Part shown: positions 1 through 64,000 of the stretch, piece by piece
Layout of the letters: each line of letters opens with the position of its first letter
Position numbering within the stretch: the stretch's first letter is position 1
Assembly (NCBI GenBank): GCA_963812135.1
Contig: CAWETU010000005.1
Coordinates: 96,001 to 160,000, forward strand
DNA from: Vulcanimicrobiota bacterium
GTDB taxonomy: Bacteria > Vulcanimicrobiota > Vulcanimicrobiia > Eremiobacterales > Eremiobacteraceae
Direction: 5' to 3'
Length of the DNA stretch: 64,000 nt
The notes under the pieces: model-generated
What the model was told of the DNA's origin: nothing
The model's database searches: none
What the model saw: only the letters and a program-made list of their open reading frames with translations
Made by a program: the position numbers and the translations under genes

Positions 1-153
1 CGATTGCAACGTCGCACAACGATTTTCACGAGTCAGCATTTTTGTCGTGCAGGCCCGCGAGACGTGGGCCATGGCCCGCGACTGCGCGCTCGCCGTCGAA
101 CATGCGGCAGTGCGCATCTGATGAGCGCGTTGTGAACGCGTAGGAGGTATATC

Positions 154-606
154 ATGTCAGTCTTTCGTTCGTTGTTCGTCCCCATTGACGGTTCGGAGCC
201 GTCAGACGCCGCAACCGCGCTGGCGCTCAAGCTTGCGGCCGACCAGAACGCCGCCATGACCTTCGTCAATGTCGTTGAGGTTGACAAGGTGCTCGCCTCG
301 GTGCTCCCCGGCCAAGGATACTCCGACCCAGCGCCGGCCATCGACGCGATGCGCACCGCCGGCAAGGATATGCTCAAGAACGCGGTCAGCCAAGCACAAA
401 GCGCAGGCATCAAAGCGCGCTCGGAGCTCATCGAAGGCAATTGCGTGCCGTGCATCATCGAAGCCGCGAAGACGGCCGGCGCCGATCTGATCGTCATCGG
501 CAGCCACGGACGTGGCGGGTTGACGCGCCTCGTGTTGGGCAGCGTCGCTGAAGGCGTGCTGCGGCACTGCAGCATCCCGGTGCTGATCACGAAAGCGTCG
601 CCATGA
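154..606 (+). CDS. Universal stress protein (UspA family)
   Basis: N-terminal VPIDGSEPS and C-terminal DLIVIGSHGRGGLTRLVLGSVAEGVLRHCSIPVLI Usp motifs; AGGAGGT RBS just upstream. Confidence 0.95.
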   Translation: MSVFRSLFVPIDGSEPSDAATALALKLAADQNAAMTFVNVVEVDKVLASVLPGQGYSDPAPAIDAMRTAGKDMLKNAVSQAQSAGIKARSELIEGNCVPCIIEAAKTAGADLIVIGSHGRGGLTRLVLGSVAEGVLRHCSIPVLITKASP

Positions 607-1646
607 AGACGTTCGTGATGAAAGAGATCGGCAAAGTCGGATTTGCCGAAAAACCCAAGCCGCAAGCGGGTCCCAACGACGCTATCGTGCGCACCACCGC
701 GGCCTTGATCTGCACGTCCGATTCGCACACCGTGCGCGGCGCGATCGGGGATCGTCACAACCTCACGCTCGGCCACGAGGCGGTCGGCGTCGTCGACAGC
801 GTCGGCAGCGAGGTGAAGCTGTTCAAACGCGGCGACCGGGTGCTGGTCGGCGCGATCACACCCGTCTGGGGCGATCTCGCCTCGCAAGCGGGCCATCCTT
901 CGCAATCCGAACAGCCGCTCGGCGGTTGGCGTTTTGCGAACGTCAAAGACGGCGTGTTCGCCGAGTACTTCCACGTCAACGAAGCGGACGCGAACATGGC
1001 GCTCATCCCGGCGAGCGTGACCGACGAAGCCGCCGCCTATTGCGCCGACATGCTCTCGACGGGATTCATGGGTGCCGAGAACGCGGCGATCCCCATCGGC
1101 GGCACCGTCGCCGTCTTCGCGGAGGGGCCGGTCGGACTCATGGCGACCGCCGGCTCGCGCCTGCTCGGTGCAGGGCTCGTCATCGGCGTCGATGCGGTCC
1201 CCGCGCGCCAGGCGCTGGCGCGCTTTTACGGCGCGGACGAAGTGGTCGATGCCGACGGCGCGGTCGAGCAGATCATGCGCTTGACCGGCGGGCGCGGCGT
1301 TGACTCGAGCATCGAAGCGCTCGGCGCTGAGGTGACGTTTCAGAACTGCATCAGAGTGACCAAAGCGGGCGGAACGATTTCCAACGTCGGCTATCACGGG
1401 AGCGGCGATGTGGTCGGCATCCCCCGGGTCGAGTGGGGCGTCGGCATGGCGGAGAAAACCATCCGCACCGGCCTGTGCCCCGGCGGGCGCTTGCGCATGG
1501 AGCGCTTGCTGCGCATGCTCGAGGCCAAGCGTCTCGATCCGACTCGCATGACGACGCATCGTTTTCCGTTCGCCGACATGGAGCGCGCGTTCGAGGTCAT
1601 GGACAAGAAGCTCGACGGCGTCATCAAACCGCTTATCACGTTTTGA
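603..1646 (+). CDS. Zn-dependent (MDR) alcohol dehydrogenase, secondary-ADH-like
   Basis: ICTSDSH and LGHEAVG catalytic Zn motifs, DMLSTG, LCPGGRLRMERL; no structural-Zn Cys cluster; ATGA overlap with usp. Confidence 0.9.
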   Translation: MKTFVMKEIGKVGFAEKPKPQAGPNDAIVRTTAALICTSDSHTVRGAIGDRHNLTLGHEAVGVVDSVGSEVKLFKRGDRVLVGAITPVWGDLASQAGHPSQSEQPLGGWRFANVKDGVFAEYFHVNEADANMALIPASVTDEAAAYCADMLSTGFMGAENAAIPIGGTVAVFAEGPVGLMATAGSRLLGAGLVIGVDAVPARQALARFYGADEVVDADGAVEQIMRLTGGRGVDSSIEALGAEVTFQNCIRVTKAGGTISNVGYHGSGDVVGIPRVEWGVGMAEKTIRTGLCPGGRLRMERLLRMLEAKRLDPTRMTTHRFPFADMERAFEVMDKKLDGVIKPLITF

Positions 1647-1664
1647 AGGCGTGAAGGCCAGCGC

Positions 1665-3521
1665 GTGAAGACCGGGCTCCCGCGCTTCCCGCTTGAGATC
1701 TACATCGCCGCGTTCGCAACGGCGGGCATCCTCGCTAGCCTCGCAATGCAATACGCGCTCGCGCTGCCTCGTTCGCTCACCGTCCTTCCGCTCTACGCCG
1801 TCCTCGTGCTGGGCGGTCTGCCGCTGCTGTTCAAGCTCGGGCGCAAGCTCATCGCGCGCGACTTCGGCTCGGATCTGCTGGCCGGTGTCTCGATCGCGAC
1901 GGCCGTGCTGTTGGGCGAATACCTCGTGGCCTGCATCGTCGTGCTCATGCTGTCCGGCGGTGAAGCGCTCGAGCTCTTCGCCGCGCGGCGCGCGTCGTCG
2001 ATCCTCGCTGCGCTTTCGCGCCGCATGCCCGATATCGCGCACCGCAGCGCCGCCACCGGCCTCGTCGATATCACGCTTGATGACATCCGCATCGGCGACA
2101 GGTTAGTCGTTCTGCCGCACGAGCTGTGCCCGGTCGACGGCGCGGTGCAACAAGGCCACGGCTGGATGGATGAATCCTATCTGACCGGCGAGCCGTATCG
2201 CACGTCGAAGGCACCGGGGTCGCACGTGCTCTCCGGCGCGATCAACGGCGACTCGGCGATGACGATCGAGGCGACGCAGCTGCCCGTCGACTCGCGCTAT
2301 GCCCGGATCATGCGCGTGATGCGCGAAGCCGAAGCGAAACGTCCGCACCTTCGCCGCCTCGGCGACCAACTCGGCGCGTGGTACACGCCGCTCGCGCTTG
2401 CGATCGGCGCAGCCGGCTGGCTGCTGACGGGGAGCGCGAGCCGGTTTCTCGCGGTCGTCGTCATCGCCACACCGTGCCCGCTGCTGCTGGCGATCCCGGT
2501 CGCGATCATCGGCGCGGTCTCGCTCGCCGCCCGCCACGCCATCGTCGTGAGGGACCCGGCTATGCTCGAGCGCATCGGCTCGTGCCGCGCGATCGTCTTG
2601 GACAAGACGGGCACGCTCACGTACGGCAAACCGTCTTTGACCGACGTCATCTGCGCGCCCGGCTTCACGCGCGAGCAGATCCTCGCGCTGGCCGGCAGCC
2701 TCGAGCGCTATTCGAAGCATCCGCTCGCCGGCGCGGTCGTCCGCGCAGCCGACGAGCAGCGCGTGCCGCTTGCTGAGGTCGCGCAGTTGAACGAGACGCC
2801 GGGCACGGGCTTACGAGGCGTCGTCGGCACGGAGACCGTGGAAATCGTCGGCCGCAACTCGGTGGAGCGTGACCGTCCTGACCTGCATGCTGCGCTGCCG
2901 GAACAGAGCGGCGGTTTGGAATCCCTGGTGCTCGTGGATGGCGCGTTCGCTGCAGCGCTGCGCTTTCGCGACGAGCCGCGCGAGGAAGGCGGTTCGTTCA
3001 TCCGTCATCTTCTGCCGCGCCACCAGGTCGATCGCGTCATGATCCTATCGGGCGACCGCGAAACGGAGGTGCGCTATCTTGCGAGCCGGGTCGGCATCAG
3101 CGAGGTCCACTACGGGAAGACGCCTGAGGAGAAGGTCCAGATCGTCGCAGAGCTGAGCCGGCTCGGGCCCACGCTGTTCATCGGGGACGGCATCAACGAC
3201 GCGCCGGCGATGCAAAGCGCGACCGTCGGTCTGGCGTTTGGACAGAACAGCGACATCACCGCGGAGGCCGCCGACGCCGTGATCATGGAGCCATCGCTCG
3301 GCAAGATCGACGAGATCATGCACATCGGCCGGCGCATGCGCGTGATCGCGCTGCAAAGCGCGGTCGGCGGCATGGCGCTGAGCTGCATCGGCATGGGACT
3401 CGCCCTTGCGGGCTACTTGCCGCCCATCGCGGGCGCCGTCGCGCAGGAGGTCATCGACGTCCTCGCAGTGCTCAACGCGCTGCGCGTGGGGTTCCCGTGG
3501 CGCGCTTTGACGGATTTCTAG
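1665..3521 (+). CDS. Heavy-metal-translocating P1B-type ATPase (TPCP, P1B-5-like)
   Basis: LTGEP, IATPCPL, DKTGTLT, SKHPLA, GDGINDAPA and QEVIDV motifs. Confidence 0.92.
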   Translation: MKTGLPRFPLEIYIAAFATAGILASLAMQYALALPRSLTVLPLYAVLVLGGLPLLFKLGRKLIARDFGSDLLAGVSIATAVLLGEYLVACIVVLMLSGGEALELFAARRASSILAALSRRMPDIAHRSAATGLVDITLDDIRIGDRLVVLPHELCPVDGAVQQGHGWMDESYLTGEPYRTSKAPGSHVLSGAINGDSAMTIEATQLPVDSRYARIMRVMREAEAKRPHLRRLGDQLGAWYTPLALAIGAAGWLLTGSASRFLAVVVIATPCPLLLAIPVAIIGAVSLAARHAIVVRDPAMLERIGSCRAIVLDKTGTLTYGKPSLTDVICAPGFTREQILALAGSLERYSKHPLAGAVVRAADEQRVPLAEVAQLNETPGTGLRGVVGTETVEIVGRNSVERDRPDLHAALPEQSGGLESLVLVDGAFAAALRFRDEPREEGGSFIRHLLPRHQVDRVMILSGDRETEVRYLASRVGISEVHYGKTPEEKVQIVAELSRLGPTLFIGDGINDAPAMQSATVGLAFGQNSDITAEAADAVIMEPSLGKIDEIMHIGRRMRVIALQSAVGGMALSCIGMGLALAGYLPPIAGAVAQEVIDVLAVLNALRVGFPWRALTDF

Positions 3522-3528
3522 CAACCGA

Positions 3529-6264
3529 TCAGAGCTCGAGGACAGCGTCCACCATCGAAGCGTCAGGTTCGAAGGCGCTCGTGAAGCCGAGCTCCTTGCA
3601 CACGCGCAGCATCGCGCTGTTGTCGGACAAGATATGGCCGACGATGCGACCAACTCCCTCGGCGCGCCCGATATCGATGAGCCGGCGCAGCAGCTCTCGG
3701 CCGAGCCCGTGGTGCTGAAACTTGTCGGTCACCACGAGCGCAAACTCCGCCTCGTCCCCTTCGTGCGATTTGATCAGCCTGCCCACCGCAACGATCGACG
3801 GTTGGTCCCCTGCCTGGGGCAGCGCGACCAGCGCCATCTCACGATCGTAGTCGATGAAACACGAGCGGATGAGACGGCTGTGCGCGACTCGCGCGTCGAG
3901 ACGCACGACGTGGGCATAGCGACGGTAGACACTGCTCTCCGAGAGGGTCTCGTGGAATCGCCGCAGCAGCGCTTCGTCGTCGGGCCGGATCGGACGGATG
4001 AAGAACTCGGTGCCGTCCTGCGCGGTCCAACGGCCTTCAAATTGCCGTGGATATGGCCGGATCGCCAGCTTCGGCAGCGCGCTTTCGAGCACGGCCGCGT
4101 CATGGAGCACGACGCGCGCGTCGAGCGCGATCACGCCGGCCGCTGAGGCGAGCAACGGATTGATATCGAGCTCCTTGACACGCCGCTGCTCGCTGACGAG
4201 CCTGCTCACGTTCACGAGCGTGCGCTCGAGCGCCGCGATGTCCACCGGGTCGTGGCCGCGCGTGCCGCTCAGCGCGCGGAAGATCTTCGTGCGCTCCATG
4301 AGCTGTCTGGCAAGGGTCGACGTCAGCGGCGGCAGGCCGAGCGCGCGGTCCTTGAAGACCTCGACCAATGTGCCGCCGAGGCCGAATAAGAGCACGGGAC
4401 CGAACTGGACGTCGACGCTCGAACCGACGATCAGCTCGTATCCCTCGCGCCGGATCATCGGCTGGACGGTCACGCCCTCGAAGGCGTTCGGTCCGCCCGC
4501 GTCGCGCGCCGCGCGTTCGATGGCGGTGTACGCCGCTGCAGCTGCCGCTTCGTCGACAATGTCGAGGGCAACGCCGCCGACGTCGCTCTTGTGCGATATT
4601 ACGTGCGAGTGCAGTTTGATGGCAACGGGGAAACCCATCGAGCGCGCAGTGGCCGATGTCTCGAGCGCCGACGTGGCGAGCGTCGTGGGCACCGTTGGAA
4701 TGCTGTAGGCGGCGAATAGCGATTTCGCCTCGATCTCCGCCAACAGCGTCCGCCCCTGATCCGTTGCTGCCGCGATGATCTCTCGCGCGCGCCGGCGATC
4801 GATGCCCTTCTCTTCCTGCTCGACGGGCGTCTCGTAGAGGCTGCGCAGCGTGTCGTCGTAGCGCCACATGTAGTTGAACATGCGGCTCGCGGTGTCAGGG
4901 TACGGCACGGTTGGGATGCCGGCTTTGCGCAAGCGCTCGTCGCCGCTCGACGAACTGCGGCCGCCCAGCCAGCTCGCGAGCACCGGCTTTGCGGGCACGT
5001 GCGCGTACGGTGCGAGCGCGCGCGCGATGTCGTCCGACTCGGAGACGCCCTGGGGCGCGAAAATGACGAGCACGCCCTCGACGCCGTCGTCGGCGCTGAT
5101 CGTTTCCATGGCGGTCGCGTAGCGGCGCGCGTCGGCGTCGCCGAGGATGTCGACCGGATCGTTGCGGCTCCATGCGGGCGGCAGGAACGATGAGAGATGC
5201 TGCATGGTCGCGGAACCAAGCTGCGCGACAACACCACCGCCCTCGACGAGCGCGTCGGCGGCCAGCACGGCAGGTCCGCCGGCGTTCGTCAGGATCGCGA
5301 GCCGTTTGCCGCGCGGCCGCGGCTGGCGCTCGAGCACTTCGGCCATGAGGAACAGATCTTCGATGGCGTCGACGCGCAGCACGCCGCAGCGCGAGAACGC
5401 CGCATCGAGCACCGCGTCGCTGCCGGTCAACGCGCCCGTATGCGATGCCGCGGCCGCCGCGCCCGCGTCGCTGCGTCCGGCTTTGATGACGATGATCGGC
5501 TTGACCAACGCGACCTCGCGCGCCGCCGACATGAACGAGCGCGCATCGCCGACCGATTCCATGTACGCGATGATGCTCTTCGTCTGCGGATCGTCGCCGA
5601 GATAATAAAGGATGTCCGCCCAGCCGACGTCGAGCATCGAACCGACCGACACGAACCGGCTGAAGCCGAAGTCTTGGTCGAGACTCCAGTCCAGGATCGC
5701 GCTGCCCAAAGCGCCGCTCTGGCTGGCGAACCCCAAGCTGCCTGGCCGGGCCGGCGCCCGCGAGAACGTCGCATTGAAACCCTTGCCGGGCGACATCACG
5801 CCGAAGCAGTTTGGACCGATGACGCGGATGCCGCTCGCGCGCACCGTCTTCTCTATGCGCTGTTCGAGCTCAACGCCGGCCGGGCCGATCTCGCGGAACC
5901 CTGCCGAGATGATGATCGCGCCGCGCACGCCCGCCGCGACGCACTCTTCCACGACCGACGGAACGCTGGGCGCGGGCGTGATGATGATCGCGACGTCGAC
6001 ATGCGCACGGATCGCGCCGACGCTCGGATAGGAAGGCCTGCCAAGCACCGTCCGCTGCGCCGGGTTTACCGCGAAGACATCGCCGGAAAACGTGCCGTCG
6101 GTGAGATTTTCGAACACGCGCCGTCCCACGCGGCCGGCGCGCTCGGTCGCGCCGATCACGGCGACCGATTTCGGCTCGAACAGCGTCTCGAGCGGTTGTG
6201 CACGCACGCGTGTGACATCATGCACGGGTTCGGCGAGCGACGGCTGCACGGGATCAGGCGGCAT
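3529..6264 (-). CDS. NDP-forming acyl-CoA ligase-like domain fused to C-terminal GNAT (Pat/PatZ-type protein lysine acetyltransferase)
   Basis: [30 protein letters not shown]-grasp [19 protein letters not shown] with IRPIRPDD and FQHHGLG. Confidence 0.9.
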
Positions 6265-8887
6265 GAGCGCTCCGCCGATGGTGCCACATGTAGCGCGATG
6301 TCACGCGATGTAGCCGGCGATGCGGGTGATGCAGCACGGGTACGGGCGCAGGAGCGCTTCCCAAGGCGTGGCGATAGAACACGCTCTTGCCGGCCTCGAC
6401 AAGCGCGAAGTACGCCGTGACGATGAGCAGCATCAACACCGAGAAGAGGGCGAGCGGGAGCTGCGTGAAGCCGAACACCGATGCGAACGGGGTGAATGGC
6501 AGGGCGGCACCGGCGATGCCGACGATCAGAGTCGTGGCGGCCAGCGGCACGCTTGGCCGGCTGCGCCAGAAGGGCACGCGCCGCGTGCGGATCGCGAAGA
6601 TCACCAGCGTTTGGGTCAGGAAATTCTCCACGAAGAAACCTGAACGGAACAGCGTCGGCCCCGAATGGAAGACCCACAGCATCATGCCGAAGATCGCGAA
6701 ATCGAAGAGCGAGTTGATCGGGCCGAAGAACAGCATGAAGCGCCGGATCAGACGCATGTCCCAGCGCGCCGGGCGTTGCAACAGCTCAGGATCGACGTTG
6801 TCGGTAGGAATCGTCATCTCGCTCACGTCGTAGAGCAGATTGTTGAGGAGGATCTGCGATGGCAGCATGGGCAGGAACGGCACGATCAATGAAGCGACCG
6901 ACGTGCTCACCATGTTGCCGAAATTCGATGACGTGCCCATCAGCACGTACTTGATCGTGTTGGCGAAGATGCGCCGGCCCTCGACGACGCCGTCAGCGAG
7001 GATCCCAAGGTCTTTGGTGAGCAGCACGATATCCGCCGCATCTTTGGCGACGTCAGCACCCGTGTCGACCGAGATGCCGACATCGGCGTCGTGGAGCGCG
7101 ACCGCGTCGTTGACGCCGTCGCCGAGGAAACCGACATCGACGCCGAGCGAGCGTTGCGCCCGGATGATGCGCGATTTCTGCTCCGGCGCGATGCGCGCGA
7201 AGACGGTCGTGTGCGGCAAGGCGTCGATCAGCTGCTCATCGCTCATCGCGTCGAGCTGCGCGCCGGTCAGGGTCCCTTCCACTGCGAGCCCGAGCGCCGC
7301 GCACACTTTTTGGGCCACGCGCTCGTTGTCGCCGGTCACGATCTTGACCTCGATGTTCAGGTCGCGTAAGCGGCGCAGCGCCTGTGCCGCGTCTGTCTTC
7401 GGGGGATCAGTGAATACGAGCAGTCCCGCGGGCGTCAAATCGCACTCGTCTTGCGGTCGCAGCTCGTGCATACCGGACGCATCGCGCGTCGCGACCGCGA
7501 TGACGCGAGCGCCTGCCGCGAACTGCGCGTCGAGCGCCGCGGACAAGGCGGCGGGGACCTGCGTGCAGCACGCGAGCACCGATTCAGGCGCGCCTTTGAC
7601 GACGATCGTCCGCTTGCCTGAAGCGTCTTCCACCAACACCGTCATGCGGCGCCGGGCGTAGTCGAACGGCAACTGCGCGACCTGACTGATCTTCTCGTCC
7701 TTGAAGCGCGCGCGGTCCGGCGCGTCGAGCAACGCGCGATCGAGCGGGTTGCCGCCGAGCGCGCCCTGTGCGCTAGCGACGGCCGAATTGCAGAGCAGAC
7801 CGTACCGCAAGACATCGGGCGATGGCTTCCCCGACGCGTCGAGCCCCGCCGAGAATTCGATGCGCCCCTCGGTGAGCGTCCCGGTCTTGTCGGTGAACAG
7901 GACCTCGATGTTGCCGAAGTCCTCAATGCTGACGAGGCGCTTGACGACGACGGATTTGCGCGCCATGCGTTGCGCGCCGGTGGAGAGGCTGATCGTGACG
8001 ATCGCGGGCAGCAACTGCGGCGTCAGACCGACGGCGATCGCCAATGCGAACAGCAACGACTCGAACAGCGGATGGTGGAGCAACGCATTGAGGACGAAGA
8101 TAGAGACGGTCAACACCACCGTGACCTGCACGAGCAACGCCGAGAAGTCGTGCAGTCCGCGTTCGAACGATGTCACCGGCGGCCGCCCGCCAAGCGTGCG
8201 GGCGATCGAGCCGAGCACGGTGGACGGGCCTGTTCGCACGACGACGCCGCGCCCCGTGCCCGCGCGCACGAGCGTGCCCATGAACGCACAGGATGGCAGG
8301 TCGAGTCCTTGAGGAGGTGCTGCGAGTGCGCCGGCGGACTTGTCGGCCGGCAGCGATTCTCCCGTCAACACCGCCTCGTCGCACTCGAGCTCGCTCGCCT
8401 GCAGGAGCCGCAGGTCGGCGGGCACCATCGCGCCGGTGTCGAGCTCGACGACATCTCCCGGCACGAGCGTTTCGACCGGGCGCGCCGTCGCGCTGCCGTC
8501 ACGGATCACTACTGCTTCATGGCTCACGCGCGAATGGAGATCTTCGATGGCCCGCTCGGACCGGTATTCGTTGAACGCGCCAAGTCCGACCGACAGCGCT
8601 ACGATGGCGAGGATGATGGCGGCATCCGTCTGCTCGCCGAACACGATCGAGAGTGCTGCCGCGAATGCGAGCAGCAAGAGCAACGGATTGCGGAACTGGC
8701 GCGCGAGCGTCACTAGCAGATTCGCGCCGCGCACGCGCAGCGAATTGGGACCGACCAAAGCGAGGCGCCGGCTTGCCTCTACGGCGCTCAGACCTTCGGG
8801 CGCCGTCTCGAGCTGCGCGACGGCCGCAGCCGGCGGCATTTGCGCGGCCTGCGCGAGCGTAAGATCTTTCCAGGGTGCCGCCTTCAT
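6254..8887 (-). CDS. mgtA: Magnesium-translocating P-type ATPase
   Basis: [36 protein letters not shown] and LLNNLLYD motifs typical of P3B ATPases. Confidence 0.88.
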
Positions 8888-8917
8888 CGCGCGCTAGCGT
8901 TTCGGCTTCATAAGAGA

Positions 8918-8963
8918 AGCTCCCGGCCGCCGAATTTTCGTTCTGGTTCGGCGGCCGAGAGCT
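8918..8963 (-). terminator. Probable intrinsic terminator after the cupredoxin/cytochrome-porin genes
   Basis: Perfect 11-bp inverted repeat CGGCCGCCGAA/TTCGGCGGCCG (8924-8957), extendable by AGCTC/GAGCT, followed on the minus strand by TTCTCTT. Confidence 0.55.
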
Positions 8964-9014
8964 GTGCGCCGCGTCGTGGGTGCGGCGGGGAGGTTGCGTT
9001 TGTGAAAACGCCGC

Positions 9015-10202
9015 CTATCTTGACAGGCCCTTCATGTTGCCCAGTGTGGTGTTCCAGAGCAACTGGGCGCGCCAGCCTGGAGCCGTCGATCCGGAGACCA
9101 TGTTCACCTCGCCGTTGAGCATCAACGCGTTGGCGTTATTCGATGCGACGTGGCGCGAGAGCATGACGCCGAGATCGACGTAACCATAGTGGAACATCGT
9201 GCCGAGCCCATCGTTGGTCATCTCGTAGCGGCCGCCCAGCATGACTTTGCTGTCGAGGAACGGTTGGAAGACGTCAATCGTATAGCCGGAGCTGGAGGCC
9301 GGGCCGAATCCAGGGCCTGCGTTCGCGTCGTGGTTGCTCGAGTACATCGCGAACAATCCTGGCAAGCCGTGCTGCGGATCCATCTCCACGTATGGTGTGA
9401 TCGAGTTGTATTGGTCGAACGTCCCGTCCGATAGCGGCCACGAGCCGCTCGCGCCGTACACGCCGGCCTCGAATGGCTTGTCGGGCCGTGCGTACGCCGC
9501 GCGGTATTGGAACGTCTTGTCCGTCGGCGTCGTGAAGTCGAACGCGCTGTTCAAGTCGCCGCCGGGACCGGTGTATGCGCCTTCCACGACGTACCCCGGC
9601 CGGACATAGCCTAGTTTCACGCCCCAGCGGTTGGCGTCGAGCTGATACGCGTGTTCGCCGACGGTGATCTCCGGCGGCGCGAACGGTGAAAGCTCGAACC
9701 ACATGCTGAACGGCGAAGGCGCGGGGACTTCGAGCTTACCGACGGTGAGGTGCGCATCGCGGTGCAACAGGTTGTTGTAGGTGAGCCAAAGCGTGTCCGT
9801 GCCGCCGGGTTCATTGCCCTGCACGATCCACTGCTGCGCGTGCACCGTTATGTCGCTGCCGAGATATCCGGCCGCCTGTATGTTGATGTTCCCGAGCTGG
9901 ATCTTGCCGGGGTACGTGGAGTCTTGGGTGTCCTGGAAGGCCGCCATCTGGACCCACAGCGGATTGACGCCGTGCATGACGGTTGAGTCGAGCGACGCGT
10001 AACCCGTCCGCTGGACGTAGCGGCCGTACGCGTTGAGCGCCGGGATGTTCGCGTGGCATACTTCGCAATTGATGCCGTAGGCCTGCGCGAAGGGCGGCAT
10101 GGCTTGCGTTGGCCGCATGCTCTCGAGCACGACGGCGATGGCCACCACGGCGCCGACGATGAGGACCGTCGCGCGGACGGTCCCCCTGACGTGGGCCTTC
10201 AC
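9015..10202 (-). CDS. Cyc2-like monoheme cytochrome c fused to a predicted beta-barrel porin
   Basis: Signal peptide, then MPPFAQAYGINCEVCHANIPALNAYGRYVQRTGY with a single CxxCH, followed by amphipathic beta-strand-like sequence. Confidence 0.7.
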   Translation of the reverse strand: MKAHVRGTVRATVLIVGAVVAIAVVLESMRPTQAMPPFAQAYGINCEVCHANIPALNAYGRYVQRTGYASLDSTVMHGVNPLWVQMAAFQDTQDSTYPGKIQLGNINIQAAGYLGSDITVHAQQWIVQGNEPGGTDTLWLTYNNLLHRDAHLTVGKLEVPAPSPFSMWFELSPFAPPEITVGEHAYQLDANRWGVKLGYVRPGYVVEGAYTGPGGDLNSAFDFTTPTDKTFQYRAAYARPDKPFEAGVYGASGSWPLSDGTFDQYNSITPYVEMDPQHGLPGLFAMYSSNHDANAGPGFGPASSSGYTIDVFQPFLDSKVMLGGRYEMTNDGLGTMFHYGYVDLGVMLSRHVASNNANALMLNGEVNMVSGSTAPGWRAQLLWNTTLGNMKGLSR

Positions 10203-10555
10203 GGTTTCACTTCAACGGTGAGCACCATGTCCCCGTGACCGCTGCCGCATGGGATGCTGCAGTGGATCTTGTATGTGCCGGCTTTCTTCGGCGTCACGCT
10301 AACGTCGACGAACTTGCCGGGCATGATCGTCGTTTGCGCGATTCCCAAATCATCTGACTGCAGACCATGGACGCCTTCGGACGACGTGATGTGCAAGACG
10401 GTGGTCTCGCCCACGTGCATCTCGATCGTGCCAGGTGTGAATTTCCAATTCGCTGCCACCACGTCGACCGTCGGATGGGCCATGACGGGTGCCGCGATGA
10501 ATAGGACGACAACGCCGGCCAGAACTGCCAAGCGTTGTGATGCTGTCATTAACAT
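10199..10555 (-). CDS. Exported cupredoxin with CuA-type motif (CoxB-like soluble domain)
   Basis: Signal peptide ending VMA; WKFTP, GVHGL and CSIPCGSGHGDM; overlaps next gene start (GTGA); GGAGG RBS. Confidence 0.85.
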   Translation of the reverse strand: MLMTASQRLAVLAGVVVLFIAAPVMAHPTVDVVAANWKFTPGTIEMHVGETTVLHITSSEGVHGLQSDDLGIAQTTIMPGKFVDVSVTPKKAGTYKIHCSIPCGSGHGDMVLTVEVKP

Positions 10556-10602
10556 AGTACCTACCTCCCACGCCTATTGTGCCAGAACCCGCGCCCGGCC
10601 CG

Positions 10603-10640
10603 ATGAGGAGGATGTGAAGCCGAGGCGAAGGCATGTGAAG
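10603..10640. promoter_or_regulatory. Direct-repeat array, candidate response-regulator operator
   Basis: ATGTGAAG at 10612 and 10633, AGGCGAAG at 10623, ATGAGGAG at 10603, roughly helical spacing in a divergent intergenic region. Confidence 0.35.
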
Positions 10641-10703
10641 GCTGCTACAAAGACCGCATTGAAGCCCGCCGCCCACGCGCTTTTGGAGACCAAAACTCGG
10701 CGA

Positions 10704-11192
10704 ATGAGCACATTGTCGGTCCGCCATTTCACACGTTGTCCGTATAGCCGGGCCCGGGGCGCCCTGGAGCAAGCGCTTGCCGCCCTGGCTGACAACCGGC
10801 AAACCCAGACGTTGACGCTCTCGGTGCCGCTGGGCAAGGACGAAGCGGCAGGGGCGCTGCGAAAGGACGTCATCGTGTCCTACGCGCGCAGCGCCGATCC
10901 GCAGCACTTTGACCAGCCCTGGACGATCCATTGGACGCCGACGCCGGGCGGGGTGTACCCCGACTTCAACGGCGAGCTGACCGTGCGTGCGGCGGACACG
11001 CACAGCAATTGCTTCCTCGAATTGGAGGGCGAGTACACGCCCCCGCTGGGCGCGATAGGAGCGGCGTTCGACGCAGCGCTCGGCAATCGCATCGCGACCG
11101 CCACCGGCGCGCAGCTGCTCGCGACGATCGGCGAGGCGATGGAGCAGCAGTATCAACGCGAAGAGGCCGCTAAGCCGGGCGAACCGCGTTAG
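10704..11192 (+). CDS. Hypothetical protein (possible SRPBCC-like fold)
   Basis: ATG at 10704 within ORF 10254-11192; globular sequence WTPTPGGVYPDFNGELTV...LEGEYTPPLGAIG. Confidence 0.7.
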   Translation: MSTLSVRHFTRCPYSRARGALEQALAALADNRQTQTLTLSVPLGKDEAAGALRKDVIVSYARSADPQHFDQPWTIHWTPTPGGVYPDFNGELTVRAADTHSNCFLELEGEYTPPLGAIGAAFDAALGNRIATATGAQLLATIGEAMEQQYQREEAAKPGEPR

Positions 11193-12821
11193 TCACCACG
11201 TCCGCATCCCGGGCGCGCCATACGGATGCATCGAGATCAATTCGGTGAAGGGTCCGACGTAGGCGAGCACCGCGAGCACGACAGCCGCCAGCCCCCAGAG
11301 TCCGATGCGATCGAAGATAGCTGGTGTCGGCAGCGCCTCGTCTTGCGCTTGTGCAAAAGCCACGGGCTGATCATTTCGCTCGCGTGAGAACCGCGTGCCG
11401 ATCGCGACCGCCGCGAACATCAAAATGCTGATGAACAGGATCGTGCCGCCCACCGCCGCCGCGATCATCTCGGGCATCCACGCATGCGCGGCCGCAGTGC
11501 CGAAGTACGACACGTCATCGGTGCGGCGCGGCGAGCCCAGCAGACCGGCCCAGTGCATCGCCGTCGACATCACCAACATGCCGATGAACCAGGCCCATGT
11601 CTGCGCGAGGGCGAGTTTAGGCGCCCATAATTTGCGCCCGGTGAGCGCCGGCACGAGCCAGTACGCCGCGCCCACGAACGAGAGCGCCACCGGGCCGCCG
11701 ACCGTGACATGGAAGTGTCCGACGATCCACATCGTGTTATGGACGAGCGTGTCGATGCTGTACGACGCGTTCACCACGCCACCGGCACCGCCCAAGATGA
11801 AGAGCAGCATGCCGAGCGCCGGGCCCGAAAACGCTGGGTTGCCCCACGGCAACGAGGTGATGACGCCCCAGAAGCCGGGCCGCCCCTTTGCGCGCGCCGC
11901 CATCTCGAACGACGCGAAGATGGCGAACGCCGTCAGAATCGACGGGATGACGACGCCGTAGGTCGTCATCGTGTGGACCCACTTCCACCCCGCCGAGATG
12001 CCCGGCTCCATGAACTCGTGATGCAGTCCGACGGGCGTCGAGAGGATCAGCAGCAGTAGGAACGCGAGCCGCGTCAGTGCGTCGCTGAACACCTTGCCGC
12101 CGTAGAAGACCGGCACAATGTTGTACCAGATCAGGTACGCGCCCATGATCCAGAAGTAGACCAGCGGATGCCCGAAATACCAGAACAACATGCGCGTCAT
12201 CATGACGTCGACCGTCGGCACCCAGCCGAGCGACCACGGGATGAGGAAGACGAGCATCTCGATCGCCACGCCGATCGTGGCGATGAACCACATGACAAAC
12301 GTGCACGCCGTGCCGTGCACGACCAGAGGCAGCCGCTCGCCCGGATGAGTTTTGCGGAAATAGACGATGTTCTCGAGGATCTCGGCCAGCACGAACCAGG
12401 TGGCGACGACGAGCAGCGTCGCGCCGATGTAGAACGCCGGATGCGCTTTGAGCGGCGCGTAAAACGTGTAAAGCACTGATGCGTTGCCGCTGAGGATCGC
12501 CCACGTCGCCATCAGCGTGCCGACGAGCATCAGGAGGTAGCCCGACCAACCGAGGCGCAGCGCGCGCTCGCGCGGCACCGCGCGATACACCAAGAACAGC
12601 GACAACCCGCAGATGAAGAACGTCGTGAAGACGAGCGCCATCAACACGCCATGCGCGGTCAGCATGCGATAGTAGTCGAACCAGTGAGGCGCGACGAACG
12701 CCTTTGCGCGCGAGAACGCCTGCAGCAGCCCGAACAGCGCTCCGACGACGAGCGCTCCCGTGGCCGTGTACACGTAGGCCAGCGGCAGTCGGTTCTCGCG
12801 CTCGATCTGCGTCAACGCCAC
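11193..12821 (-). CDS. cbaA: Cytochrome ba3-type (B-family) heme-copper oxidase subunit I
   Basis: LTAHGV, FWYFGHPLVYFW, PVGLHH, HNTMWIVGHFH and PRR motifs. Confidence 0.95.
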   Translation of the reverse strand: MALTQIERENRLPLAYVYTATGALVVGALFGLLQAFSRAKAFVAPHWFDYYRMLTAHGVLMALVFTTFFICGLSLFLVYRAVPRERALRLGWSGYLLMLVGTLMATWAILSGNASVLYTFYAPLKAHPAFYIGATLLVVATWFVLAEILENIVYFRKTHPGERLPLVVHGTACTFVMWFIATIGVAIEMLVFLIPWSLGWVPTVDVMMTRMLFWYFGHPLVYFWIMGAYLIWYNIVPVFYGGKVFSDALTRLAFLLLLILSTPVGLHHEFMEPGISAGWKWVHTMTTYGVVIPSILTAFAIFASFEMAARAKGRPGFWGVITSLPWGNPAFSGPALGMLLFILGGAGGVVNASYSIDTLVHNTMWIVGHFHVTVGGPVALSFVGAAYWLVPALTGRKLWAPKLALAQTWAWFIGMLVMSTAMHWAGLLGSPRRTDDVSYFGTAAAHAWMPEMIAAAVGGTILFISILMFAAVAIGTRFSRERNDQPVAFAQAQDEALPTPAIFDRIGLWGLAAVVLAVLAYVGPFTELISMHPYGAPGMRTW

Positions 12822-12822
12822 G

Positions 12823-13290
12823 TCAGCGCACCTCGACGGTGCCGTACATATAGTGATGGCCCGCGCCGCAGTATTCGTTGCAGAGCAGCAGATATTGGCC
12901 GCGTTGACGGAACACGTGCGACGCGCTGCTCACCCAGCCGGGCACGACCAGCATGTTGACGTCGGTATTGGTGATGAAAAAGCCATGGACGACGTCCGGC
13001 GCCGTAGTGTAGAACGTGACCTTGGCGCCAAGCGGCACGTCGAGATGGCTTGGCGTGAACGAGAAGATCCTGGCGATGATGTACGCCTCGTATTCGCCGT
13101 CACGGATCTTGCGCAGCCCGGGCTTGTCGAACGGCGGTGTTTGCGCGACTCTGGCGGGATCGATCGTCTGGCGACGGCTCGGCGGGACGATGCCTTCGCT
13201 GATGGCGGCGGTCCCGATGATCCCCAAGAACACGATCAGCGCCGCGACGCCGAATCCGATCCAGATGCGTTCAACGCGATGGACGTGCAC
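12823..13290 (-). CDS. cbaB: Cytochrome ba3-type oxidase subunit II (CuA)
   Basis: Single TM helix, DVVHGF, CNEYCGAGHHYM. Confidence 0.95.
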   Translation of the reverse strand: MHVHRVERIWIGFGVAALIVFLGIIGTAAISEGIVPPSRRQTIDPARVAQTPPFDKPGLRKIRDGEYEAYIIARIFSFTPSHLDVPLGAKVTFYTTAPDVVHGFFITNTDVNMLVVPGWVSSASHVFRQRGQYLLLCNEYCGAGHHYMYGTVEVR

Positions 13291-13291
13291 G

Positions 13292-13411
13292 TCACCACCT
13301 GCTCGCCATGAGGGCGAACATCAACACCCACACGACGACCAGAAAAATGCCAAGACCCGTCACGAACAGGGCGGTCGCCGGCAACGGCCCGTCTTGGCGA
13401 TTGTCGCTCAT
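13292..13411 (-). CDS. cbaD: Cytochrome ba3 oxidase subunit IIa, 39 aa (absent from ORF track)
   Basis: Hand translation MSDNRQDGPLPATALFVTGLGIFLVVVWVLMFALMASRW; single TM; stop 1 bp before the cbaB start. Confidence 0.85.
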   Translation of the reverse strand: MSDNRQDGPLPATALFVTGLGIFLVVVWVLMFALMASRW

Positions 13412-13464
13412 GCGGGACCATTCTAGCCCGGGCGCGATTATTCTACTATGAAGAAGTTGGGAAT

Positions 13465-15280
13465 TTAGCCGCGGACCGCGTCGCCGGCGGCCTCGCGCAG
13501 GCGCGCACCTTCAACCGCGACGCTCGCCAGCTGCGCGAACACTTCGATGGTCCGCACGGTCGAGTCGTCGGGCACGAGATGGTCGCGCGGCTCGTCAGGC
13601 GACAGCACGCCGATGAGCGTGCCCTGCGAGTCAAAAAACGGGAAGATGAGCAAATCGTCTTCGTGCCATTCACCGGGACCGCCGCGCGGCAAGCGCGACA
13701 GCTGCGGGTTACGCACGACGCCGCCTGGCATGTGCAGTTCCATCGGCGTGTAGTAGTATGTGTCTCGCACGCGCGCGTTCGGCGACATCGATGCGAGTAG
13801 TTCCGCGTCGGATATCTCTTGGCCGACGACCGTGTCCGGGTAGCCCAACGCGGCACGGCGCACGAACACGTTGCGCATCGGGTCGCGGACGACGATGGTA
13901 CCCGCGGCGAAGTTGAACTGGCTGAGCGCAACCTCGAGGATGCGCTTGAGGACGCGGTCCAGATCGCGCTCCTTGAAGATGGATGCGGTCAGGTCGAGGA
14001 TGCTGGATAGCCGCACGGCCTGCATGCGCCGCCCTTCGGCCGCTTGCTCCGCCTCTCGATACAGCCGTTGGATCTCGCGGTTGGTTTCGGTCAGCTCTTC
14101 GGCGCGCCGCTGCTCGGTCGTGAAGAGGTGGACGTTCTCGATGGCGGCCGCGGCGAGGTGGGCGAAGAGCGCGACGTTGTCGATCGTCCCCGCCGAAGGC
14201 ACGAAGTTGTCGGCGGGCGCGTCGGGCACGAGCAGGCCGATCACATCGCCCGACGACGAATGCAGCTGGAACATCAACGTGTCCGCTTCGTTCCACTCCT
14301 CCGGCCGGCTGCGCGCTTCGCCGAGCCGGTCGCGATCGTAGACCAACGCCGGATCGGTGTACCACGATTGCTTCTCAGCCGGCGCGTAGAAGACCCATGG
14401 GCGGATAGCAAAGCGCTTGTCCAATTTGAGATCGATCTGCGCAAACGCCACTTCGCGGTGGCGCAACATGAGCTCGACGTGCGCCGGATAGCCGCGCACC
14501 GCACTGTAGCGATAGGCGGCGCGATCGCGGTCGGCGACGAGAATCGATCCCGCGCGGAACCCGAACGCGTTGATGGTCGCTTCGAGGATCCGGTCGAGCA
14601 GCGTCGCTAATTCGCGCTCGCGCATGAGCGTCACGCTGAGCTCGACGACCTTGCGCAGCGTACTCGCTTGCGCCTTGGTCTCAGCAAGCATCGATTCTTC
14701 GATGGCGGCCGCCCGCGAGAGCTCCTCGCCGCGCCTCACCAGCGCTTGGCTGCGTTCGTCGATCTCTCGGACGAGCAGGCCGACGTTGAGCACGTTGAGC
14801 CACAGCACAGCGATCTGGAAGAACATGTTGACGGCGAGCGAGGTGTCAGCCGAGGGGTTCGTGATGTGCGCGATCACGATCACCACGGTGCCGGCCGCTC
14901 CGGAGATGAGCGCGCCCGCGTAGCGTTCGCGCGAGGCGGCGATCGCGGTGAACACCACCAATCCGACCCAGGTCGTCGGGAAAGCTTCTCTGATACGCCA
15001 GCACGAAGGCCGAAAGCGCGATGAAATCCACTACCAGCAGCGCGCGCGCCGTCCAGCGGATGACGGTCTCGCTCTGGGTCCGCCCGTTGATGTAGTACGC
15101 GACGAGCGTGCCGACCAGCCAGAACGCGATCGCGGCCGGTTTGACCCATGACGGGGCGGACTCGGGTAACGAGAACGCGATCGCGGTGCCGATGAACACC
15201 GTGATGAGGCGCACCCGCAAAATGCTGGCTTCAGCGGCGCGAGAGGCTTCGAGCGACGATTGGACGGGCGTGTTCTCCAT
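13465..15280 (-). CDS. Multi-TM sensor with tandem GAF domains; frameshift near 14980
   Basis: TM region from ATG 15280 (MENTPVQ...) continues in another frame as FPTTWVGLVVFTAIA; two GAF repeats (LLDRILEA/VLKRILEV ... VIGLLVPD/LIGVLSPD). Confidence 0.75.
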
Positions 15281-15357
15281 GGTCAGGTACGCCGAAAGGG
15301 CGCCTTCCTTATTGTATCGGCAGGTCCGTCCGCGAGGGCGCGCGTAGCGGGTGCGGC

Positions 15358-15732
15358 ATGAAAGCGATCGCCACCCCCCACGCACCCGTTCCCGTCGCGG
15401 CGTATTCCCAAGGGATCGAGGCCGCGGGCTTCGTGTTCACGGCCGGCCAGGTCGGCATCGACCCCGCTACCGGCACCCTGGCCCAGGGGCTTGACGCCCA
15501 GGCCGAGGCGGCCTTCTCGAACATCGCTGCGGTCCTTCGCGCCGCCGGCCTTGGCCCCGCCGATGTCGTCAAAGTGACGATCTTCATGACGGACTTGGCG
15601 CACTTCACCCGGGTGAACGCAGTCTACGAAGGCTTCGTCGGCGCGCACCGGCCGGCGCGCTCCACCGTCGGGGTCGCAGCGCTCCCGCTTGGCGCGCTCA
15701 TCGAAGTCGAGGCGATCGCCGCCCGGCCATAG
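15358..15732 (+). CDS. ridA: RidA/YjgF reactive-intermediate deaminase
   Basis: AYSQG, AGQVG, PARSTVGVAALPLGALIEVEAIA. Confidence 0.92.
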   Translation: MKAIATPHAPVPVAAYSQGIEAAGFVFTAGQVGIDPATGTLAQGLDAQAEAAFSNIAAVLRAAGLGPADVVKVTIFMTDLAHFTRVNAVYEGFVGAHRPARSTVGVAALPLGALIEVEAIAARP

Positions 15733-15735
15733 GCG

Positions 15736-16983
15736 CTACTTGTTGAGCGCAGACTCGACCTCAGCCAGCTTCGAGGCCGCTTCGGAATCTTTCGGATCTT
15801 CTGCGACCGCGATCTTGAGCTGCTCCTCGGCGAGCGGATACTTCTTCTGGGATTGATACGTCAGTCCGAGGCCGTAGTGCAGCCGCGGGTTCTTGGGCGC
15901 CAGCGCGAGGCCTTTGATGAACGCCGCCTCCGCGAGATTGTACTGGTTATGCATATAGTAGAGCGCGCCTAGATTGATGTACACGTTGCGCTCGTGCGGG
16001 TCGAGGCTGATGGCGCGCTGGAACTGCTCCACGGCTTGCGTGAAGTCGTTGAGGTGGTCGTAGGCGACGCCGAGATTCTCGTAGGCGATCGCGAGGGTCG
16101 GGTCGAGCACGATCGCATGCTTGATCTTCTCCACGCTGCCGGTGTAGTCGCCCTGATTGATGAGCTCGACGCCCCAATTATTCCATGCGAATGCATAGCG
16201 CGGGTCGATCGCGATCGATTTCTTGTACTGCGTGATGGCGTCGTCGTACCGGCCGAGCTCGCCATAGACGTTGCCGAGCAGGTTGTACGCGTCGACGTAG
16301 CGTGCGTCGCGGTCGAGCGCATATTCCAATTGCGCGATCGCGGCGTCGTATTTCTTCTCGGCCTTGTAGATCGACGCAAGATTGTAATGATTGGACGGCT
16401 CGTACGGGTTGCGCGTCTCTTCGAGCTTGTATTCGGATTCGAGCTCCCCGAGCCGGCCCTCGTCCGAGTAGAGCATGACGAGATTCGCGAAGCCCTCTTT
16501 CGAGGGCAGGCTCTTGCGGAACGCCGCGACGGCGTCATCGAAGCGATCTTCGGCGGAATAGACGCCGCCCAGTCGATTGTAGACGTCGCGGTTGGTGGGA
16601 TCGATCGAGAGCACTGCCAGGTATGCCGTTTCGGCCGCTTGATAGTGCTGCAAGCGATACTCGACGTCGCCGAGCGTGCGCTCGATCTCGATGTTGCGCG
16701 GCTCGAGCGCGACGGCTTTATGCAGCTTTTCGGCGGCGCTCTCGTTGTCGCCGCGGTCGGCATCGGCGCGCGCCGCAGCCAGCAACTGCGACGCCGACGC
16801 AGAGCGCGGGTTCGCCGGCGTGGTCACAGACGGATAGCTGGGATTGACCGGGTTGGGCGTCGGGACCACGGTCGGCGCGGGCGAGGGAGCAGGGCTGTCA
16901 GCCCGGGCGGCCGGACTGGCCGTCGCGACGGACAACGCCGCGAGCGCGGCGATGATCAGCGTATGAGAAAAACGGCTTGACAT
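15736..16983 (-). CDS. Exported tetratricopeptide-repeat protein
   Basis: Signal peptide, Pro-rich linker, many TPRs (e.g. AYNLLGNVYGELGRYDDAITQYKKSIAIDP). Confidence 0.9.
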   Translation of the reverse strand: MSSRFSHTLIIAALAALSVATASPAARADSPAPSPAPTVVPTPNPVNPSYPSVTTPANPRSASASQLLAAARADADRGDNESAAEKLHKAVALEPRNIEIERTLGDVEYRLQHYQAAETAYLAVLSIDPTNRDVYNRLGGVYSAEDRFDDAVAAFRKSLPSKEGFANLVMLYSDEGRLGELESEYKLEETRNPYEPSNHYNLASIYKAEKKYDAAIAQLEYALDRDARYVDAYNLLGNVYGELGRYDDAITQYKKSIAIDPRYAFAWNNWGVELINQGDYTGSVEKIKHAIVLDPTLAIAYENLGVAYDHLNDFTQAVEQFQRAISLDPHERNVYINLGALYYMHNQYNLAEAAFIKGLALAPKNPRLHYGLGLTYQSQKKYPLAEEQLKIAVAEDPKDSEAASKLAEVESALNK

Positions 16984-17131
16984 GGGAGTGGTTACTCGCT
17001 TGGCTGTCAGTGCGCCCGTCCATCAAGTATACTCTGGGGCGGGTGCCCGGTGCAACGCGCGACGGGACGAGGGCTCCTCGCTCGCCGTGCGAAACCGGGT
17101 CTCGGGCTTTCAACGTCTATGGAGAACATCC

Positions 17132-17476
17132 ATGCGCTACACGCTTCTCGTAGCCGCTCTCGCGGCCGCGCTGACGCTCACGGGCTGTCCGAATCCGAAC
17201 GCCATCGGCGTGCAGAAATATGGCACTGTGACGGCGACCACCGTGCTCGCGAGCAACAACCAACCGGTCGCGAACGCGCTCGTCGTCGTCAATACCGGTC
17301 CGAACGGCCAATGCTACACGCAGGCGAACGGCTCGTGCATGCTGACGAACGTGCCGGTGGGTCCGCAAGTCGTCTCCGCGTCTGCGACCGGTTTGAACGG
17401 ACCGCCCGTACAGGTCAACGTGACGACTGAGAACCAGAACTACCCCGTCACGATCCTCATGTATCCGACGACTTAA
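17132..17476 (+). CDS. Small lipoprotein with carboxypeptidase-regulatory-like beta-sandwich
   Basis: GGAG RBS; lipobox LTGC; PVANALVV...LTNVPVG. Confidence 0.75.
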   Translation: MRYTLLVAALAAALTLTGCPNPNAIGVQKYGTVTATTVLASNNQPVANALVVVNTGPNGQCYTQANGSCMLTNVPVGPQVVSASATGLNGPPVQVNVTTENQNYPVTILMYPTT

Positions 17477-17494
17477 GCGGCCTGACGCGCCGGC

Positions 17495-18316
17495 GTGCCT
17501 GAGCTCCCCGAACTCGAGCTGCTGCGCCAGACGCTGGACGCCCGCGCCGCCGGCTGCACGATCCTCAGCGTCGTCCTCGATCCCAAGCGCGCCTTCATCA
17601 TCCGCTATCCGCCGCTGGAGTTTGCGCGCGAGCTGAGCGGCAAAGTCATCGGCGGCGTCCGACGGCGCGGCAAGTTCCTCATCTTCTCGTTCGCGGATTT
17701 CGACAAACAGCTCATCGTCAATCCGATGCTCGGCGGCCGCTTTGCGCTGGCCAGCCGAGCGGCGCCCGCGCTTCCGTCCACGTGTTTCACGTTGCAGCTC
17801 TCGAAAGCGCTCGACATCCGCTTCTTGGACTCGACGCTCATGGCGCGCATCTATCTCACGGCTGATGCCGACAACGATGTGCCCGCGTTCGCGGAGCTTG
17901 GTCCGGATGCGCTGGACCCTGAACTGACGTACGAAGAGTTCGCCAAGCGTCTACGCCGCCACCGCGGCGAGCTGAAGAACGTCCTGCGCAATCAAGCGTT
18001 CGTGGCCGGCATCGGCAACGCGTACGCTGACGAGATCTTGTTCGCGGCACGCTTGCGGCCGCTGCGACGCGCGGGAACGCTCGACGACGCGCAGCGCCGC
18101 GCCTTGTACGAAGCGATGCGCTCGACGCTGCGCGACGCGGTGGCGATCACCGCGAAGCAATACGCGGATCGCAAACATCCGCTGCACAAACAGGAACGAA
18201 GCTTCATGAAGATCCACGGGCGCAAGAAGACTGGCTGCCCACGCTGCGGCCATCGCATCTCGGTGGTCCACCCGGGCGGCGAGGCGACCTACTACTGTCG
18301 CGCTTGCCAGGTATAG
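17495..18316 (+). CDS. mutM: Fpg/Nei family DNA glycosylase/AP lyase
   Basis: MPELPE N-terminus, RRRGKFL, H2TH GIGNAYADEILF, C-terminal CPRC...CRAC zinc finger. Confidence 0.88.
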   Translation: MPELPELELLRQTLDARAAGCTILSVVLDPKRAFIIRYPPLEFARELSGKVIGGVRRRGKFLIFSFADFDKQLIVNPMLGGRFALASRAAPALPSTCFTLQLSKALDIRFLDSTLMARIYLTADADNDVPAFAELGPDALDPELTYEEFAKRLRRHRGELKNVLRNQAFVAGIGNAYADEILFAARLRPLRRAGTLDDAQRRALYEAMRSTLRDAVAITAKQYADRKHPLHKQERSFMKIHGRKKTGCPRCGHRISVVHPGGEATYYCRACQV

Positions 18317-18378
18317 CGGTCGAATTTATTCGACCGTAAACCGCAAGGCGCGTCGCCGACAACGGAGAAGCCGCCCCC

Positions 18379-19515
18379 ATGACGCGAGAGAAGATTTTTC
18401 AGGTCCTCACCGTGTTGGGCATCGGCGCCGCGATCGCCGCGGGCGCGGGTTGCGGCCCCGGCGCCAACGGCAACGGCGGTGGTGGCGGCAATCCCCCGCC
18501 GACTCCGCCGATCCCAGCGGATATCTACTACGTCAACACCGGCGAGACCGCGAATCGGGTCGCCGCGCAAAACTCCGCGCCTGTCGCGTCAGGCGGCATC
18601 CCCTCCCCGCTGCCAGGCTCGCCCTTCGCCACCGCCCAAAACGGCGCAACCGGCGCGCCGTTCGGCATCGCGCTCGCCAAAGGCGGCACGCTGTTGTACG
18701 CCGTCAATTCCAACTCGAACAACGTCACGGCGTTTTCAGTCGCAGCGAACGGCACACTGACCATCATCTCGCCGACGAGTGTCACGGGCGGCACGACTCC
18801 GTCCGGCATCTGCGTGAATCCGGCGAGCTCGCTTGCTGTCGTGGTGGACGCGTCTGGTGCAGTGGACACCTTCACCATCAATGGCGGCACGGGTGCGCTT
18901 GTCAACGCCCATACGGCCAACGGCTTGAACACGCCGGTGACGTGCGCATTTTCTCAAGATGGAGCCCACGTCTATGTCACGAGCGCCGCGGGCATCTACG
19001 GATACAGCATCGATGCAGCCGGCGACTTGGTCGCGACCAGTGGTTCGCCATATAACATCCCGAACTCGTTCCAAGGCATCGCGACCACGTCGATCGCCGT
19101 GTTCGCCGCCAGCCTCAGCACGAGTGCGCTTGGCGTCTTCCTGATCAACGCAGATGGCTCGCTCAGCTTCCAGCAATTCGCGCCGGTGGCGGCAGCGCCA
19201 TATGGAGTCGCACTCACGCCGAGCGGCAACGCGATCTACGTCGCGTGTGCGGGGTTGAGGGCGGTTGATGGTTTCAGCATCAGCGGCCTCACGTTGAACC
19301 GGCTGGCTGGTGCGCCATATCCGACGCAGGCGAACAAGAGCGCGTATTTGTCGGTGAGCAGCGCCGGCAATCTGCTGGTCGTGCTCGACGAACTCGATCT
19401 TGCGGTGACGCTCTTCGCCATCAATAGCGACGGCACGCTCGGCTTCGCACCGACCAACATCTACGGCATCGGCGTGCCGGCAGGCGCGAACCCGGCCGCT
19501 GTGGTCGCGCGCTAG
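18379..19515 (+). CDS. Lactonase-like beta-propeller lipoprotein
   Basis: Lipobox GAGC; repeated GSPF/GSPY/GAPY blades; LYAVNSNSNNVTAF. Confidence 0.8.
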   Translation: MTREKIFQVLTVLGIGAAIAAGAGCGPGANGNGGGGGNPPPTPPIPADIYYVNTGETANRVAAQNSAPVASGGIPSPLPGSPFATAQNGATGAPFGIALAKGGTLLYAVNSNSNNVTAFSVAANGTLTIISPTSVTGGTTPSGICVNPASSLAVVVDASGAVDTFTINGGTGALVNAHTANGLNTPVTCAFSQDGAHVYVTSAAGIYGYSIDAAGDLVATSGSPYNIPNSFQGIATTSIAVFAASLSTSALGVFLINADGSLSFQQFAPVAAAPYGVALTPSGNAIYVACAGLRAVDGFSISGLTLNRLAGAPYPTQANKSAYLSVSSAGNLLVVLDELDLAVTLFAINSDGTLGFAPTNIYGIGVPAGANPAAVVAR

Positions 19516-19543
19516 TTATCCACAGTGGGCTGACTTATGCACA
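19516..19543 (+). promoter_or_regulatory. Two tandem DnaA-box matches
   Basis: TTATCCACA (19516-19524) and TTATGCACA (19535-19543). Confidence 0.45.
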
Positions 19544-19672
19544 TGCCGACGCTGGGCCAACGCGGATGAGTTCGACCTACACATAAGTCGAAATGCCGCG
19601 CCGTCGCAGGCGCCGCAACCAACATCCCGGGATCATTCGATCTCGGGTTTCTTTTTTCAAGGAGGGATTGCA

Positions 19673-21121
19673 GTGCCGCCTCGCACCTCGAGCAAGAGCG
19701 CGCTCGACTTCATCAAGAAGTCCGGCGCGAAGATCGTCGACTTCAAGTTCATCGACATCCCTGGCATGTGGCAGCACACGTCGTTGCCTGCCGACGAGGT
19801 CGACGACGGCACGTTCGAACACGGCATCGGGTTCGACGGCTCGAGCATCCGTGGATTCCAAGAGATCCAAGAGAGCGACATGGTGCTGCTGCCCGATCCG
19901 CAGAGCGCCCGCACCGACGGCTTCTGCGCCATCCCGACCGCCTCGTTCGTGTGCGATGTCTTCGATCCGCGCACGCAGGCGCTGTACGATCGCGACCCTC
20001 GCAACATCGCGAAGCGCGCGCAGGCGTACCTCAAGAAGACCGGCATCGGCGACACGGCATATTTCGGACCCGAGCTTGAGTTCTACATCTTCGACCATGT
20101 CAGCTACGACAATCTCGCCTACATGAGCGGCTACGCGGTCGACTCTGAAGAAGCGCACTGGAATTCCGGCAACAACGAAGAGCCGAATCTGGGCTACACG
20201 TTGCGCCCGAAAGAAGGCTACTTCCCGGTCCAACCCTCCGACAAACACATGGACATCCGCTCGGAGATGGTGTTGACCCTCAAGGAGTGGGGCGTGCCGG
20301 TCGAGATGCACCATCACGAAGTGGCGACCGGCGGCCAGACCGAGATCGACATACGCTACAACACGCTGCTCCAGCAATCCGACAATGTGATGGTCTACAA
20401 ATACGTGACGCGCAACGTCGCCCGGCGCCACGGCAAGACGGTCACGTTCATGCCGAAGCCGCTGTTCGGCGACAACGGCTCGGGCATGCACGTCCACCAA
20501 AGCATCTGGAAGGCCGGCAAGAACCTCTTCTACGATGAGAAGGGCTACGCCGAAGTCTCCAAGCTCGCGCTGTACTACATCGGCGGGCTGCTGACGCACA
20601 TCGATTCGCTGCTCGCGCTGTGCGCGCCGACGACCAACTCGTACAAACGGCTCGTGCCGCACTACGAGGCGCCGGTCAACGTCGCGTTCTCGATGGGAAA
20701 CCGCTCCGCCGCGGTGCGCATCCCGATCTTCTTCAAAGGCCCGCGCTTCTCGAAGTCCAAACGCATCGAGTTCCGGCCGCCCGACCCGACCGCGAATCCC
20801 TACCTCGCGTTCTCCGCGATGCTCATGGCGGGCCTCGACGGCATCAAGCGCAAGATCGATCCGACCAAGGCGGGCTTCGGCCCGCTCGATAAGAACATCT
20901 ACGAGCTGCCGAAATCGGAAGCACGCCGCATCAAATCGGTTCCCGGCAGCCTCGACGCGACGCTCGACGCGCTCGAGCGCGACCACGACTTCATGCTCGA
21001 AGGCGGCGTGTTCTCAGAGGATCTGATCAAGACGTGGATCGAGTACAAGCGCGTCAAAGAAGTCCAAGAAGTCCGCATCAGGCCGACGCCATATGAATTC
21101 TACCTCTACTACGACCTATGA
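19673..21121 (+). CDS. glnA: Glutamine synthetase type I
   Basis: FDGSSIRG, FGPELEF, HHHEVATGGQ, FMPKPLFGDNGSGMHVHQS, NSYKRLVP, RIEFRPPD; AAGGAGG RBS. Confidence 0.98.
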   Translation: MPPRTSSKSALDFIKKSGAKIVDFKFIDIPGMWQHTSLPADEVDDGTFEHGIGFDGSSIRGFQEIQESDMVLLPDPQSARTDGFCAIPTASFVCDVFDPRTQALYDRDPRNIAKRAQAYLKKTGIGDTAYFGPELEFYIFDHVSYDNLAYMSGYAVDSEEAHWNSGNNEEPNLGYTLRPKEGYFPVQPSDKHMDIRSEMVLTLKEWGVPVEMHHHEVATGGQTEIDIRYNTLLQQSDNVMVYKYVTRNVARRHGKTVTFMPKPLFGDNGSGMHVHQSIWKAGKNLFYDEKGYAEVSKLALYYIGGLLTHIDSLLALCAPTTNSYKRLVPHYEAPVNVAFSMGNRSAAVRIPIFFKGPRFSKSKRIEFRPPDPTANPYLAFSAMLMAGLDGIKRKIDPTKAGFGPLDKNIYELPKSEARRIKSVPGSLDATLDALERDHDFMLEGGVFSEDLIKTWIEYKRVKEVQEVRIRPTPYEFYLYYDL

Positions 21122-21588
21122 TGTAGGTCCCGGGCAAGAACCGGTCACGTTTCGGCGCGCGCGCGCCGATGACCGCGCTCCGGTGATCGAGCTCGTCTTC
21201 GACACGCTGCGCTCGTTCGACATCGAGCCCGACCCGCGGGGCTTGGATGCGGACGTGATGGAGTTCGGCGTCGCCGATCCGGCGATGGCCGAGTTCGTGG
21301 CGGAGACGGGCGGCGCAGTCGTCGGTTCGATCGCGCTGCGCGACCGTCGGCGACGGCACCGGCCACATCTCGAAGTTCTTCGTCCGCGAGGCGGTTCGGG
21401 GGCGGGGCATCGGACGCGTCTTGCTCGAGCTCTCGGTCGAAGAAGCCCGCGCTCGCGGGCTGCGCCGGCTCGACCTGTCGACGCGTTCCCAGTTCCATGC
21501 CGCCGTGCACCTCTACGAGTCCACCGGCTGGAAGCGCGGGCCCGATCCAACCGAGGCCTGCGACCGGACGTACGAGCTGGAGCTCTAA
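21093..21588 (+). CDS. GNAT N-acetyltransferase; frameshift near 21347, start uncertain
   Basis: ...VVGSIALRD continues in another frame as GDGTGHISKFFVREAVRGRGIGRVLL...AVHLYESTGW, ending at TAA 21588. Confidence 0.75.
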
Positions 21589-21624
21589 AGGGCGCTTCGT
21601 CGGTCGCGTTCAAGCTGAGGCGTG

Positions 21625-21729
21625 ATGGATAAACCGCCGAAATTGTGGCGCCTGCTGCTGCTGCTCGCCCTCGCCATCGTCGCCATCTACTGGCTGCACC
21701 ACTATGCCGTGCTCAACGGTGCGCGTTGA
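21625..21729 (+). CDS. Small single-TM membrane protein, 34 aa (absent from ORF track)
   Basis: MDKPPKLWRLLLLLALAIVAIYWLHHYAVLNGAR; GAGG upstream; its TGA overlaps the TTG start of the phosphomannomutase gene. Confidence 0.6.
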   Translation: MDKPPKLWRLLLLLALAIVAIYWLHHYAVLNGAR

Positions 21730-23062
21730 ATCCGGACATCTTCAAGAGCTACGACATCCGCGGCATCTACCCCACCGAGCTCAACGAACGAGATCGCGCA
21801 GCGCATCGGGCGCGCGTTCGTCGAGTTCATGCATCCGCGCGCGGTCGCGGTCGGACGCGACATGCGCCTTTCGTCGTTGCCCCTCTTCCAAGCGTTCGCC
21901 GAGGGGGTCATGCTGCAAGGCGCCGATGTGATCGACCTCGGGCTGACCTCGACCGACGAGCTGTATTTCGCCGTCGGTCATTTCGGCTATCCTGCGGGCA
22001 CGATGATCACCGCCTCGCACAACCCCAAGGATTATAACGGCTTTAAGTTGTGCCGCGAAAACGCGATACCGTTGTCGAGCGAGACAGGCGTCTTCGCGAT
22101 CCGCGATCTCGCGCTGGCGGATGCGTTCGTGCCCGCGCCTAAGCGCGGCACGATGGCGGCCCAGGATCCGCTGCCCGCCTTCGTCGAGCATTGTTTGTCG
22201 TTCATCGACGTGAATGCGATCAAACCGCTCAAGATCGTCGTCGATGCCGGCAATGGCATGGCCGGACTCATCGTGCCAGAGATCTTCAAGCGCCTTCCGG
22301 TCCAGCTCATCCCGCTCTACTTCGAGCTGGACGGCTCGTTTCCGAACCATCCCGCAAGTCCGATCGAGCCCGAGAACATGGTGGCGCTGCAAAGCGCGGT
22401 GGTGAAACACGGCGCGGATCTTGGCGCCGCGTTCGACGGCGACGCCGATCGCGTCTTCATCACCGACGAGCGCGGCACGCTGGTCGGCGGTGACATGGTC
22501 ACGGCACTGGTCGCGAAGAACCTGCTGCGCGGCAAGCCCGGCGCGAAGATCCTCTACAATCTGATCTCCTCGCGCAGCGTGCCCGAGGTGATCATCGCGA
22601 ACGGCGGTGTGCCGATCCGCACCCGCGTCGGCCACTCGTATATCAAAGCGATCATGCGCGACGAAAATGCGATCTTCGGCGGCGAGCACTCGGGACATTT
22701 CTATTTCCGCGACAACTACTTCGCGGATTCCGGCTCTGATCGCGCTGCTCGTCGTGCTCGAATTGCTGTCGGTCGAGGGTAAGCGCGTCAGCGAGCTGTT
22801 GCGGCCGCTCGACACGCGCGTGCGCAGCGGCGAGATCAACTCACACGTGCGCGATGCAGGCGCGAAGATGGCCGCGTTGGAGCAGATCTACTCCGACGCG
22901 ACGATCGACCACCTCGACGGTCTGACGATCCAGTATCCGGATTGGTGGGCCAACGTGCGGCCCTCGAACACCGAGCCGCTGTTGCGACTCAACGTCGAAG
23001 CGAACGATCCCGCGACGCTCGCCGCCAAGTGCGACGCGCTGTTGTCGATCATCCGGAACTAG
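21726..23062 (+). CDS. Phosphomannomutase/phosphoglucomutase; frameshifts near 21789 and 22736
   Basis: IFKSYDIRG, TASHNP, FDGDADR, GGEHSGHFYF, RPSNTEPLLRLNVE distributed over three frames. Confidence 0.9.
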
Positions 23063-23070
23063 CGGCGTCC

Positions 23071-24294
23071 GTGTCGGGGTTCGGGCGCTACCGCACGCTC
23101 CTCTCCAACCGCGGGGTCGTGCTGCTGGTGAGCGCGCAGATATTCGCGCGCGTCGGCGAGCAGTTCGTCGTCATCGGCTTGTTATGGGAAGCGCTCGACC
23201 TGACGCACAGCTCGGCGGCGGCCGGCATCATGCTCGGCGCCTATACCGGCGGCGTCATCGTCGCGGGTTTTTTCGCCGCGTCGCTGCTCGATCGTTATCC
23301 GCGCAAGCCGCTCATGCTCGCCGACAACGCCATTCGCGTCGTGTGCATGGGCGCGCTCGCGTGGGCCGGCATCGCGCACGCGCTGAACATCTGGGTGCTC
23401 GTCATCTTGGCGTGCATCGCGGCGATGGCGAGCGCGATCACGATCGTGGGTACCCGCGTGTATCTGCCGACGATGGTCCCCGGAGAACTGGTCGTCACCG
23501 CGTTCGCGGTCGATTCGTCGCTCTACCATATCGCCGGCATCGCTGGTCCGGCGCTCGCAGGTCTCGTGACAGGTCGCTTCGGCGCGAGCTATTCGCTGGC
23601 CGTCGCCGCGCTTTGCTTTTTACTGTTCGTGGCGATCGCAGCGTTCATCCCCACTGGCGCCATCGATGCGGGCATCCCGCCACAGGCGCGCGAGATCTCG
23701 CTCTCCGAAGAGCTCGGCGGGGCACGCTACATCATCAACCAGCCCGTGCTGCGCGCGGTCACGCTGCTCGTCGTGGTCTGCAACTTCTTCTTCACCGTAG
23801 GGATCGTCGCGCTCGCATTCCTGAGCAAGGACGCGTTCAACGCGGGGCCGCTCGGCCAAGGGATCATGCTCGCCGCGTTGGCGGTCGGTGCGCTCATCTC
23901 TAGCCTCGCGATCGGCAGCGGACGCTGGCCGTATCCGCGAGGCGCATCGCTCATCGCATCGAGCGTATTGCTGGGCATCTTGCTCGCCGTGCTCGGGCTG
24001 GCGCCCTCGCTGCCGGTGGCGTGCGTCATCCTTTTCGTCACCGGTCTCGTCGATGCGGCGTTCTTCGTCTGGATGTCCGAGCTACGCCAGCGGATCCCGC
24101 CTCCCGAGCTGCTTGCACGGACGATCAGCGCCTCGATGATCCTCAACGTGATCTCGTTTCCGTTCGCCAGCGCGGCGGCCGGATTCGCCGTCAGCGCGAT
24201 AAATGCGCGCCGCACGTTTGAGGTGGCCGGCGTCCTCATGGCGCTGTACTCCCTGCTGTTCGTCAGGAATAAGGCGCTGCGGACCGCCCCATAG
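23071..24294 (+). CDS. MFS transporter
   Basis: About 12 hydrophobic segments, LLDRYPRK motif A; GTG start at 23071. Confidence 0.88.
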   Translation: MSGFGRYRTLLSNRGVVLLVSAQIFARVGEQFVVIGLLWEALDLTHSSAAAGIMLGAYTGGVIVAGFFAASLLDRYPRKPLMLADNAIRVVCMGALAWAGIAHALNIWVLVILACIAAMASAITIVGTRVYLPTMVPGELVVTAFAVDSSLYHIAGIAGPALAGLVTGRFGASYSLAVAALCFLLFVAIAAFIPTGAIDAGIPPQAREISLSEELGGARYIINQPVLRAVTLLVVVCNFFFTVGIVALAFLSKDAFNAGPLGQGIMLAALAVGALISSLAIGSGRWPYPRGASLIASSVLLGILLAVLGLAPSLPVACVILFVTGLVDAAFFVWMSELRQRIPPPELLARTISASMILNVISFPFASAAAGFAVSAINARRTFEVAGVLMALYSLLFVRNKALRTAP

Positions 24295-24333
24295 GGCGCG
24301 GAATCGGCGACTCGATCGCCAAAGTCTGGGGCT

Positions 24334-25449
24334 ATGGACGGACGGACGCTCGGCCATGCATTGCTGGCGATCGGCGACGGCACGTCGCATCAGGGCTCGA
24401 TCCGCATCGAAAACGGCTTGATCGCGCGCCTTGACGACGGCCCGCATCATCTCGACTATGAGTTGCCGTTCGGCAGCACCATCACGCCTGGGTTGATCGA
24501 CCTGCACGTCAATGGCGCGGCCGGTCATTGGTTCAACCGCCACCCGCTCGAAGCGATGCGCACGCTGTCGACCAGCGGCCTGCGCTGCGGGCTTACCGCG
24601 TACTTGCCGACGATCATCACCGGCCCGTGGGATCAGATGCTGCGCGCGGCGTCTGAGATCTATCGCCACATGGAGCTACCGTCCGACGGCGCCCGCGCGA
24701 TCGGCGTGCATTTCGAAGGGCCGTTCCTCAACCCGGAGTACCGCCGCTTCCATCCGCTGGAGCATCTCTTGATGCCCACGCCTGCAAGGATCGAGGCGCT
24801 GCTCCGAGCGTGGACCGGCGGCCGCTGCCGCGTGACGATGGCGCCGGAGCTGCCCGAGGCTGCGCGCGCTGCCGCCGAACTGAGCAGACGCGGCGTCATC
24901 CTCTCGGCCGGACATACCGCGGCGACCTTCGCCGAAGGTCTGGAAGCGATCGACGCCGGCTACCGCATCCTGACGCACTCCTTCAATGCGATGCCCGGCC
25001 TGCATCATCGCGCTTCTTCTATCTTAGTGGCGTACATGCTCGACCCAGCCGCGTTCTGTGAGGTCATCGCTGACGGCGCACACGTATCGCCCGAACACGT
25101 CGCGCTGCTCTATCGCCTGAAAGGGCTCAACCTCGTGCTGGCCACCGACGCGATGCCGTTGACGGAAGGACTCGTCGAGGATGGCGGCGTCGTGCGCGAT
25201 CTCGACGGCGTGATCGCCGGCAGCAACCTGCGGCCCGACGAGGCGGTGCGCAATCTCATGCGCGCGACGGGCGTGTCGCTGGCTGAAGCCGTCGTGTCTG
25301 CGACGTGGGCGCCGGCCCGCGCGATCGGTTTGGATTCGGAGATCGGAATGCTGCGCGAAGGGCTGCGCGCGGACCTGACGGTGTGGGATCGCCACAACCG
25401 CATTTCTCACGTCTTCGTCGGCGGCAAGCAAGTCTACACGAACGACTGA
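24334..25449 (+). CDS. nagA: N-acetylglucosamine-6-phosphate deacetylase
   Basis: PGLIDLHVNG, HFEGPFL, TMAPE, AGHT, THSFNAM, ADGAHV, TDAM. Confidence 0.9.
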   Translation: MDGRTLGHALLAIGDGTSHQGSIRIENGLIARLDDGPHHLDYELPFGSTITPGLIDLHVNGAAGHWFNRHPLEAMRTLSTSGLRCGLTAYLPTIITGPWDQMLRAASEIYRHMELPSDGARAIGVHFEGPFLNPEYRRFHPLEHLLMPTPARIEALLRAWTGGRCRVTMAPELPEAARAAAELSRRGVILSAGHTAATFAEGLEAIDAGYRILTHSFNAMPGLHHRASSILVAYMLDPAAFCEVIADGAHVSPEHVALLYRLKGLNLVLATDAMPLTEGLVEDGGVVRDLDGVIAGSNLRPDEAVRNLMRATGVSLAEAVVSATWAPARAIGLDSEIGMLREGLRADLTVWDRHNRISHVFVGGKQVYTND

Positions 25450-25467
25450 GCCTGCCGCACTTCGCTT

Positions 25468-26502
25468 CTAGAGCGCGACGATTTCGCCGACGACGGTACC
25501 TGCATAGTTCTTGATCTTCGGATCCGCGTGGCGGGCGAGCGCAGCCGCCTGCGCGCGGCTGAGGACGTCATGCTGTACGAGCGTCTTCGTGACGAACGGG
25601 GCGATCGCGCGATAATTCCCGTCAGCGACCTTGACGGTCATGCCGAGCCGCTGTACGAGCGCCGCGGTCGCATGATAACCCTCCGCGCCGCCCTTGCACG
25701 CGATCGCGCCAGCACCGGCGGTCATGAGATCGGTATCGAAGCGCCCGGTCCCGGCAACGTATTGCGGAAACGCGGTCATGGCGCCGACGACTCGACGGAT
25801 GGGCTCGCGCCACGCCGCGGGAAAACGTTCGGGCTCGGAAAAGCGCGCGAAGCACACCGCTGCGGCGCGCATCGGCACGCCGATCACCGGAATGCCGCAG
25901 CCGTCGACGCCGACCACCATCGAATCCGGTGCGACGCCGAGCAACGCAGCGCATCCCATGAGGATCTCGACTTGCGCCGGATGATCGGCTGCGAGGTATC
26001 CTTCGGGCGCCGCGCCGCGGAAGACGGCGAGCGCCAAGATCGCCGCGTGCTTGCCCGAACAGTTATTGTGGATCGCGCTCGGCGTTTCGCCCGCGGCCGC
26101 GAGCGCTTTCGCGGACGGCTCGTGCAGGGGTGGGTGCGGTCCGCATGCGAGCGCGCGTTCGGAGAGTCCGATCTTAGCGAGCATGCTGCGTACGGCCGCG
26201 ACGTGGTACGCTTCTCCGCTGTGCGAACCCGCCGCCACGGCGAGTTCTTGGTCGGTGAACCCGAAATGGTCTGCCGCGCCGGACCCCACGACCGCCGCGC
26301 AGATCAGCGGCTTCGCTGACGAGCGCATGAACGCCGGCCCATCGATGTCGCCGACCGACGACACGATCGCGCCATCCGGCCGCGCGAGCGCGTGGCGGAG
26401 GAAGTGCTCGCTTTCGACGATGCCGGCGCGCGTGACGACGACAGCGGGAGCACTGCCGGTATCGAACGGCGTCAGATGGTGATGCGCGTCGCTCAAGGCC
26501 AC
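25468..26502 (-). CDS. L-asparaginase II (Rhizobium etli type)
   Basis: RSSAKP, SHSGE, HNNCSGKH, DGCGIP, KGGAEG; likely start GTG 26502 or TTG 26496. Confidence 0.85.
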   Translation of the reverse strand: MALSDAHHHLTPFDTGSAPAVVVTRAGIVESEHFLRHALARPDGAIVSSVGDIDGPAFMRSSAKPLICAAVVGSGAADHFGFTDQELAVAAGSHSGEAYHVAAVRSMLAKIGLSERALACGPHPPLHEPSAKALAAAGETPSAIHNNCSGKHAAILALAVFRGAAPEGYLAADHPAQVEILMGCAALLGVAPDSMVVGVDGCGIPVIGVPMRAAAVCFARFSEPERFPAAWREPIRRVVGAMTAFPQYVAGTGRFDTDLMTAGAGAIACKGGAEGYHATAALVQRLGMTVKVADGNYRAIAPFVTKTLVQHDVLSRAQAAALARHADPKIKNYAGTVVGEIVAL

Positions 26503-26583
26503 CGCTCGTTCGCAGCGCGTCCGCGCAAAGCCTCGATGCGCCGCAAAGGTCGCACCTACTGCGTCCAAGAAACCACGGGCGCC

Positions 26584-27633
26584 ATGTCGTGGGAACCGGT
26601 GAATCCGCCCGCGGCGGCGCCTTCTGGGGCCGCCGCCTTTCGCCCGTTGAGCATCGGCGAGCTCTTCGACCGCGCGTTTTCGATCTATTTCCGCCACATG
26701 TTGACGTTCGCCGCCGTCTTGTTCGTGGCGACCGTGCCGTATGCGCTCATCGCGTTGCTGCAGATCTACATGCAGCGCGACGTACTCGACGCGTACACCT
26801 CCCTGCTCGACGGATTCATCAAGCATCCGGGCACGCCGCCCGACCTGTCCAAGATCGCCAGCGCGGCCTCGGCGCAAGATCCGATGACGATGGTCTATGC
26901 GTATCTGCTGGCGGGCTTGGGGTACATCGTCATCTTGTTCGTCCTCCCGCTCGCGAATGCGGCGGTCGTGTCAGGCGTGTCGCGAGCGTATCTCGGGTTG
27001 CCGGTGCGTTTTCGCCAGTGCTACGAAGACGCGTTCAAACGCTGGGGCTACGTCTTGCTGCTCACGCTGGTGTGGCTCGGCGTGCTGATACCGGTGATGT
27101 TCGTCGCGTTTTTCGTGTTCATCATACTGGTGCTCGTGATCGCCGCTTTCGCAGGTGCGCTCGGCACGGCCGGCGCCATCATCGGATCGATCATCGGCAT
27201 CGCGTGCTTCTTCGCGTTCTTCGTGGTGATCGTCATGGGATACATGGCTTTCGCCTCGTCGTTCATCGCGTGCGTGCTCGAGAAGGCGGACCCGATCCGG
27301 GCGTTCGTGCTCGGCATCACGCGCATCTTCGGCGAGGGCATGTTCTGGCGCTCGCTACTGGTGGCGCTCTCGATCGCGTGCGTCTACGTCGGCTATGTCC
27401 TCGTGGCGGCCATCCTCGCGGTCCTCGTGTTGTACCTCACGAAATCGTTCTACTTGTACTTCGCCGTCGCCCAGCTCATGAATCTCTTCTACGTCGCGTT
27501 CGCGTTCGTCATCGTCTCGATCTACTATTACGATACGCGCATCCGCCGCGAAGGCTTCGATATCCAGATGCTCGCGGATCAGCTCGCCGCCACGAAGACA
27601 GACAAGGCGACCCCGCCGGCGGCCACGACGTGA
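26584..27633 (+). CDS. Integral membrane protein (GPDPase-membrane-domain-like) of the MoxR cluster
   Basis: RPLSIGELFDRAF N-terminus and YYDTRIRREGFDI C-terminus. Confidence 0.85.
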   Translation: MSWEPVNPPAAAPSGAAAFRPLSIGELFDRAFSIYFRHMLTFAAVLFVATVPYALIALLQIYMQRDVLDAYTSLLDGFIKHPGTPPDLSKIASAASAQDPMTMVYAYLLAGLGYIVILFVLPLANAAVVSGVSRAYLGLPVRFRQCYEDAFKRWGYVLLLTLVWLGVLIPVMFVAFFVFIILVLVIAAFAGALGTAGAIIGSIIGIACFFAFFVVIVMGYMAFASSFIACVLEKADPIRAFVLGITRIFGEGMFWRSLLVALSIACVYVGYVLVAAILAVLVLYLTKSFYLYFAVAQLMNLFYVAFAFVIVSIYYYDTRIRREGFDIQMLADQLAATKTDKATPPAATT

Positions 27634-28682
27634 ACCGCGCCGGCGCGCCGGTCCGCGCCAGCATCATCGCCGGCTGCACGGTATTCGCGTTCGTTTTCGC
27701 GGCGGCCGGTCAAGCGCGCGCGGATGACGGTCGAATAAATTCGACCGCTACGTACGCTGGAGAGCTCGCAACGGCGGCGAAGACGCTCGACGACGCCGCT
27801 AACGGACAACGCGCCGGTGCACCAGTGCCCACGCTGCACGTGCCGCCGGCGCCTTTGCCGGGGCCGCCCCGTTTCTCGCCGTCGCTCGACGGCTGGCTGC
27901 AACAGAACCTCACCACCGCACGGGAAGAAAAGGATGCGACGCGGCGCGCGAAGCTGCTGCGCGACACCGCGACGTCGCTGCGCTTGGCCGCGCACGACGC
28001 GGCGGCGCCGCCTGCCGGCGATCCAACGCATGCGCTCGGGTCCACGCTCGCCGCGATCCTCGCGCAGCCGGCGTATCACGAAGCCGAGTCGTCCACCGAG
28101 GCCGCACCGCACAAGACGTGGTGGGACCGCTTTATCGAATGGCTCGCCGGTCTGTTCGAGAATCTCTTCGAAGGCGTGTTCAAGGTGACGGCCGGCGTGC
28201 CGCTGCTCGGCCAGATCATCGTCGGGATCACGATCGCGGTCTTCGCGTTGCTCGTCGTGTTCATCGCTTACCGCCTGGCAAAACACCTGATCCGCACGCG
28301 CCAGGCGCGGCAAGATTCCGATGTCGGCGATCTGCTGGAGCAACGCGCGGAATCAGACGAGCTGTTGAGGCGTGCGCGCGCAGCTGCGGCCAGCGGCGAG
28401 TATGCGCTCGCGATCTCGCTCGCGTTCCGCGCGGCGTTGCGCCGGCTTGACGCCGGCGGCGTGATCGCCTACGATTCGGCGCGCACCGCGGGCGAGTATC
28501 GGCGAGCCGTACGGCGCACCTGCGCCCCCGCTGCGCAGCCGTTCGACGAGCTGGCGCACACGTTCACGCTCGCGACGTACGCCGAAGCTCCGGTCGAGGA
28601 GCGCGACTGGCAGACCGTCGACGACGCCTATGGCCGCTTCGATCCGGCGGTGCCGAAGCGCGGCGTGGGAACACCGGTATGA
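27630..28682 (+). CDS. DUF4129 domain membrane protein
   Basis: GTG overlapping the upstream stop; C-terminal AAASGEYALAI...ARTAGEY...F...Y. Confidence 0.8.
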   Translation: MNRAGAPVRASIIAGCTVFAFVFAAAGQARADDGRINSTATYAGELATAAKTLDDAANGQRAGAPVPTLHVPPAPLPGPPRFSPSLDGWLQQNLTTAREEKDATRRAKLLRDTATSLRLAAHDAAAPPAGDPTHALGSTLAAILAQPAYHEAESSTEAAPHKTWWDRFIEWLAGLFENLFEGVFKVTAGVPLLGQIIVGITIAVFALLVVFIAYRLAKHLIRTRQARQDSDVGDLLEQRAESDELLRRARAAAASGEYALAISLAFRAALRRLDAGGVIAYDSARTAGEYRRAVRRTCAPAAQPFDELAHTFTLATYAEAPVEERDWQTVDDAYGRFDPAVPKRGVGTPV

Positions 28683-29914
28683 ACGCCCGCCAGTTTCCTT
28701 GGACCGAGGTCATCGTGCTCGCGCTCGCCGCGAGTCTGGTCATGGTCTTGATGTACGTGGGCTACAAACGGCAGCTGGCGACGGCACCGCGCTACGACAC
28801 ATTCTCGTCGTTCGACGCCCATTCAGGCGGCTACCGTGCGTGGTTCGAACTGCTGAGCCGCGAGGGCACGCGCGTCGTGCGCTTCCAGCAGCGGCCTGCG
28901 TTCCTCGACGCGTCGATCGGCACGCTTATCGCATCCCCGAGCTACCGCGAACTCTTGCTGCGGATGGAGCGCACAAAAGACGAGACCGGCCGGCTGCAGG
29001 ACATCGATTTTGATAACCTGCGCACTTGGGTGCAGAACGGCGGACGCCTGATCTGGGTGACGGACCACACGTGGGATGCCAACCTCGGCGTTGTGACCAG
29101 TGCGAATCCGAGTCAGGAGGGCGACGCGGCGGTCACGGTCGCGATCGCGCCCGAGACGAATGGCGTGAATGCCGTCGCCGGCGTCGACAAGTTGCGAGTG
29201 CCGTTCAGTTCCCGCTTCTACACGCCGCTCATCGCCGACAGCGGCGGCGCGGTCGTCGCCAAACGACGTCTCGGCAAGGGCACGATCATCGTCATCACCG
29301 ATCAGAGCCTGTTCGTCAACAAGCGGCTCCTCAACGCGGACAACGCTCGCCTTGCGTACGACCTCGCGGGCGGCGGATCGCACGGCACCGTCGCGTTCGA
29401 CGAGTACCTGCACGGCTATGCGGCGGGCTCGTCGTGGTGGACCATCCTGCCGGCGCCCGTGCGTGCCGCGGTGATCATCGCAGGCGCGGGGCTGCTGCTG
29501 CTGTTGCTCGGCGTGACGTTCCGCTTCGGACCGACCGCGCGGCTGCCGGACACCAGCGAGCGGACGTCGGCGGAATATCTCTCGTCGATGGCGCATCTGC
29601 TGGCCCGTGGCGGCGCCGCGCGCAAGGCCCTGCGCGATCTGGTCGACGTGACGCTGCACGAAGTCGCCGGCGGACTCGGCCTCTCGGAGCGCGCATCGAT
29701 CGACGACATCGTCGCGCGGTTGCGGTTCGGCGACAGCGGCGAGGAACGGGCCGCCCAGATGCAAGAGCTCAAAGCGTTGCGCGCGCTCGCGCAGCCGACC
29801 GACAAGGACCTCCTGCGCGCGGCACAGCTGTGCGCGACGTTACGAAAGGAATACTCGCGATATGGCCGCATCGGCTTCGGTCGTCGCGCAGCGCCTATCC
29901 GGCGGACTGCGTAA
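28679..29914 (+). CDS. DUF4350 domain protein
   Basis: SSFDAHSGGYRAW, WVQNGGRL, GKGTII, LFVN...DNARLA, VAFDEYLHG. Confidence 0.85.
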   Translation: MNARQFPWTEVIVLALAASLVMVLMYVGYKRQLATAPRYDTFSSFDAHSGGYRAWFELLSREGTRVVRFQQRPAFLDASIGTLIASPSYRELLLRMERTKDETGRLQDIDFDNLRTWVQNGGRLIWVTDHTWDANLGVVTSANPSQEGDAAVTVAIAPETNGVNAVAGVDKLRVPFSSRFYTPLIADSGGAVVAKRRLGKGTIIVITDQSLFVNKRLLNADNARLAYDLAGGGSHGTVAFDEYLHGYAAGSSWWTILPAPVRAAVIIAGAGLLLLLLGVTFRFGPTARLPDTSERTSAEYLSSMAHLLARGGAARKALRDLVDVTLHEVAGGLGLSERASIDDIVARLRFGDSGEERAAQMQELKALRALAQPTDKDLLRAAQLCATLRKEYSRYGRIGFGRRAAPIRRTA

Positions 29915-30851
29915 GATCATCGTCGGTCAGGACGAAGCGATCTTCGCGCTGCAGGTCGCGCTGCTCAGCTCCGGCCATGCGTTGGTGGAAGGCGTGCCCG
30001 GCACCGCAAAGACGCTGCTCGTGCGCTTGCTCGCGCTGCTGCTCGGCGTCGAGTTCCGCCGCATCCAGTTCACTCCGGATCTGATGCCGTCCGACGTCGT
30101 GGGCACGACGGTCTTCAATCCGAAGTCCGGCGAGTTCTTCACGCGACGCGGGCCGATCTTCACGAACCTGCTGCTCGCCGACGAGATCAATCGCACGCCG
30201 CCCAAGACGCAATCGGCGTTGCTCGAAGCGATGGAGGAACGCCAAGTGACGATCGACGGGGTCTCCGCCGCGTTGCCGTCGCTGTTCATGGTGTGCGCCA
30301 CGCAGAATCCGGTGGAGTACGAGGGCACATACCCGCTGCCCGAAGCGCAACTCGACCGCTTCATGGTCAAGTGCCGCACGTCGTACCCGACGCCCGAAGA
30401 AGAGAGCCATCTTTTGGAGCGCGTCGCCGCCGGTTTTGACTCGCGCTATCTGGAGCGCGAGGGTATCGGTCCGGTCGTGACCGAGGGCGAGGTCGCGGCG
30501 GCGCGGCAAGACGTGCGCGCCGTTCACGTCTCGCCGGGCTTGCAGCAATACATCCGGCTCATCGTCAAGCAGACGCGCGATGCCGCCGACATCAGCCTCG
30601 GCGCAAGCCCGCGCGCAGGGATCCAATTGCTCGTCGCTACTCAGGCTGGGGCGGCTATCGAGGGACGCGACTTCGCTACGCCGGACGACGTCAAAGCGAC
30701 GGCGCCGCTCGTCTTGTCGCATCGGTTGCTCGTGCGGCCTGAAGCTGAAGTCGAGGGTCTGACCGCCGAGGACGTGGTGAAGCGCGTGCTCGACGCGGTG
30801 CCGGTTCCAAAGGAAGCGACGCCGACGACCGCAGCCGCCGCGGATGCGTGA
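29862..30851 (+). CDS. moxR: MoxR family AAA+ ATPase
   Basis: EGVPGTAKT, RIQFTPDLMPSD, LADEINRTPPKTQSALLEAM, EGTYPLPEAQLDRF. Confidence 0.95.
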   Translation: MAASASVVAQRLSGGLRKIIVGQDEAIFALQVALLSSGHALVEGVPGTAKTLLVRLLALLLGVEFRRIQFTPDLMPSDVVGTTVFNPKSGEFFTRRGPIFTNLLLADEINRTPPKTQSALLEAMEERQVTIDGVSAALPSLFMVCATQNPVEYEGTYPLPEAQLDRFMVKCRTSYPTPEEESHLLERVAAGFDSRYLEREGIGPVVTEGEVAAARQDVRAVHVSPGLQQYIRLIVKQTRDAADISLGASPRAGIQLLVATQAGAAIEGRDFATPDDVKATAPLVLSHRLLVRPEAEVEGLTAEDVVKRVLDAVPVPKEATPTTAAAADA

Positions 30852-32223
30852 TTCTCTCGCGCGCTCAGCGGCGCGCGCTCCCGCGAAAAAGATCAGATTC
30901 GACGCGGCGTTTCCATGGATCGCGCCGCGCTTCGTCGCGTGGCTGATCGCCGATGCGTGCGTGATCGCGCTGGGCGCGTTCTGGGCGCCGCTCGCCGCGC
31001 TCGGCGCGTTCGGATTGTTGGTGCTGCTCGGATTCGTGCTGGTGGACCTCGCGTCGGGTCCGCGCCGCGGTGACGTCGTGATGGCCCGCGAACCCGTCGA
31101 GCACCTCGCGCTGCGCTCGCCCGGCGCGTTGCGCTATTCGATCATCAACCGCAGCGCCGTGCCGATCCGCTATTCGATCGTCGATACGCCGGTCGACATG
31201 CTGCAGATGCCCGAGGAGCCCGTCGCAGGCATCGTCGGACCAGGGCGGCGCAAGGTCGTCGAGCTTGGAGTGACGCCGCTCGAGCGAGGCGATTGTCAGC
31301 TCGGCGACCTGTACGTCACGGTCGACAATCCGATGGGCCTGATCCGCCGCCGCTGGCGCATCTCAGATCCCACGGTTGCGCGCATATTCCCCGATCTCTC
31401 CGCGGTGGAACGCTACGGCATGCTGGCGCGCCGCGGCCGGCTCGTCGAAGCGGGCTTTCGCAAGCTGCGGCTGCGCGGCGGCGGCGGCGAGTTCGACAGC
31501 TTGCGCGAGTGGCAGCCCGACGACGAGTTCCGATCGATCGATTGGAAGGCCACAGCGCGGCGCAACAAGCTGATGGTCGCGCAGTACGACATCGAGCGCA
31601 GCCAGACGGTGATGCTGGTGCTCGACGCGGGCCGGTTGATGACGCCGCGCATCGGCGGACAGCGCAAATTCGATTTCGCCGTGACGGCGGCGCTGTCGGT
31701 CGCGTCCATCGCGTCGCTGGCCGACGACAAGGTCGGCGTGCTCGCGTTCGCGGGCGGCATCCGCGAGCACATCGCCCCGCGTTCGGGCAGCCGCCACGTC
31801 GCAGGCGTCGTGCAGCGCATCTACGATCTGCAGCCGCGCTTCGAAGAATCGGACTATGCGGGGGCCTTCGCGTACTTGCGCCGCCGCCAGCCCAAACGCA
31901 GCCTCGTCATCTTCTTCACCGACATGTTCGACCCGGTCGCATCGGCAAACGTCCTCGCCAACGTCGCGGTACTCTCGCCGCGCCATCTGGTGGTGTGCGT
32001 GCTGATGAACGACGAAGCGATCGCGAACGCGCTGGGGTCCGAACCCAGCGACGTGGCTGGGGCCTATCGGGCGAGCGTCGCCGCGTCGCTCGGCGCAGAG
32101 CGCCGCAAGGCTGCGGCACTGCTGCAACAGCGCGGCATCGCGGTGATCGACGTGCCGGCGGCCGAGCTCACGGTGTCGCTCATCAACGCGTACGTCGACG
32201 TGAAAGCCCGCAACCTGCTATAA
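30844..32223 (+). CDS. DUF58 (vWA-like) protein
   Basis: EFDSLREWQPDDEFRSIDWKATAR, LDAGRLM, FFTD. Confidence 0.92.
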   Translation: MRDSLARSAARAPAKKIRFDAAFPWIAPRFVAWLIADACVIALGAFWAPLAALGAFGLLVLLGFVLVDLASGPRRGDVVMAREPVEHLALRSPGALRYSIINRSAVPIRYSIVDTPVDMLQMPEEPVAGIVGPGRRKVVELGVTPLERGDCQLGDLYVTVDNPMGLIRRRWRISDPTVARIFPDLSAVERYGMLARRGRLVEAGFRKLRLRGGGGEFDSLREWQPDDEFRSIDWKATARRNKLMVAQYDIERSQTVMLVLDAGRLMTPRIGGQRKFDFAVTAALSVASIASLADDKVGVLAFAGGIREHIAPRSGSRHVAGVVQRIYDLQPRFEESDYAGAFAYLRRRQPKRSLVIFFTDMFDPVASANVLANVAVLSPRHLVVCVLMNDEAIANALGSEPSDVAGAYRASVAASLGAERRKAAALLQQRGIAVIDVPAAELTVSLINAYVDVKARNLL

Positions 32224-33255
32224 GATCGGGCTCGATGATGGGGCACCCGAGCGCAGCTCTGGTGTCGCATCGAGCGGCCGCTCGATGCCCTCATCCTTCT
32301 CACGCCCCACGAAGCCGAAGTAGTACACCAGCACCAACGCGGTGATCGCGCCGAAGCCGAGGCGCAGTTCAGGCGAGAAACGCTGCGGCGACACGAACCC
32401 TTCGATCAGCGCGGCGCAGCCGAGCATGACGATGACGCCGATCATCAACACGAGCGAGCGCCTCGCATTGCGCACGAGCGCGTCGACGCGACGCAGCCGT
32501 CCTGGATTTAGGACGGCCGCGGCGAGCAGCAGGCCGGCGGCGGCGGCGATCTGGATCGCGGTCAGCTCGATAACGCCGTGGGGTGCGATCGTCGCCCAGA
32601 AATCGTAACCGAATCCGGCATTCGTGTACATCGCGCCTAGCCCGCCGAGCATGAGGCCGTTGAAAAAGACGAGATAGATCGTGAGCAAACCGAGCGTCAC
32701 GATGCCGGCGCCGAATGCGAGGATCGCAACTCTGATATTGTTGGTCATGATCGCGGCCGACATGGTCGACGAGAAATTGCGGTCGAAGCCAAAATTGGTG
32801 TCGTGGATCTTCTCGTGAATCGGCCGGATCATCTCGTCGGGTAAGATGACATAGGCGTTCGTCGGCGAGGCCATGACCAGCGAATACGCCGCCACCGCAG
32901 CGACCACGGTCAGCGCGGCGCACGCCAAGATGTACCAGCGCGAGCGGCGCACCTCGCGCGGGAAGTCGTGCGCGAAGAAACGGCCGATGCGCTTCCAGCC
33001 GCCTTCGACGTTGCCCGCGTAGACGTAGGCATGCGAGCGCGCCGTCAAGCGATGGAGGTACGCGCGCAGATTGACGTCGTACATGCGGCCTTCCGCAAAC
33101 GCCAGATCAGAGGTCACCCAGCGGTACAGCCGCCCGAGCTCTTCGATCTCCTCGGCCGGCAGAGCGCGCAAGCCGCGGCGCTCAGCCGTGTCGAGCAGCA
33201 GCTCCAAACGCTGCCAGCCTGATCGGCGCCGCTCCACGAAAACCGCTTGCCGCAT
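32218..33255 (-). CDS. SpoIIM/DUF95 family membrane protein
   Basis: YRWVTSDLA, IMTNNIRVA, FFNG, PHGVIEL, IEGFVSP. Confidence 0.9.
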   Translation of the reverse strand: MRQAVFVERRRSGWQRLELLLDTAERRGLRALPAEEIEELGRLYRWVTSDLAFAEGRMYDVNLRAYLHRLTARSHAYVYAGNVEGGWKRIGRFFAHDFPREVRRSRWYILACAALTVVAAVAAYSLVMASPTNAYVILPDEMIRPIHEKIHDTNFGFDRNFSSTMSAAIMTNNIRVAILAFGAGIVTLGLLTIYLVFFNGLMLGGLGAMYTNAGFGYDFWATIAPHGVIELTAIQIAAAAGLLLAAAVLNPGRLRRVDALVRNARRSLVLMIGVIVMLGCAALIEGFVSPQRFSPELRLGFGAITALVLVYYFGFVGREKDEGIERPLDATPELRSGAPSSSPIL

Positions 33256-33316
33256 GCGGGCGATTTCTCGCGCCGGCGCGAATCCGCCTGTGGTTTGATG
33301 TAACGGAGCGTCACTG

Positions 33317-34081
33317 GTGGAACGAACGGTCACTGTCCGAACGCCGGAGAGCATCGCTTTTCACTACGAGCTGGCAGGCCTCGGCAGCCGCTTTCTCGCC
33401 GTCGCGATCGATTTCGTCATCCAAGTAACGTTCACGATCGCGCTGTTCTTCGTCGTCGGTCTCGGCGTCGACGGCCTCACGAAGGTCGGCGCATCGCTGC
33501 ATCTCAACAGCTCGCAGATCGGCTCGCTGTTCCTCGCGATCGGCATCGTGACGATCTTCTTGATATTTTTCGGCTACTTCATCGTCTTCGAGGCGTTCTG
33601 GAACGGACAAACGCCCGGCAAGCGGCTGTTAGGCATCCGCGTCGTGCGCGACGGCGGCTATCCCATCGATCTCGGCAGCTCGGTGCTGCGCAACCTCGTC
33701 CGCGTCGTCGAAGCCGCGTTCTCCTACGTGCCGGCGGCCGTCAGCGCGTTGATCTCGGCGCAGAACAAACGGCTGGGCGATTTCGCGGCCGGCACGATCG
33801 TCGTGCGCGATCGCGCGTTTGAGATGACCAATCCGCAGACGTGGCTGCAAGGCGACACGCTGCCCGATACGCCGCCGCTCACCGCGGCGACCGCGCTCAC
33901 GCCCGATGAATGGGCGCTCGTCGAGCGCTACGTCGACCGGCGTGCAAGCCTTCCCCCGGCGGTCGCCGCGGCGACGGCCGCGCGCATCGCAGGCATCCTT
34001 CGGCCGAAGCTCGGCGAGGATGCGAGCTCGCTCTCCAGCGACGCCGTCCTCATGCGCTTGTTCGCTTCGCGCCGCTCGTAA
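33317..34081 (+). CDS. RDD family protein
   Basis: LAGLGSRFLAVAID, GQTPGKRLLGIRVV, KRLGDFAAGTIVV. Confidence 0.92.
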   Translation: MERTVTVRTPESIAFHYELAGLGSRFLAVAIDFVIQVTFTIALFFVVGLGVDGLTKVGASLHLNSSQIGSLFLAIGIVTIFLIFFGYFIVFEAFWNGQTPGKRLLGIRVVRDGGYPIDLGSSVLRNLVRVVEAAFSYVPAAVSALISAQNKRLGDFAAGTIVVRDRAFEMTNPQTWLQGDTLPDTPPLTAATALTPDEWALVERYVDRRASLPPAVAAATAARIAGILRPKLGEDASSLSSDAVLMRLFASRRS

Positions 34082-34128
34082 AGGCTGCCCGAGTAGGTCG
34101 CCGCGCCGTGCGCGCCTAAGCCGCCCTC

Positions 34129-35280
34129 ATGCATTCGCTGCTCCTTTTCATTGCGCTCGCGAGCCTTTGGACGCAAGGCGCGCGCGTCGCGGCCGCGACG
34201 CCGACACCGACGCCGAGCTCAGCGCCCGCTGCGCTCGCGCCTGCGCCCGGACCCACCATCAAGCCGCCGCAGTGGCAAGGTATCACACTCGGCGAAAACA
34301 TCGAGGCGGTGCGCGCGCGCATGGGCACGCCTGACTTCAACCGCAAAGTCATCTTAGGTTCGATGTTGGTCGAGTATCCGATCCACGGCGGCGAAGGCTC
34401 CCTCGTCTTGGAGACCACCGAACGCCAAGTCACGTCGATCCGAGTTGAAGCCGCGGCGCCGCACGAGCTGAGCCTGCCGATCGGCGACCCGTTCGGCGTG
34501 AACCTCGGCGACAGCCTGACGCGTTTGCTCACGATCCGCGGCGAGCCGACGCGTAACTACGAAGATCCGCCGGACGAGTCGACATCGATCTACGGCGGAC
34601 CGAACGAAAACCGCTGGATCTACACGTTCCAGGGGTCGACGATCGTGGCCATCACGCTCATCGCACCCAAGCCGCAGCAACCGATCGGACCGCCAGGACA
34701 TCCGGCGCTCGTGTTGCGCGGCACGCCGCCGCCGCGCCGGCCTGTCGTGCTCAAAGGCACGCCGCCGCCGACACGCGTGACGCCCGCGTCACCTGGCGCG
34801 ACGCCGCAACCGATCGCCACCACCTCGCCCACGCCGGTGCCGGGCGTCGCGATCCAGAGCACGCCGGCGCCGAGCCCCGGACCTCCGCGCACAGTAGCGG
34901 CAAGCCACACGCCGACGCCGTCAGTGCCGCTGCCGGCGATGACTTCACCGCCGATGACGCCGCCGCCAAGTTCGCCCATGCCGCAGCTGAGCGCTTCGCC
35001 AGGAGCGCCGACGCCGCAGCCGGCCGATGGGAGTTCGCCCGAGACGGCGATCGTGGTCCGCGCGCCCGACATGGCCTCCGGTTTCGATTACGTCTACAAG
35101 TTCATTGAAAACGTCTCGTGCGCCAATGGCGCCGGACAATATCGGATCACGGGTCAAGACCTGTTCTCCGAGCACCGCCACAATTACGCGAAAGTCACCG
35201 CGCAATGCTCGACGGGCACCGACAAGCGCGCGTTCTACTTCGACGTGACCTACATCTTCACCAAGAGCACCGAGCGCTAG
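34129..35280 (+). CDS. Exported protein with tandem repeat domain, Pro/Thr-rich linker and small C-terminal domain
   Basis: Signal peptide; GITLGENIEAVRARMGTP resembles GVNLGDSLTRLLTIRGEP; long PT/PS linker; DGSSPETAIVV...FYFDVT. Confidence 0.75.
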   Translation: MHSLLLFIALASLWTQGARVAAATPTPTPSSAPAALAPAPGPTIKPPQWQGITLGENIEAVRARMGTPDFNRKVILGSMLVEYPIHGGEGSLVLETTERQVTSIRVEAAAPHELSLPIGDPFGVNLGDSLTRLLTIRGEPTRNYEDPPDESTSIYGGPNENRWIYTFQGSTIVAITLIAPKPQQPIGPPGHPALVLRGTPPPRRPVVLKGTPPPTRVTPASPGATPQPIATTSPTPVPGVAIQSTPAPSPGPPRTVAASHTPTPSVPLPAMTSPPMTPPPSSPMPQLSASPGAPTPQPADGSSPETAIVVRAPDMASGFDYVYKFIENVSCANGAGQYRITGQDLFSEHRHNYAKVTAQCSTGTDKRAFYFDVTYIFTKSTER

Positions 35281-36266
35281 CCCGCGGCGACGTCGTCGAG
35301 CGCTCTGCGCGCGAAGACGCGCACCATCCGCTTGCGATAAGGGATCGTCGCGCTCGTGTTGTCCAGCGGCTTGCCGGCGTCGAACGCGGCCTCGGCAGCG
35401 GCTTCGAGCGCGCCGCTCTCGAGGCGCGAGCCGATCAAGCACTGCGCGGCGGCCGGCACGTCGACCGGCTTCGACGCGACGGCGTTGAGCACCAGGCGCG
35501 CGTCGACGCAGACGCCGGCGTCGTCGAGCCGCACGAGCGCCGCCACGCCGAGGATCGGGAAATCAAACGAATTGCGCAGCCGCAGCTTGCGATAGGAACT
35601 GCGCGTGCGTTCGCCCGGCGGCGGCACCGAGATGCGCGTCACGATGTCACCCGGCCGCTTCGCCCACGCGCTGATGCCGTCGTTGACGTAGAAATCCGCG
35701 ATCGGGATCTCGCGCTCGCCTTCAGGCCCTGCGAGATGGACGCGCGCGCCGAACGCTTGGAGCACCGGCGCGGTGTCGGACGAATTCACCGCCAAACACT
35801 TGGGGCTGCTCGTCGCGACGCGGCAGATGTCGCCGTCTTTCTTCATGCAGTAACCGAGCGCTTTGCGCCAATCGAGATTCTGATTGTAGTAATTGCAGCG
35901 CGTGTCCACGCAGACGTTGCCGCCGATGGTGCCCATGTTGCGCAATTGCGGCGTTGAGATGGAGGCGGTTGCAGCGGCCAGCGCCGCGTAGTGGCGACGC
36001 ACGACGTCGCTCTCGGCGATCGAGGTGAGCGTCGCGAGCGCGCCGAGCGTCAGGCCGGTGACGTCGTTATAGCGGATGAAGCCGAGATTGCTGATTGGCC
36101 GGAGGCCGACGAGCACTTTGGGCGTGAACAGGCGTTGCTTCATGTTGGCGTAGAGATCCGTGCCGCCGGAGACGGGCAGCGCATCGGAGCCGTAGCGCGC
36201 GAGCAATTCAACGGCTTCATCGGCGGTTCGGGCGGCCACATACGTGAACGGCGGCAGTCGCAGCAT
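35277..36266 (-). CDS. Xanthine-dehydrogenase-family FAD subunit with [4Fe-4S] insert (HcrB-like)
   Basis: SGGTDL, QLRNMGTIGGN; insert C-x15-C-x7-C-x8-C; KLRLRNSFDFP. Confidence 0.88.
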   Translation of the reverse strand: MLRLPPFTYVAARTADEAVELLARYGSDALPVSGGTDLYANMKQRLFTPKVLVGLRPISNLGFIRYNDVTGLTLGALATLTSIAESDVVRRHYAALAAATASISTPQLRNMGTIGGNVCVDTRCNYYNQNLDWRKALGYCMKKDGDICRVATSSPKCLAVNSSDTAPVLQAFGARVHLAGPEGEREIPIADFYVNDGISAWAKRPGDIVTRISVPPPGERTRSSYRKLRLRNSFDFPILGVAALVRLDDAGVCVDARLVLNAVASKPVDVPAAAQCLIGSRLESGALEAAAEAAFDAGKPLDNTSATIPYRKRMVRVFARRALDDVAAG

Positions 36267-36269
36267 GGG

Positions 36270-37880
36270 CTATTGCTTGGCGTTCGTCCCCGGATTTTCC
36301 GTCAGCGAGAGGTCCTGATAGTTGATCGTGCTGTCCGGCGAGGGCACGAAGCCGCGGACCGACGCGCGGAAGATGATCGGCGACGTCGTGTGTGCGATGG
36401 CCGCCATCGGAGCTTGCTCCCCGACGATCTCCAGCGCTTGGCGATACAGCTGCGCTCGCGCGGCTCGGTCTTCGACGCGTTGCGCCTGCAGGATCAGCGC
36501 GTGGAAGCGATCGTCGGCCCAAAACGTCACGTTCGACGCGGCGGGCGGCACTGCGTTGTCCTTGTCGAGCGGCGCGTAGGTGAAGTTGTCGGGATCGCCG
36601 TTGTCGCCGGTCCAGCCAATGACGCACATGTCGTGCTGCGCGTCCTGTATCTTCTGAATATAGACGCCCCATTCGTAGCCTTGCAAGCGCGCCTCCACTC
36701 CGATCGCCGCCAAGTCCGCTTGGATCGCTTCGGCGACCCGCTGCGGCTCGGGCAAGTACGGTCTAGGTGCGGTCATATACCACAGCGTCGTGCTGAAGCC
36801 GCGCGGATAACCCGCTTGCGCGAGCAACCGTTTCGCTGCTGCCGGGTCGTAGCGATCCGACAGCGGCACGCCCTGCGGCCACACCGCCTCGGGCAGCCAT
36901 TGGCGCGCGATCTGTGCAGTGGGATCGAAGAACTGCCGGACGATCGCCGCGCGATCGATCGCCAAACTCAACGCTGTGCGGACCCGCGCGTCGTCGAACG
37001 GATGACGGCGCGCGTTGAATGCCAGGTACATGACGCTGTTGGGCGGTTGATGGTAGACGTGCAGCTGCGGATCGTTCGCCAGTTGCGCCATGCCGCCCGG
37101 CGTCGGGAATTCCCAGCCGTCGATATCGCCGCGCTGCAAGAGCAGCACGCTCGTCGCCGCGTCGGGGATGTCGCGCAGCACGACTGTCTGGATGTGCGGC
37201 CGTGCGCCCCAGTAGCCGTCATAGCGCGCGAGCGTGATGTGGTCGTCCTTGACCCACTCGACGAGTTGGTACGGACCGGTACCTACGGGCGCCTGGGCGA
37301 AACGCTCGCGCTCGCGTTTGAGCGCGGTTGGTGACGCGATGCCGAACGCCGGCATCGCAAGATCGGCGAGCAGTGGGGCGAGCGGCGATGTCAGATCGAG
37401 CTCGAGCGTATCGGGCGCCAACGCCTTGACCGCCACGATGCGGCCGGGAAATCCGCCGAACTCCGCCGCGTAATACGTGAAATATCCCCACGCGTGATAT
37501 GGATTGTGAGGATCGCGCCAACGATCGAAGTCGAATTTGACTGCTTGCGCGTCGAGCTGGGTCCCGTCTTGAAAGCGCACGCCGTGGCGCAGATGGAAGA
37601 TCCACGTCCTGCCGGCGTCGCGGGTCTGCCAGGACGTCGCGAGCGAAGGCTCGACCTCGAACGATCCCGGCTTGTAGCGCGTAAGGCCCTCGAAGATGGG
37701 GCGGGTGGCGGTGAGCGAGATGCCGTCGAAGGCGACCGCGGGGTCCAGGGTCACCGCGTCCTTGTTGCGGCCGAAGGTCAGCGTGTCGGCAGCGCCGTTG
37801 GTTGCGTGTGTGCCGCACGCCGGAGCGGCCAGCGCCAGGAGCGCGCACGCGGCGAGCAGTAGAGCAGTGCGGGGAGACAT
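36270..37880 (-). CDS. Family 5 ABC substrate-binding lipoprotein (DppA-like)
   Basis: Lipobox APAC, LDP, IFEGL, FHLRHGVRFQDG, PVGTGPY, PRPY, GWTGDNGDPDNF. Confidence 0.92.
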   Translation of the reverse strand: MSPRTALLLAACALLALAAPACGTHATNGAADTLTFGRNKDAVTLDPAVAFDGISLTATRPIFEGLTRYKPGSFEVEPSLATSWQTRDAGRTWIFHLRHGVRFQDGTQLDAQAVKFDFDRWRDPHNPYHAWGYFTYYAAEFGGFPGRIVAVKALAPDTLELDLTSPLAPLLADLAMPAFGIASPTALKRERERFAQAPVGTGPYQLVEWVKDDHITLARYDGYWGARPHIQTVVLRDIPDAATSVLLLQRGDIDGWEFPTPGGMAQLANDPQLHVYHQPPNSVMYLAFNARRHPFDDARVRTALSLAIDRAAIVRQFFDPTAQIARQWLPEAVWPQGVPLSDRYDPAAAKRLLAQAGYPRGFSTTLWYMTAPRPYLPEPQRVAEAIQADLAAIGVEARLQGYEWGVYIQKIQDAQHDMCVIGWTGDNGDPDNFTYAPLDKDNAVPPAASNVTFWADDRFHALILQAQRVEDRAARAQLYRQALEIVGEQAPMAAIAHTTSPIIFRASVRGFVPSPDSTINYQDLSLTENPGTNAKQ

Positions 37881-37898
37881 CGCGTGACACTTATACTC

Positions 37899-38403
37899 GC
37901 CGGCGGTCGACTCATTGATGGCTTATGAGCACAACAGCTGACGGGCGTCGACAGCTCTGGTTGCTCGCCGCTTTGGCGATCGTCGGTGTTGTGTACACCG
38001 CTATCGCTACCCACTTGTGGATCGCCAACTGGGTGTCCCTGGTCCCCATCATGGATCGATCCTTTCTCCTTCGCTTGATGCTTGGGCCATTTTGGGTTGC
38101 CATCGTATTGTTTCCGATCACCATCGTCGCGACGCTGCTGCGCCTCAACATCGCGGCTTTCTTGCTGACGCTCTTGTTCTACGCAATAATCATCAATATT
38201 GAGTACCTTTTTATGGCGCAGCCAAATTCAACCGCAATGATAGCGCAGGCAACGTTCGTTGGATGGAATTTTATCTTGCAGGTGCCGGTGTGGGGCCTTA
38301 CGGTGCTTGCGCTTAAACTGACGCGCCCGAGGCCGGAAAAGACCGGTGCTCAAGGAGCACGTTTGTGATGCTTGTATTGGCCGGCGGTCGACTCATTGAC
38401 GGC
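37899..38403 (+). repeat. Direct repeat flanking an AT-rich gene
   Basis: GCCGGCGGTCGACTCATTGA identical at 37899-37918 and 38380-38399; 23 of 24 nt match with the following (T/C)GGC. Confidence 0.9.
37925..38368 (+). CDS. Hypothetical 4-TM membrane protein, AT-rich relative to flanks
   Basis: Four hydrophobic segments; many AT-ending codons; overlaps neighbouring ORFs at both ends. Confidence 0.7.
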   Translation: MSTTADGRRQLWLLAALAIVGVVYTAIATHLWIANWVSLVPIMDRSFLLRLMLGPFWVAIVLFPITIVATLLRLNIAAFLLTLLFYAIIINIEYLFMAQPNSTAMIAQATFVGWNFILQVPVWGLTVLALKLTRPRPEKTGAQGARL

Positions 38404-39591
38404 ACCGGCGCCGAACCAATCCCGAAGACATCGCTCGCGATCGAGGGCGACCGGATAAGCGCCATCTCGAACGCTGCGCCCGCGCACGACTCGAAGACGA
38501 TCGATTGCTCTGGGCTGACGCTGCTGCCTGGGTTGATCGACGCCCACGCGCACCTCGGACTCGTATTCGACTTCGACGCCGACCCAGGCGTGATGTCGCC
38601 CGCGGAGATCGCCGCGAAGACGTTCCGCAACTGCGAACTGTGTCTGGATGCCGGCTTCACCACCGTGCGCGATATGTGCGGCGTCGATGGCGGCTTGGTG
38701 CGCGCGATCGAGAGTGGCCTCGTGGCCGGGCCTCGGGTTTTCCCGTCGGGACCGGCGATCGTGCAGACCGGCGGGCACGGACACTTGACCGGTCCGTTCT
38801 GTTGCCACGATAATTCAGTCGCCATCCCGGGGTTGGTGCAGCTGATCGCGATCTGCGACGGAGCCGATGAAGTCCGTCACCAGGCCCGCTTGAACTTCCG
38901 GCGCGGCGCGACACAGCTCAAAGCTTTCATCAGCGGCGGCGTCGTGTCGAAAACGGACCGCCTCGAAGACACGCAGCTCAGCGTCGAGGAACTGCGCGCC
39001 GCGGTGGCGGAGGCGCGCGCCCGCGACACCTACGTCGCGGGTCACGCGCACAACAGTCGCGCCATCATGAACGGACTTCAAGCCGGCATGGAGTGCTTCG
39101 AACACGGCACCATGCTCGACGAAGCGACCGCCGCCGCCATGGCCAAAGCGGGCGCGCGACTCGATCCGACGCTCGCCGTCACGCGCCTCATGTCGCAATT
39201 GTGGAAAGAATGGAAGCTGCCGGAAAGCGTCGTGCCGCGGGTGCAGGGTTGCGAGCGCATGATGGGAGAGGCGATGCTGATCGCGCGCGCGGCAGGGGTG
39301 TTGATCGGTTCGGGCTCCGACCTGCTCGGCGCCGAGCAGAACCGGCGCGGCCTTGAGGTCGCGCTCCAGGCAAAGGTGCTCAGCCCGATGGAGGCGATCG
39401 TGTGCGCGACGCACTCCAATGCGCGCATCATGCACCAAGAAGACCAGCTTGGCTCGCTGTCGCAAGGCAAGCTCGCCGACGTCATCGCGGTCAAGGGCGA
39501 TCCGCTGAACGAGCCCGAGCTGTTCGACGACCCTGCGCGCATCGTGCTCGTCGTCAAGGGCGGACAAGTCGTCAAGGATCTGACGGCCTAG
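38365..39591 (+). CDS. Metal-dependent amidohydrolase (Xaa-Pro dipeptidase-like)
   Basis: LLPGLIDAHAH, GFTTVRD, TGGHG, GHAH, EHG, GSD, GKLADVI. Confidence 0.92.
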   Translation: MMLVLAGGRLIDGTGAEPIPKTSLAIEGDRISAISNAAPAHDSKTIDCSGLTLLPGLIDAHAHLGLVFDFDADPGVMSPAEIAAKTFRNCELCLDAGFTTVRDMCGVDGGLVRAIESGLVAGPRVFPSGPAIVQTGGHGHLTGPFCCHDNSVAIPGLVQLIAICDGADEVRHQARLNFRRGATQLKAFISGGVVSKTDRLEDTQLSVEELRAAVAEARARDTYVAGHAHNSRAIMNGLQAGMECFEHGTMLDEATAAAMAKAGARLDPTLAVTRLMSQLWKEWKLPESVVPRVQGCERMMGEAMLIARAAGVLIGSGSDLLGAEQNRRGLEVALQAKVLSPMEAIVCATHSNARIMHQEDQLGSLSQGKLADVIAVKGDPLNEPELFDDPARIVLVVKGGQVVKDLTA

Positions 39592-39687
39592 GGGACGTCC
39601 GCCTCGCTGGTATGAGTCCGTCGGAATGACGCCGAACGCAGCGCCGTTCGTGCATCCATCGCAGATCCGCTCGTAGGAGGATAGTCA

Positions 39688-40062
39688 ATGCGACGTTTTC
39701 TCTTCGCTCTGCTCAGCGTTTCTTTGTCGATCGCACCAAGCGTTTCGCTTGCAGCTACATCCGGCAACCCCGCGCCCGCGATGATGGGACCAAGCCGAAC
39801 GGTCGTAAAAACGTGCCTGCGGGCATATGTCTTGCACGCCGCGTTCGACGCAACTCAGCTGCACACGCTCGGAGCGGCCGGCGCCACGCCAGCGAACGTG
39901 AACGACGTGCCGCTGTCACTCATCGGGTCGTATAAGTATTCCGACCACATCGGCTGCTTCTACAAGAGCGCGAAGGGCGACATCTTCAATCTCGTCTACA
40001 ACTACCCGTGCGTCAACCCGGCGCCGGCCGGGCCTCCAAACGAGTATCGCTGCAAGTCCTGA
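39688..40062 (+). CDS. Small exported protein with four Cys
   Basis: AGGAGG RBS; signal peptide ending SLA. Confidence 0.7.
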   Translation: MRRFLFALLSVSLSIAPSVSLAATSGNPAPAMMGPSRTVVKTCLRAYVLHAAFDATQLHTLGAAGATPANVNDVPLSLIGSYKYSDHIGCFYKSAKGDIFNLVYNYPCVNPAPAGPPNEYRCKS

Positions 40063-40250
40063 CGCCTAGCGGGACGTAGCCAGGGAGTTTTCTCGGTACA
40101 GGTGTCCGGGCATGTTCCGTACTTGCCCGGACGACCCACACGAGCTTCCTAGGCTACTCTTGAACCAGAGGTTGACGCGCCATCGAGGACGCCGGCCTCC
40201 CGGTCGAGTCGACACTCGAACCGGCACTGAGGTTCAAGGAGGTTCCCGCT

Positions 40251-40694
40251 ATGTCTACGCGCTCGATCCACGCTACGGCCATCCTGGGTGCTGTCGTTCT
40301 GGCAGTGGCCATAGGCCTGGCGACCCCGGCCAGCGCTGCCGGCACCATCACCTTCAGCCAGCTCGTTCCCGCGGCGCCGGCGTACGCGATGGAGCCCGTC
40401 ATCACGACGGGTAAATGCGACATCGCCGATCAGGCCGCACACATCACCCACGCATACCCGCTGGAGTGGCCGGAAGTCCCGGCTGCGCAGGGCGTTGCCA
40501 ACGCGAGCACGACCGTCCTCATCGACCTCGACTCGCGCGGCACCCTCGTCAATTCGGCCGTGGCCAACGCTTCAGGCAACGCGCTGCTCGACGACCAAGC
40601 GCTGCTCGCCGTCCGCAACTCTGGCTACGCGCCCGAGATTCTCAACTGCAACCGCTTCGCGCGGTCCTACTTCATCGACGTGATGTTCCAGTAA
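40251..40694 (+). CDS. TonB C-terminal-domain protein with N-terminal signal/anchor
   Basis: VLIDLDSRGTLVNSAVANASGNALLDDQALLAVRNSGYAP; AAGGAGG RBS. Confidence 0.8.
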   Translation: MSTRSIHATAILGAVVLAVAIGLATPASAAGTITFSQLVPAAPAYAMEPVITTGKCDIADQAAHITHAYPLEWPEVPAAQGVANASTTVLIDLDSRGTLVNSAVANASGNALLDDQALLAVRNSGYAPEILNCNRFARSYFIDVMFQ

Positions 40695-40760
40695 TCAAGC
40701 GCTCACGGAGATGACGTCACCCATCATCGCCGCCGGCCTGCCACCGGCGGCGATGACCCT

Positions 40761-41164
40761 TCAGCGGTCAGCGAGCCGGTGCACGCTTTTGAGCCCTGAC
40801 CACGTCGCGTCGATGGCGCAGATCTTCACGTCGACTAGGCCGAGCTCGAGCACCAGACCCCGGACTTCATTTTCGCCGACATCTGTCGCGTTGCCCGACG
40901 CGCGCTTGCGCCAACAGATCCACAACGCGCCGTCGCGCGCCAACGATCGTTTCCATCGTGGAAGTCCCCGCACGAGTATGGCCATGCTTGATGCGAACGC
41001 CACGATCATCGGCATCGAGGTCGAGAGCCGCGCGGTCAACGCGCTGCCCTCGGGCAGCTGGCCGAGCGCCTTTGCAAACGCCGCCGGCGCACCGGATGTG
41101 CCGATTCGTTGGCGTGGCTTGATTCCGAGCTTTTCCGTGAGCGAGCGGTGCGAATAGCCGGCAC
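40761..41164 (-). CDS. DUF3052 family protein; start probably corrupted by a missing G
   Basis: AGYSHRSLTEKLGIK...LWICWRKRASG...GLVDVKICAIDATWSGLK; GTG at 41164 is one base out of frame. Confidence 0.8.
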
Positions 41165-41179
41165 GCTCGGTACGGCGCG

Positions 41180-41659
41180 CTACCGTTTTGAAGTGGCGCC
41201 GAAGCGGCGCAATTCTGCGTCGAGGTCGAGCCGCCCGGTCGGCGCTGCTTTCTCGTAGTCGCCCCACTGTTCGCGCGGCACCATCCACATGATCTCGAAC
41301 TCGTGCCCGTCCGGGTCGACGCCGTAGAGCGACTTCGTCGCGCCGTGATCGCTTTCGCCGACAAGCGCCCCCGAGGTCGTAAGCGCCTCGCGCGCCTTGG
41401 CAAGATCTTCGATCGCGGGCACTTCCCATGCGAGATGGAACAAGCCGACCGCGTTGCGCGGCGGCGGCACGGCGTTTGCGCCGAGCGCAAGAAAACCCAA
41501 ATCGTGATGGTTTCGCGATCCGCTCGCCCGCATGAACGCCATCTGGCCGCCGGCGCGCGCGACTTCTTCAAAACCGAACACGTCGCGGTAAAAACTGACC
41601 GAGCGATCGAGATCGCGCACCGTGAGCACCGCGTGGTTCAGTCCTTTGATCGGTATCAT
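41180..41659 (-). CDS. VOC/glyoxalase family protein
   Basis: LNHAVLTVRDLDRSVSFY, HHDL, GLFHLAW, DPDGHEFE. Confidence 0.9.
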   Translation of the reverse strand: MIPIKGLNHAVLTVRDLDRSVSFYRDVFGFEEVARAGGQMAFMRASGSRNHHDLGFLALGANAVPPPRNAVGLFHLAWEVPAIEDLAKAREALTTSGALVGESDHGATKSLYGVDPDGHEFEIMWMVPREQWGDYEKAAPTGRLDLDAELRRFGATSKR

Positions 41660-41669
41660 GCCTCAAGCC

Positions 41670-44136
41670 TCATGCCGGAACGGGCGCCGCGGGCGGAGCC
41701 GCAGGCGCCTTCTTCAAGCGCAGCGTCGCGCCGCTCGACGCGTCGAGCGCTCTGAGCACTTTCTCCGCCGTGATCGGCGTGGAGTGCACGCGCGCCTTGA
41801 TCGCGTCCGCGACCGCGTTCGCGATCGCCGGGATGACCGGGTTGAGCGGACCTTGCCCCGCTTCCTTGGCGCCGAACGGGCCCTCGCGATCGTCGGTCTC
41901 GATGATGATGGCTTCGATGGGCGGCGTGTCGAGGCTGGTCAGCGTCTTGTAGTCGAGCAGATTCGGGATCTTGTGCTCGCCGGCGCGGAACGGCCACTCT
42001 TCCATCAGCGCCTCGCCCAAGCCCATGTAGACGCCGCCTTCGATCTGGCCTTCGACGGAGTCAGCGTTGATGCAGCGGCCGACATCGTGGGCGAGCGTGA
42101 TCTTCTCCACCTTGATCTCGCCCGTTTCGAGGTCGATGTCGACCTCGGCGACCGCAACGCTGTACGAATATGCGGGAGATGGTCCGACGCCCGAGCCCTT
42201 GTATCCAGCCGCAAGCTTGGGCGCCCAATAGGAGCCCACGCCGACGATCGTGCCGGACTTCGCCTCGGCGAGCTGCGCCGCGTCGATGAAGGTCAGCTCG
42301 CGCGTCGGGTCATCGAGATCGAACACGCGCCGGTTCGCAAAACCGATGCGTTCGCACTTGACCGCAAGTTTTTCCGCCGCCACCTGCGCGATCAGCGCGC
42401 GGACCTTGCCCGCGGCTTCGCGCGCCGCGTTGCCGGCCATGAAAGTCACGCGGCTCGAATACGACCCGAGGTCGACCGGCGTGAGGTCGGTGTCGCCGTA
42501 CACCACGCGGACATCCATCACGTCGACGCCGAGCGTCTCTGCCGTGATGGCCGCCAGCATGTGCGTCGATCCCTGGCCGCAATCACTGGTGCCGGCGAAG
42601 ATCGTGACGCCGCCGCCGCGATCCACTTTGACGATCGCGCCGGATTGCGGCATGTCGTTCCAATAGATGGGTAACCCAGCGCCGCAGAGGTACGCGCTTG
42701 CTGCTATGCCGATGCCCTTGCCGCGCGCCATCTTGCCGCGTTTTTCTTTGTAGTTCGTACGCAGCGTCGCTGCATCGATGCACTCGCGCAATCCACACGA
42801 CGTGACGCGCAGGCCGTTAACCGTGGTCGAGTTCGGATCGACGGCGATGCGTTTGCGATACTCGGCCGCGTCGATGCCCAACGCGTCCGCGATCTTGTCG
42901 AGCTGATTCTCCAGCGCGAAGCGCGGCTGCGTCGTGCCATGCCCGCGCTTGGGTCCGCACGGCGGCTTATTCGTGAACACGCGGCAACCGTCGAACTTGT
43001 ACGCCGGCACTTTGTAGGTCACGGTCGTGAGCGCGCCCGTGTAGTACGTCGTCGCGACGCCATACGACCCGTACGCGCCGCCATCGAGCCACGACTGCAG
43101 GTGGATCGCGGTGATCGTACCGTCGTTTTTGACGCCGGTCTTCAATTTGAAGCGCACCGGATGGCGGCCGCGGTGTGCGTAGAACACCTCTTGGCGCGTG
43201 AGCGCGATCTTGACCGGCCGTCCGGTGCGGCGAGCGAGGAACGCCGCGGCCAGTTCGTGCGCGAACGGCTCGGTCTTGCCGCCGAAGCCCGCCGCCCACC
43301 GGCGGCGCGATGATGCGTACCTGGCTGCCGGGCATGCCCAGCACTGCGCACGCGATGCGATGCAGATAGTGCGGCGTCTGCGTCGAGCACCAGATCGTGA
43401 GCTTGCCGTCGCCGCCGTACTGCGCCACCACGGCGTGCTGCTCGATCGGCGCGTGCGTGTTGCCCTCGAAGAAATACTCATCTTCAAAGATGCGATCCGC
43501 TTGCGCGAAGCCCGCATCGACCTCGCCGAACTCCAAGTGCGCTTCCTTGTGCACGTTGTTCGTGCGCCGTGGATTCTCGTGGATCTGCGGCAGGTCGTCG
43601 CGCAGCGCTTGGTCGATCGTGCCGATCGTCGGTAGCGGTTCGTACTCGACGTCGATCAGCTCGACCGCCTCTTCTGCCGTCAGCTCGTCGTCGGCCACGA
43701 TGCAGGCGATGGGATCGCCGACGTAGCGGACTTTGTCGAGCGCCATGACCATCTCGTCGGGGCTAGACGGCAAGATGCCGTAGCGCACGAGGATGTCGTT
43801 GCCGGTCGCGACCGCGACGACGCCGGGCAATTCAAGCGCGCGCGTGGCGTCGATGCGTTTGAGGCGCGCGTGCGGTACGGTGCTGCGCAGCATCTTGCCG
43901 TAGAGCATGTTCGGCAAGAAGATGTCATCCGCGAATTTGTCTTCCCCGGTGACGCGCGTGAAGCTGTCGGTCTTGGCCATCGCCTTGCCGACGACGTGAA
44001 AGCCTTCGGGTTTATCAGCCGGTGTCTGCGGCGCTCTAGAGACGACCGACGCTGCGTCGGATACAGGTGTGGGCGGCCGCGCGTCCCCGTCGGGATTTGT
44101 GGCCGTGGAGACCTTCGGAAGCTCTTCTTCTTTCAT
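41670..44136 (-). CDS. Xanthine-dehydrogenase-family molybdopterin subunit (HcrA-like); frameshift near 43289
   Basis: VTGEDKFADD, LRSTVPHA, VGGG/FGGK broken by one extra base, KRGHG, GQG, SYSSR, GQIEGG, GAKEAGQG. Confidence 0.9.
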
Positions 44137-44615
44137 CTCGACCGCGTGGAAGCGAGTTGGATCGCTTCGATGATCTTCGTGTAGCCGGTGCAACGGCAGA
44201 GATTTCCGGCGATCGCCTCGCGGATGTCTTGCTCGGTCAGATCGTGACGCTGCTCGACAAGCGCGGCGCCGGTCATGAGAAAACCAGGCGTGCAGTAGCC
44301 GCATTGCGCCGCACCGCACTCGGCAAACGCCTGCTGGATCGGATGCAGCCGGCCGTCCTTGGCCAGGCCCTCGACCGTGCGGATCGCGTGGTCTTCCATC
44401 TCAACGGCAAGCACGAGACACGAGAGCACCGGCCGTTCGTCCACCAACACGCAGCATGCGCCGCAGTGGCCCATCTCGCAGCCGTGTTTGGTGCCGGTCA
44501 ACCCGAGATCTTCACGCAACACTTCGAGCAGCGTCTTATTCGGGTGGAAGGCGACTTCTATTGGTGCGCCGTTGACGGTGAGCGTGGTCAGCACTTTTGC
44601 TGGTGCGACGGTCAT
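44133..44615 (-). CDS. Xanthine-dehydrogenase-family 2x[2Fe-2S] subunit (HcrC-like)
   Basis: GTKHGCEMGHCGAC, QCGYCTPG, GNLCRCTGY; ATGA overlap with the large subunit. Confidence 0.93.
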   Translation of the reverse strand: MTVAPAKVLTTLTVNGAPIEVAFHPNKTLLEVLREDLGLTGTKHGCEMGHCGACCVLVDERPVLSCLVLAVEMEDHAIRTVEGLAKDGRLHPIQQAFAECGAAQCGYCTPGFLMTGAALVEQRHDLTEQDIREAIAGNLCRCTGYTKIIEAIQLASTRSR

Positions 44616-44952
44616 TGTATCGAGTAGTGCTCCGTTCCGTGGGCCGAACGACCGTTCAGCCTGCAAGCTATACGTTACCTCAAAATCGGGTGCGACGTCA
44701 ACGCGAGAGGCGGTCGAAATGAGGTCTGACCTTCGATCGCGTCGCTCGCATTCGAAGCCCGCACTCAACAAGCAATCGTTCTCGATATCGCGCCGAATGC
44801 GTCGTAAACTCGCTCACGCACCCTTTCTGTGCTGTTTCTGAGGTGCAAAGGGCTTTGCAGAAAAGACGGAGCACATGAGTGTGAGCCATCCATGGCGCCC
44901 GCGCAAATGGCGATCGGCCAACAGGGTGTCGCGACCGTTTTGGAGGACCCGT

Positions 44953-45894
44953 ATGAATCGTATTGAGCTTGTGGCGTATTGTGCTGCAGGTGTCGGAATC
45001 GCTATCTCACTGGCATCGTGCAGTTCCAAAAGCACGTCGCCGGTCACGCCCACGCCGGTTCCCTTGACGCACATGTATCTGAGCTTGGATTCGTCGCCTG
45101 GCGGATCGATCCAGATCTACAGCGCGCCTGTGACCTCCGCGAGCACGCCGACCGGAACGATCACGCCGCTCGCTGGACCAGCCGAATTGTTCGTGGACAA
45201 CGCCGGCCGGTTGTTCGTGCCACTGCAAGGATTAGGCACCGGCACGACCGTCGGCGTATTCGCCTCCCCGATCACCGCATCCAGCGTTCCCGCGTATCTG
45301 CTGACGACATCGCACCCGAATCCCGAAGACACGACAGAGGACTCGGCGGGTAACGTCTATGTCGGCGAAATCCAGACCAATTGCTGCATCGACGTCTACA
45401 CGGGACCCGTGACGGGCGCCGCATCTCCCTCGTACACAATCAACTCGAACGGCGTCGTTACGAACCCGCTCAGCGATCCGTACGGTATGTCGTTCGATGG
45501 GAGCGGCAACTTGTACGTATCCAGCTCGACGTCGATCATCAAGTATACGCCTCCCTTCCCCAGCACGAGCGTGCCGGCCGCCAACGTGACCCCGAACCAG
45601 GACAACTACGGACTGCTCGTCGATGCGAGCAACCGCGTGTTCGTGGCCGATGCGACCGTTGATGGCACGATCGACGTGTTCGTACAGCCCTTCCAGAACG
45701 GCAGCGCGCGCTCGTTCGGCATCAACGTCTCAATCAAGTACATCCAAGGTATGGCCTTCGACGGTTCCGGTAATCTTTGGTGTACTGATGGAAACGGAGC
45801 GATATGGGAGATCGCCGCGCCGATCAGCTCGACGAGCACCGCGACAAAGATCCTCACGGTGGTGGGCGCGTACGGCATCGCGTTCGGCCCGTAA
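44953..45894 (+). CDS. Beta-propeller (NHL/SMP-30-like) lipoprotein
   Basis: GGAGG RBS, lipobox LASC, repeats FVDNAGRLFV / FDGSGNLYV / VDASNRVFV / FDGSGNLW. Confidence 0.8.
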   Translation: MNRIELVAYCAAGVGIAISLASCSSKSTSPVTPTPVPLTHMYLSLDSSPGGSIQIYSAPVTSASTPTGTITPLAGPAELFVDNAGRLFVPLQGLGTGTTVGVFASPITASSVPAYLLTTSHPNPEDTTEDSAGNVYVGEIQTNCCIDVYTGPVTGAASPSYTINSNGVVTNPLSDPYGMSFDGSGNLYVSSSTSIIKYTPPFPSTSVPAANVTPNQDNYGLLVDASNRVFVADATVDGTIDVFVQPFQNGSARSFGINVSIKYIQGMAFDGSGNLWCTDGNGAIWEIAAPISSTSTATKILTVVGAYGIAFGP

Positions 45895-45925
45895 CCAGCT
45901 AACACCACACCTGCTACAAGGCGAA

Positions 45926-45954
45926 GGGGCGCACGCGAATATCGTGTGCGCTCC
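45926..45954. terminator. Hairpin between convergent genes
   Basis: GGGGCGCACGCGA-ATA-TCGTGTGCGCTCC stem with G-U pairs; no U-tract. Confidence 0.4.
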
Positions 45955-45996
45955 TGGTCTATGCGGCAAACATCCGAGCCACAAGAGATAGGTACG

Positions 45997-46362
45997 CTAA
46001 TGCGGCGTTTCTCTTCGGCTACTGAGCGCCCGCGCCACGACCACGCTCTCCAGAGCGACGCCGGCGCCGAGGATGATGATCGCTATTTCCAAGATTTTTG
46101 AGATCGGCCCGTGGCGATACTCGGGACCCGCGAGCAGCAGATCGTGCCCGTGGACGAACACGGCGCCGATGCACCATACCGCGCCGGTGATGCCGAGCAA
46201 CACCGGTCCGGCTTGGTGCCCGCGCATCACCAGCGCGATGCCCGCGATCTGAAGCGCGTACGCTGCCAGGAGAAGCACGACCGCTAGTGCTTGCGGCGCG
46301 CCGAACCCCAGCAAGTCGCCATAATGGAAATCCTCAAGCACGTGCGGCATGCTGACGATCAT
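45997..46362 (-). CDS. Hypothetical membrane protein (start uncertain)
   Basis: Several TM segments; HVLEDFHYG and HGHD motifs. Confidence 0.65.
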   Translation of the reverse strand: MIVSMPHVLEDFHYGDLLGFGAPQALAVVLLLAAYALQIAGIALVMRGHQAGPVLLGITGAVWCIGAVFVHGHDLLLAGPEYRHGPISKILEIAIIILGAGVALESVVVARALSSRRETPH

Positions 46363-46387
46363 CAGCGCCGCGGTCAGCGCTATGAGT

Positions 46388-46672
46388 CTAGTTGACGTAG
46401 CGGTCGATGAAGAAGTCCGCGTAATAGTCTTCCCAGCGAGCGCCCGGCGCGTACGTCTGCAGCTCTTTGTCCGCCGTCACGAGCAGATAGATGAGATCGC
46501 TCTTGAGGATCGAGGCGTTCAGCATCTTGTCGAAACCTTGCTCGAGCAGCCGTCCAGCGTACCAGATCGACCAGTCGGGGTCGACGCCGTCGGTCGCCTT
46601 GTAGGCGACGTGGTGGTCTTCTGACGTTTGATGGAAGAGCGTGGCGAGCTTCGCCGCTAGATCGTCGCTCAT
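46388..46672 (-). CDS. Hypothetical protein
   Basis: ATGA overlap with msr[21 protein letters not shown]. Confidence 0.75.
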
Positions 46673-47157
46673 GACTTGGGCACGAACTTCAAGGCGACGC
46701 CATTCATGCAGTAGCGCAGTCCGGTCGGCTTGGGTCCGTCATCGAAGACGTGGCCGAGATGGCCGCCGCAACGCCGGCAATGCACCTCGGTGCGAACCTC
46801 GAAGAACGACGTGTCGCGCGTGGTGCCGATCGCGTTGGCGAGCGGCGCCCAAAAACTCGGCCAGCCGGTGCCGCTGTCGAACTTCGTCGTCGACGAGAAC
46901 AGCGGCAGCGCGCAGCCGGCACAGTCGTAGATCCCCGTTCGTGTTTCGTGGTCGAGTGGACTTGAAAAGGCGATTTCAGTGCCTTCTTCTCGTAATACAT
47001 AATATTGCTCGGGCGTCAGGCGCTGCTTCCACTCTTCCGGTGTGTACGAGACCTCAAACTGCTGTTGGGTCGCAGCCGACGCGCGCCGCCCCCAGACGCC
47101 CGCCACGCCTGCCGCGAAAAGACCGAGCGCACCCGCCAAAAGACCTCGCCGCGTCAT
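46669..47157 (-). CDS. msrB: Peptide-methionine (R)-S-oxide reductase with Tat signal
   Basis: MTRRGLL Tat motif; [48 protein letters not shown]. Confidence 0.95.
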
Positions 47158-47275
47158 TTTATGCTCCTTATCACACGGTTCCTGATGGAGAATACGTTGT
47201 CCCGGCACATATCGGATGCACACCCTGTCCCAACACTAGGGGTAGCCACCTAACCATACTAGAACACTTACGTTC

Positions 47276-48130
47276 ATGCACTTCAAGCGTTTCAGCTGGG
47301 GCGTCGCGTTAGGGCTCCTGCTCATCCACCTAATCGCCGCAGCGGCGTTCCTTCCGATCTTCTTCTCCTGGAGCGGCGTGGCGGTTGCGCTTGTTTTGTG
47401 GTGGATGACCGGTGCCTTCGGCATCGCGTTGTGCTTCCACCGGACGCTCACGCATCGCAGCCTCACCATGCCGCGCTGGCTTGAGTACACATCGGCGTTC
47501 TTCGGCACGCTTTCGCTGCAGGGCGGTCCCATCGAGTGGGTCGCCACACATCGCCTGCATCACGCACACGCTGATGACGAGGGCGACCCGCACGACGCGC
47601 ACCGCGGTTTGATCTGGACGCACATCGATTGGCTGTACAAGCCTAACGATGCACGGCCCAACGTCGACGAGCAGCAACGGTACGCCGCCGACCTGGTCGC
47701 GCAGCCGTACTATCGATTCTTGCAGAAATACCAGCTGCTGCTGCAGATCGCCCTCGGGTTGGCCTTGTTCGCGGTGGGCGGTCTCTCGTGGGTCGTCTGG
47801 GGGATCTTCTTCCGCCTGGTGTTCGTCTACCACATCACGTGGTTCGTCAACAGCGCCGCACACAAGTACGGGTACCGCACGTTCAAGACCGACGACCTCT
47901 CGACGAATTGCTGGTGGGTCGCGATCATGACGTGGGGAGAAGGGTGGCACAACAACCATCACGCATTCCCGTTCTCAGCTCGCCATGGCCTACGCTGGTT
48001 TGAATTCGATCCGACCTGGATACAGATCAGAGTGCTCAAGGCGCTGCGGCTTGTCCGAGACATCAAGCTGCCGACGCCGGCCATGGTGGAACGGCTGACT
48101 GCGCAGCCGAGGCCGCTCCAAAACAGCTAA
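47276..48130 (+). CDS. Delta-9 acyl-lipid/acyl-CoA desaturase
   Basis: His boxes HRTLTH, HRLHH, HNNHH; GEGWHNNHHAFP. Confidence 0.93.
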   Translation: MHFKRFSWGVALGLLLIHLIAAAAFLPIFFSWSGVAVALVLWWMTGAFGIALCFHRTLTHRSLTMPRWLEYTSAFFGTLSLQGGPIEWVATHRLHHAHADDEGDPHDAHRGLIWTHIDWLYKPNDARPNVDEQQRYAADLVAQPYYRFLQKYQLLLQIALGLALFAVGGLSWVVWGIFFRLVFVYHITWFVNSAAHKYGYRTFKTDDLSTNCWWVAIMTWGEGWHNNHHAFPFSARHGLRWFEFDPTWIQIRVLKALRLVRDIKLPTPAMVERLTAQPRPLQNS

Positions 48131-48162
48131 CACCTCCATCGGCGGCGCGGAGCGTCTGATCC

Positions 48163-49506
48163 GTGGCCCGCAACGATCTACGACCGCAAGCGGCAGCGCC
48201 GCCGCCCGACGCGCTGCCCGGCACTTTCGCTGCACGCGCTATCATGGAACGGCTGTTCGCCGGCGTGCGCGCGCCGATCGCAGTACGCCTTGCCGACGGC
48301 ACCTCACTGCACGCCCCCGCCGGCCCCGCTGACACCACCGTCGTCATCCGCCACCCGGGCGTCATCCGCTCGCTCTTGACGCGCACGTCCGATCTCGCAG
48401 CGGGCGAGTCTGTGGCGCGCGGAGAGATCGATGTCCTCGGTGACGCCGAAGGCGCGTTCGCCGCCTTTGACGAGGTCGCGCGCGTGCGCAGCGCCGCCGA
48501 CTGGGCTTCGATTCTCCCCGCCGCTGCCAGGTTGCCCGCACCGCCGGCGTCTGCGGCGCCGGAGCGCTCGCGCGGACCCGCTCGGCTCCGCGGCCGGCTG
48601 CATTCGCTCGACCGTGACCGCGCCGCGATCGCCTATCATTATGATGTGTCGAACGAGTTCTATGCGTTGTGGCTCGATGGCGACCTGACGTATTCATGCG
48701 CGTATTTCCGCGACGCGTCCGAGACGCTCGATGAGGCGCAACGCAACAAATACGAGCATATCTGCCGCAAGTTGCGTTTGTCGCCGGGGGAACGCCTACT
48801 CGACATCGGCTGCGGCTGGGGCGGCCTCGTGCGCTACGCGGCTCGCGAGCGCGGCGCGATCGCGGTCGGCATCACGCTGAGCCCGAAGCAGGCGGAGTAC
48901 GCGCGCGCGCGTATCGCCGCCGAAGGCGTGGCAGAACGATGCCGCATCGAGCTCGTCGACTACCGCGAGATGGCGCCGCTCGGCGCGTTTGACAAAGCGG
49001 TGAGCGTCGGGATGGTTGAACACGTCGGTGACGCGCTCTTGCCCCTCTACTTCGATGCGGTCGCAAGTACCCTCAAGCCGGGCGGTCTGTTCCTCAATCA
49101 TGGCATCGTGACGCAAAAGCCGAAGCGGCGCGGTCTCGGCGCCCGCTTCTTCCCGCACGGCTCGAAGTTCATCGAGAGATACGTCTTCCCTGACGGCGAG
49201 TTGCCTCACTTGTCGGCGATGAGCGAAGCCGCATTGGAAAGCGGCTTCGAAGTACGCGACGTCGAGAATCTGCGCGAGCATTACGCGTTGACGCTGCGCT
49301 GCTGGGTCGGCGGTCTTGAGTCGAACGAAGCGCGCGCTCGCGAGCTGGTCGGTGATGAGACCTACAACGTCTGGCGTTTCTACATGGCAGGGTCCGCGCA
49401 CGGCTTCGCCACCGGCCGCCAGGGCCTGGTCCAAATGTTGCTCGCCAAACCGATGCTGGACGGACGCGCGGCGGTGCCGCTCACGCGCGCCGACCTGTAC
49501 GCGTAG
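48163..49506 (+). CDS. cfa: Cyclopropane-fatty-acyl-phospholipid synthase family methyltransferase
   Basis: HYDVSNEFY, TYSCAYF, LLDIGCGWG, SVGMVEHVG, YVFPDG, HYALTL. Confidence 0.9.
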   Translation: MARNDLRPQAAAPPPDALPGTFAARAIMERLFAGVRAPIAVRLADGTSLHAPAGPADTTVVIRHPGVIRSLLTRTSDLAAGESVARGEIDVLGDAEGAFAAFDEVARVRSAADWASILPAAARLPAPPASAAPERSRGPARLRGRLHSLDRDRAAIAYHYDVSNEFYALWLDGDLTYSCAYFRDASETLDEAQRNKYEHICRKLRLSPGERLLDIGCGWGGLVRYAARERGAIAVGITLSPKQAEYARARIAAEGVAERCRIELVDYREMAPLGAFDKAVSVGMVEHVGDALLPLYFDAVASTLKPGGLFLNHGIVTQKPKRRGLGARFFPHGSKFIERYVFPDGELPHLSAMSEAALESGFEVRDVENLREHYALTLRCWVGGLESNEARARELVGDETYNVWRFYMAGSAHGFATGRQGLVQMLLAKPMLDGRAAVPLTRADLYA

Positions 49507-49541
49507 GAGCGGCGGCGCGTTCGTTTGAATGCGCCCCGCAT

Positions 49542-49988
49542 ATGGTCATCGAGCGATCCTTTCACATCGCGGCACCGCCCGACGCGGTGTGGGCGTTGCT
49601 CAAAGACGTGCCGCGCCTGTTGCCGCACATCCCCGGCGCGCAGTTGATCGAAAGCATGAGCAACGGCGCGCACACCGCCGGCGTCACGCTGCATCGCGGT
49701 CCGCTGCAGGGCACCTACGATCTCGGCGTCACTGTCCAATCACTCGACGATCAGGCACGCACTGTGGTCGTGCGCATCACGGCGGCAGACGTCGCGGGTC
49801 GCGGCAGCGTTGACGCGACGGTCACGGTCGGCGTCCAGCCCGCTCCGGCGGGCTGCGAGATCTCGTTGCGCGCGGATCTCCAAGGCAGCGGTGTCACTGC
49901 GGACTTGGGCAATGGTCTTGCGAACGCGGCCGCGCCGGACTCGGCGAATGCCTTCGTCGCGAATCTCGAGCGGACGCTAGGCCGCTAG
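49542..49988 (+). CDS. CoxG/SRPBCC family protein
   Basis: SFHIAAPPDAVWALLKDVPRLLPHIPGA. Confidence 0.8.
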   Translation: MVIERSFHIAAPPDAVWALLKDVPRLLPHIPGAQLIESMSNGAHTAGVTLHRGPLQGTYDLGVTVQSLDDQARTVVVRITAADVAGRGSVDATVTVGVQPAPAGCEISLRADLQGSGVTADLGNGLANAAAPDSANAFVANLERTLGR

Positions 49989-52795
49989 ACCTTCAGCTTT
50001 GCGATAAGCTCGGCGCGCGACGCCGCGCCCATCTTCGTCAGCACCGATGACACGTGCGTCTCGACGGTGCGCTCGCTCAGGACGAGCTGGTCGGCGATCG
50101 CTTTGTTCGTCTTGCCTTGTGCGAGCAGGTCGCAGATCTCGCGTTCGCGCGCGGTCAGCTCTCCCTTTGCGCGCCCGCGCTTGTTCACCGGGTTCACGAT
50201 CGCAGACGTGCGGCGCGCGTCGCGGTTCGCGCCGATCCGTTTGTAGAGCTCTAACGCTTGTTCGTGTTCACCGGCGATCTCGAGCGCGCGTGCCTCGTGG
50301 TGCGGCCACGACATCGCGTGGAACAGCGTGACGGCTTCGGCCGCGTGCGCGGCGGCGGCGGACGCATCGCCTGCTCGACTTGCTGCGAGCGCATCGAACA
50401 ACGCTAGGTTGGCCAGCGTCGAGCGCGGCGATTGGCCGGCACGCAGCGCGCCAGCGAGGAGCTTGCGAGCACGCGCCGCATCCTCGACCGCGCCGTGTGC
50501 GGCGACGGCGATGCACAGCTCGTCGGCATCGCCAAAACCTGGCGGGGCGCCGATGCGCTCGAGCGCCTCGATCGCGCTGTGCAGCAGCGAGGCGGCTTCC
50601 GCCGGTTTCCCACGCGCCAGATAGTGCTCCGCGAAAGCCGCGGTCGAGCCGATCATGATCGACGACCCCGACGCCAGGGCGAAGTCGAGCAGTTCGGGGC
50701 GCGCGCAGCGAGCGACCAACTCGTCATCTTCCATCAGTAGTCCGACGCGGATGCCGGCGTTGACCATGAACATCTGAAAACCGGGCGTTTCGACATTCGC
50801 GGCGAGCGCCTGCTTCACGAGATCGCGGGCCTGCGCGAGCTCACCAGTCACGCGCTTGGCGTGCGCCATCGCCACGAGGATCCACACCGCGGTCAGGCCG
50901 CCGATGCCCTTGTCGCGGATGATCTCACGCGCTCGCTCGAAGACTTGCGCGGCGAGATCGCTTTCGCCGGCTTGCACCATAGAGATGCCGAAACTGCCCC
51001 AACACCGCATCGCGTTGCGGAAGTCCCCGCCCTCGATCGCGAGATCGGCGGCGGCTTGCGTGTCCTCGAACGCCCGCGCGGGATTACCGAGACCTGCGTG
51101 GCTGCCGGCGCGCATGACGAGAAAGTTGATCCGCGTCTCGGTCGCGCGTGGACCGGTTGCCTGATCGGCGAGCGCCATGTGCCTCGACAGCTGCTGCGGA
51201 TCCCAGCGGAATTCAGTATAGAGCCGCATCATCTGCACGTGGGCGTCGAAGTAAACCGGATGCGCCGGATCGTCGTCGACGAGGTCAAGCGCACGCTGGG
51301 TGAAGGCGAACGCGTCTGCCGTGTGGCCGTACGCGCCGTGCATCCATGCCAGATCCAAACATGTCCTGGCTGCGCGTTCGCGGTCGCCGGCAGCTTCGTA
51401 GTATGCGAGCGCAGCGTCGGCCGCTCGCTTGGCCGGCTCTTCCAAGCCGCTCTGGTGGAACGCGCTCGCGAGCTTGAGGTTGAGCGCGGCGCGGTGAGCG
51501 TCGTCGCCGACGGTCGATGCGATAGCCCGCTCGAGGTTAGCAGCGGCGTCGCGGTACGCGAACACTTTTAGCGCGGCGTCGGCTGCCAGCTCATTGTAGC
51601 GCGCGGCACGCTCGCGCTCGTGAGCCTGCCACCAATGGTAGGCTAGCTCGGGGGTATGATCGCCTTCCGTGTGCGCTTCGAGCGCAGTGGCGATCTTCAT
51701 GTGGAGTTGACGCGCTTCGCTCGCGAGCAGTTCTTGATAGATCGCTTGGCGCGTGAGCTCGTGCTTGAATGCGAATTGCACGGAGCCATTGCTCTCTTCG
51801 ACGATCAGCGACAGTTCGATGGCGTGCTTGAGCGCCTGCGTGACCTCTTCCAAAGGAAGTCCGGCGATTTCGGCGAGGAAACCCGCCTCAAAGCGGCGCC
51901 CGATAATAGCCGCGTGCGAGATGGCGCGCCGTTCCGGCGGGTCGAGTGCCGCGAAGTGTTCGAGCACCGCTTCGCTGAGCGTCGTCGGCAAACTGCGCGG
52001 TTCGTCGTCGCCGCTCTCGATCACGGTCTTCAGCAACTCCTCGGCGAACAGCGGGTTGCCTTCCGCGCGCGCGCAGATCGCACCGATCGTCGTCTCCGAA
52101 AGTCGCGCTCGATCGGCCAGCGCGTGGAATACGAGCTCGTGCATCTCCGCGTCGCTAAGCGCCGGCAGTTCGATGCGCCGGACGCCGGCTTGGCGCGTCA
52201 GCTTGGCCGCGATCGAACGCAGCGTTTTCGCGCGCTTGAGCATATCGTTGCGATACGTCGCGATGACCAGCAGCCGAGCGCCGGCGAGGTTGGCCGCGAG
52301 ATGCTGGATGAGCTCGAGCGTCGCGCTATCAGCCCAGTGGATGTCTTCGATGACGACGACCGTCGGTTGCGCCGAGCCAAAACCGCGCAGCGCTTCGACC
52401 AGCGCGTTGAACTGCCGAAGCTTGTCGGTGACCGGCGCGGTGGCAGACGCACCAGGCGCATCGAGTTCGGGGATCAGATTGGCAAGGATCGCGCGAACCG
52501 ACGGTGCGGCTTTGAGTACCGCTGGGTCGACCTGCGCCAGCGACGAGAGCGCGGCGAGAAACGGCGCGAACGGCGATTGGACGTATTCGAGGCATTGGCC
52601 GACCGCGTAACGCGCTTCGGCTGACGGCAAATTCCCGCAGAACTCGAACGCCAGGCGGCTCTTGCCGGCTCCCGCGTCGCCGTGTAGGAGTATCAGGCTC
52701 CCCGATCCGGCCTTCGCGGCGTCATACGAGCGCTCGAGCAGCTCCAGCTGCGGCGCCCTCCCGACCAGCCTGTGCGCTTGCACGGAGTCTGCCAT
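49985..52795 (-). CDS. Large ATP-binding LuxR-family (LAL/STAND) regulator
   Basis: LVGR, Walker A GDAGAGKS, Walker B VIEDIHWAD, GNPLF, TPR-like middle, LuxR HTH LTAREREI...SERTVETHV. Confidence 0.93.
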   Translation of the reverse strand: MADSVQAHRLVGRAPQLELLERSYDAAKAGSGSLILLHGDAGAGKSRLAFEFCGNLPSAEARYAVGQCLEYVQSPFAPFLAALSSLAQVDPAVLKAAPSVRAILANLIPELDAPGASATAPVTDKLRQFNALVEALRGFGSAQPTVVVIEDIHWADSATLELIQHLAANLAGARLLVIATYRNDMLKRAKTLRSIAAKLTRQAGVRRIELPALSDAEMHELVFHALADRARLSETTIGAICARAEGNPLFAEELLKTVIESGDDEPRSLPTTLSEAVLEHFAALDPPERRAISHAAIIGRRFEAGFLAEIAGLPLEEVTQALKHAIELSLIVEESNGSVQFAFKHELTRQAIYQELLASEARQLHMKIATALEAHTEGDHTPELAYHWWQAHERERAARYNELAADAALKVFAYRDAAANLERAIASTVGDDAHRAALNLKLASAFHQSGLEEPAKRAADAALAYYEAAGDRERAARTCLDLAWMHGAYGHTADAFAFTQRALDLVDDDPAHPVYFDAHVQMMRLYTEFRWDPQQLSRHMALADQATGPRATETRINFLVMRAGSHAGLGNPARAFEDTQAAADLAIEGGDFRNAMRCWGSFGISMVQAGESDLAAQVFERAREIIRDKGIGGLTAVWILVAMAHAKRVTGELAQARDLVKQALAANVETPGFQMFMVNAGIRVGLLMEDDELVARCARPELLDFALASGSSIMIGSTAAFAEHYLARGKPAEAASLLHSAIEALERIGAPPGFGDADELCIAVAAHGAVEDAARARKLLAGALRAGQSPRSTLANLALFDALAASRAGDASAAAAHAAEAVTLFHAMSWPHHEARALEIAGEHEQALELYKRIGANRDARRTSAIVNPVNKRGRAKGELTAREREICDLLAQGKTNKAIADQLVLSERTVETHVSSVLTKMGAASRAELIAKLKV

Positions 52796-52824
52796 CCATC
52801 GCCCCCGTGTGCGCGGTTCGCTCT

Positions 52825-53622
52825 CTACGACACCTCTTCCCCGACTGCCGGCTCGGGTTTGGGAGGGATGAACAGCGTCGAGCCGGTGGTGATATCGGCC
52901 TGCTCGAGCGCCGACAGCGTCGTGCGTTCGACGGTCGGAGCGAAGCCCGAGTATTGCGACGCCTCGTAGACGATCGCCGGATGCCCCGCGCCGTAGCGCG
53001 CGCTCAAGTGCTTCGCGAGACGCGCGACGCCTTCTCGGCCGTACTCCATCTTGAAACTTGGATCGCCGGTGACCGCGACTTGCAGCAGCACGAGCGGCGC
53101 CGTCGTGCTGAATGCCCGATCGTTGAGCAGCAGATCGGATGCGTCGAAGATCTGCAGTCCGTCAGTGGCCGGATCGATGTCAAGATCAGCGAGCAGACAG
53201 TCGATCGACGACACTGCCGGCAAGAGCGCGGCGGAATACCCCTCCGCGCGCGCGCGGTCGAGCGCCGTGTGCATCGGATATGCGAAGATCCCAGGATGAC
53301 CGTAGGCGACGACGCACACCTTGGCGCCGCCGCGGACGTATGTCAAGATGCGCGCGACCATCGCTTCGTACGTGTCGATCCGGGGCTTCGCGACGTCGTA
53401 AAGCTCGCCAAGCGATTCGCTGTTCGGATTCAACTCGACGACGCTTCGCGCCGCAACAGCGTCGCCCACCAAGAACAGCACTTTGTCGGCGCACTCTATG
53501 TGCCAGCGCGCAGCAGGCGTGAGATCGCGTCCGACGTCGATGCCTGCGCCGACGATCGTAAGATCCGGCAGAGGCGGCGTGGACCAGGCTATTAGCTCGT
53601 CCCGCCGGTGCCCGGTGGCCAC
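52825..53622 (-). CDS. Borosin peptide alpha-N-methyltransferase (split-borosin, SonM/OphMA-like; tetrapyrrole methylase fold)
   Basis: LTIVGAGI, LYDVAKPRIDTYEAM, AYGHPGIF, LPAVSSIDCLLADLDIDP, FDASDLL, LVLLQVAVTG, YEAS, STLFIPP; exact start uncertain. Confidence 0.9.
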   Translation of the reverse strand: MATGHRRDELIAWSTPPLPDLTIVGAGIDVGRDLTPAARWHIECADKVLFLVGDAVAARSVVELNPNSESLGELYDVAKPRIDTYEAMVARILTYVRGGAKVCVVAYGHPGIFAYPMHTALDRARAEGYSAALLPAVSSIDCLLADLDIDPATDGLQIFDASDLLLNDRAFSTTAPLVLLQVAVTGDPSFKMEYGREGVARLAKHLSARYGAGHPAIVYEASQYSGFAPTVERTTLSALEQADITTGSTLFIPPKPEPAVGEEVS

Positions 53623-53852
53623 GGCCGCGGCGGACCGTACGTGAACGGATGCATTTCGGGTGTCTTAGATTCGTGATGTTCCTTTTTGACGTGCTCTTCG
53701 ATATCTTTGACCGATCCCCACAGGAAGGCTCTGATCTGCAATTCGCTGAGCCCGTACCCCTCGAACAGTTCGAGCACTTCTCTATAGAGGCGCTCCGAGA
53801 ACTCTTTGTGTTTGGTCTTGTTGAGAAAGTCGGTGAAAGGTGTTTTGCTCAC
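53592..53852 (-). CDS. Split-borosin precursor peptide (borosin-binding domain plus C-terminal core), 86 aa
   Basis: GTG start with AAAGGAG RBS; FTDFL...YGLSELQIRAFLWGS helical leader; tail MHPFTYGPPRPWPPGTGGTS; directly upstream of the methyltransferase. Confidence 0.8.
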   Translation of the reverse strand: MSKTPFTDFLNKTKHKEFSERLYREVLELFEGYGLSELQIRAFLWGSVKDIEEHVKKEHHESKTPEMHPFTYGPPRPWPPGTGGTS

Positions 53853-53991
53853 CGGAGAACTCCTTTGCCGAAAAAGCAAAATCGACGACGCTTGAGAGCT
53901 CTGCGTTGGATTAGGTGCCCGGCGTTCCCCGATTTTTTGAAATGCCCTCCAAGGGCAAGAGTGGCCTTTCCGCTCAGCGAAACCGCGCCGG

Positions 53992-56025
53992 GTGAAGACG
54001 TCGGATTTCGTTATTGTCCTCGTCGCGACGCTTGTGTTGACTGCGCATCCGCGAGCCGCAACAAGCGCGGGCGCTCCGCTCGACCTTTCCACCCTGCGCA
54101 CCTACGTGGAAATTCCAAGCCTCGCGATCTCGCCGGGCGGCAGCCGCGTCGCCGCCGTCATCCAGCGTCAGAATTTCGCGACGAACAAATATGACGAGCG
54201 CATCGAGGTCATCGATTGCGTGACCCGCTCGCGCGTGACCGTAACGCCGACGAGCCACGCCATGTCCTCGCCGGCGTGGTCCCCCGACGGCACCTCTATC
54301 GCGTACATCGCCGATGCGACGGACGGCACCTCGCAAGTATTCGCGGTCCCCGCCGGCGGCGGTACGCCGCGCCGGCTGACGCACGCTCCGCGCGGCGTTG
54401 ACTCGTTCGCGTGGCGGCCGGACGGCATGGCGATCGCATTCGTCACAACCGACGCAGCGCCGAACGCGAAAGCGATCGCATCCGGCCTCGACGCATTCGA
54501 AGCCGGCGATCAAGATTACATGAGCAGCGCGAAGCCCACACCCGCGCATCTGTGGCTGCAAACCATCGCCGGGGGCTCACCGAAGCGGCTTACGGCCGGG
54601 CAGCACAGCCTGCCGATCGGTGAGCTGATCTTTCCGTTGCCAGAGGTCGCTCCGATGCCGTTCTTCGCCTGGGCACCGGACGGCAAGTCGATCGTCTTCG
54701 CGCGCATGGACAACGCATATAACTCTGACGCGGTCGGCACTGTGACGATGGTGCTCGACGTGGCGACGGGCGCCATGCGCAAGCTCACGAGCCACACGCG
54801 GCTCGAAGCAGGCGGCCTCTATTCGCCCGACGGCATGCGCATCGCGTACGCGTACGCACGCGGCGACGATCCGATGGCACAAGTGGTCATGATGATCGCG
54901 CCTGCGAGCGGCGGCGACGGCATCGCCGCCACGCAATCGCTGGACGTCGACGCGCTCGGCGCTCGCTGGTTGAGCGGCCACCGGTTGCTGGTCAACGCGT
55001 TCCAAGGTGCGCGCTCGCGGCTATTCATCGCGGGCGAGCATGGCGACACGTCGCGCGTCGACACGGGGGCGGTCGATCCTGTGCCCGGCACACTCGACGC
55101 GACGGGGTCGGGCCACATCGCGTTCGTCGGTTCGGAACCAGAGCGCGCGACCGAAGTCTACACGATGTCGTCGCCGTTCTCGGCGCCCGTCCGCCTCACC
55201 GACTACAACGCGCCGATCAATGCCCGCGCGCGCAGCAAAGTGCAAGCCATCACGTGGAAAGGCCCGAACGGTTTCTCAGAGAGCGGCGCGCTTTTCTACC
55301 CGCCCGATTTCGATTCGGCCAAGAAGTACCCGCTTGTGCTGCAGATCCACGGCGGTCCGACCGAGTCGACGATCGCCAGCTGGCGTGACACCGACTGGCC
55401 CGGCCTGCCGCAGTACATCGCCGCGCACGGCTATCTCGTGTTCTCGCCCAACTATCGCGGGAGCGACGGCCAAGGCAACGCTTATCAGATCGCGATCTTC
55501 AACGACGCAGGCGACGGCCCCGGACGCGACGTCATGGCGGGCATCGACGCAGTGAAGCGCCTCGGCAATGTGGACGAGACGCGCATGGCGGTGACCGGTT
55601 GGTCGTATGGCGGTTATATGACCGAGTGGATGATCACGCATTACGATGTCTGGAAAGCGGCGATGGCAGGCGCTGCACCCGCCGACGCGTTTGTCGACTA
55701 CTCGACGTCGGACTACAATGTGCTCGGGCGGCTGTATTTCGGCGGCGCGCCGTACGACTCGCCGGCGTTACTGCAAGCGTATCGCGATCAATCGCCGCTG
55801 TCGTACGTCGGCCAGGTCAAGGCGGCGACGCTGCTCATGCACGACTCGGGCGACGTGCGCGTGCCGGTCGTGCATTCGTACGAGTTCTATCAGGGACTCA
55901 AGGCACATCACGTCACGGCATCCTTTGTGGTCTATCCGGTCAGCGGGCATTACCCGGCAGACCCACTGCGCTCGGAGGATATTTACCGACGATGGGTCGC
56001 CTGGCTCGATCGATACTTGAAGTGA
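53992..56025 (+). CDS. Exported S9 (prolyl oligopeptidase clan, S9C-like) peptidase
   Basis: Signal peptide, WSPDG propeller repeats, IHGGP, PNYRGS, GWSYGG nucleophile, DVRVP Asp, GH His. Confidence 0.93.
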   Translation: MKTSDFVIVLVATLVLTAHPRAATSAGAPLDLSTLRTYVEIPSLAISPGGSRVAAVIQRQNFATNKYDERIEVIDCVTRSRVTVTPTSHAMSSPAWSPDGTSIAYIADATDGTSQVFAVPAGGGTPRRLTHAPRGVDSFAWRPDGMAIAFVTTDAAPNAKAIASGLDAFEAGDQDYMSSAKPTPAHLWLQTIAGGSPKRLTAGQHSLPIGELIFPLPEVAPMPFFAWAPDGKSIVFARMDNAYNSDAVGTVTMVLDVATGAMRKLTSHTRLEAGGLYSPDGMRIAYAYARGDDPMAQVVMMIAPASGGDGIAATQSLDVDALGARWLSGHRLLVNAFQGARSRLFIAGEHGDTSRVDTGAVDPVPGTLDATGSGHIAFVGSEPERATEVYTMSSPFSAPVRLTDYNAPINARARSKVQAITWKGPNGFSESGALFYPPDFDSAKKYPLVLQIHGGPTESTIASWRDTDWPGLPQYIAAHGYLVFSPNYRGSDGQGNAYQIAIFNDAGDGPGRDVMAGIDAVKRLGNVDETRMAVTGWSYGGYMTEWMITHYDVWKAAMAGAAPADAFVDYSTSDYNVLGRLYFGGAPYDSPALLQAYRDQSPLSYVGQVKAATLLMHDSGDVRVPVVHSYEFYQGLKAHHVTASFVVYPVSGHYPADPLRSEDIYRRWVAWLDRYLK

Positions 56026-56032
56026 GCGCACG

Positions 56033-56596
56033 ATGGCACTGACAACGCTCGATCCGAAGACCGCGCTCATCGTCATCGATCTGCAAAAAGGCGTCGTCGC
56101 TCTTCCCACAGAGCAGCCGACCGCTGAGGTGATCAAACGCACGAGCCGGCTGGCCGAAGCGTTCCGCCGCCATCGCCTTCCGGTCGTGCTCGTCCATGTC
56201 GTCGGCGGTGCACCGGGCCGCGCAGATCAGACCCGCAGCATCACCGACCGGCCGTCAGACTGGGCGGACATCGTTCCGGAGCTGAACCAACAACCCTCAG
56301 ATCATGTGGTGACGAAGCGGACGTGGGGCGCGTTCACGGATACAGACCTTGAAGCATATCTAATGAGACTTGGCGTGACGCAAGTGGTCCTCGCCGGCAT
56401 CTCCACCAGCGCCGGCGTCGAGTCGACGGCGCGCAACGCGCACGAGTTGGGGTTCAACGTCACGTTCGCAGTCGACGCGATGACCGACACGAATCCCGAC
56501 GCTCACGCCAATAGCGTCACGCGGATCTTCCCGAGGATCGGCGAAACCGGCACGACCCAGGAGATCATCGATCTCCTCGGCCGCACGCACGGTTGA
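56033..56596 (+). CDS. Isochorismatase-like hydrolase
   Basis: ALIVIDLQKG, KRTWGAFTDT, GISTSAGVESTARNAHELGF. Confidence 0.9.
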   Translation: MALTTLDPKTALIVIDLQKGVVALPTEQPTAEVIKRTSRLAEAFRRHRLPVVLVHVVGGAPGRADQTRSITDRPSDWADIVPELNQQPSDHVVTKRTWGAFTDTDLEAYLMRLGVTQVVLAGISTSAGVESTARNAHELGFNVTFAVDAMTDTNPDAHANSVTRIFPRIGETGTTQEIIDLLGRTHG

Positions 56597-56611
56597 GGCC
56601 AGGCTCTCGCG

Positions 56612-59600
56612 CTAGTACTTCATGCTGATGAAGAACGTGAATTGGCGCGGCGGTCCGAACGCCTCGTTCTCATACGGGTGTGGGCCGTAGTTGTTCTGGA
56701 ATGGCTCGCACGCGAACGCGTTGACCACACCGGGTGGGCAGGCATTGGTGTTGACGCCTGAGCTTGGACCGTAGCCGCCAAGACCGTTCGGCACGTAGTA
56801 CGGGTTGCTACCCCCCGACGAAAGCCCCGATCCGAGGGTCGGCGGCGCTGTATAGTTACCCGTCAGGTTGAACACGCGGACGCCCACGGTGAAATTATTA
56901 GGCCCGTGACCAAGGTCTTGCGACACGCTCATGTTCACGAGCAGCACCGGCGGGCTGCGCAGCGATCCCGGGTCGTCGCCTTCGGGCGTGCCGCGCGACG
57001 CGACGATGTTGGGCGCGAGCATCGTGCCCGGGTTCGCGGGGTCTGTGAAATAGTATGCCTGTTGTGAGGTGGTCGCGGCGAGGTCCGTGTTCAGCACCTG
57101 ATATGGGATCGTCGCGGTCGGGTCGCCAGTGCAGGTCGGCACCTGGCCGCACGTGACGAAGACGAACGTCTTCTTGCCGACGCCATACGGGTAACCGTCG
57201 TTGAACGGCATGTCGACCGACGCGTGGAATCCCTGGCGCGAATCATAGGCGAGGATCAGATTCGCGGTGAGCGGCGACACGTACGACACATGGAAGAGAT
57301 GCCCCGCGGCCAGCGCCGCGTTGTTGACGCTTGGGAAGAAGTCGCTGTTGTAATTTGCAAGCGTGTTGTCGTACGTCGCGTTGAAGAAGCCCGAGAAACC
57401 GAACGTGGCCTGTTTTTGGATCGCGAACTCGACGCCCGTGTTCGAGTTGATGCCCGCGTTGATCGACCGCAACGGCCCGAACACCGGCGTACCGCTCGGG
57501 AGATTGAACAAGAAGTTGGAGTTGGTCACGACGTAGTTCGTGCCGCGCCGGTAATAGGGTGTGATCTTCAGGTCGAGGCCACGCCCGAAGTCATGTTCGT
57601 ACGAGAAATCGTAGTTGATCGCGTGCTGCGGGGTCACAGGAGTGAACGATTGAAAATTGTTCGTGTTGAGGTCTGCGAGCACTTGTTGGTAGAGGTTTGA
57701 GAAACTGTTGCAGTTGGCGTTCGCGTTCGCCGGATCGACGCCGTTCACGCAGGTCGGGCTGTACCCCGGCAGGGGGACGAAACAGCCGCTCGCAATCGTG
57801 CAGTTCTTCAGCGATGGATCGAGGCGGTATGAGTCTTGCACCGCCGAGAGCGGCACGAACTCGATGTTCGTGCCATACGACGCGCGCACGACGTCGCGCG
57901 CGGTGAGCTGGAACGCCACGGCGATGCGCGGGCTCAGCTGCGACGGCCGCGTCACGTCCGAACCGAGCGCTTGCCCAGGCAGCTCTACGATGTTTCCCGC
58001 GTCATCGGTGAAATAGCTGACGTTCTGCGCCACCGCATCTGCCGGCAGGCCGATGACCTCCAGGTCGTAGCGCAAACCGTACGTCACCGTCAGTTTGTCG
58101 TTGGGCTGCCAACGATCTTTCACGTAGACGTCGTAACGATGGATCGGCGAATCCGAGTACGATGTACTATCGGGGTAGGTGTTGAGCGGCGCGTTGGGGC
58201 CGCTCGTGGGCAGCGTCGTGCCGAGCAGGTTGTTCAGCTGCGCGTTGAGCGGGCCGATGTAACAGCCACCCACGCCGGATCCGGGATTGGACGTGGCCAG
58301 CAGTTGCGGGCAGCCGATGCCTTCGAGCGGCTCGACGATCGAGGCGAAGCTCGGAAACGCGGCCTTGAACAGACTTGAATAATACGTGTCGGTCGCGCCG
58401 AATCCGATTTCGTGGTGACTGCTGATCTGATTGTCGTAGTCGAACTGCACCCCTAGCCCGACCGTGTTCAGGTCTTGATACGTGTCGGTGAAGGATCCGA
58501 AATCGTACGGGTACGACGAGATCAGATTCTCGCTCGTGCGGAAGAGCGTCAGATCGCCGAAGCTCGACGGGCTGAACTGGCGCTTGTAGTTGAGTTTGTC
58601 GATCGTCGAGTTGAAGGTCTGTGTGTCGACGGAATTGATGAACTGGTTGACACTCGCTTGACCCGGAAACAGCGGATCGAACGTGCTCAGGGAGAGGCAC
58701 GGCGTCGGATCGCACGGGAAGCCAAGATCGTTCGTCCCAGCCTGGACATTCCCGTTGAGCGATGCATAGGGAGCCTGTGCCGGATTGATGAGCGTCTCAA
58801 ATCCCAACGTCGAGCCGCTGAGGTTGCTCAAGACCTGAATCTCGTTGCGGTTGTCGCTGCCCCAGCGATAAAAGAAATTGCCGATGATGTCGTTGAGCGT
58901 CGCGTTGTTCTGGAATCCGAGCGTGAGCGGCAACAACGTATTGGTGTCGCCATAATCAGTCGCGCCCCGTTGGCCGCCAAACGACAGATAGTAGCTGAAG
59001 CGGTTGTCGGGAGTTCCGCTGCCGTAGTCCATCGAGATCTCGTGGTCGTACTGGTGCCAGCCGAGGCGGAAGGTGGCCTGCCCTGCGCCCGGATACGAGC
59101 CGCGCTTGACGACTTCGTTGATGACGCCCGAGTTGGTGTTGCCGGTCGCGACGTCATAGCCACCGGTCGCCAACTGCACGCTGCGCGCACCGTTGAGGGT
59201 GGCAGCGTTGAGGAATTGGCCGGTGACCGGATCGGTGTTGTCGATGCCGTCGAGCTGATAGCCAAGATCGTTCTCCGCGCCCGCGCGGATCACCGGATAG
59301 CCGGCGTAGTCGGTCGTCACGCCCGGCAGCGAATTGAAGGCCTGGAACCCGTTGAGATCCTGCGGAGTACCGTTGATATCTTGCAGCGTCCGCTGGTTCA
59401 CCGTATAGCTGCTGGCTGTCGTCGCGGGTTGGACCAGCGACTGCGCGCTGCGTACGGTCACGGTGCCGAGCGATCTCGGCCCTGTCTGCAGCACGACATC
59501 GATGCGTCGCGGCTGATCTTGGGTCACGGTGACGCCCGGAACCGAGTTGGTCTGGTAACCCGCCTTGGTGAACGTTATGATGTAGGTGTCGAGCGGCAGG

Positions 59601-59818
59601 CCGATGAGCGCGTAGAATCCGTTGCCCCCGCTCACCGTCTTGGCGGTGCCGGAGGGCGCGGACGCCGAAACCTGAACACCGGCAAGCGGATGGCCCTGGG
59701 CATCGCTCGCGACGCCGTTGATGGCGCCCGTCGTGCCCGCAGTCGCGGGCGCGACGAGTGCGACGGCAGCGATGCAAAACACAAAAGCGACGAAACATAT
59801 GCGGATCTGCTGACGCAT
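56612..59818 (-). CDS. TonB-dependent receptor with N-terminal carboxypeptidase-regulatory-like domain
   Basis: Signal peptide, GTTGAING...PLAGVQV, plug SLPGVT/IRAG/SGVINEVVKRG, barrel GLRYD, SPRIA, terminal FFISMKY; GGGGAG RBS before ATG 59818. Confidence 0.88.
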   Translation of the reverse strand: MRQQIRICFVAFVFCIAAVALVAPATAGTTGAINGVASDAQGHPLAGVQVSASAPSGTAKTVSGGNGFYALIGLPLDTYIITFTKAGYQTNSVPGVTVTQDQPRRIDVVLQTGPRSLGTVTVRSAQSLVQPATTASSYTVNQRTLQDINGTPQDLNGFQAFNSLPGVTTDYAGYPVIRAGAENDLGYQLDGIDNTDPVTGQFLNAATLNGARSVQLATGGYDVATGNTNSGVINEVVKRGSYPGAGQATFRLGWHQYDHEISMDYGSGTPDNRFSYYLSFGGQRGATDYGDTNTLLPLTLGFQNNATLNDIIGNFFYRWGSDNRNEIQVLSNLSGSTLGFETLINPAQAPYASLNGNVQAGTNDLGFPCDPTPCLSLSTFDPLFPGQASVNQFINSVDTQTFNSTIDKLNYKRQFSPSSFGDLTLFRTSENLISSYPYDFGSFTDTYQDLNTVGLGVQFDYDNQISSHHEIGFGATDTYYSSLFKAAFPSFASIVEPLEGIGCPQLLATSNPGSGVGGCYIGPLNAQLNNLLGTTLPTSGPNAPLNTYPDSTSYSDSPIHRYDVYVKDRWQPNDKLTVTYGLRYDLEVIGLPADAVAQNVSYFTDDAGNIVELPGQALGSDVTRPSQLSPRIAVAFQLTARDVVRASYGTNIEFVPLSAVQDSYRLDPSLKNCTIASGCFVPLPGYSPTCVNGVDPANANANCNSFSNLYQQVLADLNTNNFQSFTPVTPQHAINYDFSYEHDFGRGLDLKITPYYRRGTNYVVTNSNFLFNLPSGTPVFGPLRSINAGINSNTGVEFAIQKQATFGFSGFFNATYDNTLANYNSDFFPSVNNAALAAGHLFHVSYVSPLTANLILAYDSRQGFHASVDMPFNDGYPYGVGKKTFVFVTCGQVPTCTGDPTATIPYQVLNTDLAATTSQQAYYFTDPANPGTMLAPNIVASRGTPEGDDPGSLRSPPVLLVNMSVSQDLGHGPNNFTVGVRVFNLTGNYTAPPTLGSGLSSGGSNPYYVPNGLGGYGPSSGVNTNACPPGVVNAFACEPFQNNYGPHPYENEAFGPPRQFTFFISMKY

Positions 59819-60048
59819 GCTGCGGCTCCCCCTACGAACAGGCGTGTGCCGCCAAGTTGACCACGCTGTCATGCGCTTCCTTGGCACGCGCGCGGCGTCG
59901 ACGCGATGCCGTAACATCGCTCTCATATTTCGATGATGGATTTTATCCATTCGGCGAGTCGCTGTTCCAGAGCCACCCGCTCCGAATGTTATGCGTTGAC
60001 CCCTGGCCTCGCCATCGAGGCGAACCGCCGCGTCGAGACTAACCTTCG

Positions 60049-60711
60049 GTGGTGAGCGATACACGTGCGCCCTTGAAACACGCGGATCCCGATCATACGG
60101 TCCGGCGCCTTGAGGCGTTCAGCGACATCGTCATCGCGTTCACACTCTCGGAGCTCGCGTTCACCTTGCAGATCCCGCACAGCACGCGCGATCTATTCGC
60201 ACACCCCGCCCATGTCTTGGTGTTTCTAGGGAGTTTCGTTTTCGTCTGCTCGTTCTGGTGGCTGCACCATCAGGTGTTCGCGCGCTTCTTCTATCCCGAC
60301 ACGCCTGGCATTCTGCTCAACTTCGCGTTTCTCGCCGCGGTGGTATTCGTCGCATATTCGATGCTGCTCGTGACGAAGGTCGGCGATCTGCAGGCGCTTG
60401 GGGTCTACGCGCTGAGTCTTGGAAGCGCGTATGTCCTCATCTCCATCCTTTTTGTGAAGGGAGCGCGCGATCCGCGCCTGGTTATCGATGAGGAGGCGCG
60501 CAGGTCGGGGATGGAGCGGGCGTTGCGGCTCGGCGTCGGGGGCACCGTGATGCTGGCCTCGTTCGCGCTCGTGTTGCTTGGCCGAACACAGGAGGAAGTC
60601 ACTGGCCTGTGGCTGCTCTCTGTCGCGCTGATCATCTTCTTAGCCGCGCGAGACCGAATCGCTCGTCGCCGGCGCGAGCGAGCGATGGTCCAACCGACGA
60701 CCGGTGCGTAG
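60049..60711 (+). CDS. TMEM175/DUF1211 family putative K+ channel
   Basis: RRLEAFSDIVIAF (RxxxFSD), SFWWLHH, about 6 TM. Confidence 0.88.
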   Translation: MVSDTRAPLKHADPDHTVRRLEAFSDIVIAFTLSELAFTLQIPHSTRDLFAHPAHVLVFLGSFVFVCSFWWLHHQVFARFFYPDTPGILLNFAFLAAVVFVAYSMLLVTKVGDLQALGVYALSLGSAYVLISILFVKGARDPRLVIDEEARRSGMERALRLGVGGTVMLASFALVLLGRTQEEVTGLWLLSVALIIFLAARDRIARRRRERAMVQPTTGA

Positions 60712-60714
60712 GCT

Positions 60715-61224
60715 CTAGGCGCTCGCGGTTTTGGGCGCCCGGCGCACGATCAGTGTGAGCAGTGCACCCGCGACAACCACCGCGAAAACGATCCATGCGA
60801 CGTTCGCCTCTGAAAGAACCGCCAGCGGTGCGATCGCGTCGAGCGAATACGCGCCGTAACCGGCAGCCGCAATCGCCAACGAGGCCGAGATGTTCGCGAG
60901 GTTGTACTCGTAGCCGCCGTTGGTCATCCAGAAGCCCTTGCTGATATGGACCGTGAAGATCGCGACGATCATCACAGCCACGATCAGGGCCGGGCCGACC
61001 GGGTTGAGCCAGCCGAGCAACACCAGCGCCCCGCCGCCGAACTCACCCAGGCCTGAGACGAACGCCCAAAAGACTCCCGGTTTCATCCCAAGGCCTTCGT
61101 AAAAGCCTCCGGTGCCTTTGAGTCCGTATCCGCCAAACCAACCGAAGAGTTTCTGTGCGCCGTGCGCGATGAAAATCCAGCCGAGCAGCACGCGCGCGAT
61201 CAAGAGAACGATGCTTGTAATCAT
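60715..61224 (-). CDS. DoxX family membrane protein
   Basis: HGAQKLFGWFGG, EFGGG, VH...GGYEY, GAYSLD. Confidence 0.92.
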   Translation of the reverse strand: MITSIVLLIARVLLGWIFIAHGAQKLFGWFGGYGLKGTGGFYEGLGMKPGVFWAFVSGLGEFGGGALVLLGWLNPVGPALIVAVMIVAIFTVHISKGFWMTNGGYEYNLANISASLAIAAAGYGAYSLDAIAPLAVLSEANVAWIVFAVVVAGALLTLIVRRAPKTASA

Positions 61225-61231
61225 GGCTTCG

Positions 61232-61260
61232 ATTATAGTAAGCCATGAGCTAAATTGGAA
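61232..61260 (-). promoter_or_regulatory. Sigma70-type promoter for a probably leaderless doxX mRNA
   Basis: Minus strand TTCCAA-N17-TATAAT-N7-ATG; no SD. Confidence 0.6.
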
Positions 61261-61330
61261 GTACTAACTTTTCTGTCATCCACTAGCATTTGTGAAACTT
61301 ACTTAAAGGTAACCACCTTAGCTGCCGCTC

Positions 61331-62242
61331 TCAGCGAGCGCCGCGCCCGTGGCACTGGCTGCTCCCGTGGTCCGAAAACGAGTAGCCCGTGATGGGAATG
61401 AACTCCCAGTCATAACCATGCTTGTGCAAGGTCAAGAACATCACGCCGAACGTGCCCGACGCGCGCGCCTCGCTGTTCTTGTCAACCCGAAGGAAGAATG
61501 TGTGGCTACGCCCACCAGTGCCGACGACGAACTCTCGGACGCCCAATCGCGGGTCGGCATCGCCCATCGGCGTCTGCAACGCGTACCGTTCGTAATCATG
61601 ATCGTGACCGCCGAGCACGATGTCGGCATGCGCGGCGTACAGATCGTTCCAGAACGGCACGTAACCGCGATCGTCATGATGGAAGCCAGACGAAAAACGC
61701 GGTTGGTGCCAATACGCGAGCGTGCACCCCTGATGATCGGCTGCGAGATCGGAACGGAGCCACGTCTCCTGCCGCGATCCTGCACCGCAGCCGCCGACGA
61801 AATCGCAGTTGCCGTTGAGAGAGATCATGTGCCAGCCGGCAAGATCGAAGCTGTAGTATCCTCTTGATGGGTCGCCGGCGACCGCTCCGAAGTAGGTGAA
61901 ATAACCGTCCGCGTGCGGCCCCGAATAATATTCGTGGTTGCCGGGCGTGGGGCGCGTGATCGCTTTGAGGTGACCCCACGTTTTCGCGTAGCCTTGCTGG
62001 AACGCGACGAGCGCGCCATCTTCATACTGCTCGTCGCCGAGCGTGAGCACGGCGGCCAGTTTGCGATGCGCGACCAGCGCGTAGGTCTGGCTCGCCGAGC
62101 AGCCGCCAAGGATGTCCTCGATGTCGTGGACGCGCGTCGGCCGGGGATCGCACACGAGGTCGCCGACGGTCGCGATCACCGGATCTGGCGGCGGCGATGG
62201 CTTGGCCGTCGCGATGGCAAGCGACACCACGAGAGCGAGCAT
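61331..62242 (-). CDS. Exported calcineurin-like metallophosphoesterase
   Basis: VGD, LGDEQY, PGNHEY, YWHQP, GHDHDYER, VVGTGG. Confidence 0.9.
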   Translation of the reverse strand: MLALVVSLAIATAKPSPPPDPVIATVGDLVCDPRPTRVHDIEDILGGCSASQTYALVAHRKLAAVLTLGDEQYEDGALVAFQQGYAKTWGHLKAITRPTPGNHEYYSGPHADGYFTYFGAVAGDPSRGYYSFDLAGWHMISLNGNCDFVGGCGAGSRQETWLRSDLAADHQGCTLAYWHQPRFSSGFHHDDRGYVPFWNDLYAAHADIVLGGHDHDYERYALQTPMGDADPRLGVREFVVGTGGRSHTFFLRVDKNSEARASGTFGVMFLTLHKHGYDWEFIPITGYSFSDHGSSQCHGRGAR

Positions 62243-62275
62243 GCGCTGGGGTTCAGCGCCGCCCTCGCGCGGTCC

Positions 62276-63577
62276 CTACCGTTTACGCAACCGATTGGCG
62301 AGGAAGAGCGCGACCAGCGTGACGCCGAGCCAGTACGGCGCGAACGCGACGAGGACGAGCAGCACCGACACCACGCCGAGCGTGTAGTTTCTGACCTTCT
62401 GCAGCGCGGCTTTCCAGGCGTCGTTGATCTGCGTGCCCATGCTGGGCTCAGCGGTCGCGACCGGCTGTTCGTCTTCGATGCCGATCGTGATGGTGGAATA
62501 CGCCACGCGATGCTCGAGCGATTGCAATTGGCCGTCGAGTTGCTCGATCTGCTCGCGCACCTGCGCGATCTGCTGCGTCACTTCAAGCACGTCGGGGATC
62601 TTGCCGGCGCGATCGAGGATGCGCAGCATGTCGGTTTCGGTGCGGCGCAGATTGCGCAGCCGTGCGCGGGCGTCGACGATCTGATCGGAGACGTTCTCAG
62701 CGCCGATCGTGCGTGACTGCACCGCGCCGAGCTTGCCGAGCGCTTCCATCGTTTGCTCAAAGCGGTCGGCCGGGACGGCGAGCTGCACGTCCGCCGTATG
62801 CCGGACGCCGGGCTGCGACGGAGTCTCGTCGTTGAGCGAGATCACGTCGCCGAATTGCACCTGCGCCAGCGCGTTGAGCTGCGCGAGCGCGCGCTCGACG
62901 TCTGGCACGATCAGATCGATGGTGCCGGTGCGGATGAGCTGCGGCCGCTGTCCGGCGGGCTGCACCGGCGTCGAGTTGAGTTTGAGGAGAGGAGCGGTTT
63001 GGCTCATTTCTCGAGCCATCGGAGCGGGGGCGGGAGCGGGACCACCGGCAGCGGCCGGCGCCGCGTTCTCAACGACACTGGTCGCCGAGCGCGTGGTCAC
63101 CGTGCCGAACGTCTTCGTCGGCTGGTTCACCGTGTAGGTGTCGGCCGTCGTACCGGGCGTGATCTCGGTCTGCGCTTGAGGTTTGACCTCATTGACCGCA
63201 GCGATCCGCCCTCCGACGCCGCCGAACGTCAAACGGACTGCGACGAACACGAGCGCGATCGCCAGCGCGGCCGGGACCAGTGCGGCGATCTTGCCGGGCG
63301 CCGACAGCTGCTGCCACCATTGGCGCAGCGAGAACGCCTGCTTAGATGTAGGAACTGATTCGAGGCGCGCGAGCGTCCGGCTCATCAACGACTCGGATGG
63401 GCCGGGCGCGTCCTGGTCGATCTCGTGCATCGCGGCATGGATGCGCTGCAGCTCGGCGAGGTCTGCGGCGCACAGCGGGCAGGACGCGAGCTCGGCCTCG
63501 ACCGCGGCGCGCTCGTGCGGCGGCAACGTGCCGTTGACGTACCACGGGAGCAATTCGGCGATAGTTTCGTGATTCAT
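62276..63577 (-). CDS. Anti-sigma factor: zf-HC2-like N-terminus, TM, DUF4349 domain
   Basis: ELLPWYVNGTL...CPLC, TM helix, LIRTGTIDL, VPADRF, ENVSDQIVDARARL, IEQLDGQL..L..RVAYSTITI; ATGA overlap with the sigma gene. Confidence 0.85.
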   Translation of the reverse strand: MNHETIAELLPWYVNGTLPPHERAAVEAELASCPLCAADLAELQRIHAAMHEIDQDAPGPSESLMSRTLARLESVPTSKQAFSLRQWWQQLSAPGKIAALVPAALAIALVFVAVRLTFGGVGGRIAAVNEVKPQAQTEITPGTTADTYTVNQPTKTFGTVTTRSATSVVENAAPAAAGGPAPAPAPMAREMSQTAPLLKLNSTPVQPAGQRPQLIRTGTIDLIVPDVERALAQLNALAQVQFGDVISLNDETPSQPGVRHTADVQLAVPADRFEQTMEALGKLGAVQSRTIGAENVSDQIVDARARLRNLRRTETDMLRILDRAGKIPDVLEVTQQIAQVREQIEQLDGQLQSLEHRVAYSTITIGIEDEQPVATAEPSMGTQINDAWKAALQKVRNYTLGVVSVLLVLVAFAPYWLGVTLVALFLANRLRKR

Positions 63578-64000
63578 GACATCTCTCTCCGAACGCCCCT
63601 GCGCTCGAAGATCCGGCGCAGCTGTTGTTTCGCATAGAACACTCTGGTCTTCACGGTGTTGACGGGGCAGCCGACGATCGCCGCGATCTCCGCCTGCGAG
63701 CATCCGTTGGTGAATGTGAGTTCGAGGACCGCGCGGTGTTCGGGCGTCAATTCGCCGAGCGCGTCTGCGAGGCCGCGGCGGAAACTATCCGCGAGCGCGA
63801 CCGCTTCGGGGCCGGGGCTCGCGTCTTCCACGCCGGCGAGCTCGCGCAACTCGATGTGCTCGGGTGTGCGCCGGCGCAATGCGTCGATCGCTTTGTGGTG
63901 GGCGATCCCGAAGATCCATGTCGAGACTTTCGACTGCCCGCGAAAACGGGAGGCGCCCTTCCAGACGTCGAGCATCGTGTCGCCGGTCAGCTCCTCGGCG
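63574..64000 (-). CDS. ECF sigma-70 factor (5' end outside the window)
   Basis: FRGQSKVSTWIFGIAHHKAID (region 2), EIAAIVGCPVNTVKTRVFYA (region 4). Confidence 0.93.
   Translation of the reverse strand, partial: AEELTGDTMLDVWKGASRFRGQSKVSTWIFGIAHHKAIDALRRRTPEHIELRELAGVEDASPGPEAVALADSFRRGLADALGELTPEHRAVLELTFTNGCSQAEIAAIVGCPVNTVKTRVFYAKQQLRRIFERRGVRREMS

Follow-up and report, generated by a model that had tools for sequence, protein, structure and literature searches.

The window analysed here, a stretch of 64,000 nucleotides from a soil bacterium, encodes a split borosin pair that its sequence identifies as truly of class 3 (type IV), in which an 86-aa precursor carrying a diverged borosin-binding domain (BBD) is encoded next to a separate 265-aa enzyme that is predicted to methylate it. 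The assignment is grounded in the enzyme family, the catalytic residues, the homology of the BBD, the coupling of the two genes, their co-occurrence and their co-divergence. Three features are peculiar to this locus, namely a BBD beyond the reach of standard models, a conserved Pro/Trp tail and a strictly co-located LAL-type regulator. The pair extends the borosin family to the Eremiobacterota/Vulcanimicrobiota, a little-studied phylum whose cultivated member is Vulcanimicrobium alpinum (PMC9758169). The novelty put forward in a preliminary description of this DNA was overstated, as the type IV/class 3 architecture has already been predicted in >2,600 gene clusters (10.1101/2024.01.09.574750); the lineage, the precursor subfamily and the linkage to the regulator are new.

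Organisation of the locus

The features of the locus, by position in the window, are:

49985..52795, minus strand: LAL-type regulator, 936 aa, with AAA_16, TPR and LuxR/GerE HTH
52825..53622, minus strand: predicted borosin-type alpha-N-methyltransferase, 265 aa, GTG start
53592..53622, minus strand: 31-nt overlap of the precursor 3′ end and the enzyme 5′ end, from the ORF coordinates
53592..53852, minus strand: precursor gene, 86 aa, GTG start, TAA stop
53595..53660, minus strand: presumed core/tail, precursor residues 65-86, PEMHPFTYGPPRPWPPGTGGTS, a putative substrate by analogy with the type IV architecture
53661..53849, minus strand: diverged BBD, precursor residues 2-64, delimited by hhalign of alignment A4 against alignment A3 (see below)
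53853..53991, no strand: divergent spacer of 139 bp between the precursor gene and the S9 peptidase gene
53860..53865, minus strand: AAGGAG Shine-Dalgarno sequence, 7 nt ahead of the precursor GTG, read from the letters
53992..56025, plus strand: S9 peptidase, 677 aa, secreted-looking, PD40 propeller and Peptidase_S9, a neighbour only

The precursor, enzyme and regulator genes all run in one direction on the minus strand, head to tail. The strong ribosome-binding site that had been ascribed to the 86-aa ORF is present as the AAGGAG sequence. The enzyme had been described as directly following this ORF, and that order is correct, but the two genes overlap rather than merely follow one another, and they would be translationally coupled. 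The enzyme and regulator genes are separated by 29 nt, and the enzyme frame has no alternative ATG, GTG or TTG ahead of the conserved LTIVGAG. A simple scan of 49800-54200 returned no sigma-70-like promoter and no terminator, with the proviso that the sigma-70 consensus may not suit this phylum. The host genome (2.79 Mb, 6 contigs, 98% complete) holds a single copy of the enzyme gene and a single ORF of the precursor type.

The enzyme is a predicted borosin alpha-N-methyltransferase

A phmmer search of the 265-aa enzyme against all PDB chains returned four solved borosin enzymes, SonM and OphMA (both E 1.4e-42), dbOphM (E 1.4e-41) and MroMA (E 1.8e-25), whereas the best non-borosin match was a precorrin-2 C20-methyltransferase at E 0.11. 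The top 24 distinct PDB sequences are borosin alpha-N-methyltransferases throughout, and the previously suggested match to OphMA and SonM is thus far beyond chance. Residues 20-255/259 of the enzyme align to SonM/OphMA, covering residues 3-242 (of 263) of SonM and leaving about 10 enzyme residues outside the domain, and the enzyme is a stand-alone protein with no fused BBD or core. Pfam recognises TP_methylase alone (E 2.4e-18), and the NCBIfam matches are sub-threshold (YabN, 36 bits against a cut-off of 525; precorrin-3B, 16.6 against 391). The grouping with CysG, Cbi or YabN methylases that would have spoken against the borosin reading was not found in the PDB search or in the YabN score. 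As had been anticipated of annotation pipelines, close homologues are named in the databases as 'precorrin-6B methylase', 'YabN...', 'siroheme synthase' or 'SAM-dependent methyltransferase'; their NCBI labels are Candidatus Eremiobacteraceae and Eremiobacteraeota. These NCBI relatives may already figure in the published sequence sets (10.1101/2021.12.24.474128, Dataset S1; 10.1101/2024.01.09.574750, Dataset 2).

The motifs previously listed for the enzyme are all present on the minus strand, with LYDVAKPRIDTY at residues 74-85, YGHPG at 107-111, PAVSSIDCLLADLDIDP at 135-151 and LLQV at 179-182. The spacing reported as Y-x6-R-x3-Y is in fact Y75-x5-R81-x3-Y85, and the OphMA motifs that had been given for comparison (yydngksrlnty, fyghpgvf and pgvsaedclfadlcidp) read in the OphMA alignment as they were written. 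Both targets of the BorosinMT HMMs (YGHP_v3 and DCLFAD_v3) can be read in the enzyme letters, as the YGHPG given above and IDCLLADL at 140-147. In the PDB alignment, enzyme residues Y75, R81, Y85, Y107 and F113 correspond to Y58, R67, Y71, Y93 and F99 of SonM, and all four of the mutationally tested SonM residues (Y58, R67, Y71 and Y93), changes to which reduce or eliminate activity (PMC8429565), are retained. In SonM, the Y58F, R67K and Y71F substitutions reduce catalytic efficiency 14- to 98-fold, and the R67A mutant and the Y58F/Y71F double mutant have no measurable activity (PMC8429565). Across 40 homologues, G108, H109, P110 and D141 do not vary, and each of Y75, Y85 and Y107 is kept in at least 90%. 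On these alignments the 265-aa protein is assigned as a borosin alpha-N-methyltransferase that retains its catalytic residues.

The precursor contains a diverged borosin-binding domain

The 86-aa precursor has no matches in Pfam or NCBIfam, and on its own it matched nothing in the PDB but a lipase at E 1 (phmmer). A word-based search of 5.8 billion proteins returned only the precursor itself and three relatives (87, 63 and 60% identity). At L001, a Vulcanimicrobiota MAG locus with an enzyme 50% identical to that of the window, a 96-aa relative occupies the same position, with 33% identity in the alignment of the window's precursor family (A4). The ORF directly upstream of the enzyme was also gathered from 80 metagenome loci, and many of these ORFs follow the pattern LxxFLxxLxxDP...DP...M..AGL...LS.D...I, followed by a short, mostly aliphatic tail. 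Twenty-five canonical upstream precursors chosen from these loci were aligned (A3). In the PDB, the A3 profile matched SonA (E 2.5e-15 to 5.3e-15) as well as, at E 0.007-0.05, the BBD at the C-terminus of OphMA/dbOphM; the A3 ORFs are therefore canonical BBD precursors.

Profile-profile comparison of A4 with A3 (hhalign) gave a probability of 96.6% and E 5.2e-10 over residues 2-64. When the A4 profile was searched against the PDB, the best 7 sequences were SonA without exception, at E values (0.19-0.22) that fall short of significance, with SonA residues 3-49 aligned to precursor residues 7-52. An AlphaFold2 model of the precursor (mean pLDDT 75) has helices at residues 5-13, 16-32, 37-45 and 48-63 (pLDDT ~82) and is predicted to be disordered from residue 64. 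Foldseek placed SonA chains at ranks 1-9 for this model, at weak E values of 0.8-3.7, and VIA-align scored SonA at Z 2.1-2.6, under an unrelated T4 portal chain at 2.9. Prediction of a complex of two enzyme chains, two precursor chains and two SAM molecules gave scores of 0.00, 0.47 and 0.00 and the tool's verdict 'no answer'. Mainly from the profile-profile result and the position of the gene, the 86-aa protein is identified as a diverged BBD with a tail of 22 residues. The small ORF carries a BBD and, in the genomes searched, occurs only beside the enzyme, so the earlier reading, a split borosin whose precursor is encoded separately, holds; as the BBD is found by profile-profile comparison, the locus is not assigned to class 4. 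The Pfam family LigA detects 12 of the 25 canonical precursors versus none of the 8 members of the window's family. LigA is the family whose name the PDB depositors give to SonA.

The precursor tail is conserved and rich in proline and tryptophan

Residues Y72, G73, P74, P77, W78 and G84 of the tail are invariant in the 8 members of the precursor family and P75-R76 is present in 6 of them, defining a conserved Y-G-P...P-W motif. Of the 22 tail residues 8 are proline, and there is no aliphatic run. Because proline has no amide N-H, at most 14 of the 22 residues could be methylated. Most of the collected upstream precursors, unlike that of the window, end in aliphatic runs (e.g. VIVTIIVTV, ITVVVVIT), and reported borosin cores include repeats such as DVIELSSGGEL, TEVX and DVDV (10.1101/2021.12.24.474128). 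Judged by its letters, the tail resembles neither the borosin cores described to date nor the aliphatic tails of most collected loci.

A full HMM search was run over 1.84 billion cluster representatives, in which just 17 proteins reached E <= 0.001. Of these, 16 are 74-119 aa long; most begin with SKTPF-x-DFL, and most of the 16 have Pro/His/Trp-rich ends (PMHTW, PLHTW, PWPLSSW). The remaining match (P0051), a 1681-aa repeat protein with PWPAYPPN units that matched profile positions 46-87 only, taken to be the Pro-rich tail, was rejected as a compositional false match. With only 17 matches in a search of this size, the precursor subfamily is therefore small.

Related contigs (90-99% identical) occur in two soil-metagenome runs. 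Among the differences listed, the precursor ORF has four substitutions, all at third codon positions (by our codon count three are synonymous and one is H68Q), and its sole indel is an in-frame loss of 3 nt in a variable linker. The spacer upstream of 53852 has a 1-nt insertion in these contigs, which argues against a longer, 169-aa reading of the ORF. A metatranscriptome library yielded a 199-nt contig that matches 53548-53746, across the precursor/enzyme junction, with one mismatch; as such contigs show neither strand nor level and may reflect DNA carry-over, it hints only weakly that the two genes are transcribed together.

Precursor and enzyme have diverged together within one genus

The enzyme was found in 68 of 401 sampled genomes of the phylum (E <= 1e-20). 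Carriers are the window's genome (G000), the 6 remaining genomes of its genus without exception, 14 of 29 other family members, and some genomes from two more families of the phylum. The precursor profile matched six of the 401 genomes, five of which are true (G000, G071, G087, G134 and G227), all from one genus and each with the precursor directly upstream of, and abutting, the enzyme gene. The sixth match (G182, E 6.1e-5) lies within a 370-aa frame and was treated as spurious. In a tree of 29 enzyme rows, from which two rows of unpublished genomes were left out, the 6 enzymes with the window's type of precursor form one split (support 99/94), and its sister is an enzyme of the same genus with a canonical BBD precursor; the L001 enzyme is identical to the G227 row. 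Since these enzymes form one split in one genus, the precursor type arose or diverged within that genus and travelled with its enzyme.

A LAL-type regulator is part of the conserved unit

The 936-aa product of the third gene has Pfam matches to AAA_16 (residues 9-178, E 4.3e-27), TPR_12 (562-627, E 8.3e-5) and GerE (880-932, E 1.8e-19), which is the domain order of the LAL type (large ATP-binding LuxR): an N-terminal AAA_16, a TPR middle and a C-terminal LuxR/GerE HTH. In all 14 enzyme-bearing genomes of the family, the gene immediately downstream of the enzyme, and on its strand, is the best orthologue of the regulator (39-73% identity), and this holds for 12 of 12 when the unpublished G232 and G344 are left out. 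In G211 and the unpublished G128, by the same measure, the 1.4 kb upstream of a regulator orthologue hold no enzyme gene. Of 15 loci from the phylum's other large family, only 2 have such a regulator gene within 1.5 kb. From this synteny the AAA_16-TPR-LuxR regulator is taken to be part of the conserved unit, and it probably controls the enzyme and precursor genes.

A set of 43 distant metagenome loci offered 2.5 kb or more on one side; at 9 of them an AAA_16 STAND protein adjoins the enzyme, in several orientations, and 5 more have a large neighbouring ORF matching the LuxR end of the regulator. Pfam scanning of ten metagenome loci identified adenylate/guanylate cyclase-AAA_16 proteins at seven (six of these with TPR); the others have a kinase-AAA_16, a kinase-NB-ARC-TPR-LuxR (L006) and one protein cut by a contig end.

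RRNPP regulators bind short linear peptides. There is a small but real chance that the methylated Pro/Trp peptide is the ligand of the downstream regulator, in which case the peptide would be bound by the STAND protein through its TPR sensor region and the three genes would form a RiPP autoinduction or signalling circuit. If this were true more widely, it would explain borosin pairs beside TPR-bearing signal transducers with interchangeable outputs, being a LuxR HTH here and an adenylate/guanylate cyclase or Ser/Thr kinase at distant soil loci. In Proteobacteria, the corresponding output is GGDEF, with a periplasmic TPR (10.1101/2021.12.24.474128). The strict pairing with a STAND/LuxR regulator offers a testable handle on the role of bacterial borosins.

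Proposed pathway and alternative explanations

We consider it likely that the locus encodes a class 3 (type IV-like) split borosin, in which the tail of the 86-aa BBD precursor is methylated by the 265-aa enzyme and a peptide is released; for binding, methylation and its sites, proteolysis, product and role we infer the following course. The N-terminal ~63 residues of the precursor, a diverged helical BBD, would dock on the SAM-dependent enzyme, allowing the unstructured 22-residue tail to enter the active site, where one or more non-proline backbone amides would be methylated. Candidate sites are the conserved Y72, G73, R76 and W78; alternatively, methylation may fall in the variable stretch directly after the last helix. 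A protease would then free a short, Pro/Trp-rich, N-methylated peptide. Such a tail could give a short, protease-resistant Pro/Trp peptide, and being packed with proline it would test a backbone N-methyltransferase on a substrate that is already conformationally constrained. Several observations weigh against the proposed reading: the proline-packed tail with no aliphatic run, the failure of LigA to detect the BBD, the non-significant SonA matches of the A4 profile, the weak structural comparison, the want of a linked protease or exporter, and the regulator orthologues that occur away from any enzyme gene in G211 and G128.

The position of the methylated residues bears on an alternative in which methylation serves as a processing mark just after the BBD and a mark-dependent protease frees an unmethylated Pro/Trp peptide, as in SamA1/SamM1/SamP. 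SonA is methylated at residues 63 and 65 (PMC8429565). By linear distance from the BBD, a crude measure, the equivalents of these are approximately precursor residues 66-68, which form the variable stretch ahead of the conserved proline-packed motif. That motif nevertheless keeps the methylatable Y72, G73, R76 and W78, and no A1 aspartic peptidase was found near the locus among the window ORFs by Pfam; methylation as a processing mark is considered unlikely.

It is very unlikely that the 86-aa protein instead serves the enzyme as a BBD adaptor or regulator while the true substrate is encoded elsewhere. The composition of the tail is atypical, and 733 published borosin enzymes are reported without an identifiable precursor (10.1101/2024.01.09.574750), so distal substrates are conceivable. 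On the other hand, the tail residues that are invariant across relatives 31-87% identical argue for a function of their own, the genome has just the one such enzyme gene and the one such ORF, and all characterised class 3 systems are described as using the BBD-fused tail as substrate (10.1101/2021.12.24.474128; 10.1101/2024.01.09.574750; PMC11395268). That the enzyme is an ordinary methylase of the tetrapyrrole, YabN or RsmI type with an unrelated small ORF beside it, as the lone TP_methylase match and the public precorrin or siroheme names of its homologues would have it, is refuted as far as sequence can do so by the gap in E value between the borosin enzymes and the precorrin methylase, the YabN and precorrin-3B scores far under their cut-offs and the borosin catalytic Tyr/Arg/Tyr, and its likelihood is negligible.

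Comparison with described borosin systems

Split borosins are widespread, with 1,600 to >2,600 predicted clusters, approximately 79% of which are type IV and in which Gammaproteobacteria dominate (10.1101/2021.12.24.474128; 10.1101/2024.01.09.574750). The commonest neighbour in borosin clusters is a GGDEF protein (56%; 10.1101/2021.12.24.474128). Few borosin products are known, and the sole bacterial one is given as Shewanellamide A, from SonM/SonA (PMC10549244).

The SonM/SonA pair of Shewanella oneidensis (type IV/class 3; PDB 7LTC and 7LTE; PMC8429565) resembles the window's pair in several ways: the enzyme is stand-alone, ~265 aa long and equipped with the same active-site residues, the precursor is a short protein of its own in which a helical BBD at the N-terminus precedes a C-terminal tail, and the two genes are adjacent. 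The window's BBD, however, has diverged from that of SonA past Pfam LigA and direct sequence search, its tail is Pro/Trp-rich where that of SonA is Ile/Leu-rich, the linked gene encodes a cytoplasmic AAA_16-TPR-LuxR protein rather than a GGDEF protein, and the host belongs to the Eremiobacterota rather than the Gammaproteobacteria. The shewasin A system of Shewanella amazonensis (SamA1/SamM1/SamP) is likewise of type IV, and its precursor too contains a fused BBD; in that system a dedicated A1 aspartic peptidase, of a kind not found near the window's locus, reads the methylated leader (10.1101/2024.01.09.574750).

Class 4 borosins (Legionellales) share with the window a split enzyme and a short precursor unseen by standard BBD models, but have no BBD in the cluster, whereas the window's precursor has one that is detectable by profile. 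The fungal enzymes OphMA, dbOphMA and MroMA (types I-III, class 1) have the same methyltransferase domain and motifs as the window's enzyme, with enzyme, BBD and core in one self-methylating polypeptide that is split in the window. The fused fungal product is cyclised by the prolyl oligopeptidase OphP, whereas the S9 peptidase neighbouring the window's genes is not conserved with the unit.

In full-text literature searches, no paper joined 'borosin' with 'Vulcanimicrobi' or 'WPS-2', and 'borosin' never appeared alongside 'LuxR'. In the same literature, 'borosin' and 'Eremiobacter' co-occurred only in connection with an unrelated FkbM-type N-methyltransferase (PMC9259500), and the matches listed for 'borosin' with 'proline-rich' concern other topics, judging by their titles.

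Neighbouring genes

The S9 peptidase gene on the plus strand (Peptidase_S9, E 1.6e-39) is adjacent only within genus g1 (G087, G071 with two ORFs, G134, G355 and L001/G227), and was not seen within ~6 kb upstream in G278 or in five other genera (G381, G306, G041, G261 and G185). Two metagenome matches to this neighbour are PD40 propellers without a Peptidase_S9 domain. With adjacency at the genus level only, the peptidase was rejected as a pathway member, and an omphalotin-like pathway with an S9 macrocyclase was rejected as S9 is not conserved with the borosin genes. The CoxG-like, CMAS-like, isochorismatase and 1150-aa outer-membrane genes were likewise rejected as cluster members, their synteny being at the genus level only. 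Neither a protease nor an exporter could be linked to the conserved unit. Across the 5′ half of the precursor gene and the 139-bp spacer, the G+C content drops from ~0.65 to 0.51-0.53.

Precursor-like ORFs upstream of borosin enzymes

Aromatic/proline-rich C-terminal tails were also present on further metagenome precursors, encoded upstream of the borosin enzyme in loci L022, L026, L027, L029, L073 and L036/L032 (such as ...YYLIQWPIWPPA and ...IYYVVQWPNWPPSR). Pro/Trp/Tyr cores are thus not confined to the window genus, even though the precursors of these loci show no sequence relationship to the window precursor. In 7 of the 80 metagenome loci surveyed (L018, L019, L044, L050, L052, L067 and L068), a long ORF of up to 344 aa, which stops shortly before the enzyme match on its upstream side, is made up of tandem FPQ(V/I)xPQ-type units (for example, L067 2852-3883). 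These ORFs look like a multi-core precursor class; no description of the repeat was found in the borosin papers examined. G355, a genome of the window genus with a canonical precursor containing a borosin-binding domain (BBD), has a second BBD-like small ORF approximately 2.5 kb away, adjoining the S9 peptidase gene.

L145 (G355) 2605-2967, (-): second BBD-like small ORF

Genes flanking the window locus

Two genes are convergent to the LAL regulator gene, and their synteny is conserved at the genus level only.

Window 48163-49506, (+): cyclopropane-fatty-acyl-phospholipid-synthase-like methyltransferase, extended by 147 residues at the N-terminus
Window 49542-49988, (+): CoxG/SRPBCC protein

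On the other side of the locus, the gene for a 1150-aa protein is kept beside the S9 peptidase gene in L001 (a Vulcanimicrobiota MAG locus), G087, G071 and G355. The composition of this protein, which has a long N-terminal leader, appears outer-membrane-like. The S9 peptidase orthologue of G071 is read as two overlapping ORFs, owing to a frameshift or, alternatively, to a mistake in the assembly.

Window 56612-60064, (-): 1150-aa protein
L143 (G071) 4019-6035, (-): S9 peptidase orthologue, ORFs 4019-5068 and 4908-6035

Cyclase-AAA_16 genes beside distant borosin enzymes

The borosin enzyme genes of seven distant soil loci adjoin, in convergent or divergent orientation, genes for adenylate/guanylate cyclase-AAA_16 proteins of approximately 1,050-1,150 aa, six of which have a TPR match.

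Cyclase-AAA_16 ORFs: L078 3160-6387; L034 1442-4606; L062 2953-6177; L021 4728-7985; L046 3-3290; L079 269-3541; L077 76-3531

Their architecture is similar to that of the NCBIfam 'TOMM system kinase/cyclase fusion protein'.
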